A stretch of DNA of 64,000 bases from Candidatus Latescibacterota bacterium (lineage in GTDB: Bacteria > Krumholzibacteriota > Krumholzibacteriia > WVZY01), in assembly GCA_963791045.1 (NCBI GenBank), contig CAWBQK010000006.1, positions 1 through 64,000 of the forward strand. Direction: 5' to 3'. The position numbers were made by a program, and so were the translations under genes. The notes beneath the pieces were generated by a model that saw only the letters and a program-made list of their open reading frames with translations, was not told where the DNA came from and did no database searches. Positions 1 through 64,000 of the stretch are shown one piece after another (the first letter of the stretch is position 1; every line of letters starts with the position of its first letter).

Positions 1-136
1 CTCGCTCGATGTAGCGATGAGGTCACGTGCGATCAACTCGACCATCAGGACACTCGCCGTCGAAGGCAACAACAGCATTCGTTTGACCGAGCCGGATCCT
101 TCGCGATGCGCAAAGAAGTCCTGTGCGACGCTGCTG

Positions 137-1067
137 TCACGACCGCCAGAGCGCGGCGCAAGCGCGTTGCTCGCCCAGCACCCGCTGCGTGTCAGGAAGT
201 CCTGCGTTACGACGATCGATCCAGGCGATCAGGTCTGCGGTGATCTCGTCTCGGTTGGTTTCGTTGAAGACCTCATGGCGGGCGTCGGGGACGAGGGTCA
301 CCTCGACGTCGTCGACGCCGACGTCCCGGTAGCGGGCGGCGACGAGCTCGATCAGCTCGCCGCCACCGGCCAAGGGATCCGCCGACCCTGACACCAGGAT
401 GATCGGGAGCTCGGAACGATCGCGGCCAGGCGATCAGGGTCCGAGCAGACCGTCAGCGAGTCCAACATGCTCGACGCGGCGGCAGCGTCCACACCGAAGC
501 CGCAGTATTCATCGGCGATGTACCGATCGACCTCGTCGGGGTCACGGCTGAGCCAGTCCGAGTCGGTGCGCGCCGGCTGAACGGCGCGTTGAACGCGGAG
601 AGGTCGACCTCCTGGGTGGGATCGATCCCCGCCGCGATCATGTCGATCGCCGACGTCCCCGTGAGCACGGCACCTGCGAGCTCAGCGCTGTGATCGAGCA
701 GGTACTGCTGGAGGGCAACGACCCCATGCTGTGGCCGATCATCACGAGCGGCAAGCCCGGGAACTCACTGCGTGCGACGCTTGCGAGCTGTCCGATGTCG
801 GACATCAGACCGGGCCAGCCACCAGGTCCGAAGTCGCCGAGCCGCTCGACGGAGCCCGCCGTGCGACCGTGCCCGCGGTGATCGTCGGCATAGACCACGT
901 AGCCCGCGTCGGTGAGTGCGCCTGCCAGGCGTCGATAGCGGCCGGCGTGTTCGCCCATACCGTGCGCGATCTGCACGATGCCTCGTGGCTCGCTGTCGCC
1001 GACCCAGCGGTAGACCGCCACGGTCTCGGCCGTCGTCGGCTGTCAGGAAGAAGGTCGTCTCGTTCAT
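137..1067 (-). CDS. Alpha/beta hydrolase (lysophospholipase/Hydrolase_4 family), frameshifted
   Basis: Fragments 638..1021, 453..668 and 137..394 carry IVQIAHGMGEHAGRY, DHRGHG, the GHSMG nucleophile elbow and ARHEVFNE. Confidence 0.85.
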
Positions 1068-1131
1068 TGCCTCATTCTCCCAGACCGCGGATGGCCCGGC
1101 GCGCAAACGTGGAAATCGCTACGATCGCGCG

Positions 1132-1500
1132 ATGGTCGCCCGAAGCCGCACGGCTCGAGCATCGCGCCGACGAAAGCGCCGAATGGAACGGGTCGAGCAC
1201 GATCTCAGCAACGACCAGTGGGTGGCCCTCCAAGAGGAGTGGGGAGGATGCGCCTACTGCGGGGTCAGAAACTCACCAGTCGAACGCGACTGTGTGCTGG
1301 CGCTGTCTCGCGGCGGTCGGTACACGCTCGACAACATCGTGCCGGCCTGTCGTTCGTGCAACAGCAGTAAGTGCAACGACGAAGTCACCGGCTGGCTGCG
1401 ACGCAAACGCCTGGATGAACGAACGTTCCTGCTTCGGTACGTGGACATCACCGCTGGGCTGGTCCGGCAGTACGCCCAACCGCCGGACGGCGGGAGCTAG
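1132..1500 (+). CDS. HNH endonuclease
   Basis: CAYCG...YTLDNIVPACRSCNSSK; start chosen at ATG 1132 (MVARSR). Confidence 0.85.
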   Translation: MVARSRTARASRRRKRRMERVEHDLSNDQWVALQEEWGGCAYCGVRNSPVERDCVLALSRGGRYTLDNIVPACRSCNSSKCNDEVTGWLRRKRLDERTFLLRYVDITAGLVRQYAQPPDGGS

Positions 1501-2420
1501 GAGACCACGTCGATGGTGGATGGCTGCAGCAGGACGATCGTCGAGCCGTCAGGGGTGCCGGCAACACGATCGCCCGAAGCGAGCACCGGTCCGTCGACGA
1601 GGAGATCGCCGTACACGTTCTCGAGCCTCGGCGGCAACTCGCCGACGGGACCAATCGCGGTCAACGTTGCGGGGTCGACAGCGATCGCCGTCGGCGCTCC
1701 ATCGGCATCTGCCATCGTCGCGACCAAGCTGCCGTCGGCGGCGTACCGGATCGAACCGTTGAGCGCTACCGCCCCGTCCAGCAGGTCGCCGACGGTCGCT
1801 TCGACGACTGCGCCCGTCGACAGGTCGACACGGCAGAAGCCGGCGGGCACCACGGTGTACGCGACGTTCTGCGTTGCATCGACGGTGCCACTAACGAACT
1901 GAGCGCACTGGTCCGGCGCCGTGACCATCGAGGTGTCTCCATCGGTGAACGTCACGATCTGTGACCCATCGAGGTCGGTCAGGTAGAAGCTGACCCCTGC
2001 CGTGGTGAACATCAAACCACCGAGTCCGAACGCTCCGGCGTCATCGATGGACGCTCGCCATGCCTCGGCACCACTGGCGACGTCGAACACGACGATCTCG
2101 GCGCCAGGTTCCGTCGACGAAAAGCCGACGACGACCTGGTCACCACCGGGAGACACTGCGATCGTTGACGGGTTCGTGCCATCCGGTGCCGTCCAGGGGA
2201 TCGACGCCGTCGCGCCGGTCGCGCCCGACTCATCACCGGCCGAGGCATCACTGCCGTCATCTGACGCGTCCGCGGCGCCGTCCGAGTCCTGCTCGGTTGC
2301 CTGCTCCTGACCGATGTCGGTGTCGGCGGTGTCGTCGCTTCCGCAGGCTCCTGCGACGAGCACGAAGGCCAGTGCCACCGCCGGAACGCCTGTGGCTCGA
2401 CGTTTGCGTCTCGGATTCAT
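1497..2420 (-). CDS. Putative lipoprotein, possibly beta-propeller-like
   Basis: Basic N-terminus, hydrophobic stretch and lipobox VAGAC, then an acidic linker and beta-rich repeats; GGAGG RBS upstream. Confidence 0.65.
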   Translation of the reverse strand: MNPRRKRRATGVPAVALAFVLVAGACGSDDTADTDIGQEQATEQDSDGAADASDDGSDASAGDESGATGATASIPWTAPDGTNPSTIAVSPGGDQVVVGFSSTEPGAEIVVFDVASGAEAWRASIDDAGAFGLGGLMFTTAGVSFYLTDLDGSQIVTFTDGDTSMVTAPDQCAQFVSGTVDATQNVAYTVVPAGFCRVDLSTGAVVEATVGDLLDGAVALNGSIRYAADGSLVATMADADGAPTAIAVDPATLTAIGPVGELPPRLENVYGDLLVDGPVLASGDRVAGTPDGSTIVLLQPSTIDVVS

Positions 2421-2496
2421 GGCGGTTCCTCCTGCAGTGTGGCGAGGGCCACCGTAGCCGGGTGCGAGACGTGGAGCTGACCGAGGGGTCGGTGAC

Positions 2497-3510
2497 TCAC
2501 CAGTGGCGGAGGTCGATCGCCCAGCAGTCGGTGACGGTGTCGCCGTCGACGAGCCAGAACTGTTCGTGGCGGGCGACGGTCGGGTCGACGTGGGCGGGCC
2601 AGATCCGCACCCGATCGCCGACCTTCCAATCGCTGAGCTCGCGCGGGGCCAACGTGATGTGTTCGTCGGAGCAGAACAACACCTCGCCCTCGTCCCACGA
2701 CGGGTTGCCGTGGTCCATGCCGAGTGACTTGAGTCCGCATCGGCGATGATCCACCCCTTCGCGTTGACCGAGATCACCGTCGCCAACACCGACAGCGCCT
2801 TCTCGAACGGCAGTCAGCTCGTCGTACTGGGTGTCCATCAGCGTGTAGGAGCCGGCCTGGATCTCGGTGCACCAGGTGTTGAGTGTCAGGTGCCGGTGCC
2901 CCCGGCCGAGACGACGTCGCCGCCGACCACCTCGCTGGCCTGGAGCAGGATCGCCATCGACTGCGGCGACCTTGGCTCGCTTCTCGTCTCGGTCGTGGAC
3001 CATCATCAGATGGCCCTCGTAGCCCATCACGCCACGGACGTCGAGGCCGGCCGCCCGGGCCCGGTCGGCGAGGCGACCCGCCTCGTCGACGTCGCATCCG
3101 CAGCGGGGCAGGCCGACGTCGACGTCGATCAGCACCGACCGGACCCCGCCGGCGATCGCGGCGTCGAGCGTCTCGTCCGAGTCGACGGCGACGGTGATGT
3201 TCGCGTGGTCGGCGAGCGCCCCGAGCCGGCCGGCGTCGAGCGTCTCGTTGGCGAGCAGGAGGTCGTCGCCGAGGCCGGCCGCGACCAGGCCCTCGATCTC
3301 GCGGGGTGTGGCAGCGCAGAAGCATGGTGGCCGTCGGCGTCGAGGCGTGTGGCCATGGCGGTCGACTTGAACGCCTTGACATGTGGGCGCAACTCGGCAC
3401 CGGGGCAGCAGTGCGTCCATCGCCGCGAGGTTGCGGTCGAACGTGGCGGTGTCGATCAGCAACGCAGGGGTGGTCAGATCGTGGATGCTCGACGGTTCGC
3501 TCGACATCAC
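2497..3510 (-). CDS. Alanine-racemase-fold PLP enzyme (D-threonine aldolase/DSD1-like), frameshifted
   Basis: LTTPALLID, RPHVKAFK, DVDVGLPRCG, GVMGYEGH, EIQAGSYTLMD, SDEH and PAHVDPT across frames. Confidence 0.85.
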   Translation of the reverse strand: MMSSEPSSIHDLTTPALLIDTATFDRNLAAMDALLPRCRVAPTCQGVQVDRHGHTPRRRRPPCFCAATPREIEGLVAAGLGDDLLLANETLDAGRLGALADHANITVAVDSDETLDAAIAGGVRSVLIDVDVGLPRCGCDVDEAGRLADRARAAGLDVRGVMGYEGHLMMVHDRDEKRAKVAAVDGDPAPGQRGGRRRRRLGRGHRHLTLNTWCTEIQAGSYTLMDTQYDELTAVREGAVGVGDGDLGQREGVDHRRCGLKSLGMDHGNPSWDEGEVLFCSDEHITLAPRELSDWKVGDRVRIWPAHVDPTVARHEQFWLVDGDTVTDCWAIDLRHW

Positions 3511-3612
3511 CCATCATGGCGTCCCCCTACCCCCAATTTGTGCACGATCGTCTCGCTCACCGTCACGATCCGGGGCAATTTCGGGGTGGGGGGTGGGCGG
3601 TACGGTGGGGTC

Positions 3613-4861
3613 GTGGAGCTCGATCTCGAATTCGTCCGGTCCAACTTCCCTGCGTTCTTGCGTCCGATCAACACCGGCGTGTCGTTCTTCGAGAACGCGG
3701 GCGGATCGTTTGCGTGTGCGCAGACGATCGACGCGCTCTGCGAGTACTACACCGACCTCAAGGTGCAGCCCTACAGCGAGTTCGACTCGTCGCGCCGCGC
3801 CGGCGAACAGATGGACCGCTCGCGATCTCGGTGGGCCGAAGCACTCGGTGTGAAGTCACGCGAGGTGGTGTTCGGGCCGTCGACCTCCGCCAACACCTAC
3901 GTGCTGGCGAACGCCTTCGCCGCCGTGCTCGAGCCGGGGAACGACGTGATCGTCACCAACCAGGATCACGAGGCGAACACCGGCGCCATCCGTCGTGCCG
4001 CTGAGCGGGTCGGCTGCACCGTCATCGAATGGCGCATCGACCCGCAGAGCGGGCTGCTCGACATCGCCGATCTCGAAGCGGTGCTGAGCGAGCGCACCGC
4101 GCTGGTGACGGTGCCGCACGCATCGAACATCATCGGTGCAGAGAACGACGTCGCCCGAGTCACCCATCTTGCCCATGCCGTCGGTGCTCGCGTGATCGTC
4201 GACGGCGTGTCCTACGCGCCGCACTCGATCCCCGACGTCGGAGCGATCGGTGCCGACGTGTATCTGTTCAGCCTGTACAAGACGTATTCGGTGCACCAGG
4301 GCCTGATGGTGGTGCGCGCCGGGCTGATGGCCGAACTCCCGAACCAGAGCCACTACTTCAACGACCCCGTCGCCGACAAGCGACTCAACCCGGCGGGCCC
4401 CGACCACGCCCAGGTCGCTGCGGCCGGGGCAGTGCTCGACTACATCGAAACATCGCACCGGCACCACGGCGGGTCTTGCACCGAGGATCTTCGTGCTGCA
4501 ACCGCATCGGTGTCGACGATGTGGCGCGCGCACGAGGATTCGCTGACGCCGGTGCTGCTCGATGTGCTGGCCGATCGCGACGATGTGCGACTGCTCGGAC
4601 CCGCTGCGATCGACACCGTCGACGGTCACCGATGCCCGACGATCGCGTTCAGTCCGCTGGCACACGACCCGCTCGATGTCGCACACGGGCTCGTCGAGCG
4701 AGGGGTGCAGACGAGTGCTGGGCACTACTACGCCGCCGCGGGTGCTCGATGGCCTCGGCATCGACCCGGATCGTGGTGTGGTTCGGTTGTCGTTCGTGCA
4801 CTACACGTCACCCGCCGATGTCGAGCGTGCTGCCGCGGCACTGGTCGACGTGCTCGCCTGA
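3613..4861 (+). CDS. Class V aminotransferase / cysteine desulfurase-like, frameshift near 3' end
   Basis: FENAGGS, QDHEAN, VDGVSYAPH, FSLYK and GVVRLSFVHY. Confidence 0.85.
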
Positions 4862-4947
4862 CGGTCGTCGGCGATGGGGCGACACGGAGCGACGATCGTG
4901 TGCCATCGAAGCGTTGACAACGGTGCACGGTGCGCCATGATTGGCAC

Positions 4948-6642
4948 GTGACGACCGCCCCCGCCGGACATGCGACCGACCGCGTCGAGGTCGCCATGAG
5001 CGAGCACGACCGTCGTGACTGGCAGCGCCACCCGGTGGACGTTGCCCGCCTCGTGCTGCGGTTGTCGGTGTTGTGCCTCGTTCTCGGGATCACCGCGGCA
5101 TTCCCCACAGCACTCACCAACCTGTCGGCGGACCTCGTGCGCATGTTCGTGCGGATGCCGCTCGGCCTGCGCTATCTGTTGGTCGGCATCGCGCAACTCG
5201 CGGTCGTGCTGATCCCAGTCGTGGTGGTCGGTTGGCTGCTGAAGCGTCACGCCCGTCGGGCCGCTGCCCTGGTCGTCGGCGCCGGTGTCCTGGGCGGGCT
5301 GATCATGCTGGTGCTGACCGATTGGCTCCAACGCGCCGCGCCGCCCACCGACATCGGTGAGCTGCCGTCGAATTCGTTCCTGCCCACGGACGTTCCCTCC
5401 GCGGCCTACCTGGCAGCACTCGTCGCCGGGGCGACCACGGCGTCGCCGATGATGGAGCAGCAGTGGCGGAAGATTGCATGGGCTGCTGTGTGGACGCGCT
5501 GCGGTCGTGCGGGTGTTCACGGCGACCCAGGCGCCGGTCAGCATCGCGGTCACGCTGGCGCTCGGCAGTGTGATCGGGTCGGCGGCGTTGGTTGCGTTCG
5601 GTTCGCCGCAGCGGCGGCCTGGCTCGGCGACGCTCCGGGCCGGGCTCGCAGCGGCGGGATTCCGTGTCGACGTGCTCGGTGACGAGTCCAGGGCGGATGG
5701 TGTCCGTGGCTACCGCGGGAGATCGAGCGGCGAGCTGATCGATGTGTGGTTCCTCGACCAGGACGATCGCGACGCCGAGGTGTTCGCTCGACTGGTGCGG
5801 TCGATCCGCGTCCGCGACGTCGACGAGCAGCGCCTCTCGGTGTCGCCGCGCAGTCGTGCGGCACAGCTTGCGACGTCGACGTCGATGACGTGGCGCTCGG
5901 GGGCGCGCGTGCCCGAGGTGCTCAGCGTCGCTCCGGCCGATCGGAACAGTGCGATCGTCGCCACCCGAGCGCCGGCTGGCACCGTGCTCCGAGACGCGAT
6001 GCCCGAGGCGGTCACCGACGCTGCGCTCGACGATCTCTGGACGCAGGTCGAGCTGCTGCACACGTCACGTATCGCACATCGATCGCTGAGCCTCGACCAT
6101 CTCTACCTCGACGGCGACACGGCGACGGTCGCCGGGCTCTACACCGCGATCCTCGCATCGAGCGCTGAGGCGCGAGCGGTCGACCGTGCGGAGTTGCTCG
6201 TTTCGACGGCGCTCGTCGTCGGTGTGCCGCGGGCACTGGACGCGGCGGTGCGATCGGTGCCGAAGCCGGATCTGGTCGACACCTTGGCGTTCATCCAACT
6301 CCCTGCGCTGCCACCGCACGCCCGCAAGGACGCCAAGCGGCCGAAGCACTTCGTCGACGATCTGCGAACCCGCTGCAGGAGCGCCTCGAGGTCGAGGCGG
6401 TCGAACTCGCCGAGCTCGAGCGCATCAGCCTGCCGAAGATCCTGACCTGGGTCGGGTTCGCCGTGCTTGCGTTCTTCGTACTCGCACTGGTGACCAACTG
6501 GTCGGCGATCGTCGACACGATGTCGGACCTCGACCCGATCTGGATCGTTCCGATCCTCGTCGTGACACTGGTCGGCACCGTCGGTGGAGCGATGTCGCTG
6601 TCGGGTTCGGTCGTGCGCCCGATCGCACTGGGCGAAGCGACC
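4948..6642 (+). CDS. Membrane protein with kinase-like and lysylphosphatidylglycerol-synthase/flippase-like domains; frameshifted and truncated at the junction
   Basis: Multiple TM segments, kinase-like HRSL region, then TM segments ending abruptly at ...GSVVRPIALGEAT where the composition changes. Confidence 0.7.
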
Positions 6643-6905
6643 GAAAGCCCCGCTTGAGTCGGTATAGCGGCGTCGCCCGACAGCACTCCTGCTTTCTGAC
6701 GTTCACTCTCCACCAGCAGGAGATTGAGGGAGGTGAACGAGATTACCTTGAGGTAATCGTCTGTCTTACCCAGGCTTATGCAGCAAGGGGAAGAGCAGCA
6801 TATTCAGTGCGGTTGGCACTTAAGGTTTTGCGCTGATTTATCGAGAACGGCGCCTCTCGGCTCGCAGTCCGGAGTCAACCTTTTCCGTCGATACCTATCA
6901 TCCCC
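6643..6905 (-). ncRNA. ssrA: tmRNA, 5' ~260 nt only (3' end missing)
   Basis: Minus strand starts GGGGATGATAGGTATCGACGG. Resume context TTAAGT-GCC and tag frame 6817..6776 encode ANRTEYAALPLAA*. No T-arm/CCA before the junction. Confidence 0.92.
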
Positions 6906-6914
6906 GGTGCGGTC

Positions 6915-6923
6915 ATTATAACA
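6915..6923 (-). promoter_or_regulatory. Extended -10 promoter of tmRNA
   Basis: TG-T-TATAAT located 9 nt upstream of the mature 5' GGGG. Confidence 0.75.
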
Positions 6924-6985
6924 TAGGGGTAAAGATGACTTTTGCTAGAAAATTATTAGAATGAAATTTCAGAAAACTGTTTGGA

Positions 6986-8476
6986 TTAACCGACAAGAGG
7001 ATCAGGTTCAATGCAATCTTCGTGTAATCCGCAGTTCATGCGCCAGCAATGACCCTCCCGGGCAAGCAGAATTTCAGCCTCTTCTGGTCCCCAGGTTCCA
7101 GGATCATAGACTGCTAATTCCTCTGTGGCGGGATCTTCAAATGATTGGATCAAAGGGTCGATAATAGACCAGGCAGTTTCAATAGCATCCTTGCGGGTAA
7201 ATAGTGAGGGATCACCTTCGATGGCTTCGCTTAATAACCGTTCATAGGCTCCGGGTAATTTATTCTGACCAAAATACTTTTGATAGTGAAATTCCATATC
7301 TACTGGGCGCATTTTCTGTTCTGAATCGGGTTCTTTAGCCTGGAATTTTAAATGTATACCTTCGTCTGGCTGGATGCAAATCGAAAGGATATTTGGTGTA
7401 ATTTGTTCCGGATCTGACAATCCGAACATTAAATGAGGTGGACGCTGGAATTCGATATTGATCTCTGTGGCTTTCCGCTTCAAGGATTTTCCTGAGCGTA
7501 AATAGAATGGCACACCCTTCCAGCGCCAATTATCAATATAAAGTTTAATTGCGGCGTAGGTTGGAGTTCGGGAATAATCAGCTACTCCCTTTGCAGAGCA
7601 ATATCCCATATATTGGCCAGCAATTGAGTTTTTCCTTTCTAAGGGGCGGATAGAACGAAGAAGCTTCACCCGTTCATTTCGGATTGGCTCTGCATTGAAT
7701 GAATTTGGAGCTTCCATTGCAACCAGGGATAGGAGTTGTAAGAGATGATTTTGGAACATATCCCGCAGGATTCCGGCTTTGTCATAATACTCAGCCCGGT
7801 GGCCAACATCTACGCTCTCTGCCACAGTGATCTGGATGTTATCTATGTAGCGACGGTTCCAAATAGGTTCAAATATGGCGTTAGCGAAACGGAAGAAAAG
7901 AATATTTTGGGCTGTCTCTTTACCCAGGTAATGGTCAATCCGATAGATCTGATCCTCTGAAAATATTTCATGGATTTGTTGATTAAGTTCACGGGCGGTA
8001 GCTAGATCCCTGCCATATGGTTTTTCAATTATGACATGACGCCAGGGTGATTGCTCTCCAGTTTCCTGGTGGGCAAGGCCAGCTTTACCCAGGTTAAGTA
8101 CAGCCTCTGTGTAGAACTCAGGCGAGATCGCCAGGTAATAAAGCCGATTTGTCGGACCGTTTTCAAGAGTAGATAATCTGTCTGATAATTTTCTGTAGTC
8201 AGCAGGATCATTAAGATTCCCGCTTTGATAATGGATCTTCTGGGAAAAAGAATCCCAACTATTTTCCTGAAAAGTACCTGGACTGAATTTTTGGATCCCG
8301 GCGCGCAGATGATTTCTGAAATCTTCATCCGAAAAGTCTGATCGACTTGTTCCCAGAACGTTTATATCTGGAAGCCTTTCCTTTTGATACAGGTTAAATA
8401 AGGCAGGGATCAGTTTTCTTTGGGTCAGGTCTCCAGAGGCACCGAAGATAAGAATTGAAATGGGATGATTATTCAT
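6986..8476 (-). CDS. zwf: Glucose-6-phosphate 1-dehydrogenase
   Basis: [38 protein letters not shown]. Confidence 0.97.
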
Positions 8477-9193
8477 AGTTAATGTAGGCTGAGAATAACG
8501 TCTTTTTCGGTAGGTTTTTGGTGAAGCATGTCTCAAAGATTTGATTGGCGATTGTTTCTGGTTTCATCCACTTGGATGTATCTGCTGTAGGCATTGAACG
8601 GCGATTCTCTGGCGTATCGATTGTTCCGGGAATGATGCACCTGGCTCTTATTCCATTGGGTCTGCCCTCTGCTGCGATGCTCTCTGTTAATCTTAACACA
8701 GCTGCTTTTGCAGCGCTGTATGATCCCATTTTCTTTTTTCCTTCTAGCGCTGGACCGGCACCAATTGTGATGATAATGCCATTCATCTGTTCGATCATAG
8801 CCGGCATAATCGGTCTTGTGATATTTAAAGAGTTATGACGTTGATATTCATCATCAGATCCCATTTGCCAGGTGTTATTTGATGGACCTCTTCTCCCATT
8901 TGAAAACCACCGGTTGTATGGATCAGGCAATCGATATGCCCGTAGGTTTCCAATGCGGTTGCCACTGCAGTATTAACGATTTCTGGATCAGTTAGGTCAA
9001 CATCAGGAAGGAGCAGATGGTTTTTAGAACCCTCAAGATCAGGATAGAGTTCCTTGATCCGGTCTGGATGACGATCGACCAGTATCAGTGAAACAGCTTC
9101 GTTTCGAAATCTCTCGACTACGGCAGAACCGAGGTTGCCAGCAGGGCCAGTGACCAGTATTACTTTCCGGGTCAGTTCATTTGTTGAATTCAT
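8469..9193 (-). CDS. SDR family oxidoreductase, frameshifted
   Basis: [28 protein letters not shown]. Confidence 0.88.
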
Positions 9194-9306
9194 GTTAAAG
9201 TTCCAATTGGTTTGTGGATATTCCTAAAATGAGGATAATTGAATCCGACCTCTTATTGATGATTGTATTTGGGTTCTTCTTACGAGGAAGAACAAGTCAG
9301 TGTAGA

Positions 9307-10862
9307 TTACTCCCACTCAATCGTACTGGGAGGCTTGCTGGTTATATCATAAACAACCCGGTTGATACCTTTTACTTCATTTACGATCCTATTGGAGATT
9401 GTTGCCAGGACCTCGGAAGGGAAACGGGCCCAATCCGCAGTCATAAAATCATCTGTGGTTACAGCCCTGAGCGCAATCACATCTTCATACGTGCGCTGAT
9501 CTCCCATCACACCGACCGATTTAACGGGTAGTAGCACTGCAAAAGCCTGCGAGGAACCGCTGATGACATCTCCGATTCTAATCTGAGTAAATTTTCTTTT
9601 TCCAGCTCCTGGAGATAGATCGCATCAGCCATCCGCAGTCGATCAACCGATCCGGTGTAACTTCACCCAGACAGCGAATGGCCAATCCTGGACCCGGAAA
9701 TGGTTGGCGCCAAACCAGCGAGAGGGGCAACCCTAATTCTTCACCAATCTTCCTTACTTCATCTTTAAATAGATACCGAAGTGGTTCAATTAGTTTGAAT
9801 GCCATATCCTCTGGCAACCCACCAACATTGTGGTGCGTTTTGATCGTATTCGACTCCGGCCTATCAGGCGCTGCAGATTCCACAACATCTGGATAGATCG
9901 TTCCCTGAACCAGGAATTCAGGATTTCCAAAATTTAGGGCTTCTTCCTCAAAAATCCGGATAAAACGATTGCCGATCCGGGAGCGTTTTACTTCGGGGTC
10001 GATAATACCTGACAAATCCTGGAAAAATAGATTTGCTGCATTTACAGTTTTCAGGTTAGATGGAGATTTTCTTTGAGAGCTGTATTTACATCCTGGACCT
10101 CGTTTTCCCGCAAAAGCCCTGTATCAACAAAAACCGCATCCAGCTGATTTCCGACAGCTTTATGAACAAGAGCAGTTGCCACACTGGAATCTACTCCACC
10201 ACTTACGGCAGAGAGTACTCTTGAATTACCGATCTTCCTTTTGATCTGGGAGACACTTTCCTCTATGATTGACGCAGGTGTCCAACTGGCTTGAAGATCA
10301 CAAATATGGAAAAGAAAATTTTTGATGATTTTCGTTCCAATTGAGGTGTGTTTAACCTCAGGATGGAATTGGACTCCATATAATTGGCGGTTGAGATCTC
10401 CCATAGCTGCCAGGGGTGTGTTTTCGGTTGTCCCTAGCAGAGAAAAACCATCGGGAAGATCAATTATTTGGTCCCCATGAGACATCCATACCTGATGAAC
10501 TCCGGGAGGAATGAGGGGGTTATTTTCCTCTACAGTTAGCTGCGTGTAGCCATATTCCCTGGTAGTAGAGGCGGTGATATTGACCTCCAGCGCATCAGCC
10601 ATAGCTTGCATGCCATAGCATATCCCCAATAGCGGAATATTCAGGGAAAGTAAATAAGCGGGAAATTTGGGGGCGTTTTGGGCATAAACCGATGCCGGAC
10701 CCCCAGAGAGGATAATGCCAGCAGGATGGAGTTGGGAGATGATATCAGCATCAGTGGACCAGGGCAGCTGGAGGGAATATACAGATTGTTCTCGACACCC
10801 CGGGTGATCAACTGGGTATATTGCGATCCAAAATCAAGGATTACTATCGTATTTTGTGTCAT
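9307..10862 (-). CDS. guaA: GMP synthase (glutamine-hydrolysing), frameshifted
   Basis: [55 protein letters not shown]. Confidence 0.96.
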
Positions 10863-11435
10863 GGCCTATGAAAGACGATCCCTTCCTCTGACATTGATTT
10901 TATTCTTGCCAGAGATTCAACATGGATATCCATTCCTTCCAGATGCTCTCGGCCTTCTTCAAATGTCTTTTCGATCAACGCGCCAACACCAACCACATTA
11001 GCTCCCGCAATTTCTGCCAGCCGGATCAATCCTTCGATAGTCTTCCCGGTTGCCAGAAAATCATCAATGATCAATACTCTTTCTCCAGCTCCCAGGTATT
11101 CAGGTGAAACGATCAACTCAACAGTTCTGCCTTTTGTATGGGATGGAGATAGGGTCAGCAGAACCTGGTCTGGCATGGTGATGGGTTTGTTTTTTCGTGC
11201 AAACACAACCGGAATTCCCATATGTAAACCTGCTGAGACTGCCGGCGCGATACCGGATATTTCCGCGGTTAGGATCTTGGTGGCGGAAAAATCCATAAAC
11301 AACTTGGCAAATTCCTTCCCGGCTTCGTTCATCAATATTGGATCAACCTGGTGATTGACAAAACTATCAACTTTAAGAATTCCGGACCCAATATATTGTC
11401 CATCTTTGAGAATGCGATCTTCTAATAATCTTCAT
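10859..11435 (-). CDS. xpt: Xanthine phosphoribosyltransferase
   Basis: ILKVDSFVNHQVDP, KILTAEISGI, VLIIDDFLATG; adjacent to guaA. Confidence 0.9.
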
Positions 11436-11520
11436 TTTCCAATCCCCGGGTAATTTCCCTCAGTATACACTGAAAAAAATAAATTCTTGGTGGTGATTGA
11501 TTTTTCCTTAATTTATCTGC

Positions 11521-11554
11521 AAAAAAGCCCCATTCCTTTAGAGGAATGGGGCTT
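11521..11554. terminator. Intrinsic terminator
   Basis: AAAAAAGCCCCATTCC-TTTAGA-GGAATGGGGCTT; U-tract on the minus strand downstream of the AIM24 gene. Confidence 0.8.
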
Positions 11555-11569
11555 AAGTTAAGGGAGTTA

Positions 11570-12257
11570 TCAGGTCTATCCCTTGCTTGGCATATATCGA
11601 GAAAGCTTCATAGCCAGATTTGAGAGCGGAGAGTTTGCAGCCAGACTTTTCCGGGACCTTTTAATGTGGCCAGGAATAAACCTTCACCGGCGAAGAGCAC
11701 ATTTTTTAAACCTTTAACTGCTGCGATATCGTAATCAACTGAGGGTTCGAACAGGGCGATATGACCAGGATCCACTTTCATGACCTCTCCTGCTCCAAGA
11801 TCTATTTCCCGGACTTCGCCAGGGATCTCGACAAAAGCAGTGCCAGGACCGGATATCTTCTGCAGGATAAACCCCTCACCGCCAAATAAACCCGCGCCAA
11901 GCCTTTTCCTGAAAATGCATTTCGATCTTAACAGATTCTTCTGCACACATAAAAGCGTCTTTCTGGCAAATCAGGCTTTGGCCTCCAGCTAAAGTCAAGT
12001 CTATTACTTTACCCGGAACCTCAGGGGTGAAAGTGATCAATCCATCCTGGCTTTGACAGGTGTAGGTGGTTAGGAAAAGTGATTCCCCAGCCAAGCATTC
12101 TGCCCAGTCCGGCGCCCAACCCACCCCGCGTGCTGGTATCCATCTTAAAAGAACCCCTCATCCATGCCATTCCACCAGATTCTGAGTAGATTGATTCTCC
12201 TTGTTTCAAGTGAATATCGACTGATTCCATCAGTGTGCCACTTTTTTTATACTGCAT
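11570..12257 (-). CDS. AIM24/TIGR00266 family protein, frameshifted
   Basis: SESGGMAWM, GESLF, CQKDAF, GLFGGEGFILQ, GPGKVWLQT. Confidence 0.88.
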
Positions 12258-12378
12258 TCTTTCCTCCAGGTTTAGGTTTATTAATAAACAACAAATATAT
12301 AATGAAGACAGAATATCAAAACGATTTATCGACTATCCGGTACAATTGTAGCTTGTTAATCTTATATACGGAAAACTT

Positions 12379-13283
12379 ATGAAATTGTTGTACATTGGAG
12401 AGTTGGCTGCCATCATCACCTCAATAACTTACGCTGTGAATTCGACCTTGTTTACGGTGGCGGGAAGAAAAGTGGGTTCAACGGTTGTCAACCGGGTGAG
12501 GTTAATTGCTGCCTGGCTTTTTTTGACTCTAGCGCATTGGATCTTCCTGGGAAGCCTGTGGCCGGTAGGAGCTGAGCGGGATCGCTGGTTGTGGTTGGGG
12601 CTATCTGGAGTTGTAGGATTGGTATTGGGAGACGCATTTTTATTTCAGGCTTTTTTATGGATTGGGCCAAGACTCTCGATGTTAATGATGAGTCTGGCTC
12701 CTATCATTGCAGCTTCTGCAGCGTGGATCTTCCTGGGGGAAGAACTATCTTTTTGGCAGATCTCTGGCATTCTGATCACTTTATTTGGCGTTGGCTGGGT
12801 TGTATTGGAAAAAAATCAAAACAAACTGCCAAATGAAGGAAATTACAAGAAGGGTATCTTATATGGTCTGGGAGCAGCGGCTGGCCAGGGCTTGGGTTTG
12901 GTTCTGGCAAAGCTGGGTTTAGACGGAAGTTTTTCTCCCATTTCCGCCAATTTTATGCGCATGTTCATTGCCATGATTGTCATCTGGTCAGTAACCCTTC
13001 TTCAAAGAGAAATTTATGAACACGTTGAACAAAGTAGAATCAAATCCAAAAGCATTCTGGGGTATTATTGGCGGGGCATTTTCTGGACCATTTCATTGGT
13101 GTGTCACTTGTCTTTGTTTGCTCTTCAGCATACCAATATTGGTGTAGCAAGCACGTTGATGGCTCTGCCGCCGATATTTTTGCTTCCAGTGGAAGAATCT
13201 ATTTTAGGGAAGAATTGGGTGGAGGACTGTTGCTGGGCACGGTGATAGCTCTGGTTGGGGTAGGGGTTTTATTTTTGTTATGA
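12379..13283 (+). CDS. DMT/EamA family transporter
   Basis: About 10 hydrophobic segments; LSGVVGLVLGDAFLF. Confidence 0.85.
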
Positions 13284-13376
13284 GACATTTATTTCTGAAG
13301 GATTATCCTGGCGTGCTATAATGCAGAAACTTATTTATTCATTTCATATTTTGCTTGGGCTGTAGTTGGAGGAAGG

Positions 13377-15150
13377 ATGTATAAAACGCATACCTGTGGT
13401 GAGTTGAATATTGAACATGTAGGCCAGGAAGTGACCCTGGCGGGTTGGGTTGATCGGGTCCGGGATCTGGGCGGTGTTAGCTTTGTCGACTTGCGCGACC
13501 GCTTTGGTGTTGTCCAGATCGTATCAAATCCTGAGACTTCTCCGGAGGTCCACAAGTCCTTGCTCCAGTACGGACTGAGTGGGTAATCCAGGCTGATTGG
13601 AACTGTCAGGAAACGACCGCAGGGAATGAAAAATACCGATTTATCAACAGGGTGAAATTGAAGTTGAAATTACCAGGATAGAGGTTTTGAACCCCGCTGT
13701 CACACCCCCTTTCTTGATCAATCAGGAAGAGGAGGTGGAGGAACAAACTCGCTTAAAATTCCGCTATCTTGGATCTGCGCCGGCCCCGCATGAGAGATAA
13801 TATCATTTGCGCCATAAAATAGTGTCTTTTATTCGAAGATACCTGGACCAAAAAGATTTCCTCGAGATTGAAACCCCGATCCTGTTTAAGACAACCCCAG
13901 AGGGTGCCCGGGATTATATTGTGCCCTCACGAGTTCACCCTGGGCAATTCTATGCGCCTCCCCAATCTCCTCAGCAGTTGAAACAAATGCTGATGGTAGC
14001 AGGAATGGAAAGGTATTTCCAGATTGCCCGCTGCTTTCGAGATGAAGACCAGCGCGGGGACCGCCAGCCAGAGTTTACCCAACTGGACATAGAAATGTCA
14101 TTTGTCGACCGGGATGATGTTATGGACTTGCTGGAAGGTCTTTATACTGATCTGGTGGCTGAAGTCACTCCTGATAAGGAAATTTTCAAAACTCCCTGGC
14201 CGAGGTTGACATATCAGGAAGCCCTGGATCGATACGGGAAGGACAATCCGGACATCAGGTTTGGCTATGGAATTGAAGGATATATCAGATCTTGCACCCG
14301 ATTCTGGTTTCAGGGTTTTCACAGAGATTGTTGAAAAGGGTGGACAGGTCAAAGGAATTAATGCCAAGCATCTGGGTGATTACAGCAGGAAACAGATCGA
14401 TGAATTGACTGAATATGTCAAACAGTATGGTGCTGGAGGTTTAGCATATCTGGCTCTGACAAGTGAAGGTGAAGAGCGTTCATCATTTGCTAAATTCCTT
14501 TCAGATGATGTGAAAGCAGATTTGATCAAACGGTTAGATGGAAGCCCCGGAGACCTTCTTTTGTTTGTGGCTGACGCCCCGGAAGTTGTTATATGAGAGC
14601 CTGGGTAGATTACGGGAAGAATTACGCGATCGCCTGGATCTAGCAGATAAGGATATGTTAGGCTTTTGTTGGGTGATCGATTTTCCCCTTGTGAATTGGA
14701 ATGAATGATGAAAAACGCTGGGATCCCAGCCACCATCTATTCACGACCCCGATGATGGAAGATATCCAAAAGCTCGATGAGGATCCTTCCCAGGTCCGGG
14801 GTCAACAATATGACCTGGTTTAAATGGTTATGAGATTGGCGGAGGATCGATCAGGATCCATAATGCGGATCTTCAGGAAAAGATCTTCGGGCTGATCGGC
14901 CTGGATATGGAAGTTGCCAGGGAGCGTTTTGGCCACATGCTCCATGCGTTTTCTTATGGAACACCTCCTCACGGAGGCATTGCTTCCGGAATCGATCGGT
15001 CTGTGCATGCTGTTGGCAGATGAGCCAAATATCCGGGAAGTGATCGCTTTTCCAAAGAACCAATCAGCCCGGGACTTGATGGGAAATGCACCCTCTTCCG
15101 TAGAGCCGGGACAGTTGGAAGAGCTGCATATTAATGTAAATCTGGAGTAA
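13377..15150 (+). CDS. aspS: Aspartate--tRNA ligase, frameshifted
   Basis: [44 protein letters not shown]. Confidence 0.96.
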
Positions 15151-15203
15151 ATTTCAGGATAAAAAAACCCTATTCAGTCGGGAAGACCTATGGTAAATTG
15201 TAT

Positions 15204-15376
15204 CCACCCTACTGTGTGCGCGATGTGATCGAAGTGTTTTGAGCCAACACCAAATTTAAGGGGTCCTATATTGATGGAGCTACGCGATAGGCCTGAGCCA
15301 AGGCGGAATTCCTGATGCGGAAACCCAATCTGCGCAAGCAGGTTCAAGACTCAATCACACACGGCATGGTGGGGTG
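15204..15376 (+). ncRNA. ssrS: 6S RNA
   Basis: About 173 nt. The 5' arm (CACCCTACTGTG...TGTGATCGAAGTGTTTTGAGCC) pairs with the 3' arm (GGTTCAAGACTCAATCACA...GGTGGGGTG) around a central bubble. TG-G-TAAATT lies upstream, and the position after aspS is a known 6S context. Confidence 0.8.
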
Positions 15377-15433
15377 TTTTATTTAAAGTGCCCAAAAAGA
15401 AAACTAATCAGATTAAAAGAATAAGTCAATCAA

Positions 15434-15874
15434 TCAGTAAGACGGGAGAAGTTTGGCGATTGCTGCCTGGATCAGAGAGGAATGGTCAAAGGCAAGTTGT
15501 GGGAGATCTGTTGATTCAAACCACTTTGCATCTGCGGCATCATCTCCCGGCCTGGTTGTGATTTTGATCCCTATGTCCAGGACACAACCGAAACAAGTCG
15601 AAATCACTCGTCCGCGTGGATCTCTATCAGGCTCGCTGAAGGTGTGGATCTGGGTGAGCGGAAGGTTTTCAATACCTGTTTCCTCAAATAACTCCCGCCG
15701 GGCAGCTTCTTCCAGAGATTCGTCGATATTGATAAATCCCCCTGGCAGGGCAAATATTCCTTTATATGGCGCTTGGGCTCTTTCGATCAGCAATAATTGA
15801 AAATCTTCTCCATTTGGTCTGAAAATTGCAACATCTACAGAAACTGAAGGCCGGGGATGTTCATAAGTATACAA
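15434..15874 (-). CDS. NUDIX hydrolase
   Basis: LPGGFINIDESLEEAARRELFEETG, RDPRGR, LAFDH. Confidence 0.92.
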   Translation of the reverse strand: MYTYEHPRPSVSVDVAIFRPNGEDFQLLLIERAQAPYKGIFALPGGFINIDESLEEAARRELFEETGIENLPLTQIHTFSEPDRDPRGRVISTCFGCVLDIGIKITTRPGDDAADAKWFESTDLPQLAFDHSSLIQAAIAKLLPSY

Positions 15875-15979
15875 AATAATTGACTCCTTGATACGGGAGA
15901 GATTTTGCGTGAAATTCGTTTATAATTTTAGTATAGTTGTATAGAAAGTGTGAAAAGCTTCAGTGAGGAGAGCATTACT

Positions 15980-16983
15980 ATGGATAAATTCAAAATTCGC
16001 CACATATTGGTGGCAATAATTGTCTTAACCGTACTGACAGGTTGTACTTTGCCTGGATTTTCAACACCGACACCCTTTTCATTTCCAACTCCTGATAAAA
16101 CCATGACGGCTTTGTTTGAGCCCACTCAGGAGGCACCCGCAACTTCTGCATCCTCATCAAGTGATGGAGAAAATACCTCAACACCGATAGTGGTCTCTAC
16201 CAGCACGCCTGAACCGACAGCAACCCTGGAAATTGAGAGCACAAACACCACCTGTTGTTGCAGCCACAAATTCTACGTTTGAAGGGCCTTCTGTTCGTCC
16301 CGGGCCATCAATCTCCGCTGATTATCTTGAGAAAACACTTAATATCGATGGAGATCTCTATGAATGGGATCCACCAATTCAAAAGGTTATTAATTATGTT
16401 GTTTTTGGTGCAGATAAGTGGTCAAATGCAGAGGATAGTTCAGGAACTGTTGTTGCTGCCTGGGATGAAGATTACCTCTATATTGGTGTCCGGGTAAAAG
16501 ACGAAAAATATGTTCAGGAAGCCACTGAGGAAAAAATATACCTGGGAGATCCGCATTGAGATCCATTTTGATCGATATGTCAGTGCGGATTATTCCCTGC
16601 CTACAATGACTGCAGACGATTACCAAATTGGAATCTCTCCTGGACAGTACGGCATCACAACCTGCATGATCGTCAATGGAAAAGCAGCTACGGGCTGTAC
16701 GCCTCAACCGCCGCTGGCCTATTTATGGTCTCCTAAAACAAATGCTGGCAAAAAGGCTGATGTAAAGATAGGATCACTGGAAAGTGGAAGTGGTTATCAG
16801 GTTGAAATCAAAATCCCCTGGAGCCTGATTGGCGTCACTAATCCAGCTTCCGGTAATCATTTTGGTTTTGCCATTTCAATCAATGATAATGATCTTGCCG
16901 GAACACTCAACCAACAATCTGTGGTTAGCAATGTGCAAGGTCGTTTCTATTCGGATCCGACAACCTGGGGAGATTTGTTTTGA
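15980..16983 (+). CDS. Lipoprotein with DOMON/CBM9-like sugar-binding domain, frameshifted
   Basis: Lipobox LTGC, Pro/Thr linker, IDGDLYEW, AAWDEDYLYIGVRVKD, YQVEIKIPW, FAISINDND. Confidence 0.75.
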
Positions 16984-17005
16984 AATAAAATGACCCCTTA
17001 AAAGT

Positions 17006-17041
17006 AAAAAAAGCGGAACAGTTATCTGTTCCGCTTTTTTT
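17006..17041. terminator. Bidirectional intrinsic terminator
   Basis: A7-GCGGAACAG-TTAT-CTGTTCCGC-T7 between convergent genes. Confidence 0.88.
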
Positions 17042-17057
17042 GTTGTAGTTGGTAGTT

Positions 17058-18263
17058 TCAGTCCAGGTAGGCCTGGAGCTTTTCCTGGATGCGGGGATTG
17101 CGAAGCCTTCTTAAAGCTTGGGCTTCAATTTGGCGAATTCTTTCGCGGGTAACGCCCATTTTCTTGCCAACTTCATTTAATGTCAGGGTACGACCATCAA
17201 TTAAACCATAGCGCATTTCCAGGATCTTTGTTTCTCTGGGCGGTAGCTCTGCCAGAGCTTCCTGGAGATGTTCCCGGAGCAGAATGCCTGTTGCCTCTTC
17301 GTCTGGAGGGGTGACGTCTGTGTCTGCAATGAAATCACCGAGTTGAGCATCATCTTCTTTGCCGGTGGGCATTTCAAGTGATAGCGGTCGACGGGCATGT
17401 TTCATCATATCCTGGACATCATCCGGTGTAACATTGAGGGCTTCAGCCAGTTCATCCGGATTTGGATCGCGATTGAGGTCCTGTTTCAGCTGGTGCTGCA
17501 TCCGGATCATTTTATTGATCTTATCACCCATATGGACGGGAACACGGATGGTCCGGCCCTGGTCAGCTATTGCCCGGGTGATTGCCTGGCGGATCCACCA
17601 GGTTGCATAAGTGCTGAACTTATAACCGCGGTCGCGTTCAAATTTGAGCGCGGCCCGCATCATACCAATATTTCCTTCCTGGATCAGATCCAGGAAGGAC
17701 ACACCACGGCCAACATATTTCTTGGCAATGCTGATGACCAGCCTGAATTCGCCTGAATGAGATGCTCAAAAGCTTCCCAGCCTTCATCAACGATCATGCT
17801 GAGGTTCTCTCTTTGTTCGAGCGTGAGTTCTTCTTCAGCCAGACTGATTTTGCGCTTTCCGACCTTCATCGATTAAGCTGGTCAGGTTCTGCTCTTCTTC
17901 TCTGGTCAGGAGGGGAACTTTACCTGCCTGCTTGATGTAAAGTCCAACTGTGTCGTTAGTGCTGATATTCTCCAGGGGATCGATCCTCGTCAAAGAGGTC
18001 ATGATCATGATTCATCTAGAATCATCTTCATCTTCATCCTCGAATAATTCTTCCGCTTCTTCTTCACTCTCCACATAAGGAATATCAGCAGTCAGTAGGG
18101 CAGAAAACGCTTCTTCCAGCTGATCAACATTATTTTCTGCTTTCGGATAAATCTCAGATATATCATCCAGCGTTACATAACCTTTGTCCCTGCCAATTTG
18201 AAGCAAGTGAGCAAGCGGGTTTTCATACTCAAGGGTATTTTCTTTTTTGATTTCTGTCGTCAT
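17058..18263 (-). CDS. RpoD/SigA-family sigma70 factor (region 1.1 present), frameshifted
   Basis: [12 protein letters not shown] (region 1.1), [37 protein letters not shown]. Primary versus paralog is unresolved. Confidence 0.9.
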
Positions 18264-18357
18264 TCTAAGCACTTCACCAATATACCTTTGTCCTATGACA
18301 TTTAAAACCCATCCACTTTTCCGCAGTGGATGGGTTCGTTGTTCAACTGGAGCTTTC

Positions 18358-18385
18358 ATTATAGCAATAGAGTGCATTTTTGCAA
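18358..18385 (-). promoter_or_regulatory. Sigma70 promoter of the sigma factor gene
   Basis: TTGCAA-16 bp-TATAAT with TG extension. Confidence 0.65.
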
Positions 18386-18499
18386 GGGGCAAAATTTATT
18401 TCCAATAATTAATTAACACTTTTGACCCTTTTTTTGACACAGATTAACTCCAATTTACATGAATATTAATTTTTGTCAGGTCTGACCCTGATCTGGATC

Positions 18500-20993
18500 T
18501 CATTTAAGCATCAAAAACCACTCTTCCAGGAGGCTCTCCGCTGGTTTTCCGTGAATTGAGATGGATTTATCGTGCAGTACTGCAGGTGCGTAATAACCCT
18601 GGGAGATGATTCCTGAAACCCAGCTCTTTTTTGGAGCAGTCGATAAAAATACCTGGTAAGCAAGGGCTTGTTCAGAAAAACCAGTTTCATGATCGAACAC
18701 AATTGGGGCAGGGGTTGTGAAGGTTGAGATTGGATAACAAATATCGTCGATCTCAAGGGAACAAATTGGATTGTAGCCAGATACAGATGGATATTGAACC
18801 CGCAATATCAGTTGCTTGTTGTTGGGTTTCAGCCAGTTTGACCAGAATGTGTTTACTTCTTCATCCAGAGATAGATCTGCTGCATTGATTAGTTCTTCCA
18901 GGTTGATATCTGGCGTAATGATCAACCCGGGATCCCAATTCAGGTGAATTTGGTCAACATGTTCAAAATAGCCGGGGATTGAATTTTCAGAAGGAAGGGA
19001 CATGGTCCAGGCAATTGTTCCGGAGAACCGGGCGTTGACATCGTTCATAATTTCAATCCAACGGAGACCTGAATCTGCAGGAACTCCAGATGGATCACCA
19101 TTAGCCAATCTGCCGCCTGGTAAAGCCGGCGATAGCCAATCTCCGCCAAGGATAAGCATATCAGCTCCCTGGATCTGGGCAGTATCAGCGAAATGGATCG
19201 CATAAGCGTGATATTGATCAAACCAGCAGTTCCACCAGCTGAAATCAAGCGGGGCATCAGTCCACCAATCAGCAGGATCCGCAGGGAAATGCGGTTGAGG
19301 ATGTATTGCGACCTTGAGCCCCTCGGAAAATGCTATGGTTGACATCGTTCTCAGATCAATCCAGAGTGGATCCTGATTTGGATTGGGCTCGATCACAGGG
19401 GGACTTTGATGGGTAAAACTCCAGGTTGGAGTCAATATGATCCAATTGCTATTCAGTCCAGCGATTTCTGGGATTGCCTGTGACATTTGAACCGAATCTG
19501 CAGGTTTGCTGCCCGTCATGAACTCGATTCCGGTTATGAAATTTTCTCCTCTTGGTGTGATGGCTGGTAAGGCGGAAGTCGCTGCAAAAGATGATTCCAA
19601 CCAGGCCCAGTCTTCTACGCTATCCGCAATATATTGGGCCTCCGCGCTGGGAGATACAACCCGACCCTCCGGAAAAGCTCCGGCGGTTGCAGAATCATCA
19701 GCTATACCACATTCACCTTCTCTGCAATATCTATAAGTCAGATCTGACAGGATATCAAAGGGAGAAAACAGGATAAAGACCCAGTGGTTTGAGGCAATTT
19801 CTGTCATGGGCAGAGGTGTTGTCCATCCATATGGATTAAATTGAATGTAGACAATTTCACCGGCTGGTGTGTTCTCCGGTGTCCACAGATCAAAAGTTAT
19901 TGAATCCTTCGTTCCAGATTTCCAGGTCAATACTTCATCGGAAAATTGAACTGGATATTCAGGGACGATAAACCTTCTCATGAAAAATGAGCCATCATCA
20001 CCATGTTCTGCATTCCAGAAACCATCACCAAGGGTGTATTTATAACGGATCTCAGCACCTACCGGCAGGGATAGAATAATTCCGTAATGATTGTCACCAG
20101 CATAGGTCAGACGGGGCATTCTGGATGGGATCGTATTCATACCACCCGGCAAGGTTCCCAAATGTATTGCCGAACTGATAAAGGTTTCCAACCAGCCGGA
20201 CGCTGTTCTCCGGGGTGCCAATGGGAACAGTGACCAGAAATGTCACATCTACAAATTCCCGGGGAGCAATTGATAAATTAGCCTCCGTGTTGGCCTGGGA
20301 AGCGACTTCTGCTCCTTGTTGGATCTCCTGATAAGATCCATCTGGTGCAAAAACCACAAGATTATGAACGCCAGGGGGGACACCGGGCAGCATATACGAG
20401 CCAGAGGCAGTGGTGAAAGCCTGAACACCACCGCCACTCACCAACATTCCCGGTACTGGTTCTCCGGTGGTTAAGTCACTGATGATCCCAGAAATCCTGC
20501 CTGGTTCCGGCCAGTAATAAGCGGTATCAGACCATTTACTGACAACATCCCTGATTTCGAGTGGATTGTCTGCCATAGCCATTCTATATCGAACTTGTTC
20601 ATCGTCTTGTGTGTGTTCGATCATAGCGTATTGGTTTTGGCGTGTATAGCGATATTTGATGATGGTATGTTGGGGTACAGTTATTGTGGTCTGGTATACC
20701 AGTCCTTGATCAAGATTGTTTTCGCCGAGCGCAGGTTCTAACGGATGGGCTGTTGCGTTGACCCCAAGGCCGGTTACTTCATCCAGTGTGCTTAGATAAA
20801 TGATCTCACCCTCTGGCGTATTCAATGGAATTTGAACAAAGAATGTGACTTCCACCATCACTTCAGCTGAGGAGTCAGTGGTCCGATCTAGGAAGAATAT
20901 CTCCCAATGAAATACCACCACAGCTGCTAAGGGCAAAACTCATCAAGAAGAAAGCAAGAATTAATAGACCGTGTTTGAGCGGGAAACCGACAT
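18500..20993 (-). CDS. Large lipoprotein with CBM20-like modules, a carboxypeptidase-regulatory-like domain and a TIM-barrel (GH113-like) domain, frameshifted
   Basis: Lipobox LSSC near the 5' end, repeated VTF.V.VP..TP / IKYRY / IRYKY modules, C-terminal NWIILTP...WFDQY...GKPAE. Confidence 0.6.
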
Positions 20994-20994
20994 A

Positions 20995-21752
20995 TCAGAT
21001 CTCCGTTTTAATGAGGTGAATGAGAATTTCAAGGTTCAGTATTTTTCGAATAGGAATCTCAATTGTATTCTTCGCCGTGAGTTTGATCATAAACATTCCC
21101 CTTTCCACCGAAATACCTTCTATAAAATCCCAGGGAATTTCCACTTTGGGAAGAATGAGTTTTTCCTTCGAGATCGATACATCACCAAAAGGGATAGTTT
21201 TTCCATTTGAAAAAGCTTGTGACAGTTTGGGTTGTAGTGTTTTATAGATGTGTTTTTTGATGATCTTTTTCAATCCATCTGATCTTTGATCCCGGGATGG
21301 ACATGTAATGGGCGGTATTGTTCTGAATATAGGATCAGAATTGTTTTTTGCGCTTATTTGATCGAAGTAAAGATTTATTTATCGAATAACTGGTGATCCC
21401 GAGATCTCATCCCATTTTAAATTCGCTTTCTTCCTGGTGGAAAATGGAATTCTAATCCCCACGGGTAAACATTGATCCAGGTATGGGCTCTTTTCAACCT
21501 TTTATATGTATACAGGAGCAGAAAAATGACCAGGATCCCAGAGATAAAAAACCAGGTTCTTCCCCAGGCTGCTGCAGCTGCTGGTCCAAAAGAGGAATAG
21601 CCATACAAGGTCCGCCACAATCCATAGACAAGCGGGGATAGAACGACAAGGATCAGGGGAAGAAAAACCCGAAAAAAATCACGCCAGGTTAAATCCTGGA
21701 GGTGGTATTCAGAGATTGGAGTTTCTTGATTGGTTTCTTTCATAACAAACAA
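20995..21752 (-). CDS. Hypothetical membrane protein, frameshifted
   Basis: Two TM helices followed by a PH-like beta region (FGDVSISKEKL...IPWDFIEGISVERG). Confidence 0.55.
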
Positions 21753-21856
21753 AACTGGTCAATTTTAGTCGATTGCTTAGATTATAGACCAGTTTAGGTT
21801 AGTTTGCACAAACAATAGGACAGCATTCTAAAGGGTGCTGTTCCTGATGAGATATA

Positions 21857-22402
21857 TTATGCTGGTACGAAATATACATCAGTTGGTTGGAGTTTGCTGT
21901 TTCTTATGAATTGGGGTTTGAGCTTCATCCCGATCCAATCCAGGCTGGCTTCCATGGGATCCACTCCCATCAATCGACTGAGAAGCAAGGTGTCAACTCC
22001 TTCAAACTCAACCTGGATAAGCACAAAAGGAGTTTGATCCAGAAAGGCTTCAGAACCGAAATGACAGACTGTAAAGGCGTGAATTTTGGCTTCATTTTCT
22101 GTGATATCAATCCAGTTGGTTTCATCGCCTGAATACATGTCATGACCGCGAGGGGTTGCGTAGGTATATCCGGAGACCGGATCCTGGTTAGCGAGGATTT
22201 TCTTATTGCTCAAACCTGCGAACCAGGGGCTATCCTGGCCATAGGAGTGCAGGTAAATAATGCTGTAGGGCTGTTCGATCTGGATTGGTGTCATTTCCTT
22301 CAACCAGGCCAGTGCTTCTGGTGTTATTTCCCTGGGAAAAGGTAAATTGTGAACGATCGTGCCCCCCAGGGTTTCTGCTTGTTTGTAAGGTAATTTTGTC
22401 AT
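21857..22402 (-). CDS. DUF35 family (ribbon + OB-fold) thiolase partner
   Basis: HSYGQDSPWFAGL, IHAFTVCH, PFVLIQVEFEGVDT, IGMKL; directly downstream of the thiolase. Confidence 0.85.
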   Translation of the reverse strand: MTKLPYKQAETLGGTIVHNLPFPREITPEALAWLKEMTPIQIEQPYSIIYLHSYGQDSPWFAGLSNKKILANQDPVSGYTYATPRGHDMYSGDETNWIDITENEAKIHAFTVCHFGSEAFLDQTPFVLIQVEFEGVDTLLLSRLMGVDPMEASLDWIGMKLKPQFIRNSKLQPTDVYFVPA

Positions 22403-22411
22403 CGTTCCTCC

Positions 22412-23777
22412 TTATTCCTTTTCCAGAATGCTGACTGTGACATAAGTTCCCGTGCCGGCATGGGAGTGGATGGCGCCTTTCTGGGCATCTTTCACCTGCA
22501 GGGTTTCATCATCGAAATGTTTCTTGATGGATCCCTGCAGCTGCCAGATAGCGAAGACCGCCTGCATTAATCCTGTGGCACCAACGGGATGACCACAGGC
22601 GATCAACCCGCCAGAAGGATTTACTGCACAGACAGGTTTATCTGGCAAGTTTCAATCCATAGTCAATTCCCGGTAAGAAAGCTTTTCCTGAAGCAGCAAA
22701 AGGACCACCTTCTCCATATCGGCAGAGCCCCAGGTCTTCATAGGTTTGGATTTCACTGGATGTGTACGCGTCATGAAGTTCAACAAAATCCAGTTCATCG
22801 AATGGGATCATGGATCCCAGCATGTTTATAGGCCATATTCCCTGCTGTCCGACCTGCCCTGAAGGAATGGATTCCCGGGATAGCGGGTTCCATGATCCCA
22901 GAGTTTTTTATAATACTTCATGGTATCCTCAGATTCTTTCTCTTGTTCGGTCGCATAATCATCTGATAAAAGTATCGTAATCAACATGGGGACGGTCAGC
23001 CATACGCATGGCATCTGTTCCCCTGCCGATTCCGGTGACTTTCACCAGAGGGCGGGGGATCTTTGCGCCAGCTTTTTCCAGTTTCTCTATTCCTTCTTCT
23101 GATGCCAGAATAGTGGCTGCAGCACCATCAGACATGACACAGATATCCAGGCGGGTTAGAGGCCAGGCAACCATTGGCGCATCCCGTACATCCTGGATAG
23201 AGTATCGATTTCTTTTCTGGGCATAGGGATTATGAAAGGCGTTGATATGGTTTTTTACGCTGACATGAGCCATTTCTTCCACGGTTGTGCCAAATTCTTT
23301 CATATGGCGGGTAACCATCATGGCGTAATATCCTGAATAAAATCCCCCCACCGGGTAATCAAAAGATACATCTGATGCCAGGGCGATAAATTCATTTCCT
23401 TTCCAGGTTTCAACATGGCTCATGGTTTCAAAGCCATAGGCCGCCACGACTTCCATATGGCCGCTGGCGATTGATTTCCAGGCTTCCTGGAAACATAAAC
23501 CGCCTGTCGCTCCTCCTCCTTCCACGCGGTGGCTGGGTTTTGGGCACAATCCCAGATAATCTTGGGCCATAATGGCTGCCATCAGCTGACGTGTAAAGTG
23601 ATCGGAAAAATAAGAGGCTACAGAGCCATCAACGATCTCTGTGAAATCTGGAAAACTTATTTCCAGATCATCGATGGCATAATCGTAGGCTTCTTTAATC
23701 ACAGCCTGATAGGTCTTGTCCGGCCGAGCTTTTGCAAACTTTGAAACTCCTCCGGAGATGGCATAGACAGGTCTCAT
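22412..23777 (-). CDS. Thiolase (SCP-x/archaeal type), frameshifted
   Basis: RVEGGGATGG, KNHINAFHNPYA, CVMSDGAAA, ELHDAY, NPSGGLIACGHPVGATG. Confidence 0.9.
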
Positions 23778-23949
23778 AGATCCACGCTCCCTTCGTCAAT
23801 AGTGACGGGTAGATGATAAAACTACGCGGGCACACATTATCAGCAATCTCTGCTGGGTATTACGTGTGAAGACGTGCCAATCTATTGACACCAATAAATA
23901 ATGGATTGTTGGGGGGTTGCCCCGCGGGATGAAGCACTACTGAAGTCGC

Positions 23950-24327
23950 TTAACTTTCTGCAGGATTCTGATCATCAGTTTCTGAGATCTTGGGTTCTTC
24001 TGGCTTTTGATCCAGGAGCTGGGTGAGCCGCTCCAGGAAGAGAGTCAAACAGGTCTTCTCCGCCAATCTTCGGAAAACCTTCTTTGGTCAAGTCTACGAA
24101 GTTCATTTAATTCTTCAAGTTCTGCTTCGCTGCATCAATCGCTGTGGTAAATATTGGATTTCACTTACACCCTTGCGGATATTTTGCCACCAGGTCGATT
24201 TGATGATAGAGCGCATGAATTTCCCCAGCTTTCGTCCTGCCTCGATCATGCCTTCTGGTCCGAGAACCAGAATGCCAATGATCAGAACAAAAACAATCTC
24301 AAGAGGGCCAATTCCAAAAATATTCAT
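23950..24327 (-). CDS. TatA/TatB family translocase subunit, frameshifted
   Basis: [24 protein letters not shown] followed by an amphipathic helix. Confidence 0.8.
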
Positions 24328-24782
24328 GTCGGGTTTACTCTACATTCTGATTTAGATTTGCTGCAATGATTGAATGATTTCATTCTGACGATCGGCAAGA
24401 GACCCAAAACGCCATTTACAAATCTGGGCGCACTGTCTGAGCCATAGGTTTTTGCCAGTTCTACAGCTTCATTGATGGCTACTTTTAAGGGGATATCATC
24501 GGCAAGGGCAAATTCCCAAAAGGCTATCCGGAGGATATTTCTGTCAATGACTGCTACTTGGTCAAGCGGCCAGTCAGGGGCATGATCAGCGATAAAATGA
24601 TCCAGTTCGCTTCGGATGGGCAGTACACCCAGCACGATCGATCGGAAGAAATGGATCAGTTCATCATCCAGATCGGAATCTGCCATTCTTTCAGTTAACA
24701 CCGTACCTACCGGGTGATCCGTGATATCCAGTTCATACAAAGCCTGGAGGGCAATCCCCCGCGCCCGGGTGCGGTCCTTCAT
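24324..24782 (-). CDS. nusB: Transcription antitermination factor NusB
   Basis: [33 protein letters not shown]...FVNGVLG. Confidence 0.95.
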
Positions 24783-24789
24783 AATGGAT

Positions 24790-25167
24790 TCAGTCCTCAG
24801 GGACCAGGTTGTTTTGATAATCAATATCCTCAATATGCACATTGATTGTTCCGACTTCCATGCCAACCATTTTCGAGATCGCTACCGAGACTTCTTCCTG
24901 GACCTTTTTGCTGGTTTCGCGGATATTGGCTTTATCTGTCAGAACCAGATGTAGATCTGCGTACACAGAGCCATCTTCTTCAATGGTGATTTCAACCCCA
25001 TCGTCACGATTGCGGCTGAATAAGGTATTGACGCTGCTGGGGGTCAGCGCCAAGCGGCTGACTCCTTCCACCTGGAGAGCTGTTAAGCGAATGATTGTTG
25101 ACAGAACACCTGGGGCGATGGTGGTTTTTCCCGGGGGACGTTCAGTTGTTGCCATAATTTCTCCCAA
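24790..25167 (-). CDS. Asp23/Gls24 family protein
   Basis: [15 protein letters not shown]...[14 protein letters not shown]; rpmF-asp23-nusB context. Confidence 0.88.
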
Positions 25168-25280
25168 TGTATAGTTTATCCGCTCACTTGCGGCTTTTTA
25201 TTATAACCTATGCTGATTAAAACACAGACGGCCGTGATAGTCACGGCCCGTCTGATTTTTTGACTGAGAACGTGGATTAT

Positions 25281-25457
25281 TTATTTCGCGATAACTTCAC
25301 GCCCGCGATAATAACCGCAATGGGAGCATACCCGATGGGGCAGGCGTTTTTCGCCGCAGTTGCTGCACTGAACAAACTGTTTCGGTTTTAACGCATCATG
25401 AGCGCGACGGCGGTTCTTGCGTCCCTTGGAAATGCGTTGTTTTGGTAGAGGTGTCAT
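25281..25457 (-). CDS. rpmF: 50S ribosomal protein L32 (absent from the ORF track)
   Basis: Manual translation MTPLPKQRISKGRKNRRRAHDALKPKQFVQCSNCGEKRLPHRVCSHCGYYRGREVIAK*. Confidence 0.96.
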   Translation of the reverse strand: MTPLPKQRISKGRKNRRRAHDALKPKQFVQCSNCGEKRLPHRVCSHCGYYRGREVIAK

Positions 25458-25522
25458 ATCATTAACTCCTGCTTGTTTTCACACGAATAATCGTGATAAT
25501 TACTCTTTTTTACAGCAGGTAG

Positions 25523-25551
25523 ATTATACGGAGTAGGGGGGTTTAAGTCAA
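25523..25551 (-). promoter_or_regulatory. Sigma70 promoter of rpmF
   Basis: TTGACT-17 bp-TATAAT. Confidence 0.8.
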
Positions 25552-25583
25552 GATGATTGCCTGAGGTAAAAAATCACTCTCGA

Positions 25584-27928
25584 TCACTGAGCAGAGAAAT
25601 ATACAGGGTCCAGATGATGAATTTTCCAACCATAATCCCCTAATAGGGGCGTTTCCTGGGAGCAGGAATCTGGCAGGAATCCTGGCGGCGCGCCATATCC
25701 GGCATTGGTGAACATCCACCAGCGCAAGGTTTGTTCTTCCACACCTAGCGGCTGGAGGATGGTATAAGCTGCCCTGCAGAGCAATTCGGCATAGCGGTCT
25801 ATGTCGATGGTTTCGGGATCTGGCTTTTCAGCCAGGTCCCAGGCAAATACACCGGGCTTTCCCCGGGTGTAGAGAAAACGCACCCGCTGGCCGGGAATTA
25901 GATGTTTACCGATTGCTGCCAGCTGAGCAGCCGCCCTGGCAGCCGGGGAGGGCACTTTGTACTCTTCCAGGGGGCGGCTTATTTTCTGGGATATCAGCAG
26001 TTCTTCCAGAGGGATTTTCCGCTGCCGCAGAGCTGATAATCTGGTCTTGGAGCAGGGCATGCACCCGGGGCAGCTGGTCTGCCAAATCCCCGGCATCCGG
26101 GGCATCTGCCAGCAGATCGAGCATTTCTCGCTGGATTTTCTTGATCCATTTTGAGGTGTCGTCACGCCTTAATTCGATTCCCCGCACTTTCCAGGTGCCA
26201 TTTTGGAACAGCCCGAAATAACGATTAGCTACCGGTACCCGGGGGTCCGGCCGCGAGCTCAAAAAAGCGATCCAGCGGTAAATGCCATCCAGGCTGGTTG
26301 GCAGTCCGGTGCGATCCAGGATCTCCTCCAGCAGGGGTTGAAAATCAGCGATCTGCGAGGCGCCTTCCTTCTGGACCCAGAGGCCATCAACATACATATG
26401 CAGAACCCGGAATCCCAGCTCCTCAGCGGCTTCTTTGGCCCGCAGCAGCGCTTCCCGCCCATAGGCTGTAACTGCTTCATGGGCCTCAATGCGTCCGAAG
26501 CGGGCGTTCTTGTATCCCAGGTATCCAAAACAGGTGACCAGCAGCCATTTGTGAGCTGAGGATCGGGCCTGGTAAGGCCGCTAGCGGGTATCCCTGGGAT
26601 CCATGCCGGCCAGGGCCTGTTTGAGCCGGATCCTTTTTTCAAGCAGCGGCTGCAGGGTGTCAGGGACCAGTCCGCGCTGGTCCTGGTCAATGGTCAGCTC
26701 CAGTTCAGGCACAAAAGTGCTGTTTTGGCTCCTTTTTCCGACAGTTTCCGGGGAAATGTTAAAGTGCTCCATGATGCTGGGATACATGGAAATGAAGTCG
26801 ATTTCCGCCACATTGGCATGCAGACCCGATGGTTGGCTGGTAAACCAAGCCACCCCGGTCAGCCTGGAGCAGATTGTAGGCTGATTTGGACCACTCTACC
26901 TGCTGTTTATGCCAGGGCACCAACACACCCTGGCGCAGGGCGGTCAAGATCTGCATGGAGGAAATGCCGGTTCCGGGGGAAACCCGGGCAGCCGTTTGGA
27001 TGCGCAAACTGGTGACCCGGGCCATTTCAAAAACGCCTTCCAGCCCGTAATCGTGATACATGACTGTGTTCTCTGTGGAAATGTGAATGCGCCCAAATAA
27101 ACGGGCCTGGGGCCCGCGGTAGATCACTCCGCCATAGGAATGGTAAAAACGTTCTTCCCGCCGCTCAACCTCGCGGTCGTCTTCCCGGTTCAAGGGAAGG
27201 GAGATATGGTGTTTTTCCATCAGCTGATGGAGTTTGTCAATCAGCCAGTTATCTCCCCAGACTGTCAGCAGCAGATCAGGATCATAGCGGCGGAGCAGGG
27301 CCTGCAGCTTAACCAGCAGGCCCCGTTCTTCCTGGAAGGAAAAGTTGTAGTGCTTTCCCTTTAGATGGACTTTCAGGCTGGTTGGTTCCCTGTGATCCGG
27401 ATTTGAATCAGGGACCAGGGCCATTACCAGCAGGGGTACCGTGGGGACTATCGATCTCCCAGGGGGAATCCAGGGTTTCCAGGGTTTGGATCTCACCTTC
27501 CTCGGTGGCCAGCACCCGGCAGCGCGCCAGAGGGAAAACCCCGGTTTGGGCTGCGTAGCGCAGATCAACCGAGATATCCGCATTATAATAGATCAAACCG
27601 GGAAAGCTTTTTTTCAGATTGGCTAAAAAGCCTTTCCTGGGCCAGTGGGGTCTCGGTCAAGATTTTCAGTACGGGGAGGGGTTGTTCCACAAAGAGATCC
27701 TGCTTCTCGGCGCGTGAAAGCTGCAGCGGCAGCGGCAGCGACTTCAGATGGCGCCACAGAGACCGCAGTTCGGCGCTGGGGCCGTGAACGTAGAAGGAGG
27801 TTGGGAAAGGCTGGTGCAGCCGATGACGCCTGGATTCCATCTTCGTCCAAAAACCAGAGGATCACACCCTGAACCGGATCTGGATAGATATCCAGCAGCC
27901 AGCCGTAGAGCTCATTGCTGGAGGGCAT
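25584..27928 (-). CDS. Family B DNA polymerase, PolB2/Dpo2-like (several frameshifts and one in-frame TAG)
   Basis: N-terminal GWLLDIYP...VILW, motif A EIDFISMYPSIM..NISPET, motif B KWLLVTCFGYLGYKNARFG, motif C HMYVDGLW, KVRGIELRRDD, D.DRYAELL. Confidence 0.9.
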
Positions 27929-28178
27929 GACGGAGTTCTGCAACTTCTTGCCTTAACCGGACGACTTCTTTATGTTCTTCCAGCAGCATGGACAGCAGAA
28001 AGGTTTCAAAGGGCAGCGCATGGGAGGCATAGGAGGCAGCGCAGAGATGTTTTTGGGCGGAGGCAAATAGATCATCCAGTACTTGCTGGTCGCTGCTGCG
28101 CAGGGCCCGGCGAAAGCGGGCAAAAGCGGCCCGTTCTTTCAAGAAGGTTTGGGTGATTGAGGTTACGGTTCGTCCCAT
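27912..28178 (-). CDS. Small helical PolB2-associated protein (arCOG07300-like)
   Basis: MGRTVTSIT...FRRALRSSDQ..LDDLF...PFETFLLSMLLEEHK; overlaps the polymerase start. Family assignment is from recall. Confidence 0.75.
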   Translation of the reverse strand: MGRTVTSITQTFLKERAAFARFRRALRSSDQQVLDDLFASAQKHLCAASYASHALPFETFLLSMLLEEHKEVVRLRQEVAELRHALQQ

Positions 28179-28189
28179 GAGATTTCCTT

Positions 28190-28714
28190 TTAGAGCAGTG
28201 TGAGTTGAGTGGCAGGATGATGGGGTTCAAAAACCCAGACCCGATCCGCGGCTTCCCGGATCCGGACCAGAAAAGGCTCTTCGTCGAGCTGGGGATGAAG
28301 CACGACCAGCACCGGGGTGTGGCGGGCGTTCTTTACTCAAGAATGGAGGCAGATATCCAGCAGGCGGAGGCGCTCGGGCAGGGAAGCATTTTCGTCCTGG
28401 AAGGTGGCCAGCAGGTTCAGCACCAGGGTGGGAATGCCTCTGCGGGGCGGTTCTTCCAACAGGGTGGTCATCTGATAACAGGTGAAGGCCCGCGCGACCT
28501 GGATCCGCTCCAGGGCGGTGTAGAGGAGCAGCTCCCGGCGCCGGAGCTCCCGGTTGAGGCTCAAGACGTCAAAACGATTGCCCCCATCCAGCACACGGAC
28601 CGGACCGGTTTGGGCCAGCTCGGCAATGAACTGCAGGGAAGCCTTCCGCTGAAAGGCGGAAGGGGCAATCAGCAGCTGCAGGGAAGGGGTATGAGGCAGG
28701 GTGATCAGATCCAT
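28190..28714 (-). CDS. Inactive RecA/RadA-fold protein (iRadA/ImuA-like), frameshift near 28337
   Basis: VRVLDGGNRFD, LERIQVARAFTCYQM, no Walker A; continues in another frame to ...AADRVWVFEPHHPATQLTLL*. Confidence 0.78.
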
Positions 28715-28807
28715 AAGCCAACCTTATCAGGTTGGCTGATGGATGACTATCGCCGTTTGGCTGAAATTAGGGATGAAAAAAGGGCTACCCCAAAGGGGGA
28801 AGGACGA

Positions 28808-29218
28808 TCAGGCGGTCCACCGAGAAAAATCCCAGTCGGAAAGGATCTTGCGGAGCTCCAATTTGCTGCGCAGGCCAAATTTGCGTTTGGCGTTGCGCAG
28901 ATGGGTTTTCACGGTGGCCGGGGAAATGATCAGCTGGTCAGCGATTTCTTTGTTGGTGTAGCTCAAGCAGGCCAGGGCGGTGATCTCTTTTTCTCGGGGA
29001 GTGAGAGACTGCCAGGTTTTCAGGTTCCTGGTGGCTTCCTGGCGGTGCTGCAGGGCAAAAATCAGCATCCTTTGCCCCACTTCGTTTAGGGGCTGTTTCT
29101 CTTCCTCGGCCAGACGGGAAAGAGCCAGGCTGAGAGGCTGATCCAATTTGACAAATTGGGCCGGCTGAAACAGGTACTTGAGAGAGTCCAAAACACGGGT
29201 TGGAAACATATTTGCCAA
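28808..29218 (-). CDS. LuxR-type HTH regulator without a receiver domain
   Basis: SLTPREKEI...YTNKEIADQLIISPATVKTHLRNAKRKFG. Confidence 0.9.
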   Translation of the reverse strand: MANMFPTRVLDSLKYLFQPAQFVKLDQPLSLALSRLAEEEKQPLNEVGQRMLIFALQHRQEATRNLKTWQSLTPREKEITALACLSYTNKEIADQLIISPATVKTHLRNAKRKFGLRSKLELRKILSDWDFSRWTA

Positions 29219-29227
29219 GTATTGGTT

Positions 29228-29243
29228 TAGAACATTTGTTCTA
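29228..29243. promoter_or_regulatory. LexA (SOS) box
   Basis: TAGAAC-ATTT-GTTCTA matches GAAC-N4-GTTC and sits 1 nt downstream of a -10 hexamer. Confidence 0.85.
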
Positions 29244-29244
29244 C

Positions 29245-29273
29245 ATTATACACAAAGAGAGTCTGGTTGGCAA
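29245..29273 (-). promoter_or_regulatory. Sigma70 promoter of the LuxR-iRadA-PolB2 cassette
   Basis: TTGCCA-17 bp-TATAAT. Confidence 0.85.
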
Positions 29274-29341
29274 GAGGGTTTTGGTAGGGGATGGCGGAGG
29301 GAGACTGGGGGATTTGGGGAAGAGCATATGTGTAACACGAA

Positions 29342-29458
29342 AACCAGCTCTTTGAGCGGACACCGAAGCAGTTCCGGTGGTAGTCGAAAAGGCTTATTCT
29401 GATGCTTCATTTCGACTGCGTTTGCTTTGCGGGCTGCACTCCGCTCAATGATTTGGTT
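29342..29458. repeat. REP/MITE-like nested inverted repeat
   Basis: TTGAGCGGA/TCCGCTCAA and GTAGTCGAAA/TTTCGACTGC arms, closed by AACCA/TGGTT. Confidence 0.6.
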
Positions 29459-29487
29459 AGCTGATTTCTATTGCTATGGATTCAATA

Positions 29488-32010
29488 TCAGTAGCGATTC
29501 TGCCTGACGCTGGATGTGATCGTTATCCCAGAGCATGGGGTGGTAGTAGATATTGCGCCATAGATCTGCCATATCGATGTAGTGAGGGTGGTAGGCATGG
29601 CCGGATTGGCCGGTTGTATGAATACTGAGTGAGTTGATAAATTATTAAGGTTGACGATCATCCGCATGGATGGCAGCCAATCGACCACGTACGGATTGTC
29701 AGGGTCCCAGCCAGTAGCATTGACGATTTCGTTGCCGCCAGCGGTTGGAAAGGGTCCGCGATTAAAAAATTATTGACAAATGGGAAACTGCTCATGACCT
29801 GATTTTGGAAAGTGATAGTATGAAGTTCTCCCCATTGCCAGGCGGTGGGATCCTTCCCAATCCTTTTTAAGTTCACGGTAGGATTCTTCAAAAGTCAAGT
29901 TGAATATATCATCCATGATTTCCCTTTCTGGTGTTGAAGAATCATTCCACCAGGGATTCTCAGGTTGAGTGACAAGCTGGCGAATGATTTCTTTGCTGGT
30001 TGAACCAACTCCGACATTGAAATCATCAGGCAGATTGTCCTGTAAGGTGTTGTCTATCAGGTTCTGCCAAAAAGTCATGAAAAGGGCTGCAGGTGCTGAA
30101 TCCAGATCTGCCTGAAAATCCCAGCCTACTGAGGATATCCTGGGCAGCTGTCAGATCCGGGTCTGAAAAATCAAGTTTCATTATCTCTGGGACAAGCACA
30201 GGAGCCATCTGGTCATAATTATCCCCTTGCATGGCTTTAATCATTGCGATGCCAATCGGTTTGGGAGCTTCGTCCAGCATGTTGACAATCCGCTGAGCTC
30301 GGAAGCCGCGGTTCCATTCTTCTGTGATCAGGTAAGGATAATCTGGACCCACTACTGCATTATTGGCGGTAACAATATATCCTGAGGGGGGGTTAAAGAA
30401 TAGGGCAGTTCTTCAAAGGGGATATAGCCCTGCCAATCATAATCCCCATTCCATCCTGGTACAGGGAGCATGCCGTCATGGCCTTCCACGCGGATAGGGA
30501 TATTCCCGGGCATCTGGTAGCCAATATTTCCTTCCATATCTGCATAGATCAATTCTGGGGGACAGCGAAATGGGATGCTGCTTGCCGGAATTCTTCCCAG
30601 TTCTCGGCCAGATTGATCTCCCACATGGCGCAGAAGACACAGCTGGGCTCCAGGGCGGTCCACCTTAAGGCCAGAGCGTAGTTTTCAGGGATTGCCAGTC
30701 CGGTTGCTTGGTCAAAATCATCCAGACCATAAACAGCATCCGATGACCGGTCCATGGCTGGTCAGGTAGACCTGGTGTTCGATAGGATCATCCACCGGCG
30801 ATCTGGATCACTTCTACGATCGATTCCATTTCTACCCAGCCATCAGGTGTCAGGTACTGAGTGGGATGGTCAGGATTGATCTTTTCGATATAGAGATCCA
30901 TCACATCTGGACCCACATTGGTTAAACCCCAGGCAATACGATCATTATGCCCGATCACAACACCAGGAACACCGGCAAAAGAGAACCCAGTCACATCCAT
31001 CTGACAGTCCTCGGTTTTTTCCAGGCAGTGCAGGCCAACCTCATACCAGATAGACGGCATCTGGGATCCAAGGTGGGGATCATTCACCAGATAGGGTTTT
31101 CCGGTATCGGTCAGGTCTCCGCTGATGGCCCAGCTATTTGAACCAATCCCTTCCTGACCTCCCCCGGTGATCTGGTCCAGATCTGCTCCGAGGCTTTGAA
31201 TGGATTCCATTGATTTGATAACTTCCAACCAGATGGATTCGGATAGATATAAAGGGGTGAGATCTGGGTGATCATATCCTTGATCTTCAGAATCATCTTC
31301 GATTGAAGGTCCGGGTACGATATAGGGATGATCTTCTGGGTATGGTGGATAGATGAACTCTATCTGATTGCTAGGTAGGGTCTTCAGCAATTTGGCCCGA
31401 TCGATCTCTGAATCCAGATTGGCGCGTAGATCCCAGGCCATCGCTTTTCCCCAGGTCAGGCTATTTATAGGTGTCCATGGGGAGCTTCATAATCCGGATT
31501 TATTACACCCAGAAAGAGATATTCCAGACTCAAATTTGATCCTTCTCTTTCCGAGATATAGCATTAACTCCTGCTGAATATGCATCCAGAACAGCCAGCT
31601 CAGTCAGGACCTAGTAGATCCAGTTCCTGTCGGGCAACTCTTTCCCATCCCAGGGTTCTAAGAAATTTATCTGTTTCCAGCATGGGTTTCCCAACTAGTT
31701 CGGCCAGCCTGCCTGCTCCCATATGGCGCCAAAAATCCATCTGCCAGAACCGGTCCTGGGCATGGACATATCCCTGGCCGAAAAACAGGTCATGGTGAGT
31801 GGTCGCATAGATCTGGGGAATTCCATAGCCATCCCGGTAAATCCTGACCTAGCTGTCCAGGCCATTGATCTGGATCTCTCCGTCAACTACGGGAAAGGAT
31901 TTCAATGCGGTTCTACGGATAAGAGGAGGGGCGATGAGGGCAGTGATCGCTCCCAGGAACACTAAAATAATGACTATGCCAACTAGGACCTTCCCGATCT
32001 TTTTAGCCAT
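29488..32010 (-). CDS. Penicillin acylase family (Ntn hydrolase), heavily frameshifted
   Basis: N-terminal TM, GSNSWAISG autocleavage site, NDPHL...PSIWYE, GHNDRIAWGLTN, WQWGELH. Confidence 0.9.
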
Positions 32011-32040
32011 CGGGACCCTCCTCCTGACATTAAATAGGAA

Positions 32041-33203
32041 TCACAATAAAGGGCTTATCATTTCTTGGTTATTATCTATAAATAACACCAGTTTGACTGA
32101 ATCAGTTATGGTTTTTACTCTCCCAGAGTCATTCTCAAATAAGCTCTCAATAAAAGGATCCAGTTCTCCATCCAGAACAGCTTCAGTATTACCCATTTCA
32201 AAATCTGTGCGGTGATCTTTGACCATATGATACGGATGCAGTACATAGGAACGGATTTGACTGCCCCATTCTGCTTTCTGGTATTCCCCCCGCAGCTCTT
32301 CGATTTTTCCTTTTCTTTCTTGCTGTTTCAACGCCAGCAGCCGGCCTTTAAGCACTTTCAGGGCCATTTCTCGATTCTGAGTTTGAGAGCGTTCATTTTG
32401 ACAGCTGGCAACAATTCCGGTAGGGATATGGGTGATACGGACCGCGGTATCATTTTTTTGTACACTCTGGCCGCCTGCACCTCCGGATCGGAAAGTGTCG
32501 ATCCTCAGGTCATTGGGATTGATATCGATATCATTATCATCATCAACCTGAGGGAGGATTTCTACCAATACGAATGAAGTGTGCCTTCGGTTTGATGAAT
32601 CAAAAGGAGAGATCCGCACCAGACGGTGGACACCTTTTTCTGATCGCAGATAACCGTAGGCATAGAGCCCGTTGATCGAGATAGTTGTGCTTTTTATTCC
32701 GGCTTCTTCGCCCGGTGTAAGATCCAAGGTTTCTGCTTTAAAACCTCTTTTTTCTGCCCATCGGAGGTACATACGCTGAACCATTTCTGCCCAATCCTGG
32801 GCGTCATTCCCCCCTGCACCAGCATGGATGGCGAGCAGGGCATCTCCCCGATCGTATTCTCCTGATAGCATGGCATCAAATTCTCTTTTTTCGATTTCTT
32901 CCTGAAGGGCAAGGACTTCCTTCTGAAGGTCATCTTCTAGGCTTTCATCAGCCATTGCTGCTAATTCCATAGCATCATCAAGGCGCTCTTCAAGGGTTAC
33001 CCAGCCTTGCTAATTCATCCTCCAGGTTTGCCAGGGTTTTCATGATCTTCTTGGCTCGATTCTGGTTATCCCATAAATCTGTTGCCTGGGATTCCTTTCT
33101 CAATTTTTCAATCAGAGTTTGTTTTCCGGCTACGTCAAAGACGCTCCAGTAAATTCTGGATCTTCTTCTGACTTTCTACAAGGATGCTGGTTAATGATTC
33201 CAT
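32041..33203 (-). CDS. prfB: Peptide chain release factor 2 with programmed +1 frameshift
   Basis: ISPF and GGQ motifs, WGSQIRSYVLHPY; first exon MESLTSILVESQKKIQNLLERL* ends in CTT-TGA-C at 33140..33134. Confidence 0.96.
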
Positions 33204-33251
33204 AGATATTCTCCGTTTTCTGATCCCTGAATTGGGATGCTTCTTAAGTTT

Positions 33252-33978
33252 TTATGGGTTATTTTTCACCCAGAATTGATAAAGTGCTATCCCAACTGAT
33301 TGGGCCAGATTCAATGAATCCACGACATCTGCCTGGGGGATCCTGAGACTGGTTCCAAACTGATGATATTCATTCCCAAGCCAGCTGCTTCGCCACCAAA
33401 TACCAGAGCTCAGGCGTGTTGAGATTCACATCCGGAGGGCTATTTTACCATCGGTCATCAATGGATAGATCGTATGTTTTTTGGGAGCCCCAGTAATCTG
33501 TGAAGGATCGAAACCTCTGAAATTGTAAGTGGAAAATTGCTCCCATCGAGGCCCGGATCACTTTTGGATCAAAGGGGTCTGAGGTGGGTTCGATCATGGC
33601 CAGATCTTTGAAATCAAAACCCAACATTGTGCGCATGATTGTTCCAAGGTTTCCCATGCTGGATGGGTTAACCAGAACCAGATGATTAAGTGTGGGGTCC
33701 AACTCTGAATAGAATTTCTTAAAGACCCCGATTGCATAGGTATTTCCTCGTACGGCCAGTTTTTCAACAAGCCGATCATTTTCTATGATCTCGATTTGCA
33801 TATTCCCCGCCAGCAGGCGGATCTTCTCTATCCCCTCATTAAAGGAACCTTTGGAATGCAGCAGGACTGCCTGCACAGAATCCGGCCGAATATTGATCAA
33901 CTCCAGGGTCGGGTAGACACCCAGGCAATATGATATTTCAAAATCTTTTTGATACCTTTTTAATTTTTGTTGCATCAT
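33252..33978 (-). CDS. TrmH/SpoU family RNA methyltransferase, frameshifted
   Basis: GNLGTIMRT, KVIRASMGA, and downstream DSLNLAQSVGIALY. Confidence 0.88.
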
Positions 33979-33996
33979 ATCCTCATTCCTGGTGAA

Positions 33997-34902
33997 TTAA
34001 ACTGTTACAAATGATTCGGGATCAAACGGAACCAGGTCATCCGAGCTTTCACCCAGTCCTGCAAATAGTATCGGTAAGCCCAGTTTGTCCTGGATTGCAA
34101 ATGCCATTCCACCTTTTGCTGATGAATCCAATTTGGCTAGAACAATACCATCAAGGGGTATTGCTTGATTGAAAGATTCTGCCTGATGTATAGCATTTTG
34201 ACCGGTTGTTGCATCCACGACCAGCCAGCAGTGATGTGGGGCACAGGGAAAGGCCTTACCAGCGACACGATGAACCTTTTTAAGCTCTTCCATAAGGTTG
34301 TAGCGGGTATGTAGTCGGCCGGCGGTATCGATAATACCAGGTCCTTATTCCTGGATATAGCGGATTGAATCCCATCATAAACGACTGCGCCTGGGTCCCC
34401 ATTTTGCTGGCCTGCAGTGACAGGTATATTCAATCGTTCGCCCCAGATCTGCAGCTGCTCCACTGCTGCAGCCCGGTACGTATCAGCGGCGATGAATTGG
34501 ATATTGAATCCTTGATCCTGATAGAATTTTCCTAATTTTGCAATAGTGGTTGTTTTTCCTGATCCATTCACTCCCGCGATCAGGATCACTTGAGGTTTTT
34601 CCTTTATTATGTTTTCTGGAGGAGTGGTCAACCGGGAAGTCAATTCGTCAATTATCAAACTGCTAAGTTCCTCAGAATGGATGATTCCGATTTTTTCAGT
34701 GCGGGATTTTAGCTGATCAATGATCTCCAGGCTGGTTTGTGCTCCGAGATCCGATTGAATGGAGAGGATCTTCCAGCTTCTCCCAGGTATCGTTATCGAT
34801 CTCACTGGCACCAAAAAAAGTAGCGATTTTTCCAAAGGCCGATTTTCGTGTTTTGGATAGACCGTTTTGCCATTTCTCAAGGTTCTTTTCCATCGAGAGC
34901 AT
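33997..34902 (-). CDS. ftsY: SRP receptor FtsY, frameshifted
   Basis: GVNGSGKTTTIAKL, DTYRAAAVEQL, DATTGQNA, KLDSSAKGG. Confidence 0.95.
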
Positions 34903-35032
34903 TATAACACGGGGGTACTTTCCTGATTGTGGCTAATCACTTCAATGAGAGGGGCTGCTTACGGTATAATTTCACCAAATATGATATTCAAATTTCATGG
35001 AAAACGGATAATTCTGAAATGAGTAAAGGCAA

Positions 35033-35283
35033 ATGATATCTGTTAGGATGTTCTTCTTTTCCACCATTCGGGCTCGGGTCGGCAAAAAAGAGCTGGAGCT
35101 AAGCCTACCGGATGGCTCATCCGTTAGTGATCTGAAAAAAGTAAATTGATCGATTTGTACCCTGCCGCAGCACCCACAGTGAGAAATATGCTTGGTTCGG
35201 TTAATCAGGTTTTCACGGGGGAAGAGGCGATCATCCCCGATCAGGCAGAGATAGCATTTTTTCCTCATGTTAGCGGCGGTTAA
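35033..35283 (+). CDS. MoaD/ThiS ubiquitin-like sulfur carrier, frameshifted (absent from the ORF track)
   Basis: MISVRMFFFSTIRARVGKKEL...PDQAEIAFFPHVSGG*, with a C-terminal GG. Confidence 0.85.
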
Positions 35284-36419
35284 TGATTTAGAAAATTGCG
35301 TATAGGCAATATCATAATAAAGCAAGGATGCGCATGATCCGATGCCGGGTATGTCATACATCTTTTCCAGTTGAAAACTTTTCCCCATCGCTGCCCAGAT
35401 TGCAAAGGTTTATATGGTTTCACAACTGGGCTTGACTTTGCAACTGAAAAGATTGAGCCGGGTCTTCCTGGAATTTGGCGATACGTTCTGGATTTTCCCT
35501 CCCTGATGGAGCCCAGTGATCAGTTTGGGTGAGGGGAATACACCCCTCGTTTGGGCAATGTCAAAGGAAAGAAGGTTGGTTTTAAACTGGAAAGCCAGAA
35601 CCCAACCGGCTCATTCAAGGATCGTGGATCAGCGGTATTGCTGAGTTGGCTGATGGCAGCTGGTATTCATGAAGCAGTAGAGGATTCCTCCGGGAATGCG
35701 GGAGCATCTTTTGCGGCCTATGCCTCAGGGCTGGTATTCGGGGAAAAGTATTTATTCCTGATTCTGCCTCTGGTCCAAAAAGGCACAGATCGAGAGTTAT
35801 GGATCGGAAGTGATTCCTGTACCCGGTCCCCGGTCCAAAGCGGCAGAAGCAGTCTGCAAGAGGTCGATCAGGGAGCGGTGTATGCCGTCCATGCCTATCT
35901 ACCTCACGGAACAGCAGGTATAGCTACGCATAGCCTATGAATTATATGAACAATATTGGAGATGCTCCTGGAACAGTGCTCGTACCGGTTGGTCATGGTA
36001 GTTTACTGCTTGGAATTTGGCTGGGATTCCAGGCTTTGTTAAAGGCAGGAGTCGATCTCCCAGCTTCCAAGACTGGTCGGTGTCCAGGCAGCGGTTTGTG
36101 CTCCTCTGTATGAAGCATTTCAGGCAGACAGCCTGAAAATTGATACTGTATCTGAAGGAAAGACATTGGCTGATGGCGTAGCATATCGGATCCATTTCAT
36201 GGTGAATGAGGTTCTCAAAGCAGTGCGCCACAGCGGCGGATCGTTCATAAGTGGTTGAGGAATCTGATATTCTAAGAGGTCATGAGCGTTAGCTGATCTT
36301 GGCTATATATGCGGAAATGACATCAGCCTTGGTGTGGGATGCCGTTAGAGCAAGTTCAACAATCAGCAGCCGAACCGATTGTCTGTATCATCACCGGCCA
36401 TGGATTGAAAAACGGTTGA
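35284..36419 (+). CDS. Threonine-synthase-like PLP enzyme, heavily frameshifted
   Basis: RCPDC ribbon, SLGEGNTP, KLESQNPTGSFKDRG, DSSGNAGAS, VPVGHGSL, ITGHGLK. Confidence 0.82.
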
Positions 36420-36483
36420 ACCGTTGCCTATCTTGATGCCATTGGGTATAATAAAATCTTACCGACTAGAAGAAATGGAACTG

Positions 36484-37267
36484 ATGGACAGCGAAATTCT
36501 TGATACTACATTGAAGAGTTTGGCTGACCCTGAGTTCGACGGAGCAGGTCATGGATCAGGTCATGGGTCAGAAAATTAGGAAACTCCCCTAGAATTCAAT
36601 CAAAGAGTTGGACTGGGTTTTATGAACATTGCGTTATTAACCCGGGCTTTGACCCATCGTTCTTACATCAACGAAAATCCAGATGCACTTGAAGATAACG
36701 AACGTCTGGAGTTCCTGGGCGATGCTGTACTGGATTTTATAGTTGCCGCCTGGCTCTACAACCATTATCCAGAAATGACCGAGGGGATTTGACCATGTTG
36801 AGAACAGCCCTGGTGAGGACAGAACAGCTGGCTGATTTTGCCCGTAAAATCGATCTTGGCAGGGCAATGAGGCTGGGTCAGGGTGAGATAGTATCTGGAG
36901 GCAGATCGCGGCGGGCATTCTTTGTGCGGGTTTTGAAGCCTTGATCGGTGGAATATATCTCGATCAGGGGATCAAAGCGGTTGAAGATTTCTTTGAGCCT
37001 TTTATCCAGGAAGCTGATTGAAGATATATTGGAGGACGGTCACCCCCGTGATCCGAAAAGTATGCTCCAGGAATGGACCCAGGCCCGAGGAATGGAACCG
37101 CCTGTATATCAGACTATCAGTGAATCTGGTCCTGACCATGAGAAAATTTTTGAGGTTAATGTCAGTGTGAACGGGATTGTGTCTGGTGTTGGAACGGTAA
37201 CAGTAAGCGGGAAGCATCAAAATTAGCGGCCCAGGAAGCATTGGAAAAACTGTCCCGAATTAAATAA
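36484..37267 (+). CDS. rnc: Ribonuclease III, frameshifted
   Basis: RALTHRSY...NERLEFLGDAVL and dsRBD DPKSMLQEW..GPDHEK; start approximate. Confidence 0.92.
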
Positions 37268-37295
37268 TCAAAAGAATGAAGGTAACTGAGGTTTC

Positions 37296-40200
37296 ATGCG
37301 ATTAAAATCGATTGAATTAAATGGGTTCAAGACCTTTGCGAGCAAAACTAATTTTGAGTTTGCAGATGAAATCACAGTAATCGTTGGCCCCAATGGATCT
37401 GGGAAGTCCAATATCGCAGATGCGGTTCGCTGGGTGCTTGGGGAACAATCCTATAAGCTGCTGCGTGGAAAGAAAACCCTGGATATGATCTTTTCTGGGT
37501 CTGAGCAACGTCCCAGGGCAGGCATGGCAGCGGTTACAATCACATTTGATAACAGTGATGGTTGGCTTCCAATCGATTTTTCTGAAGTGTCTATTACACG
37601 GCGCGCATTCCGGGATGGAAAAAACGAATATCTCTTGAACGGACAGCAAGTGCTCTTGAGGGATGTGTATGAGCTGCTGGGTCAATCTGGTTTGGCGGAT
37701 CGGACTTATACAATAATCGGACAGGGCCTCGTCGATGCTGCCCTTTCCCTTAAAGCCGAAGAAAGGCGGATGCTTTTTGAAGAAGCTGCTGGCATCGGAC
37801 TGTATCGATCAAGAAAAGCAGATGCGGAAAGGCGATTGGAGAAGACCCATCGCAACCTGGATCGTGTAGAGGATATTCTTTCTGAATTAAGACCCCGATT
37901 GAAAAGTCTGCAGCGCCAAGCGGTCCGAGCGGAGCAGTATGATCAGGTAAAAGCTGACTTCGCGTCCTGCTTCAGGAATGGTATGGTTACCATTGGGCCC
38001 GGGTTCAGGATGATTTAAATAAAGCAAAAAACGAGGAAGCCAAATACCGGATAGAGTTGGATCAATCTCGCAGGAATCAGGCGGATTTTGACCGGGATCT
38101 ATCTGAAAATCAAGCTCGAGTGCAGAGCCAGCGTTCGCGCTTGAACACTTGGCACCGAGAATTATCTGAGCATCATAATCAAAAAGAGAATATCAGCCGG
38201 GAACGTGCAGTTGTAGAGGAACGAATACGTTCGCTGGAAATAAGGATCCAGGATCTGGAAACAGAACGAGTAAGACTTGAGGAACAAACAGTACTTACCC
38301 GAGAACGCCTTGATCATTCCCGGAATGATTTGACATCAGATAAAGCAAACCTGGCAGAGTTCCAGCGGAAAACAGACCAGGCCAAAAAGACTTTGGATGA
38401 AAAAAGATCCCGGATGGGAGCTATTGAAAAGGAAGCAACAACAGCTCAGAAGGATTTGAATGAGTTCACAAATCAACAGATCAGACTTCGATCCCAATTG
38501 GCTGACCGAACAGATCAGATCAATAAAAGGAGAGAACGTGTTCAATCGGCTGAAGAAAAAGTCCAGGAAGCCAAGAAGATCTTTGAGACCCTTCATGAAG
38601 AGTACTTAAAAGTCAAGGGCGAATTCGATCAGGAAAGTGGAGCGAAAACAAGGATTGAAACAGAATTAGATAAGATCCTGGTAGAAAAAGAGGAAGGGAA
38701 CAAGATCCGCCAGGATCTTTATCTTCAGCTTTCTCAGAATAAAACTGAATACAGCAAATTAACAGCAGAGCTGTTGGTTCTCCAGCAATCCGAGCAGAAA
38801 CTTGCAGGATATGCTGAAGGTGCCAAATTATTATTGACCAAATCACGTGATGGGAAACTGTCTGGAGCTCTGGGAACTGTCAGTAATTTCCTGGAGGTTC
38901 AAGAAGAATTTGAGAAATCCATCGCTGCGGTGTTAGGAGACTATTTGGATGCGGTTATCCTCGAAGAGGAAAAAGTAACAGATAAAGCTCTTGAGATACT
39001 GCTGAAGGAAACGACTAAAGGTGTTTTGCTGCCATTAAATCGGTTGGTGGCTCTTGAACGCCCAAAATTGGATGGAAATATTCCAGGATTACTGGGGATT
39101 GCGGCAGATCTGGTTAAAGCTCCTCCAAAATATCGTCCTGCGATCGAGCTGTTGCTGGGCCGAGTGTTTATTCTGAAAGATAAGAAAGATCTAAATCGGG
39201 TACTACGGAATCAACCACCCGGTACAAAAGCTGTGACATTGAAGGGCGAAGTTTTCCACACAACCGGAGAAATTGTTGCTGGAAATGAAGGACAGGCGGG
39301 AGTTCTGAGCCGATCACGCCAGACAAAAAATTGGCAGGAAAAGATCACATCCGCAGCCAGAGAAATAACGGAATTGGAAGATAGCCTTACCAAGGTCGAT
39401 AAGAAGCTATCCGAAATTTCCGGGGAAGAGAGCAGCCTTAAGGCAAAACTCTCGGAAGCAAAGCAAGCTGTCGATAAGATAGATGGAAAATTCCGTCAGA
39501 GTTCTCTTGAAAGAAATGAGGCTGAACAACGGGTTGAATGGGAATCAGCCCAGCATCAACTCCTCTTAAATGAAATCTTGGAAGCGGAAAAAGAGAGTCT
39601 CCAATTGAAGGGTGATCTGGAAAAGATCCAAACTGATATTACGCTTTCCCAGGAACGAGCCTCAAAATCGACCAGTGTTCTGAGCGGGTTTGCTCTTGAT
39701 GATGAACGGGAACAACTAGCTCATTGGGAAACTCAGGTAGCGGTTGCTCAAAGAGCCCTGCAAGATGTCAATCAGCGCGTGGATGAAAGAGAAAGGGCCT
39801 GGTCTGATGCGGATTCCAGGCTCAGAACGAATTCAACATTAAGTTCGGAATATCAGGAGCAAATCAAAAAGCTGAAAGAAGAATCTAATTTTCTGGAGGA
39901 TGGAGAGAAAACAATTCAACAGGAAATTACGGAATTAAGAAATTTAATTGATGAAACAGATCTTGAGTTGAGCAAGGATGAAGAAGAGCAGCGCGAATTA
40001 CAGATCAAAGAAGCGGAGGCGAGGCGAATATTGAATCAATCTGAGCGTACATATGCCCAGTCCGATATCAATTTCACCAGAAACAGGGAAAAGCTGGAAT
40101 CAATCCAGGAACGAATCAAAGAGGATATTGGCCTGGTGGAACTGGAATATAACGAAGATATCTCAGGACCTACCCCGCTGCCTCTGGAAGGTTATGTTCA

Positions 40201-40894
40201 AAAGCTCCCGGTGGTAAAAGATATACCAAAAGATCTGGGAGGCACTATACGTGAACAAAGAGCCCAATTGAAACGCCTGGGAGCTATCAATCCAGAAGCC
40301 CAACACGAATATCGGGAAGTCAATGAACGGCATGATTTTCTGACCGAACAGCTAGTGGACCTGAGAAAGGCTGAGGCAGACTTAAAAGAAGTGATAGCTG
40401 AACTGGATGTCTTAATGGAACGCGAGTTTAGAAAAACCTTTGATGCAGTAGCAATTGAATTTAAGGATATCTTCACTCAATTATTTGGTGGTGGAAAAGG
40501 TCAGTTAATCCTCTCAGACCCAGATGATCTAACAGGATCTGGTGTGGATATCAATGTTCGTTTGCCGGGACGCAGGACACAAGGGTTGTCGTTGCTGTCC
40601 GGTGGTGAAAGAAGTTTGATAGCTGCAGCCTTGATCTTTTCTCTGCTCAGAATATCACCTACACCCTTCTGCGTCCTGGATGAGGTGGATGCAATGCTTG
40701 ATGAATCAAATGTTGCCAGATTCAGAAAGCTGGTCCGAGAATTAAGTTCAGAAACCCAATTTATTGTAATTACCCATAACCGGAACACTGTGCAGGTAGC
40801 GGATATCATATATGGCATAATTATGTCCTCAGATTCATCCAGTCAAGTATTGAGCCTGAAATTGGATGAAGTTGATGAGGTCATTGATTCCTGA
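37296..40894 (+). CDS. smc: Chromosome segregation protein SMC (one frameshift ~37960)
   Basis: GPNGSGKSN, coiled coils, hinge, LSGGE, VLDEVDAMLD. Confidence 0.96.
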
Positions 40895-40939
40895 TCCAGC
40901 CTGGATACTGAAGTTCCAGGTATATTCAAAACGTCTTCA

Positions 40940-40968
40940 CAGAGATTGAACAACAGGTTCAATCTCTG
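40940..40968. terminator. Hairpin after smc
   Basis: CAGAGATTGAAC-AACAG-GTTCAATCTCTG followed by ATCTTTT. Confidence 0.6.
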
Positions 40969-41109
40969 ATCTTTTACTAATATATTTAAGAAACACTTTG
41001 TTCTTTTATTTATTTAAAGGTTAATCCACAGAGTTGGGTTTATAATTGATTTCGAAGAGGGGATCCTCTTCGAAGAAGGTATTTTTTTTCTCATATTTGG
41101 AGTGTTCTT

Positions 41110-41481
41110 ATGGTTTTAACAACTTCTGCCCAATTGGATGTGATCTTAAATACATTTGAACGGAATGTACCGCATGTTCAGGCAACTGCTGTTGTCAGCA
41201 CGGATGGCTTAGTGATTGCTTCCAGGCTTCCAAAAAATGTTGAGGAAGACCGCATAGGTGCCATGGGGGCAGCAATACTTTCTATCAGTTCCCGAAGTGG
41301 AGAAGAATTGGATAGAGGAGAAATGACACGTGTACTAATAGAAGGAACAAATGGGTTTATCCTAATTCGGAGCATTGGTGAATTTGCTATATTGGTAGCC
41401 CTTGTTGAAAAGGAAGTCCGACTTGGTATGTTATTTTATGAATGTAAAAACTGTATAGAAAAACTTAGAGAAATTCTTTAG
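41110..41481 (+). CDS. Roadblock/LC7 (MglB-like) protein
   Basis: AVVSTDGLVIAS, EEDRIGAMGAAILS, VLIEGTNG, LGML. Confidence 0.92.
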   Translation: MVLTTSAQLDVILNTFERNVPHVQATAVVSTDGLVIASRLPKNVEEDRIGAMGAAILSISSRSGEELDRGEMTRVLIEGTNGFILIRSIGEFAILVALVEKEVRLGMLFYECKNCIEKLREIL

Positions 41482-41516
41482 ATTTTTAGAAAGTTTGCAG
41501 CTTCAAGGAGAACAGA

Positions 41517-42023
41517 ATGGCAGACATGAAAAAAGTGGTTCTTGAAAGGGACTTAAACCCTTACCATTCGTTTTTTGCTGCTTTTTTTGGCGGGTTAGGT
41601 GAACTGGGAATGCTAAATCAGGGATCGATCAATATTGTGGCCAAACGAGCAGCTGAATACTTATATGCCTACCTTGATGCGAAGGAAATCCTTCCAGATA
41701 TGGGAAACGTACCTGGTAGATCGAAGGCGGAAGTCATTAAGAACTTGATCTTGTACATCAACAAGATTCTGAGTATGGTTGGAGAATATGACCTGCAAGA
41801 AACAGGTGATGACCAGGTTGTATTGTTAATTTCGGGACAAACCTGCCGTATTTGTCCAAAAGGTGTAGGTGGGGCGGAAGTTAAAGGAACCTTATGCCCG
41901 ATTCCGAGTCTGCTGGAAGCTTTAATCAATTTGATTGCTCAAAATGACATGCTTGAGTTGATTACATCTGGGATTGAAAAAGAAGGTTCCACCTGTAAGG
42001 CCTATTTCAAAGTCTTGAATTAA
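41517..42023 (+). CDS. Hypothetical V4R-like protein
   Basis: Helical N-terminus, then TCRICP...LCP...GSTC resembling V4R Cys ligands. Confidence 0.55.
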   Translation: MADMKKVVLERDLNPYHSFFAAFFGGLGELGMLNQGSINIVAKRAAEYLYAYLDAKEILPDMGNVPGRSKAEVIKNLILYINKILSMVGEYDLQETGDDQVVLLISGQTCRICPKGVGGAEVKGTLCPIPSLLEALINLIAQNDMLELITSGIEKEGSTCKAYFKVLN

Positions 42024-42050
42024 TCTAAAAAACTTGGGAGAGTATCATCA

Positions 42051-42926
42051 GTGGATAAACTTATTCATACATTTTCCATCGTTGCTTTCGATCCCCATAA
42101 AAGTGAGTGGGGAGTTGCAGTCCAGTCTAAATTTTTAGCCGCAGCGGCAGTTGTATCCTGGGCCAGGGCAAACGCCGGTGCTGTCGCCACTCAATCCTAT
42201 GCAAATGTAACGTACGGTTTCCGGGGATTGGAGCTGATGCAGGAAGGTTTATCAGCAGAAGAAACTATTCAACAGCTAATTAACAACGATGAGAATAAAG
42301 ACCAAAGACAAGTAGGCGTTGTTGATAAAGACGGGAAGGCTGCTTCTTTCACTGGAAAAGAATGCCATGATTGGGCCGGGCATATCGTAGGAGAAGGATA
42401 TGCCTGCCAGGGGAATATCCTGGTGCCAGGCACAGTTGAGGCTATGGCTCAAAAATTCGAAGAAGCACGTTGTGGAGATGGGGAGCTGGCGGATTGGTTG
42501 GTCTCAGCCCTTGAAGCAGGACAGGAAGCTGGCGGAGACAAAAGGGGCCGGCAGGCAGCTGGATTGCTGGTAGTAAGAGAGAAGGGAGGGTACGGAGGAG
42601 ATAATGACCGCTACCTCGATTTACGTGTAGATGATCACCCTTATCCAATTCTCAAGTTAAGACAGCTTACCGAGAATCACCATTTATTTTTTGGTGATGT
42701 GGATCCTGCAGATCTGGTTCCTCTTGATAGTGTTGTCCGGGAACTGCAAGGGATCATGAAAAAAACTGGCCACTTTAAAGATGAGAAAAACGGATTGATC
42801 AGTGAAGCTACTATCACAGCTTTAAAGGCTCTGGTTGGAGAAGAAAACCTTGAAGAACGTTGGAAAGGTGATGAAAATTTGATCGATAATAAAGTTGTCG
42901 AGTATTTAAGAGAGAAATTTTCTTGA
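42051..42926 (+). CDS. DUF1028 family Ntn-hydrolase-like protein with C-terminal PG-binding-like region
   Basis: TFSIVA..WGVAVQSKFLA, GAVATQ, CQGNIL, GGDKRGRQAA, DLRVDDH. Confidence 0.9.
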   Translation: MDKLIHTFSIVAFDPHKSEWGVAVQSKFLAAAAVVSWARANAGAVATQSYANVTYGFRGLELMQEGLSAEETIQQLINNDENKDQRQVGVVDKDGKAASFTGKECHDWAGHIVGEGYACQGNILVPGTVEAMAQKFEEARCGDGELADWLVSALEAGQEAGGDKRGRQAAGLLVVREKGGYGGDNDRYLDLRVDDHPYPILKLRQLTENHHLFFGDVDPADLVPLDSVVRELQGIMKKTGHFKDEKNGLISEATITALKALVGEENLEERWKGDENLIDNKVVEYLREKFS

Positions 42927-42951
42927 CACGTTATGTATATGATGTTAGGAT
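42923..42951 (+). promoter_or_regulatory. Sigma70 promoter of the ABC operon leader
   Basis: TTGACA-17 bp-TAGGAT with TG extension. Confidence 0.8.
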
Positions 42952-42958
42952 TTATGGC

Positions 42959-43089
42959 ATGAATATTTATTGTCTGCGTACACCTCATCATAAGTCTATG
43001 ATAAATCTCCTCTGACCGGAGACGGTGTGTGCATACAATAACCCGTCATTTTTCAACAAGGCATCCCCGGTCGAATCCGGGGATTTTTT
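42959..43089 (+). promoter_or_regulatory. Putative attenuator: 18-codon uORF plus alternative hairpins and terminator
   Basis: uORF 42959..43015 MNIYCLRTPHHKSMINLL*; terminator ATCCCCGG-TCGAAT-CCGGGGAT-TTTTT at 43063..43089. Confidence 0.65.
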
Positions 43090-43195
43090 GTTCTATGGAA
43101 ACAAAAGGAGGATAGAAAAGAAAATATAAGGAGGCAAAATTGGTATATAATGAAGATGTTCTAGACCCATCCATTAACCTTAAGGAGGAATTAGT

Positions 43196-44998
43196 ATGAA
43201 GAAGCTATCTGTTCTATTGGTTTTTCTACTTATTACCGGGGTTCTTCTTGGAGCTTGCGCTCCAGCAGAAGAACCAGTAGTAGTAGATGAGCCTGTCGTA
43301 GTAGAAGACACATTTTTGGCCTGTCAGGTCACCGACGTCGGCGGCATTGACGACAAATCTTTCAACGCCACTGCCTGGAAAGGCATGGAAGACGCCGTTG
43401 CAGACCTCGGCATTGAAGCCAAATACCTCGAATCCCAACAGCAGACTGATTATGAAGCCAACATCAACGCTTTCCTCGAGGAAGGCTGCGATTTGATCAT
43501 GGCCGTCGGCTTCCTGCTGGGTGATGCCACAGCCGCAGCTGCTGGCGCGAACCCCGACCAGGCCTTTGGCATTGTTGATGTCGACTATCTGGCGTCAGAC
43601 AATCTGTATGGCTCCGGGTTTGCAGTCAATGAGTCCGCCTTCATGGCTGGCTACCTGGCTGCTGGTATGACTGAGACCGGCATTGTTGCCACCTACGGCG
43701 GCATCAATATTCCACCCGTTGCCATCTTCATGGACGGCTTTGTATTGGGTGTTGAATACTACAATGAAGTTAACGGAACAGCAGTAGAGGCTCTGGGCTG
43801 GGATCCTGCAGCACAGGACGGACTCTTTGCAGGGAACTTCGAAAGCACCGATGACGGCCGCACCCTGGGCGAATCTCTGCTGGACGAAGGCGCAGACATC
43901 ATCATGCCTGTCGCTGGTCCTGTAGGTGCTGGAACCATCGCAGTTCTGGAAGAGCGCGGCACCGGTATGGTTATCGGTGTTGACAATGATTGGTCCGTAC
44001 AGTATGCCAATCAGTCCGATATGATTTTGGCCAGTGTTCTGAAGAATATGGACGTTTATGTCTATGAGACCATTCAGGCTGTTATGGATGGATCCTTCGC
44101 TGGCGGCAATTACCTGGGCACCCTTGAGAATGGTGGTGTTGGCCTGGGTTACGGCGGCGCAGAGATCCCCGCTGATCTTATGGCTGAGGTTGATGCTCTG
44201 GCAGCTGGCATTATCGCCGGTGACATTGCCACCTTACCGGTGGTAGAGGAAGTTGAAGAAGTTGCACTTCCAGACCTTGCTGGAAGAGTAGTCACAGTAG
44301 CCGTTGAAAATGCCTATCTGCCTTTTAACTACATTGATCCTGATACCGGTGAACCTGCTGGTTGGGACTATGATGTGTGGAATGAGATCTGCGCCTTGCT
44401 CAACTGCACCCCGGAATTTGTTGAAGCATCCTGGGAAGGCATGATCCAGGCCGTATCTGATGGTCAATATGACGCAGCTGGTGACGGCATCACAATTACA
44501 GAGGAAAGAGCAGAACTCGTTGACTTCTCTGTAGGATACGTTTCAATCGAACAGCGCCTGTTGGTTCGTATCGACGAGGATCGTTTTGAAACCATCGAAG
44601 ATATTGTAGCCGATGAAGATTTGAAATTGGGGACCCAGACTGGAACCACAAACTACGAAACAGCACTTAACTACCTAGCTGCTGAACGCATTCAGGCTTT
44701 TGAGCAGTTCCCGTTTGCAGTTCAAGCTTTGATTGCAGGTGACATCGATGCAGTGATGATTGACGAGGTTGCCGGTCTTGGTTACCAGGGTGCGAACGCT
44801 GATGTCTTGAAGATCATTGGACCTTCCATGTCCAGTGATGTGCTGGGATTCATTTACCCTCTGGGTAGTGACTTGGTTGAACCAGTTGATCTGGCCATTG
44901 GTGCATTAGCAACTAGTGGTAGACTTGGTGAAATCAACCAGGAATACTTTGGCCCAGACTTTGATATCACTTACGATGATTTGTTCCCCGAGGAGTAA
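43196..44998 (+). CDS. Lipoprotein fusing a BMP (PnrA-like) domain and a polar amino-acid substrate-binding domain
   Basis: Lipobox LGAC; VTDVGGIDDKSFN..PVAG..IGVD (BMP); then VAVENAYLPFNY..GWDYD..ITITEERAELVDFS (SBP family 3). Confidence 0.9.
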   Translation: MKKLSVLLVFLLITGVLLGACAPAEEPVVVDEPVVVEDTFLACQVTDVGGIDDKSFNATAWKGMEDAVADLGIEAKYLESQQQTDYEANINAFLEEGCDLIMAVGFLLGDATAAAAGANPDQAFGIVDVDYLASDNLYGSGFAVNESAFMAGYLAAGMTETGIVATYGGINIPPVAIFMDGFVLGVEYYNEVNGTAVEALGWDPAAQDGLFAGNFESTDDGRTLGESLLDEGADIIMPVAGPVGAGTIAVLEERGTGMVIGVDNDWSVQYANQSDMILASVLKNMDVYVYETIQAVMDGSFAGGNYLGTLENGGVGLGYGGAEIPADLMAEVDALAAGIIAGDIATLPVVEEVEEVALPDLAGRVVTVAVENAYLPFNYIDPDTGEPAGWDYDVWNEICALLNCTPEFVEASWEGMIQAVSDGQYDAAGDGITITEERAELVDFSVGYVSIEQRLLVRIDEDRFETIEDIVADEDLKLGTQTGTTNYETALNYLAAERIQAFEQFPFAVQALIAGDIDAVMIDEVAGLGYQGANADVLKIIGPSMSSDVLGFIYPLGSDLVEPVDLAIGALATSGRLGEINQEYFGPDFDITYDDLFPEE

Positions 44999-45038
44999 TC
45001 AATCCAACGGAAAGCAAAACTTCTGTGATGAATGAACA

Positions 45039-45073
45039 AACGGTGTGTGGGGATTATTTTCCCACACACCGTT
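45039..45073. other. Intra-operon stem-loop after the binding-protein gene
   Basis: AACGGTGTGTGGG-ATTATTTT-CCCACACACCGTT. Confidence 0.65.
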
Positions 45074-45097
45074 TCTAATATATCGAAGGAGCGGACA

Positions 45098-45965
45098 GTG
45101 ACTGATCAGCCTCAAGCTATAAAACCAATTATTGAAATTGAGGATTTTTCCTCAAAGAGAAAGTTTCGCGATCTCCCGTGGTGGTTTTTTGCTATTATTT
45201 TGATCGCTATTTATGCATTCATAGTCATTTCAACAAACGAAGAATACAACAGCGCGTTTAATTTTGATTAAGAAGGGTTTGGTAATTACGGTAAAAACTA
45301 CCTTGATAGCGTATGGTCTTGCTATCTTGTTCGGGTTGCTGGCTGGACTTGGCCGTATTTCAAAAAATGTAGTAGTAAATAATTTGGCCAGGCTTTATGT
45401 GGAATTAATCAGAGGTATACCTATCCTGGTATTGATATTTTTCATTGCTTTGGTCGGTGTCCCAGTTCTGGTTGATAGTATTAATAATTTTGGATTCTGG
45501 TTATCTGACCAGGGGTTGAGTTTCTTGGGGAAGATATTTACTGCAGTTACAAATCAGGATATACCCATGAACTCCAGGGCGATAATTGCACTGGCGGTAA
45601 CCTATGGAGCATATCTGGCAGAAATATTCCGGGCTGGAATTCAATCAATAGCCAGAGGTCAGATGGAAGCTGCCAGATCATTAGGTATGAGTTATGGTCA
45701 AGCAATGCGTTATGTCATTTTGCCCCAGGCTGTACGGAATGTCCTGCCCGCACTGGGAAATGACTTTGTGGCAATGGTGAAAGATTCCTCTCTGGTGTCT
45801 GTACTTGCGGTCAGAGACATCACTCAAGTCTCGAGATTATATGCTGGAAGCACCTTTCGTTTTAGGGAATCCTACGTAACCCTCGCTGTGATGTATCTGA
45901 CCATGACAGTTGTTTTGTCTTTAGTAGTACAGTTCATAGAAAGGCGGTTAAAAACCCATGACTGA
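45098..45965 (+). CDS. Amino-acid ABC permease, frameshifted
   Basis: YVELIRGIP, AYLAEIFRAGIQSI..GQMEAARSLG, KDSSL. Confidence 0.93.
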
Positions 45966-46705
45966 TCAAGACTACATTATTCAAGTTAAGGATCTGTATA
46001 AATATTTCGGCGATATAAAAGCTGTTGATGGTGTATCACTTGAATATCGGTCGCGGAAAAGTGGTAGTTGTAATTGGACCTAGCGGCTCTGGAAAATCCA
46101 CTCTTCTACGGTGCATTAATCACCTGGAAGAACCTACGAGTGGGGAGATATGGGTCGATGGCGAACGAGTTACAAAAGAAGCAAAAATAATAAATGAGAT
46201 CCGGGCAGAGATCGGAATGGTTTTTCAATTATTCAATCTCTTTCCGCATTTGACAGCCGTTGAAAATGTTACCTTGGCCCAAAAGATCATCCGGGGCAGA
46301 TCCCAGGATGAAGCTGTTGAAATAGCCATGGAAAAATTGAAGAGGGTAGGCATACCTGAAAAAGCTGATTCATATCCATCTAATTTATCTGGTGGCCAGC
46401 AGCAGCGAGTGGCAATTGCCCGGGCTCTGGCGATGGATCCTAAGATCATGCTGTTTGATGAACCCACCAGCGCCCTCGATCCTGAAATGATCAAGGAAGT
46501 GTTGGATGTCATGCTTGATCTTGCCCAGGAAGGTATGACCATGGTTTGTGTGTCCCACGAAATGGGCTTTGTCCGTTCTGCGGCTGATGAGGTTGTTTTT
46601 ATGGATTTTGGTAGAGTTGTGGAGCATACAACACCGGATGGATTGTTCAATAATCCCCAGAATGACCGGACAAAATTATTCCTGAGCCAGATTCTGGAAC
46701 ATTAA
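45958..46705 (+). CDS. Amino-acid ABC ATPase (GlnQ-like)
   Basis: GPSGSGKST, LSGGQQQR, FDEPTSALDPE. Confidence 0.94.
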
Positions 46706-46740
46706 CCAATATTACGCTTTTCCATATGAAGAGGTAATTA

Positions 46741-47469
46741 ATGGAAAGAAATGATGGACGTGCGTTTGATCAGCTCCGTCCTGTAAGCATTGTCCCGGAT
46801 TATGTTGATTTCCCGGAAGGATCAATATTGATCTCTATCGGGAAAACTCGCGTGTTGTGCAATGTTAGTGTTGAAAATAACGTACCCGCCTGGATGGATC
46901 AGGAAGGATCAACGCAAGGATGGATAACTGCAGAGTATGCACTTCTGCCGCGTTCAACGTCAACCAGGGTAATGAGAGAAACCCGGGGGCTGAGCGGCCG
47001 AACTCAGGAAATAAAAAGAATAATTGGACGATCATTAAGAGCTGCGTTTAACCTGGATCTGATTGGGAAGAGGACCATGATCGTTGATTGTGATGTTATC
47101 CAGGCAGATGGAGGGACCAGAACTGCTGCCATAACCGGTGGATATGCCGCCCTTTCAATAGCCATTCAAACACTTGTCGATATGAATGAAATTCCAGGTG
47201 AAGTTTTTCTTTCTCCCGTGGCTGCCATTAGTGTTGGGCTGGTAGAAGGTCAACCGGTACTGGATCTGAATTACAGCGAGGATTCCCGGGCTGAAGCAGA
47301 TCTGAATATAATAATGAATCTTGACGGAGAATTTATTGAAGTCCAGGGAACAGGGGAAGGGGCAACTTTCTCAAGGGATACATTGGATGCGTTGTTGGAC
47401 CTCTCTGCTACAGGCATCCAGGATCTTTTTTTAGTTCAAAAACCCTGGCACTATTCTGAAAAGGATTGA
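46741..47469 (+). CDS. rph: Ribonuclease PH
   Basis: GWITAEY.LLP, GRTQEIKRIIGRSLR, QADGGTRTA, EVQGTGE. Confidence 0.96.
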   Translation: MERNDGRAFDQLRPVSIVPDYVDFPEGSILISIGKTRVLCNVSVENNVPAWMDQEGSTQGWITAEYALLPRSTSTRVMRETRGLSGRTQEIKRIIGRSLRAAFNLDLIGKRTMIVDCDVIQADGGTRTAAITGGYAALSIAIQTLVDMNEIPGEVFLSPVAAISVGLVEGQPVLDLNYSEDSRAEADLNIIMNLDGEFIEVQGTGEGATFSRDTLDALLDLSATGIQDLFLVQKPWHYSEKD

Positions 47470-47502
47470 TACTGTAAGCTAAAAAAGCCTGGAAAAAAAT
47501 GT

Positions 47503-47535
47503 AAAAAAACCTCGCAAATCCTTGCGAGGTTTTTT
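47503..47535. terminator. Bidirectional terminator
   Basis: A7-CCTCGCAA-ATCC-TTGCGAGG-T6. Confidence 0.88.
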
Positions 47536-47545
47536 GTTTTAATTA

Positions 47546-48790
47546 TTATTCACTGACAGGCACATCTGGTGGAAGAGCGGGCTGCTCTAAAGATATGGAT
47601 TGAATATAAGCCAGATAATCCTGCGGTAGGGCAGGTTCAGATGGCACATACTTGCTCCAATCTTCATTGATGATAGGTTGATATTCAGTTTCTTTTTCTG
47701 TTATCCAGTCAGTGTACGCTTGATTACGGAGCTGCTGATAAGCTGAGGGATCGAGAAGCAGATCATCTTTTCCCAGGCTTTCCAGGATATGCCAACCAAA
47801 ATCAGTTTGAACAGGATCGCTGATCTCTCCGACATCCAGGGTGAAAGCTGCTTCTTCAAAAGGTTCAACCATGGCGCCTCTGGAGAACCAATCAAGATCA
47901 CCACCATTATCTTTGTTTGTGGTGTCCAATGAGTATTCCGCAGCCAGATCGACGAAATCCTCGCCGTTTTCCAATTTCTCAAGAACTTCATTGGCTGTCT
48001 CTTCATCAGCGACCAGAATATGGCGGATCCAGACGTGTTCTGCTTCCTGCGAGATATCAGCGCTGACAATTTCAATGACCTCATTACGAATGATGGATAT
48101 TTTTATAATATCCCGGATGGTTTGTTCGGTGATACCAACATCATTGACACTGAGCAGGAATTGTTCAAAATTGTTCTCAAATAGCTCTTCAGTGTATTCA
48201 GTAGGTTTGAGGAGTGGTGTTGCTGTTGGATCCGGTTCACCATCCTGATCATCAGTAGTTTCTGGCGTATTGGTGGGAGCCAGGGTCACTGCTGGCGTAG
48301 GTGTACCTCCAGCATAATATCCAAAGGCCTCCTGGATATCCTGGTCAATACGGGCATCATCGATGTTGATGCCCATCTTTTCAGCTTCAACCACCAGGAT
48401 AATATCCTGGGTGATTGCATTGAGAACTTCCTGGCCTATCATGAGAGGTTGTTGAAGCGAGGTAACAGCTACAAGCAATTGCTGCTCAAAGTAACCAAAT
48501 ACTTCTGGTGTACCTCCCAGCTGCTGGAATGTCATCAACATCTGATCGATATCCATGATCATGTTGCGCCTTCTCCACCGGATCTGCTCTTCAAATTGGT
48601 CAGCTGTGATTTTCTCCCCCTCCAGCTCGACAATTGTAATTTTAGGTGTGAGCACAAATCGATCGATAACTCCATAAGCTACCAGGCCCAGGACAATGAC
48701 CAGAACTGAAATGGTTGCGATAATAATGATGCGCTTCTGGCGATCTTCTCGTTGCTTCTGTGCAATAAATTTTTTATTCTGTGGTGGCAT
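47546..48790 (-). CDS. Parvulin-type peptidylprolyl isomerase (PrsA/SurA-like)
   Basis: N-terminal TM; RHILV, GGDLDWF, MVEPFEEAAF, VQTDFGWHI. Confidence 0.9.
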   Translation of the reverse strand: MPPQNKKFIAQKQREDRQKRIIIIATISVLVIVLGLVAYGVIDRFVLTPKITIVELEGEKITADQFEEQIRWRRRNMIMDIDQMLMTFQQLGGTPEVFGYFEQQLLVAVTSLQQPLMIGQEVLNAITQDIILVVEAEKMGINIDDARIDQDIQEAFGYYAGGTPTPAVTLAPTNTPETTDDQDGEPDPTATPLLKPTEYTEELFENNFEQFLLSVNDVGITEQTIRDIIKISIIRNEVIEIVSADISQEAEHVWIRHILVADEETANEVLEKLENGEDFVDLAAEYSLDTTNKDNGGDLDWFSRGAMVEPFEEAAFTLDVGEISDPVQTDFGWHILESLGKDDLLLDPSAYQQLRNQAYTDWITEKETEYQPIINEDWSKYVPSEPALPQDYLAYIQSISLEQPALPPDVPVSE

Positions 48791-48833
48791 AAGTTTACTC
48801 TTTTTTACTATCTGCTGTGATCAATAATATAGA

Positions 48834-49085
48834 TTAACGAAGTGATTCGCCTGTAAAAGGAAGCAATGCAAGATGCCGTGATCGTTTGATCTCACGAGCT
48901 AACTCGCGCTGATGTTTTGCACAGGTTCCAGTCTGTCGGCGAGAACGGATCTTTCCATGGTCGCTTACAAACCTGCTGAGGGTCTCGGTGTCCTTATAGT
49001 CGATCTTCATTTTGGGATTTCCACAAAATCTACATTGTCGTTCTTGTGGATACCTGTCTCGTTCATAATGATTTCTTTCTGCCAT
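48834..49085 (-). CDS. rpsR: 30S ribosomal protein S18
   Basis: [30 protein letters not shown]. Confidence 0.96.
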
Positions 49086-49121
49086 GTGGTACTCCTTAAG
49101 ATTTTCTCGATCTTATCTAAA

Positions 49122-49508
49122 TTAAAATGGGTACTCATCCTCTGAAGGGGGTTCTTCTGTCATTGAATCCCCAGGACGACTATCTAACATGATCATTTCC
49201 TGTGTAATAATCTCAACAGATGAATGATTGGCCCCATCATCGTCCTGCCAGCGGCGTGTGTGTAAGCGTCCTTCAATATACACTTGCTTGCCTTTTTTCA
49301 AGTACTGGTTGCATATTTCAGCCAATTTTCCCCAGGCAACAACATTGAACCATTCCGTTTCGTTCTTTTTCTCACCATCGGTTGTTGTCCAGCTCCGATC
49401 TGACGCCATACGAAATTTTGTCAGCGGTTTGCCGGAAGGTGTGTAACGCATTTCAGGATCCTGTCCCAATCTGCCGATGAGTAAGACTTTATTCAAACCT
49501 CTGGCCAT
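49122..49508 (-). CDS. ssb: Single-stranded DNA-binding protein
   Basis: LNKVLLIGRLGQDPE.RYTPSG; acidic DEYPF tail. Confidence 0.96.
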   Translation of the reverse strand: MARGLNKVLLIGRLGQDPEMRYTPSGKPLTKFRMASDRSWTTTDGEKKNETEWFNVVAWGKLAEICNQYLKKGKQVYIEGRLHTRRWQDDDGANHSSVEIITQEMIMLDSRPGDSMTEEPPSEDEYPF

Positions 49509-49579
49509 AAGCTTCCTCCTTAAACAGGAAAAGTGGTTCCAGGCGATTGTCACTGGAACTGGTAACCGATCGATAACGA

Positions 49580-49867
49580 TCAGTCATCCCTGTTGATAAT
49601 CAGGAAACGCAAAATTGATTCCTGCAAGCGGAAATTGCGTTCCAAGTTTACAACAGCGGTTGGCTCTAATTTGAGGTTGAAGAGGTAATATTGGCCTTCC
49701 TTGCTATTGCCGATCAAGTAAGCAAATTTTTGTCTTCCCCACTCTTCAAAAGACTCAATGGATCCCCCAGCATCAGTTATCCAGCTTTTTACTTTATCTA
49801 CTACTTCCGCCGTAGCGGTTTCATCAATTTCCGGGGTAACGATAATAACGAGTTCGTAATCTCGCAT
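49580..49867 (-). CDS. rpsF: 30S ribosomal protein S6
   Basis: MRDYELVIIV, WGRQKFAY.I, ILRFL. Confidence 0.95.
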   Translation of the reverse strand: MRDYELVIIVTPEIDETATAEVVDKVKSWITDAGGSIESFEEWGRQKFAYLIGNSKEGQYYLFNLKLEPTAVVNLERNFRLQESILRFLIINRDD

Positions 49868-49871
49868 CTCA

Positions 49872-49929
49872 TCCTCCTTTCCACGGGTTTGTCTCCTGAC
49901 AGTGTGGTCAGTACGCAGGAAACGGAAAG
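49872..49929 (-). promoter_or_regulatory. S6:S18 autoregulatory leader
   Basis: CTTTCC/GGAAAG stem overlapping the SD, inner TCCTG/CAGGA stem, and internal-loop CCG. Confidence 0.65.
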
Positions 49930-50061
49930 TTAATTTTTAGAATGACCGAGGGAGAGTTTAGCATAATTGGGTATATTTGGGAAGGGTTCTGAGGGATGGT
50001 GGTAATTTTGTTGGATAAACTGGAATTCTGAGAAAGGAATTGATATATTCTCCTTTGGATA

Positions 50062-51528
50062 TTAAGGATAGCCAGGCAGAGGAGGTAGTAGATCCATTCC
50101 CTCCGATCGAGCAGCTTGGGTAGTGATCTTTTTCAACTCAATTTGTACGTCGGGATGTAATGCTGGCGCTGGAGCAGATCCAAGTAATTCCTGGCGGAGA
50201 TCTTTGGCCCTGGACCAGGCAGATTTGGAATACCCTTGATCGGCTGGATCAAGTGGTTGGCGATCTATAACCAAAGAGGGATAATGGTTTTCTTCCTTAA
50301 ACCATTTAAACGTATGCTCAGAGGAGATGAAATCCCCCTTATGTCCAACTTCCCTGATGAGATCAACAGCGAGGGGATTTTCGCGAAATTGGATTCCCTG
50401 CGAGAAATGCTTGATAGAAGCGATCATTTCAGAGTCCAGTATTAACTTTTCGGGACTTTGGCTGTTCTCGTAAGCTAGCATTCCAGCACCAGAGATCAAA
50501 TTTGTGCCTGCCATGGATCCGAGCAATGCACCGGTTGCGGACTCCATACCTGCCTGTGCATCAACAATCTTTGCATCCGAAATTCCCAGATAGGCCTGGG
50601 TTGGCAGACCGAGTGATCTGCCAATTTGCACATAGGCAGCAGCAATTAACCAGGTTCCAGAGGAGCCCATTGGCGGTGTACTGTGTTTCATATCAAATAC
50701 TGCTGCCGATCCTCCCCAAACAATCTTAGCTCCTTTTTTGGCTAACTGAGCAATGACAATCCCGCTCAGGCATTCTGCTGCATGCTGTACAATTGTGCCA
50801 GCAAGCGTGACAGGGGAGGTGGCTCCAGCCATGGGCATTGATACTATCTGGATTGGTATCCCAGAACGAGCATTATCAAGAAGGTTCTGGCAGCTTGTAT
50901 TGCTCCACTCTAAGGGAGAAGTTGGACAAATATCGAATATTGCCAGTGGTTTGTCTAAAAGCCTCTGCTCACCACCAACAGCCGTTACCAATAATTCTTT
51001 CATTATTTTCCAGCTTTTGTTACGAAATATGCCAGTAACAATTGGTTTTGTCATATAACAAAGGGCAATATAGAGGCGGTAAAGATCTTGGATTGACTCA
51101 GGAACATCACTGGGAACCATGGCAGTACTTTGGGCATCAATAGCCGGTATAGATTCCACAAGCTGAATATATTGGACAAGGTCATTTGTGAGTACTTTAC
51201 GGGTTCTCTGGGTGTGGGAATCCAAGATGTATAAGGTTGAAGATCCTGGAGTGTAGAATGTCAGATCGCTGCCGTATCGAACTGCAGGATCACCCTTAAG
51301 ACTATAGAGGGAGAATTCCTTGGGGCAGCTTGCCAGTGCGTTGTGGATGAGTCCTTCCGGAATTGAGACTGCCATTGAATTAGGATTTACCTTGGCGCCT
51401 GCATCTGATAAGAGTTTGACTCCTTCTGGATTTGAGACGATAACCCCGGGATCATCCAGGAGTTGTATTGCCTCATGGATGATCGTCTTTTCCTCTTCTG
51501 CTGTTAGCACTTGTAGCAATGGTTTCAT
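50062..51528 (-). CDS. Trimethylamine methyltransferase (MttB) superfamily, non-pyrrolysine
   Basis: SPL, MAGATSPVTLAG, SDAKIVDAQAGMES, GAGML; no internal amber codon. Confidence 0.9.
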   Translation of the reverse strand: MKPLLQVLTAEEEKTIIHEAIQLLDDPGVIVSNPEGVKLLSDAGAKVNPNSMAVSIPEGLIHNALASCPKEFSLYSLKGDPAVRYGSDLTFYTPGSSTLYILDSHTQRTRKVLTNDLVQYIQLVESIPAIDAQSTAMVPSDVPESIQDLYRLYIALCYMTKPIVTGIFRNKSWKIMKELLVTAVGGEQRLLDKPLAIFDICPTSPLEWSNTSCQNLLDNARSGIPIQIVSMPMAGATSPVTLAGTIVQHAAECLSGIVIAQLAKKGAKIVWGGSAAVFDMKHSTPPMGSSGTWLIAAAYVQIGRSLGLPTQAYLGISDAKIVDAQAGMESATGALLGSMAGTNLISGAGMLAYENSQSPEKLILDSEMIASIKHFSQGIQFRENPLAVDLIREVGHKGDFISSEHTFKWFKEENHYPSLVIDRQPLDPADQGYSKSAWSRAKDLRQELLGSAPAPALHPDVQIELKKITTQAARSEGMDLLPPLPGYP

Positions 51529-51629
51529 ATCCAGTTATTCTAACCTAAAGAAAACCCCATCCTTGGAAATAGGAAGGGGTAAGGTGTCTTTTCTATTTTA
51601 ACACAGCTGAGCTGGTTTTAGGTATTGTT

Positions 51630-51956
51630 CTAGTATAAACCCCAATCTACTGCATCATCTTCCATCATGGAGCGGTCCCAGAACTCACGTCCCATCTCTA
51701 TCTTTGTGGGGATACCGAGGACCTCTTCTGTTTTGCTTCGGCAAGCTTCCATAAGTTGGGGTGCATACGGGCAGAAAGGAGTTGTCAGGATCATGGTCAC
51801 CATAGCATCATCATCCTTGACCGTTACATTCCTGACCAAACCCAACTGGACAATATTCATTCCCAGTTCCGGATCCATAACTTCCTGCAGACCTATATGA
51901 AGGTTCTCAGCCAATCCACGATCCGCTTTTCCTAAATCCCATTGATCTACGATCAT
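51630..51956 (-). CDS. DUF59/SufT-like Fe-S assembly protein
   Basis: VMDPELGMNIVQLGLV, LTTPFCP. Confidence 0.9.
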   Translation of the reverse strand: MIVDQWDLGKADRGLAENLHIGLQEVMDPELGMNIVQLGLVRNVTVKDDDAMVTMILTTPFCPYAPQLMEACRSKTEEVLGIPTKIEMGREFWDRSMMEDDAVDWGLY

Positions 51957-51960
51957 AAAA

Positions 51961-52596
51961 CTAAACCTTTTCTGCTTTCTCTTTTATTAGATATTTGCAT
52001 TGTTTGTCACCATCGAGGATACATTCAACCCGTTTTGGTGTTGTAGAAACAAAATGAGCGATCAATTCCTGGTCTACCACGCAAATCTCCGGGTAATCTT
52101 CGCCCACATGATGATAAGGGCAGCTGGCTTCAACAATATAGATATTACCTTCTTCTTCCTGGAGATCGACCATGAATCCTTCTGAAGTCAAAACTTCTTT
52201 TAGCAATTCCAGGCGTTGTTTAAGATTGAGATCCTCTAAATCGATATCATTAGTTATGTCGTTAGCTATTCCCTCTGCAACTTCCTTGAACAGATTCCCC
52301 AGGACTTTTTCTGGCAAACTGGCTTTTAACTGCTCAAGCAGTCTCATTGTAAGCTGTAAATAACGCTGCGGGAATTGCTCCATTCCTTTTGGTGTCAGGC
52401 TGAATATCAAGCGTGGGCGTCCAACTCCATGTCGCTCTTCTTCAGACACGATCAAGCCTTCAGCCTCCAATTTTGTAACATGGTGGCGTACGGATATGGG
52501 ATTGATATCCACGGATTCCGCTAATTCGTTTACTGTCCTTTTTTGATTGAGAAGCAGCGAACGAAGTACTCGATTTCTGGTGTTATTACTCATCAA
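51961..52596 (-). CDS. sufR: SufR-like HTH regulator
   Basis: wHTH with GVGRP, C-terminal CPY...IC...C; divergent from sufC. Confidence 0.8.
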   Translation of the reverse strand: MMSNNTRNRVLRSLLLNQKRTVNELAESVDINPISVRHHVTKLEAEGLIVSEEERHGVGRPRLIFSLTPKGMEQFPQRYLQLTMRLLEQLKASLPEKVLGNLFKEVAEGIANDITNDIDLEDLNLKQRLELLKEVLTSEGFMVDLQEEEGNIYIVEASCPYHHVGEDYPEICVVDQELIAHFVSTTPKRVECILDGDKQCKYLIKEKAEKV

Positions 52597-52627
52597 GAGC
52601 CTTCACTAATCTACATTTATCACCAAA

Positions 52628-52656
52628 AGTCTATCATTGAACCCTCCATATGTCAA
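52628..52656 (-). promoter_or_regulatory. Promoter of sufR
   Basis: TTGACA-17 bp-TAGACT. Confidence 0.75.
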
Positions 52657-52683
52657 TAATTTATATGATAATTATCTAAAATA

Positions 52684-52712
52684 TTGACGCAGGTGATTAA
52701 TTATGCTACAAT
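52684..52712 (+). promoter_or_regulatory. Promoter of the suf operon
   Basis: TTGACG-17 bp-TACAAT with TG extension. Confidence 0.8.
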
Positions 52713-52749
52713 CTGCTTTGTCAAAAAATTGAATTGGAGCCAATTTATT

Positions 52750-53514
52750 ATGTCTGAACTAGTAATCAAGAATCTACATGTAAATGTGGAAGATACAGAG
52801 ATATTGAAGGGTGTGGATCTTACTATCAAACCTGGTGAAGTTCATGCTGTCATGGGCCCAAATGGCACGGGTAAATCAACGCTGGCTTATGCTTTAATGG
52901 GTCATCCAAAATACACCGTCACGAGTGGGGAAGCTATTCTTGATGGCAAGAATTTGTTGGACCTCGATCCTAATGAACGCTCAAGTTTGGGCTTATTCTT
53001 AGCTTTCCAATATCCGATTGCAGTACCTGGAGTTTCTGTGGCAAATTTTCTGCGCACGGCTGTCAATGCGCATAGAAAATATAAAGACCCGGATGATAAA
53101 GGCATATCTATCCCTGATTTCAGGAAAAAACTAAAAGAAAAGATGGCTTTGCTCAAAATGGATCAATCATTTGCGGGCAGGTACCTTAATGATGGATTTT
53201 CTGGTGGTGAGAAAAAAAGGGTTGAGATCCTGCAGATGGCCACGTTGGAACCGCGGTTTTCCATTCTTGATGAAACAGATTCCGGCCTTGATATTGATGC
53301 GTTAAAAATCGTGGCTGATGGAGTAAATGCTATCAGCGGTGAAAATCATGGTGTTCTGGTGATCACACATTATCAAAGAATCTTAAACTATATCAAACCT
53401 GATTTTGTCCATGTCATGCTGAATGGCAGGATCGCTCAATCTGGTGGACCTGAACTGGCTCTTAAACTTGAAGAACAAGGGTATGAGTGGCTTCGGGAAG
53501 AGCTAGCTGCCTGA
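52750..53514 (+). CDS. sufC: Fe-S assembly ATPase SufC
   Basis: [40 protein letters not shown]. Confidence 0.97.
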
Positions 53515-53563
53515 CAGGTTTCTTTTCAGTAAATCCCAGATTATTTGTACAGGAGTTTTTCTC

Positions 53564-54970
53564 ATGTCAACAGACGAGAAATTAATTCAAAGTATTGGTG
53601 ATTATAAGTACGGTTTCAAAGATCCTGATGTGCATGTCTTTAAAAGCCAGAAAGGATTGAACGAGAATATAGTAAGGCAAATCTCCCAGATCAAAGAAGA
53701 ACCTGAGTGGATGTTAAAATTCCGCTTGAAAGCGCTGGAGCATTTCCAGGCAAGACCCGTACCTACCTGGGGACCCGATCTATCTGTACTGGATCTGGAT
53801 GACATTTATTATTATGTTAAGCCCACTGATGAAGAAGGAAAATCCTGGGATGATATACCAGAATCGATAAAAAGTACCTTTGACCGACTGGGAATTCCAG
53901 AAGCTGAGCAAAAATTCCTGGCTGGGGTTGGCGCACAGTACGAATCAGAAATGATCTACCACAGCATTCATGAGCAGCTGGCAGAGCAGGGTGTATTATT
54001 TAAGAGTATTGAAGATGGTTTGAAGGAACATCCAGATCTTTTCAGGGAATATTTTGGAAAGATAATTCCATTTACAGATAATAAATACGCCGCTCTGAAC
54101 AGTGCCGTTTGGTCTGGTGGTTCATTTGTTTATATACCACCTGGTTTAAAGGTGGATCTTCCACTTCAGGCATATTTCCGGTTGAATGTAGCTAATATTG
54201 GACAATTTGAACGTACCATTATTATCGCCGATGAAGGATCTCAAGTCCATTATGTCGAAGGCTGCACGGCTCCACAATATACTACCGACTCCTTCCATTC
54301 AGGCGTGATAGAGATCATGGTCAAGAAAAATGCCCGTGTTCGATATACCACAATTCAGAATTGGTCCAATAATGTCTATAATCTTGTAACTCAAAGGGCA
54401 AAGGTAGAAGAAAACGGCACGATGGAATGGGTCGATGCCAATTTAGGATCCAAGATAACGATGAAATATCCATCTTGTATGCTGGTTGGTAAAGGAGCTC
54501 ATGGGGAAATCCTTTCGATGGCGTTCTCTGGTAAGGGTCAGCATCATGATACCGGTGGCAAAGTAATTCACCTGGCTCCCGATACAAGCAGCAAGATCAT
54601 CTCAAAATCTATCAGTAAGGATGGAGGACGAGCTTCCTACCGTGGTTTGCTGCGAGTTAATAAAGGCAATACAAACGTAAAATCGAATGTAGTATGTGAT
54701 GCGCTGCTTTTGGATGATCATTCCCGATCAGACACTTATCCATATATTGAAGTCGATGAGCAGGATGTAAATATTGGACATGAAGCATCTGTATCCAAGG
54801 TGGAAGAAGAACAACTCTTTTATTTGATGAGCAGGGGATTGAGTGAAGAAGAAGCTACCAGCATGGTGGTTTCAGGTTTCATAGAACCTCTTGTAAAAGA
54901 ATTGCCCATGGAATATGCAATTGAAATGAACCGCTTGATACAGCTCCAGATGGAAGGATCGATCGGTTAA
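53564..54970 (+). CDS. sufB: Fe-S assembly protein SufB
   Basis: [37 protein letters not shown]. Confidence 0.97.
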
Positions 54971-54982
54971 TCAAGGACAAAT

Positions 54983-56299
54983 ATGGCGAGAAAACAACCT
55001 GAGAGGGGATTTAAATTTACACGTGAAATGGTTTTAGATTCCAAGGATATGGCTCCTGTCCTTAGGAAATTCAAGAGTGATTCCTGGGACGCGTATCAGG
55101 AATTGCCATTTCCAACAATTAAAGATGAAGGCTGGCGTAGAACTTCCCTAAATGGTTTGGATTTTGGAACTATCCAACTACCGAATGGTCAAATCAAATC
55201 CCCCCCGGATTCTGGTAATAAATATGGCATTCTCAGCAAAGATGTCATCTCGGGAAAAACCTACTTCTTACTTGATGCTGCTGGTGTGCATGTAAAACAA
55301 TCTGACCAGCTCAAGAAAAAGGGTGTGATCTTGAGTAGTTTGAGTGAGGCGGCTGCCTCCCATTCAGAGCTGGTAGAAAAAGTATTAGGAAAGGTCATAT
55401 CTCCCAAAGATGGAAAGTTCGCAGCAGCAGTTGGTGCATTTGCTAAATTTGGTATTTTTATCTATGTACCAAAAGGCGTACAGGTTGAAGAGCCAGTTTT
55501 TGGTATTAGTAAAGCTTCCGGGCAAGGAACAGCTCATTTGTTCCAAACTTTGATCTACCTGGAAGAGGGAGCTTCTCTGAACTACATCCAGGAGACCATT
55601 TCAGCTAATGATGATTCTGAACAATCTTTGGCTGGAGAGAACCTGGAAATTTTCGTTGGTCCAAATGCGAATCTTCAAATTACTGAACTGCAAAATTACG
55701 GTTCAGGTGTTTGGAGTTTTGGCCACAAAAAAGCTGTGGTGGAAAGGGATGGTACGCTGGAATGGGAGATTGGTGCTCTGGGATCAGCACTCTGTAAACA
55801 TTTTGTATCCCTGGATCTGGTTGGGAATGGCGCGGAAGGCAGGGTATCTGGTTTGTTCTTTGCCGATCGTACTCAACACCTCTCGTATAATACTCTGCAA
55901 AGACACCTTGCTCCAAGGACTACCAGTGACTTGCTCTTTAAGGGTGCCTTGAATGGGACAAGCAGGTCTGTCTGGCGGGGAATGATCTATGTTGCACCGG
56001 GGGCCCAGCATATTGACGGTTACCAGGCTAACAGAAACCTAGTTCTGGACCCGGCAGCGAGATCGGATTCCATTCCTGGGCTTGAGATTCTCAATAACGA
56101 AGTTCGCTGCACTCATGGATCCACAATTGGAAAGATCGATCAGGAACAACTGTTTTATCTTCTATCCAGGGGTATACCCAGACCGGAAGCAGAACAGCTG
56201 GTTATCCAGGGTTTTTTCACTGATGTCCTGGCGCGGTTTTCGATCCCCGAAATAGGGGATGAGGTCTGGTCAGCTATCAAATCTAGGCTTTTGGATTAA
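54983..56299 (+). CDS. sufD: Fe-S assembly protein SufD
   Basis: EGWRRT, IPGLEI..EVRCTHGST, LFYLLSRGI. Confidence 0.93.
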   Translation: MARKQPERGFKFTREMVLDSKDMAPVLRKFKSDSWDAYQELPFPTIKDEGWRRTSLNGLDFGTIQLPNGQIKSPPDSGNKYGILSKDVISGKTYFLLDAAGVHVKQSDQLKKKGVILSSLSEAAASHSELVEKVLGKVISPKDGKFAAAVGAFAKFGIFIYVPKGVQVEEPVFGISKASGQGTAHLFQTLIYLEEGASLNYIQETISANDDSEQSLAGENLEIFVGPNANLQITELQNYGSGVWSFGHKKAVVERDGTLEWEIGALGSALCKHFVSLDLVGNGAEGRVSGLFFADRTQHLSYNTLQRHLAPRTTSDLLFKGALNGTSRSVWRGMIYVAPGAQHIDGYQANRNLVLDPAARSDSIPGLEILNNEVRCTHGSTIGKIDQEQLFYLLSRGIPRPEAEQLVIQGFFTDVLARFSIPEIGDEVWSAIKSRLLD

Positions 56300-56358
56300 T
56301 TATTTCACTTTAACCAGGCTCTACTATTCACTTTTTAAAGAAGCCTGATAGAATTGTC

Positions 56359-56664
56359 TTGTTAACAACAAAGATGGAGGTAATCTTGTCATCAGTTCCT
56401 TTTTCTACTCCGCCCGCAAATGATAAGGATTTTGAGATTGGAGATCATGTTGAGGTCCTTTGTGACCATGATTTTGAAGATGATCGCGTACGTGATTGGT
56501 TAGAAGGTGTTGTGGTAAAGAAAGGGCATAAGAAAGTCGCAGTCCAATTTCATAAGAATGTATATTTAACCGATGGATGGATGGTACCCGATAGGGTCTT
56601 GTGGTGTGCTCTCGGTTCCCAAAATATTCGCAAGCCAATGAAAAGACGTCGGGCGAGATCGTAA
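56359..56664 (+). CDS. Small hypothetical protein (SH3/Tudor-like) inside the suf operon
   Basis: FEIGDHVEVLCDH...WLEGVVV...VAVQF; GGAGG RBS before TTG at ~56387. Confidence 0.7.
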   Translation: MLTTKMEVILSSVPFSTPPANDKDFEIGDHVEVLCDHDFEDDRVRDWLEGVVVKKGHKKVAVQFHKNVYLTDGWMVPDRVLWCALGSQNIRKPMKRRRARS

Positions 56665-56704
56665 TATTTCCAAATTGATCTGATAGTACAGCTGGAGCAA
56701 GACC

Positions 56705-57949
56705 ATGGCTGCCAAGAAAATCACCGGATATGACATAAATAAGATCAGAGAGGATTTTCCTGTATTAACACGAGAAGTGTATCCAGGGATTCCCCTTACT
56801 TATCTTGACTCTGCAGCAACCAGCCAAAAACCTAGTTCAGTCATCAATGCCATGAGTGCATATTATCAGGATACCAACGCAAATATTCATCGTGGTGTCC
56901 ATAAACTGGCTGAGGAAGCTACATTTGCATATGAATCCGCCCGTGAGCGGATTGCGGCTTTTATCAATGCTCCATCTTCAGAAGAACTGATATTCACCAG
57001 AAACACAACTGAATCAATCAACCTTGTGGCATTTACCTGGGGTAGAACTTTCCTAAAGGCTGGGGACCTGATCCTGCTGACCGAAATGGAGCATCATTCT
57101 AACCTCGTTCCCTGGCAGATGCTGGCAAGTGAACTCGATCTTGAGCTGGACTTCATTCCTGTGACTCCTGATGGCCTGCTTGACCTGGATATCTACCAGC
57201 AGCAATTAAAGAGAGAACCAAAACTTCTTGGTATTACGCATATGTCCAATGTGCTGGGGACAGTTAATCCACTGCAAGAGATCCTACAAGATGCTAAATC
57301 TGCTGGCGCTGTGACATTGGTTGATGGGGCCCAGTCTGTACCTCATTTCCGGGTTGATCTTTCTAGTTTGCCTGTTGATTTCTATGCATTTTCAGCCCAT
57401 AAGATGTGTGGACCAACGGCAATAGGCGCTTTATTCGGAAGGAAAGAGCTGCTAGAAAATATGCCGCCCTTCCTGGGTGGTGGAGAGATGATCAAACGCG
57501 TTGAGCTCCGATCCTTTAAAACCAATGATTTGCCACATAAATTTGAAGCGGGAACACCTGCGATTGCTGAAGCTATTGGTTTTGGTGCATCTGTTGATTA
57601 CCTGCAAGATATTGGTATGGATCAAATAGAGAGACATGAACGAAGTTTAACGGGCTATGCGATTGAAAAACTATCCCAGGTGCCTGATTTGCATATTCTT
57701 GGCCCTGATATCGAAGAGAAAGGGGGAGTGGTTGCTTTTTATATCAAAGGTATCCATGCCCATGATGTAGCACAGATCCTGGACAGTAGAGGAATTGCAA
57801 TTCGGGCAGGACATCATTGCGCCCAACCATTGCATCTGAAGTTCAATTTACCAGCAACCTCCCGGGCCAGCTTCTATTTGTATAATACAAGAGAAGAAGT
57901 GGACCACCTGGTGGATGGGGTTCATCGAGTGAAAGAAATATTTGCCTGA
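56705..57949 (+). CDS. sufS: Cysteine desulfurase SufS
   Basis: YLDSAATSQKP, MEHHSN, FSAHKM, RAGHHCAQP. Confidence 0.96.
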   Translation: MAAKKITGYDINKIREDFPVLTREVYPGIPLTYLDSAATSQKPSSVINAMSAYYQDTNANIHRGVHKLAEEATFAYESARERIAAFINAPSSEELIFTRNTTESINLVAFTWGRTFLKAGDLILLTEMEHHSNLVPWQMLASELDLELDFIPVTPDGLLDLDIYQQQLKREPKLLGITHMSNVLGTVNPLQEILQDAKSAGAVTLVDGAQSVPHFRVDLSSLPVDFYAFSAHKMCGPTAIGALFGRKELLENMPPFLGGGEMIKRVELRSFKTNDLPHKFEAGTPAIAEAIGFGASVDYLQDIGMDQIERHERSLTGYAIEKLSQVPDLHILGPDIEEKGGVVAFYIKGIHAHDVAQILDSRGIAIRAGHHCAQPLHLKFNLPATSRASFYLYNTREEVDHLVDGVHRVKEIFA

Positions 57950-57969
57950 TTAATGATTGGGAAGGATTT

Positions 57970-58359
57970 ATGGAAGACTTTTACAGGGAATTAATAATCG
58001 AGCGCTACAAAAATCCTCACTTTCGTGGTGTCCTGGATCCCAATGATATATCCTATGAAGATGATAACCCGTCCTGTGGGGATCATATTCAGATTGATGT
58101 TCGCCTGGACGAGAATGGACTTGTCACGGAAGCTCTCTTCAGTGGCGAAGGATGTGCAATTTCTCAAGCTTCTGCTGACTTGCTTCTTGAGTCTATCATT
58201 GGTAAAAGTGCCGATGAGATCAGAGAATTATCAAAAGAGGATATTCTGGAAAATTTGGGCATCGAACTTGGCCCCGTACGCCTCAAATGTGCTTTGCTGC
58301 CATTGAAAGTGCTCAAGGCTGGGATTTACGGAATAAATAAAACAGAAGAATCTGATTGA
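57970..58359 (+). CDS. sufU: SufU/IscU-type protein
   Basis: NPSCGD, GCAISQAS, RLKCA. Confidence 0.92.
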   Translation: MEDFYRELIIERYKNPHFRGVLDPNDISYEDDNPSCGDHIQIDVRLDENGLVTEALFSGEGCAISQASADLLLESIIGKSADEIRELSKEDILENLGIELGPVRLKCALLPLKVLKAGIYGINKTEESD

Positions 58360-58376
58360 TCAAAAGCTGATTATTG

Positions 58377-58418
58377 AAAAGCGAAACTTCATATTTGGAA
58401 TGAGGTTTCGCTTTTTTT
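58377..58418 (+). terminator. Intrinsic terminator
   Basis: AAAAGCGAAACTTCAT...ATGAGGTTTCGC-T7. Confidence 0.85.
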
Positions 58419-58558
58419 ATTTGAAATTCCTTTACTGTTTTGTTAGATGGATTCCCAGGATGCCGGGATAGTTTACAATCGAGAATGTGTTTCCTGTTTG
58501 GTCAAGGGCAAAAAAGGCAATAAGGTATAATCAGGAAGGATTTTAAGGAGCTTGGAAA

Positions 58559-60300
58559 ATGCCGTTTATCATAGGTGAGAATGTTGGTCCCTATCGCTTG
58601 ATAGAGAAACTTGGCAAGGGAGGAATGGCAACCGTGTTTAAGGCCTACCATCCAAGCCTGGATAGGTATGTTGCCATAAAAGCTCTCCATCCTGCATTTA
58701 TGGAGCACCCAGGATTTTTAGATCGCTTTGAAAGAGAAGCCAAAGTTGTTGCAAAATTGGAACACCCAAATATTGTTCCTATTTACGACTTTTCTGAACA
58801 TGAAGATCGTCCTTACCTGGTTCTAAAATACGTTCAAGGCGAAACCTTAAAAGCCCGCCTGGAAAAATCCAAACTTACTTACAAAGAATCCCGTCATATT
58901 TTCCGGGTGATCTCATCTGCTCTGGCATATGCCCACCAGGAAGGTGTACTCCACAGGGATGTTAAACCATCCAATGTGCTGCTGGACAAGACCGGTGGCG
59001 TCTATCTAGCGGATTTCGGGTTGGCAAGGATCGCGGAAACAAGCCAAACGACATTATCTGGCCAGATGATGATGGGAACCCCACATTACATTTCACCTGA
59101 ACAAGCTAAAGGTTTAGGGAACCTGGATAGCGGAACGGATATTTACTCTCTGGGTGTGATGATGTATGAGCTTTTAGTGGGAGAGGTTCCCTTCCAGGCA
59201 GACACACCTTTTTCAGTGATCCACGATCATATTTACAGCCCGCTACCCTTACCACGGGATATGAACCCGGATCTGAATGAGGAAATTGAGCGAGCGATAT
59301 TAAAAGCTCTGGCAAAGAAACGTGAGGACAGGTATGCCTCAGTGTCTGAGATGATGGCAGCCTTCTTAAAAGCTTTTGATCTCCTTATTAAGGATCATCC
59401 ATCCGAAGGTGAAGCGCCAACCCTTGCTCTGCATGAAGATGCCCGGAAAAAGACCCTTGAGCGCATCCAGGCAGAAAAGGAATTTACCGAAACTAAGGTC
59501 ATCGAAAAAGATAAAAAAGGGGATAAAGAGAGGAAAAAAAGCATTCCCGGATGGGTTTGGTGGATGGCTTCGCCTGCCCTTGTTTTGTTTTGTCTGGTGT
59601 TCAGTATTTACCAGAATGCTCTTGAAGTCCCGGGTCCGGATTTGATCACCTCAGAAACATTGACCCAGGAAGCAAACTTCCAATTAGCTCCAGAATTGAA
59701 TGAGATCAAAATCTTGAACGAGCAAATCAGGGAAAACCCGCAGGATCCCTTCCTGCGATACACCCTGGGAGTGGCCTATCTTGAGGCTGATCGTCCTCAA
59801 CTGGCTCGAGAAACGTTCCAGAAGGCATACCAATTAGCAGAGGATAATCCTCAAATCATCCTGGATTTGGGTGAAGGGCTGACGGATATCAATATCTGGA
59901 CCTATGCTGCATATAGTTTCTTAAAAGTAGAACAGCTTGGTTCACCAATCCCTGAGCAAGAACTGACCGATAAAATAAGCGAGGCAGTCTTCCAGGCGGC
60001 CTTCGAGGATTTTTCATTGGAAGTTCTTTCCGATATTCAAGATGTTGAATTAGACTCATATTTGCTCCATTTATTGGAAGCCCGGAAAGCTTTATTAATG
60101 GAAGAGTTGATGTAGCTGAACGTTTGGTTGATCAAGTAATGGCAGAGCGACCGGATATGCTGGAAGCTTACTTGCTAAAATCAGATATCATGTTTGCCCA
60201 GGAACGATTTGAAGAGGCCCGGGATTTACTCCTGGAATTGGAACAATACGAAAATTTACCAGTCTGGATTCAAGAAGAATTAAGATTACAACCAGAATAG
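58559..60300 (+). CDS. Membrane Ser/Thr protein kinase with C-terminal TPRs (frameshift near 60110)
   Basis: LGKGGMATV, HRDVKPSN, DFG, GTPHYISPE, a TM segment and TPR helices. Confidence 0.92.
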
Positions 60301-60320
60301 AATAGCTTTATGGAGGATTA

Positions 60321-61076
60321 ATGCGGAGAGCCTGTGTTGCGGGAAATTGGAAAATGAATAAATCAGTCCAGGATTCTATATCGCTGGTGAAGGAACTTAT
60401 GTCGGGATTAGATAGTATCGAAAACGTTGACAGTATCATTTGCCCACCTTTCATTGCGCTGGCTACAGTTTCTGATCTAGTTAAGAAATCAAAGATAGCC
60501 CTTGGTGCTCAGAATCATTATTGGGAAGAAAAAGGTGCTTTTACTGGAGAGGTTTCATCGGGAATGGTTGCTGAAATCGCAGAATATGTCATCCTGGGTC
60601 ACTCAGAACGCAGAGCTTATTTCCAGGACACGGATGAGGCTGTGAATAAGAAAGTCTTGGCTGCTTTGAAAGTAGGATTAAAACCAATTCTCTGTGTAGG
60701 TGAAACCCTCGATGAGAATGAAAGCGGAAAAACAGGCGAAGTCGTAAAACGCCAATTAACGAATGCTTTGACGAACGTCAGTATTGAGGATTTTGGAAAT
60801 ATTATGATTGCCTATGAACCTGTCTGGGCTATAGGCACTGGCAAAGCTGCGACTGCTGAGGGTGCTAATCAGGTCATTAAGGAATTTATCAGGGATGAGG
60901 TGTCTTCTCTTTATTCGCCCGAAGCTGCCGACAAAGTCCGTATTCTGTATGGTGGATCAGTAAAGCCTGAAAATGCTAAAGAATACTTCCAGCAGCCAGA
61001 TATTGATGGCGCGCTGGTAGGTGGAGCCAGCCTGAAGGCAGATGCCTTTATTGAGATCACCCGGGCAGCAGCTTAG
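60321..61076 (+). CDS. tpiA: Triosephosphate isomerase
   Basis: AGNWKMN, GHSERR, AYEPVWAIGTG, YGGSV. Confidence 0.98.
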   Translation: MRRACVAGNWKMNKSVQDSISLVKELMSGLDSIENVDSIICPPFIALATVSDLVKKSKIALGAQNHYWEEKGAFTGEVSSGMVAEIAEYVILGHSERRAYFQDTDEAVNKKVLAALKVGLKPILCVGETLDENESGKTGEVVKRQLTNALTNVSIEDFGNIMIAYEPVWAIGTGKAATAEGANQVIKEFIRDEVSSLYSPEAADKVRILYGGSVKPENAKEYFQQPDIDGALVGGASLKADAFIEITRAAA

Positions 61077-61091
61077 TATCAAATCTTAAAT

Positions 61092-61126
61092 AAAAGAGGC
61101 TTCGATTATCGAAGCCTCTTCTTTTT
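61092..61126. terminator. Bidirectional terminator
   Basis: AAGAGGCTTCG-ATTAT-CGAAGCCTCTT between convergent genes. Confidence 0.8.
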
Positions 61127-61137
61127 AATGAGCAGGT

Positions 61138-61766
<629 letters not shown>

Positions 61767-61898
61767 GGCTCGCTCCCATAGATCTGAATTCGTATTCCAG
61801 AATTTTTTCAATTTTGTTATGATGCTGATTATATCCTGATGGTGTCTATTTGTCCCACATTCCTACGCATTTAGGTCTACTTCGGTATAATCTTAGGC

Positions 61899-62924
61899 AT
61901 GGATGACAAACAACCAGACCGCCTGGTGGATTCTGATCCGAAACCGGGCGATCATCTTGATTATGCCCTTCGTCCCCAATCTTTCGATGGTATGATCGGG
62001 CAGGATACGATCCGGGAAAATCTTGAGATATTGATCTCTGCTGCACAACACCGGGAAGAAGCCCTGGACCATGTGCTTTTTTATGGTCCCCCTGGTTTGG
62101 GAAAAACCACCCTGGCTCACATCCTGGCAAATGAGATGGGTGTAAATATTAAGATCACTTCTGGTCCAGCAGTGGAGAGAGCAGGGGATCTGGCGGCTAT
62201 CTTGACAAATCTTAATGAAGGGGATATTCTGTTTATTGATGAGATCCACAGACTGGGCAGGGCGGTTGAAGAAGTCCTTTATCCGGCAATGGAAGATTAT
62301 TCCCTGGATATTATCATTGGAAAAGGTCCTTCTGCCCGATCTGTCCGGTTAAATCTGCCGCGGTTTACGATCGTGGGGGCAACAACCCGCCTGGCGCTGG
62401 TCACAGCTCCATTACGGGCTCGATTCGGAGCAGTATACCGCCTGGATTATTACACAAACGATGCCGTCAAGAAGATCATCCAGCAAGCTGCAGAACAGCT
62501 TGAGGTGCCATCTGAGTCTGAGGGAATCAATGAGATCGCTTCCCGGTCTCGGGGGACACCCCGGGTTGCTCTGCGATTTCTCCGCCGCGTGCGGGATTTT
62601 GCCCAGGTGAGAGGAGAGGGAATGATCACCTCCTCAATTTCCAGGCAGGCGCTGGATTTATTGAAAATTGATGATAAAGGTTTGGACTCCATGGATCGGC
62701 GTGTGCTCCAGGCGATTGTAGTGAAATACCAGGGCGGACCAGTCGGATTAAAAACGATAGCAGCCTCGATTCGGGAAGATCCAGATACGATAATGGATGT
62801 GGTTGAGCCTTATTTACTCCAGTTGGGATTTATGCAGCGAACCTCCCAAGGCAGGGTGGCTACTCAGCAGGCATATATCCATTTGGGGTTGGAACCTCCT
62901 CCAGACGCAGTCAGCCCAGATTGA
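61899..62924 (+). CDS. ruvB: Holliday junction helicase RuvB
   Basis: [32 protein letters not shown]. Confidence 0.97.
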
Positions 62925-62940
62925 TCAATTGAGGAAAGAT

Positions 62941-63174
62941 ATGGATCTGATGTCATTGCCCGGATCGTGGCTGTTTTTGCTGTTGATTCTTCTTGTTGTT
63001 GCTGGTCTTTTATTTTTGGCTGTAAAATTCAATATCTCACTGGGAAACTTACCAGGCGATTTTGTGTATAAGCGTGGAAATTTGACCTGTGTGATTCCAT
63101 TAGTCTCTTCACTTCTGATCTCGGTTGTGATCACGATCATTCTCAATATCCTATTATCCTGGATAAAAAAATAA
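62941..63174 (+). CDS. DUF2905 family membrane protein
   Basis: LGNLPGD...PLVSSLLIS; ruvB-DUF2905-queA context. Confidence 0.85.
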   Translation: MDLMSLPGSWLFLLLILLVVAGLLFLAVKFNISLGNLPGDFVYKRGNLTCVIPLVSSLLISVVITIILNILLSWIKK

Positions 63175-63183
63175 AGAAGTGAT

Positions 63184-64000
63184 ATGTTGAAAACATCTGA
63201 TTTTTCTTATGATTTACCGAAAGAATATATTGCCCAGCATCCCGTTTATCCCCGGGATTCTTCCAGGTTGCTGGTCTATAACCGGGAACAGGAGACGGTT
63301 GCTCACTATCGTTTTCACCAACTTGTAGATCTGCTGCGGGAAAATGATCTCCTTGTGATCAATCAAACCCGGGTGATCCAGGCTCGCTTATTTGGCAAAA
63401 AAATACCAACTGGAGGAAAAGCAGAGCTTCTGCTTCTGCGGGCGTTAAAGAAGGATGTATGGGAAGCATTGGTTGGTGGTAAAGGGATCAGGCCAGGTAT
63501 TACAGATTCAGATTGATAATGGTCCGGAGGTTCATGTTGAGGAAGACCTGGGAGGATCTTTAAGGAAGATCAGATTCCTTGATCCGATCGAGCCAATACT
63601 TGATCTGATCGGGCACGTACCTCTGCCTCCCTATATCCATGAACATCTTGATCAACCCGAGCGCTATCAGACAGTATATGCCAGGGAATCCGGTTCAGCA
63701 GCAGCTCCAACAGCTGGCTTACACTTTACACCAACTCTAATTGAAAGCATCCAACAAAAAGGGATCCAGCTTGCAAAAGTCACATTGCATATCGGCCTGG
63801 ATACCTTTGCCCCTGTGCATGAAGATGACCCCAAGGATCACAAGATACATCAGGAATGGTGTCATGTTTCAGAAGAGACCGCCGCCCAGATCAATCAAAC
63901 GAGAAAATCCGGGGGAAGGATCATCGCTGTGGGGACAACATCGGTAAGGACATTGGAAACAGCTGCCAGGAATAGTGATTTGGGGGTTGGCATTGCTCCT
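63184..64000 (+). CDS. queA: tRNA preQ1 S-adenosylmethionine ribosyltransferase-isomerase, partial and frameshifted
   Basis: FSYDLP..IAQHP..RDSSRLL, PLPPYI, YQTVYA, AAPTAGLHF, AVGTT.VR.LE. Confidence 0.95.

Follow-up and report, generated by a model that had tools for sequence, protein, structure and literature searches.

The locus described here belongs to the bacterial PolB2 mutasome operons, which are of archaeal origin, and encodes iRadA, PPB2 and PolB2, a predicted damage-tolerance (translesion) complex. It lies in the 64,000-nucleotide stretch of DNA that we analysed (the window), and the host chromosome is that of an Anaerolineales bacterium. The three-gene core, the term "mutasome" and a link to lexA have already been published (PMC4104785, PMC11791011), and the regulatory wiring described below, consisting of a LexA-type box, a LuxR tier and the candidate internal promoter P2, is possibly a new layer on this known core. 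On balance, we lean towards a cascade in which LexA would control a small LuxR-type protein, which in turn would control the mutasome.

Organization of the locus

The five co-oriented elements named in the preliminary description (a promoter with a LexA box, a LuxR-type gene, a RadA-fold gene, a small helical protein gene and a family B polymerase gene) were all confirmed, with minus-strand positions as listed in Table 1, and the last two genes overlap as described, sharing 17 nt. The four genes luxR, iRadA, PPB2 and polB are closely spaced on the same strand. The iRadA-PPB2-PolB2 order, with the three genes adjacent on one strand, is found in the window and the related loci, and is the only bacterial order reported (Makarova, Krupovic and Koonin 2014, PMC4104785; Timinskas, Timinskas and Venclovas 2025, PMC11791011).

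Table 1. Features of the PolB2 locus in the window
Feature	Coordinates	Strand	Description
PolB2 mutasome cassette	25584-29273	minus	promoter, LexA-type box, luxR, iRadA, PPB2, polB
Promoter P1 of luxR	29245-29273	minus	TTGCCA (29273-29268), 17-nt spacer, TATAAT (29250-29245)
LexA-type operator	29228-29243	minus	16-nt perfect palindrome, core AGAAC-N4-GTTCT at 29242-29229
luxR-type gene	28808-29209	minus	133 aa from ATG; NarL/GerE-type HTH
Conserved upstream element	28776-28791	minus	GGGGTAGCCC (28791-28782) followed by T6; starts 75 nt before the iRadA ATG
Candidate internal promoter P2	28721-28751	minus	GATAGT/TAGTCA at -37/-35 (28751-28744), TG-extended TAAGGT (28729-28721)
Conserved 8-bp inverted repeat	28716-28737	minus	28737-28730 with 28723-28716, loop TGATAA
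iRadA	28193-28714	minus	inactivated RadA/Rad51-fold protein, 174 codons
PPB2	27912-28178	minus	88-aa helical protein, starts with MGRT
PolB2 polymerase gene (polB)	25584-27928	minus	about 779 codons, overlaps PPB2

LexA-type operator and promoter P1

The LexA-type box begins 2 nt past the -10 hexamer of P1, and therefore covers the expected transcription start. P1 matches the consensus at 11 of 12 positions in a consensus scan, and the same layout is found at close orthologous loci. When the box was surveyed in related loci, as the preliminary description had proposed, a perfect AGAAC-N4-GTTCT core was found ahead of the leading gene of the cassette in 55 of the 69 evaluable loci and with one mismatch in 12 more, so that 67/69 carry a box with at most one mismatch. 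We calculate that 52 windows of 150 nt should contain a 10-base motif about 0.007 times; the conservation of the predicted operator lies far beyond chance.

In addition, the lexA gene is present away from the cassette in all five sister genomes, and a similar box lies between the -35 and -10 elements of its promoter in each of them. The window's own assembly, which is 81% complete and looks chimeric, yielded no S24 peptidase match and no LexA_DNA_bind match above the cut-off. LexA would be expected to bind at the box, and the conserved operator supports the SOS wiring of the cassette that had been suggested at the outset. A single promoter that drives all four genes is improbable, and control probably runs in two steps, by way of the LuxR-type protein.

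The LuxR-type regulator

The first gene of the cassette encodes a stand-alone HTH protein, which is neither a response regulator nor a quorum-sensing receptor. It matches Pfam GerE with E = 5e-15, and in its predicted model (pLDDT 87) the HTH superposes on that of NarL (1je8) with an rmsd of 0.8 Å over 58 residues. The N-terminal 65 residues form two helices without a family match, and neither a receiver nor an autoinducer-binding domain was found in them. The alignment of 32 orthologues revealed a conserved DWDFSxW tail.

The position of the LexA-type box follows the presence of this gene. The luxR-type gene is adjacent to the mutasome genes in 52 of 70 evaluable loci; the box is located at luxR in all 52, and within 120 nt of iRadA in none. 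In 18 loci no luxR was called next to the cassette; 15 of these carry the box at an iRadA promoter of the consensus TTGACA/TATAAT type, and a full-length luxR orthologue is absent from 4 of 4 genomes of this direct type. The two genuine exceptions, L068 and L051, have neither an adjacent luxR nor a box upstream of iRadA, and keep the P2-type spacer with a terminator-like hairpin in it. In both genomes a full-length luxR orthologue lies at an unlinked site, and the promoter of that gene contains a perfect box. Moreover, in 201 genomes of the class, a full-length match to the LuxR profile occurs in 5 of the 8 PolB2-positive genomes and in 0 of the 193 PolB2-negative genomes, and in two further PolB2-positive genomes the adjacent luxR-type gene is divergent and has a box. 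The LuxR subfamily is associated exclusively with PolB2 loci. Lineages with the factor, without it, or with the factor unlinked constitute a natural experiment.

The spacer between luxR and iRadA

The spacer contains a candidate site for the LuxR-type protein, a candidate promoter and a conserved inverted repeat. A motif resembling GG(G/T)TA(A/C/G)CC occurs at -74 to -78 in 26 of the 52 luxR-type loci by a strict definition, and looser variants occur in most of the others. In all four sister genomes searched, the 20-nt upstream element occurs once per genome, at the PolB2 locus; therefore, no wider LuxR regulon marked by the exact element was seen.

Downstream of this element, the -10 element TAAGGT of candidate promoter P2 is separated by 6 nt from the start codon of iRadA, a distance that would suit a leaderless mRNA. 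A TAnnnT hexamer is found 5-8 nt before the iRadA ATG in 46/52 loci (at exactly 6 nt in 37); in the controls, it precedes 1 of 51 PPB2 start codons and 196 of 5082 ATGs taken at random. None of the 46 hexamers is TATAAT, and the direct-type promoters are of the consensus type. The sigma-70 consensus scan did not call P2, because it is too weak; its -35 element has just 4/6 matches.

The inverted repeat overlaps the candidate P2 -10 element and stops 1 nt short of the iRadA ATG. In 28 sequences, 82% of its cells are paired, as compared to at most 52% in the slid controls, and 21 cells are changed on both sides, a number reached in none of 500 shuffles. This hairpin with compensatory changes over the -10 element suggests that the stretch is transcribed, which would favour read-through over a leaderless start. 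In the window, the luxR-iRadA spacer showed no strong terminator, and a terminator-like element is present at this position in only 4 of the 30 loci of the window's own clade. Plain read-through from P1 is therefore possible in these loci. In the distant loci, 15/22 have a terminator-like hairpin followed by a T-run at this position.

Proposed mechanism of regulation

Uninduced state: LexA would bind to the palindrome over the P1 start site and keep the small luxR-type gene off.

Induction: Upon DNA damage, LexA would be cleaved and the LuxR-type protein would be made. This protein is predicted to bind the GGnTAnCC element, about 72 nt upstream of iRadA, and to turn on P2, the weak promoter inside the cassette. 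Transcription from P2 would begin no more than one base away from the iRadA ATG, producing a leaderless mRNA. Read-through from P1 may add to the expression of iRadA, PPB2 and PolB2. The mutasome would consequently appear later, and solely after sustained damage. The activation by the LuxR-type protein and the transcription starts are inferred from the arrangement of these elements, and the protein could repress, rather than activate, at its predicted spacer site. We regard the LexA-LuxR-PolB2 cascade as somewhat better than an even bet.

The main competing explanation, which is a serious one although we judge it unlikely, is a single LexA-controlled operon, in which P1 drives luxR, iRadA, PPB2 and polB as one transcript and the spacer acts at the RNA level. 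The hairpin would then tune iRadA translation or mRNA stability, and the LuxR-type protein would regulate its own synthesis or control other genes. The close co-orientation of the four genes, the scarcity of terminators in the window's clade, the compensatory changes in a hairpin directly before the iRadA ATG and the weakness of P2 by consensus all fit this explanation. However, the spacer geometry at iRadA is retained in L068 and L051, with a hairpin in the spacer and the boxed luxR located elsewhere, and most of the distant loci have a hairpin and a T-run between the two genes. The restriction of the 20-nt element to the PolB2 locus in the four sister genomes also argues against the single operon, as does the TAnnnT spacing, which is that expected for the -10 element of a leaderless mRNA.

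A broader form of the cascade, which we put forward tentatively and with less than even confidence, is that in most PolB2-bearing Anaerolineae the mutasome escapes direct control by LexA and is the sole output of a two-tier circuit, with a LexA-repressed activator of the LuxR type devoted to PolB2, a weak promoter that yields a leaderless mRNA, and read-through damped by the hairpin. In such a circuit, the hairpin over the start region would hold the read-through transcript in a poorly translated state, the polymerase would appear late, under persistent damage, and the lineages that lost luxR would have been rewired to direct LexA control.

What is known of PolB2 mutasomes in bacteria comes solely from genome comparisons and predicted structures, and our literature search found nothing on how bacteria control them. 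The present analysis provides a regulatory map, which consists of a LexA operator, a dedicated LuxR-type factor, its candidate site and a candidate leaderless promoter. If the cascade is true, cultured Anaerolineae would be a system for the first experiments on a bacterial PolB2.

Integrity of the genes in the window

The polymerase gene does not form a single open frame: it is split into six frame pieces. As compared to the closest orthologue, five insertions of a single base interrupt polB, near 27830, 27617, 27441, 26828 and 26042, and the gene has an in-frame TAG at 26583-26581, where the orthologues have TGG. In addition, iRadA contains an in-frame TGA at 28339-28337, at which the orthologues encode Leu (TTA/TTG/CTG). 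If these five frameshifts and two nonsense codons were real, the cassette would be a decaying pseudogene relic, and the location of the insertions, none of which is within a long homopolymer, agrees with such decay. Nevertheless, we consider it improbable. Frameshifting indels number 14 over the 847 codons of the flanking acylase gene, 4 over the 453 of the thiolase gene and 5 in a neighbouring 124-codon ORF, as compared to 5 in the 779 codons of polB; some of the damaged neighbours also have in-frame stops, and all three are intact at the orthologous locus L004. Because the flanking genes are equally or more damaged, the frame breaks are likely assembly errors, in an assembly that is only 81% complete. 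Furthermore, the luxR and PPB2 reading frames are intact in the window, and the cassette proteins are about 90% identical to intact orthologues. The two substitutions that create stop codons may be genuine. The bin seems to include only about 125 kb of the true host genome, and its apparent chimerism and its wealth of single-base indels affect any reading of gene integrity or taxonomy made from it.

The polymerase

The assignment of the polymerase to PolB2, made in the preliminary description, is supported by its motif C, by its archaeal-type matches and by the two published partners. Motif C is YVD and aligns to the DTD of archaeal PolBs, with the first Asp of DxD lost and the second kept. 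In 108 full-length homologues, motifs A, B and C are kept in 101, 107 and 105, respectively, and Y(V/I)DG is present at motif C in 105. The intact orthologues are 776-790 aa long, and the full-length relatives at greater distance come from archaea and have IVD as motif C. Among proteins of solved structure, archaeal PolBs are the closest (best E = 1e-40). The ExoI DxE motif is absent at the aligned position in 10 of 10 aligned sequences, in an N-terminal region whose alignment to solved structures is weak, and an intact orthologue gave no match to Pfam DNA_pol_B_exo1 at E values up to 0.1. The proofreading exonuclease site thus appears to be lost, as judged mainly from the absence of the motif.

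It is very improbable that the polymerase is a Pol II of the E. coli type, or a PolB from a phage or mobile element next to unrelated genes, even though some sources label the homologues "DNA polymerase II" or "DNA polymerase-2": the archaeal-type model NF004416 ("type B DNA-directed DNA polymerase") matches over the full length at 2e-122, while the NCBIfam Pol II models match only the region of residues 354-530, at 1e-19 to 2e-5; the matches in the PDB, 56 in number, are all to archaeal PolB, Pol alpha or Pol delta; motif C is YVD; the synteny with housekeeping genes is constant in about 30 related loci; and the PPB2 and iRadA partners are conserved alongside.

The partner proteins iRadA and PPB2

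The iRadA protein consists of a RadA/Rad51 core and lacks both the N-terminal domain and the ATPase motifs. Its family profile retrieved RadA from the PDB at 1e-6, and the 28 best matches are RadA, Rad51, a RAD51 paralogue or DMC1. Consistently, the predicted model has TM scores of 0.62-0.75 to DMC1, RadA and RAD51 paralogues, and Walker A (GxxxxGK[ST]) was found in 0 of 70 orthologues. The protein in the window ends in the beta-clamp-like QLTLL, which is a candidate beta-clamp-binding motif; QLx[LFY][LF] is present within the last 12 residues in 28 of the 70 orthologues, and a looser pattern in 56. PPB2 starts with MGRT in 71 of 74 orthologues, and MGRT has been named a hallmark motif of PPB2 (PMC11791011).

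Comparison with known systems

The imuA-imuB-dnaE2 cassette is LexA-controlled and combines an inactive RecA-like protein with an error-prone polymerase. The present locus follows the same logic with parts that have no homology, using a B-family polymerase where the former uses a C-family polymerase and an inactive Y-family protein. Membership in that system is rejected, as the polymerase belongs to family B, and the likeness is one of logic only. The sister genomes have one Y-family match each, a distinct second C-family alpha subunit was found in none of the four with any, and neither ImuB nor DnaE2 is evident in them.

In E. coli, umuDC (Pol V) is a late SOS function, delayed by operator strength and UmuD cleavage, while an intermediate transcription factor would supply the delay here. 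Both would restrain a mutagenic polymerase within SOS by extra regulatory layers, as described for Pol V (PMC11791011). The cascade, if true, would be an independent answer to the problem that E. coli solves by late umuDC expression and UmuD processing, namely how to hold an error-prone polymerase off until damage persists.

Sulfolobus Dpo2 belongs to the same polymerase group and is accompanied by the same two partner genes; it is about 150-200 residues shorter than the window polymerase, and its motif C is IID instead of YVD. Dpo2 is a damage-inducible translesion extender (PMC7390963, PMC8764526), and the translesion activity of the bacterial PolB2 complex is inferred from that work by analogy.

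The published bacterial PolB2 mutasome, also named G2/PolB2 (PMC12926913), shares with the present locus the gene order, the MGRT arm of PPB2, an iRadA without an ATPase site and with a beta-clamp-like end, the loss of the first Asp of DxD and the absence of the exonuclease site. The published accounts (PMC4104785, PMC11791011) propose an involvement in the damage response; their main texts mention lexA as a neighbour, but neither LexA operators nor a LuxR gene, and neither internal promoters nor control in two steps; their supplementary neighbourhood tables may list the LuxR gene. In Leptospirillum ferriphilum, the polymerase, PPB2, iRadA and lexA genes (LFML04_0990-0993) form one predicted operon (PMC4104785), and the bacterial PolB2 core is thereby physically tied to SOS, as it is here. 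The two loci differ in that lexA is inside the operon in L. ferriphilum, while in the sister genomes of the present locus lexA lies elsewhere and a LuxR-type gene comes first behind the LexA-type box. For the archaeal Dpo2, the published link is the enrichment of Orc1/Cdc6 homologues nearby, rather than LexA.

Architecture of the cassette

The preliminary description had placed a cassette composed of a promoter, a LexA-type box, a luxR-type gene, a RadA-like gene, a small helical protein and a family B polymerase at 25584-29273, and both its coordinates and its list of parts proved correct, with all of the parts found on the minus strand.

Features of the PolB2 cassette and its control region
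Feature	Position	Strand	Remarks
Promoter P1	29273-29245	minus	TTGCCA, 17 nt, TATAAT; 11/12 consensus matches
LexA-type palindrome, 16 nt, perfect	29243-29228	minus	core AGAAC-N4-GTTCT; begins 2 nt past the P1 -10
luxR-type gene	29209-28808	minus	133 aa; Pfam GerE, E = 5e-15
luxR-iRadA spacer	between 28808 and 28714	minus	93 nt
Candidate LuxR-type protein site	within spacer 28791-28716	minus	GGGGTAGCCC; conserved upstream element
iRadA	28714-28193	minus	in-frame TGA
PPB2	28178-27912	minus	88 aa
Family B polymerase	27928-25584	minus	17-nt overlap with PPB2

By the predicted features of their products, the three core genes are those of the PolB2 mutasome already published. Three published accounts (PMC11791011, PMC4104785, PMC12926913) describe PolB2 as being of archaeal origin and transferred to bacteria, with iRadA-PPB2-PolB2 as the sole bacterial gene order. 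In these accounts, the MGRT N-terminal arm is a key part of PPB2, iRadA is devoid of the N-terminal domain and the ATPase site, PolB2 has lost the first Asp of the DxD motif and is exonuclease dead, and the beta-clamp motifs of the mutasome reside mostly in iRadA. A structural model of the three-protein complex is also already in print.

The window PPB2 and 71 of its 74 orthologues start with MGRT. The family profile of iRadA matches RadA at 1e-6, and its predicted structure (pLDDT 87), when compared with DMC1, RadA and the RAD51 paralogues, gives TM scores of 0.62-0.75; a Walker A motif is present in none of the 70 iRadA orthologues, and the window iRadA terminates in QLTLL. Motif C of the polymerase reads YVD and is aligned with DTD. 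Of the 108 full-length homologues, 101 retain motif A, 107 motif B and 105 motif C, and no DxE occurs at the ExoI position in the aligned sequences.

Downstream of polB, no terminator-like element was found in the window. A near-consensus promoter (TTGACT, 17 nt, TATAAT; 25523-25551, minus strand) lies right after the polymerase stop codon and before rpmF.

Relationships of the polymerase

By family models, the polymerase is probably not of the Pol II group, one of the placements named beforehand as speaking against a PolB2 identity: the NCBIfam model NF004416 matches it over its full length at 2e-122, as compared to 1e-19 or worse for the Pol II models. As a marker of PolB2, NF004416 was rejected as not diagnostic, since it also gives matches in five control genomes, none of these above the cut-off. 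The closest solved structures are archaeal family B polymerases (5mdn, 1e-40), followed by Sulfolobus PolB1, Pol alpha and Pol delta, and the 56 structure matches include no entry that we take to be E. coli Pol II. An exhaustive homologue search with the polymerase yielded 860 cluster representatives at E <= 1e-30. A distant full-length relative, with 31% identity, comes from a Thermoplasmatota archaeon, and the named proteins among the listed relatives of this Thermoplasmatota protein are all archaeal. Motif C reads IVD in the four archaeal sequences that were aligned, which also share the unusual motif B of the window-type polymerase.

The relatives P0173, P0194, P0209, P0215, P0216, P0238, P0248 and P0250 are 1240-1310 aa long, and their polymerase match falls into two stretches. 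The split is located around query residue 466, just past motif B, except in P0238, for which only the second stretch is listed, from residue 441. The insertion in these proteins looks like an intein.

Frame breaks and gene integrity

The polymerase reading frame consists of six frame pieces with an in-frame TAG, and iRadA contains one in-frame stop. The closest orthologous locus, L004 (89% DNA identity), served as the reference for the comparison of indels. As compared to L004, five single bases are inserted in PolB. The TAG aligns with TGG in the orthologues, and the iRadA TGA aligns with a Leu codon. In the 12-kb comparison, the acylase (29658-31886, 847 codons), the thiolase (22412-23777, 453 codons) and a neighbouring ORF of 124 codons have 14, 4 and 5 frameshifting indels, respectively. 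In-frame stops are also scattered across this region, and single-base indels occur throughout window 20600-33000, which looks like an unpolished long-read consensus. The completeness of the assembly, estimated from marker genes, is 81%. The preliminary description had considered that the genes might be true pseudogenes. The breaks are present, but the flanking genes are broken as well, and because the damage is assembly-wide, we read the frameshifts and stops in the cassette as probable consensus error rather than decay.

Upstream of the prfB body (32041-32970), the minus strand carries CTTTGAC at 33134-33140, which we take to be the site of the well-known programmed +1 frameshift in release factor 2. 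The other frame breaks near prfB are probably assembly noise.

The host of the cassette

The GC content of contig C6, which carries the window, is 0.67 up to ~6.8 kb, 0.45 up to ~130 kb, and then 0.555, as in all other contigs of the assembly. The drop from ~0.67 to 0.45 spans roughly 300 nt near window 6600-6900. In addition, second, divergent copies of the window rpmF and nusB genes (51% and 34% identity) reside on contig C7. The contig or the bin looks chimeric, with only ~125 kb of host DNA, the low-GC segment, in the bin. Given the GC shifts and the second gene copies, the taxonomy and relatives given for the assembly are probably not those of the window's host. The polymerase occurs in 0 of 40 taxonomic relatives of the assembly, a count that is uninformative about the real host because the bin is composite. 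A recent transfer, argued from this count, was therefore dropped, as the kin of the bin are probably not those of the host.

Its actual relatives are MAGs of the Anaerolineales, and the whole neighbourhood is common to the related loci L002-L032. These ~30 MAGs retain the order prfB, acylase, cassette, rpmF, asp23-like, nusB, thiolase, and the flanking proteins share 57-97% identity. Within this Anaerolineales clade, the cassette resides stably in the chromosome. Its GC content exceeds that of both flanks in 18 of the 19 loci examined among L002-L073, by 2-15 points over each. This excess may be a compositional mark that persists from a foreign origin, or it may reflect biased protein composition.

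The LexA-type box

How widely is the LexA-type box conserved? We searched the 400 nt preceding the first cassette gene for AGAAC-N4-GTTCT in 69 evaluable related loci, from a total of roughly 243 loci. The box is perfect in 55 loci, has one mismatch in 12 more and is missing in 2; the LexA box claimed earlier thus holds, with at most one mismatch, in 67 of the 69 loci. The lexA promoters of all five sister genomes contain AGAAC-N4-GTTCG between the -35 and -10 elements, one mismatch from the strict pattern. By the usual autoregulation argument, a like box in the promoter of lexA itself marks the motif as the LexA operator of the lineage, which identifies the cassette box, at the sequence level, as this operator. 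The same Gram-positive-type LexA box is reportedly present in Dehalococcoides. No lexA was found in the window's own assembly, as the composite bin explains. The whole assembly contains 3 strict boxes versus 2.6 expected, and the 125-kb host segment accounts for 2 of the 3, each at a promoter.

Outside the window, the same low-GC segment has a second perfect 16-nt LexA-type palindrome (G000:C6:127881-127896, where G000 is the assembly), between TTGACA and TACACT. The gene downstream (127947-128620, plus strand) encodes a 246-aa predicted membrane protein and is a candidate SOS-controlled membrane or division-related gene.

The LuxR-type protein and the PolB2 operon

In the LuxR-type protein, a NarL/GerE-type HTH (rmsd 0.8 A to 1je8) stands alone; the two-helix region N-terminal to it belongs to no known family, and the tail, DWDFSxW, is conserved. 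A ribbon-helix-helix N-terminus, proposed by eye, found no support: the monomer model has two helices, and the fold search returned no separate match for them. An ECF-sigma-like pairing with PPB2, prompted by a Pfam Sigma70_r4_2 match of 7e-8 and by the sigma-like fold of PPB2 in print, was dropped, as the spacing of the motifs does not agree with it and the HTH most resembles NarL.

Five observations tie the LuxR-type protein to the predicted control of the PolB2 operon. The luxR-type gene is adjacent in 52 of 70 evaluable loci, including the window; in all 52, the box (at most one mismatch) is at the luxR promoter, and in none is it within 120 nt of iRadA. Among the 18 remaining loci, 15 carry it at the promoter of iRadA (direct-type loci), L051 and L068 have neither the box nor an adjacent luxR, and L048, missed by the script, does have luxR. 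In each of the L068 and L051 genomes, a full-length luxR orthologue lies unlinked to the cassette and its own promoter contains a perfect box, and the full-length orthologue is absent from four of four direct-type genomes. A phylogenetic profile over 201 evenly sampled genomes of the class has PolB2 in 8, and the LuxR profile is matched over its full length in 5 of these 8 versus 0 of the 193 other genomes. Four further profile matches cover the HTH only, in ORFs of 218-286 aa. Two more PolB2-positive genomes have a divergent adjacent luxR-type gene behind the box, with one at a contig end.

The luxR-iRadA spacer

In the cascade that we propose, LexA would repress the luxR-type gene, and the LuxR-type protein would act on P2, a candidate weak internal promoter preceding iRadA-PPB2-PolB2. 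TAnnnT is located 5-8 nt before the iRadA ATG in 46 of 52 loci, and at exactly 6 nt in 37. Among controls, it precedes 1 of 51 PPB2 start codons and 196 of 5082 ATGs taken at random. GAT(T/A)G(T/C) lies at -37, and a GG(G/T)TA(A/C/G)CC-like element, strict in 26 of the 52 loci and looser in most others, lies at -74 to -78. No copy of this element beyond the cassette locus was found in the window's assembly, which says little since only ~125 kb of host DNA is there. TATAAT is found in 0 of the 46 P2 -10 hexamers, the pattern that would be expected of an activator-dependent promoter, and P2 was not called in the promoter consensus scan. In the direct-type loci, a consensus TTGACA/TATAAT promoter stands the same 6 nt before the iRadA ATG; leaderless iRadA mRNAs therefore appear to be a family habit.

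An 8-bp inverted repeat covers the proposed P2 -10, with 82% of cells paired and changes on both sides in 21 cells, a level reached by 0 of 500 shuffles. This helix was scored on a structure given by hand, and RNAalifold returned only a 4-bp helix (-2.6 kcal/mol) for the iRadA leader. The compensatory changes suggest an RNA hairpin, and hence transcription through the P2 stretch. They lend equal support to a rival single-operon model, in which P1 would drive all four genes as one transcript. Within the LexA-LuxR cascade, the hairpin would brake the translation of read-through transcripts. A hairpin followed by a T-run lies between luxR and iRadA in 15 of 22 distant loci versus only 4 of 30 in the window's clade. 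Window 25000-30000 matches no Rfam family besides one chance-level match (E = 0.76). A search of sequencing runs gave two DNA runs with a 0.05 share of words, and no RNA run was among the matches.

Published work and other translesion polymerases

The PolB2 core, its archaeal origin and its lexA link are already in print. No paper that describes PolB2 operons with LexA operators or with a LuxR-type gene was found in the literature on PolB2-LexA, LexA in Chloroflexi/Anaerolinea and LexA-LuxR-translesion, the enriched-neighbour supplements of PMC11791011 lying outside this search. Accordingly, we file the regulatory arrangement, a LexA box and a proposed LuxR tier, as a new variation on a known system.

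Neither ImuB nor DnaE2 is evident in the five related sister genomes, which are too few to test for an anticorrelation. A Y-family polymerase has one match in each of the five. The C-family alpha subunit has one match in three of them, two in one and none in one, and the two matches, which score equally, look like an assembly duplicate.
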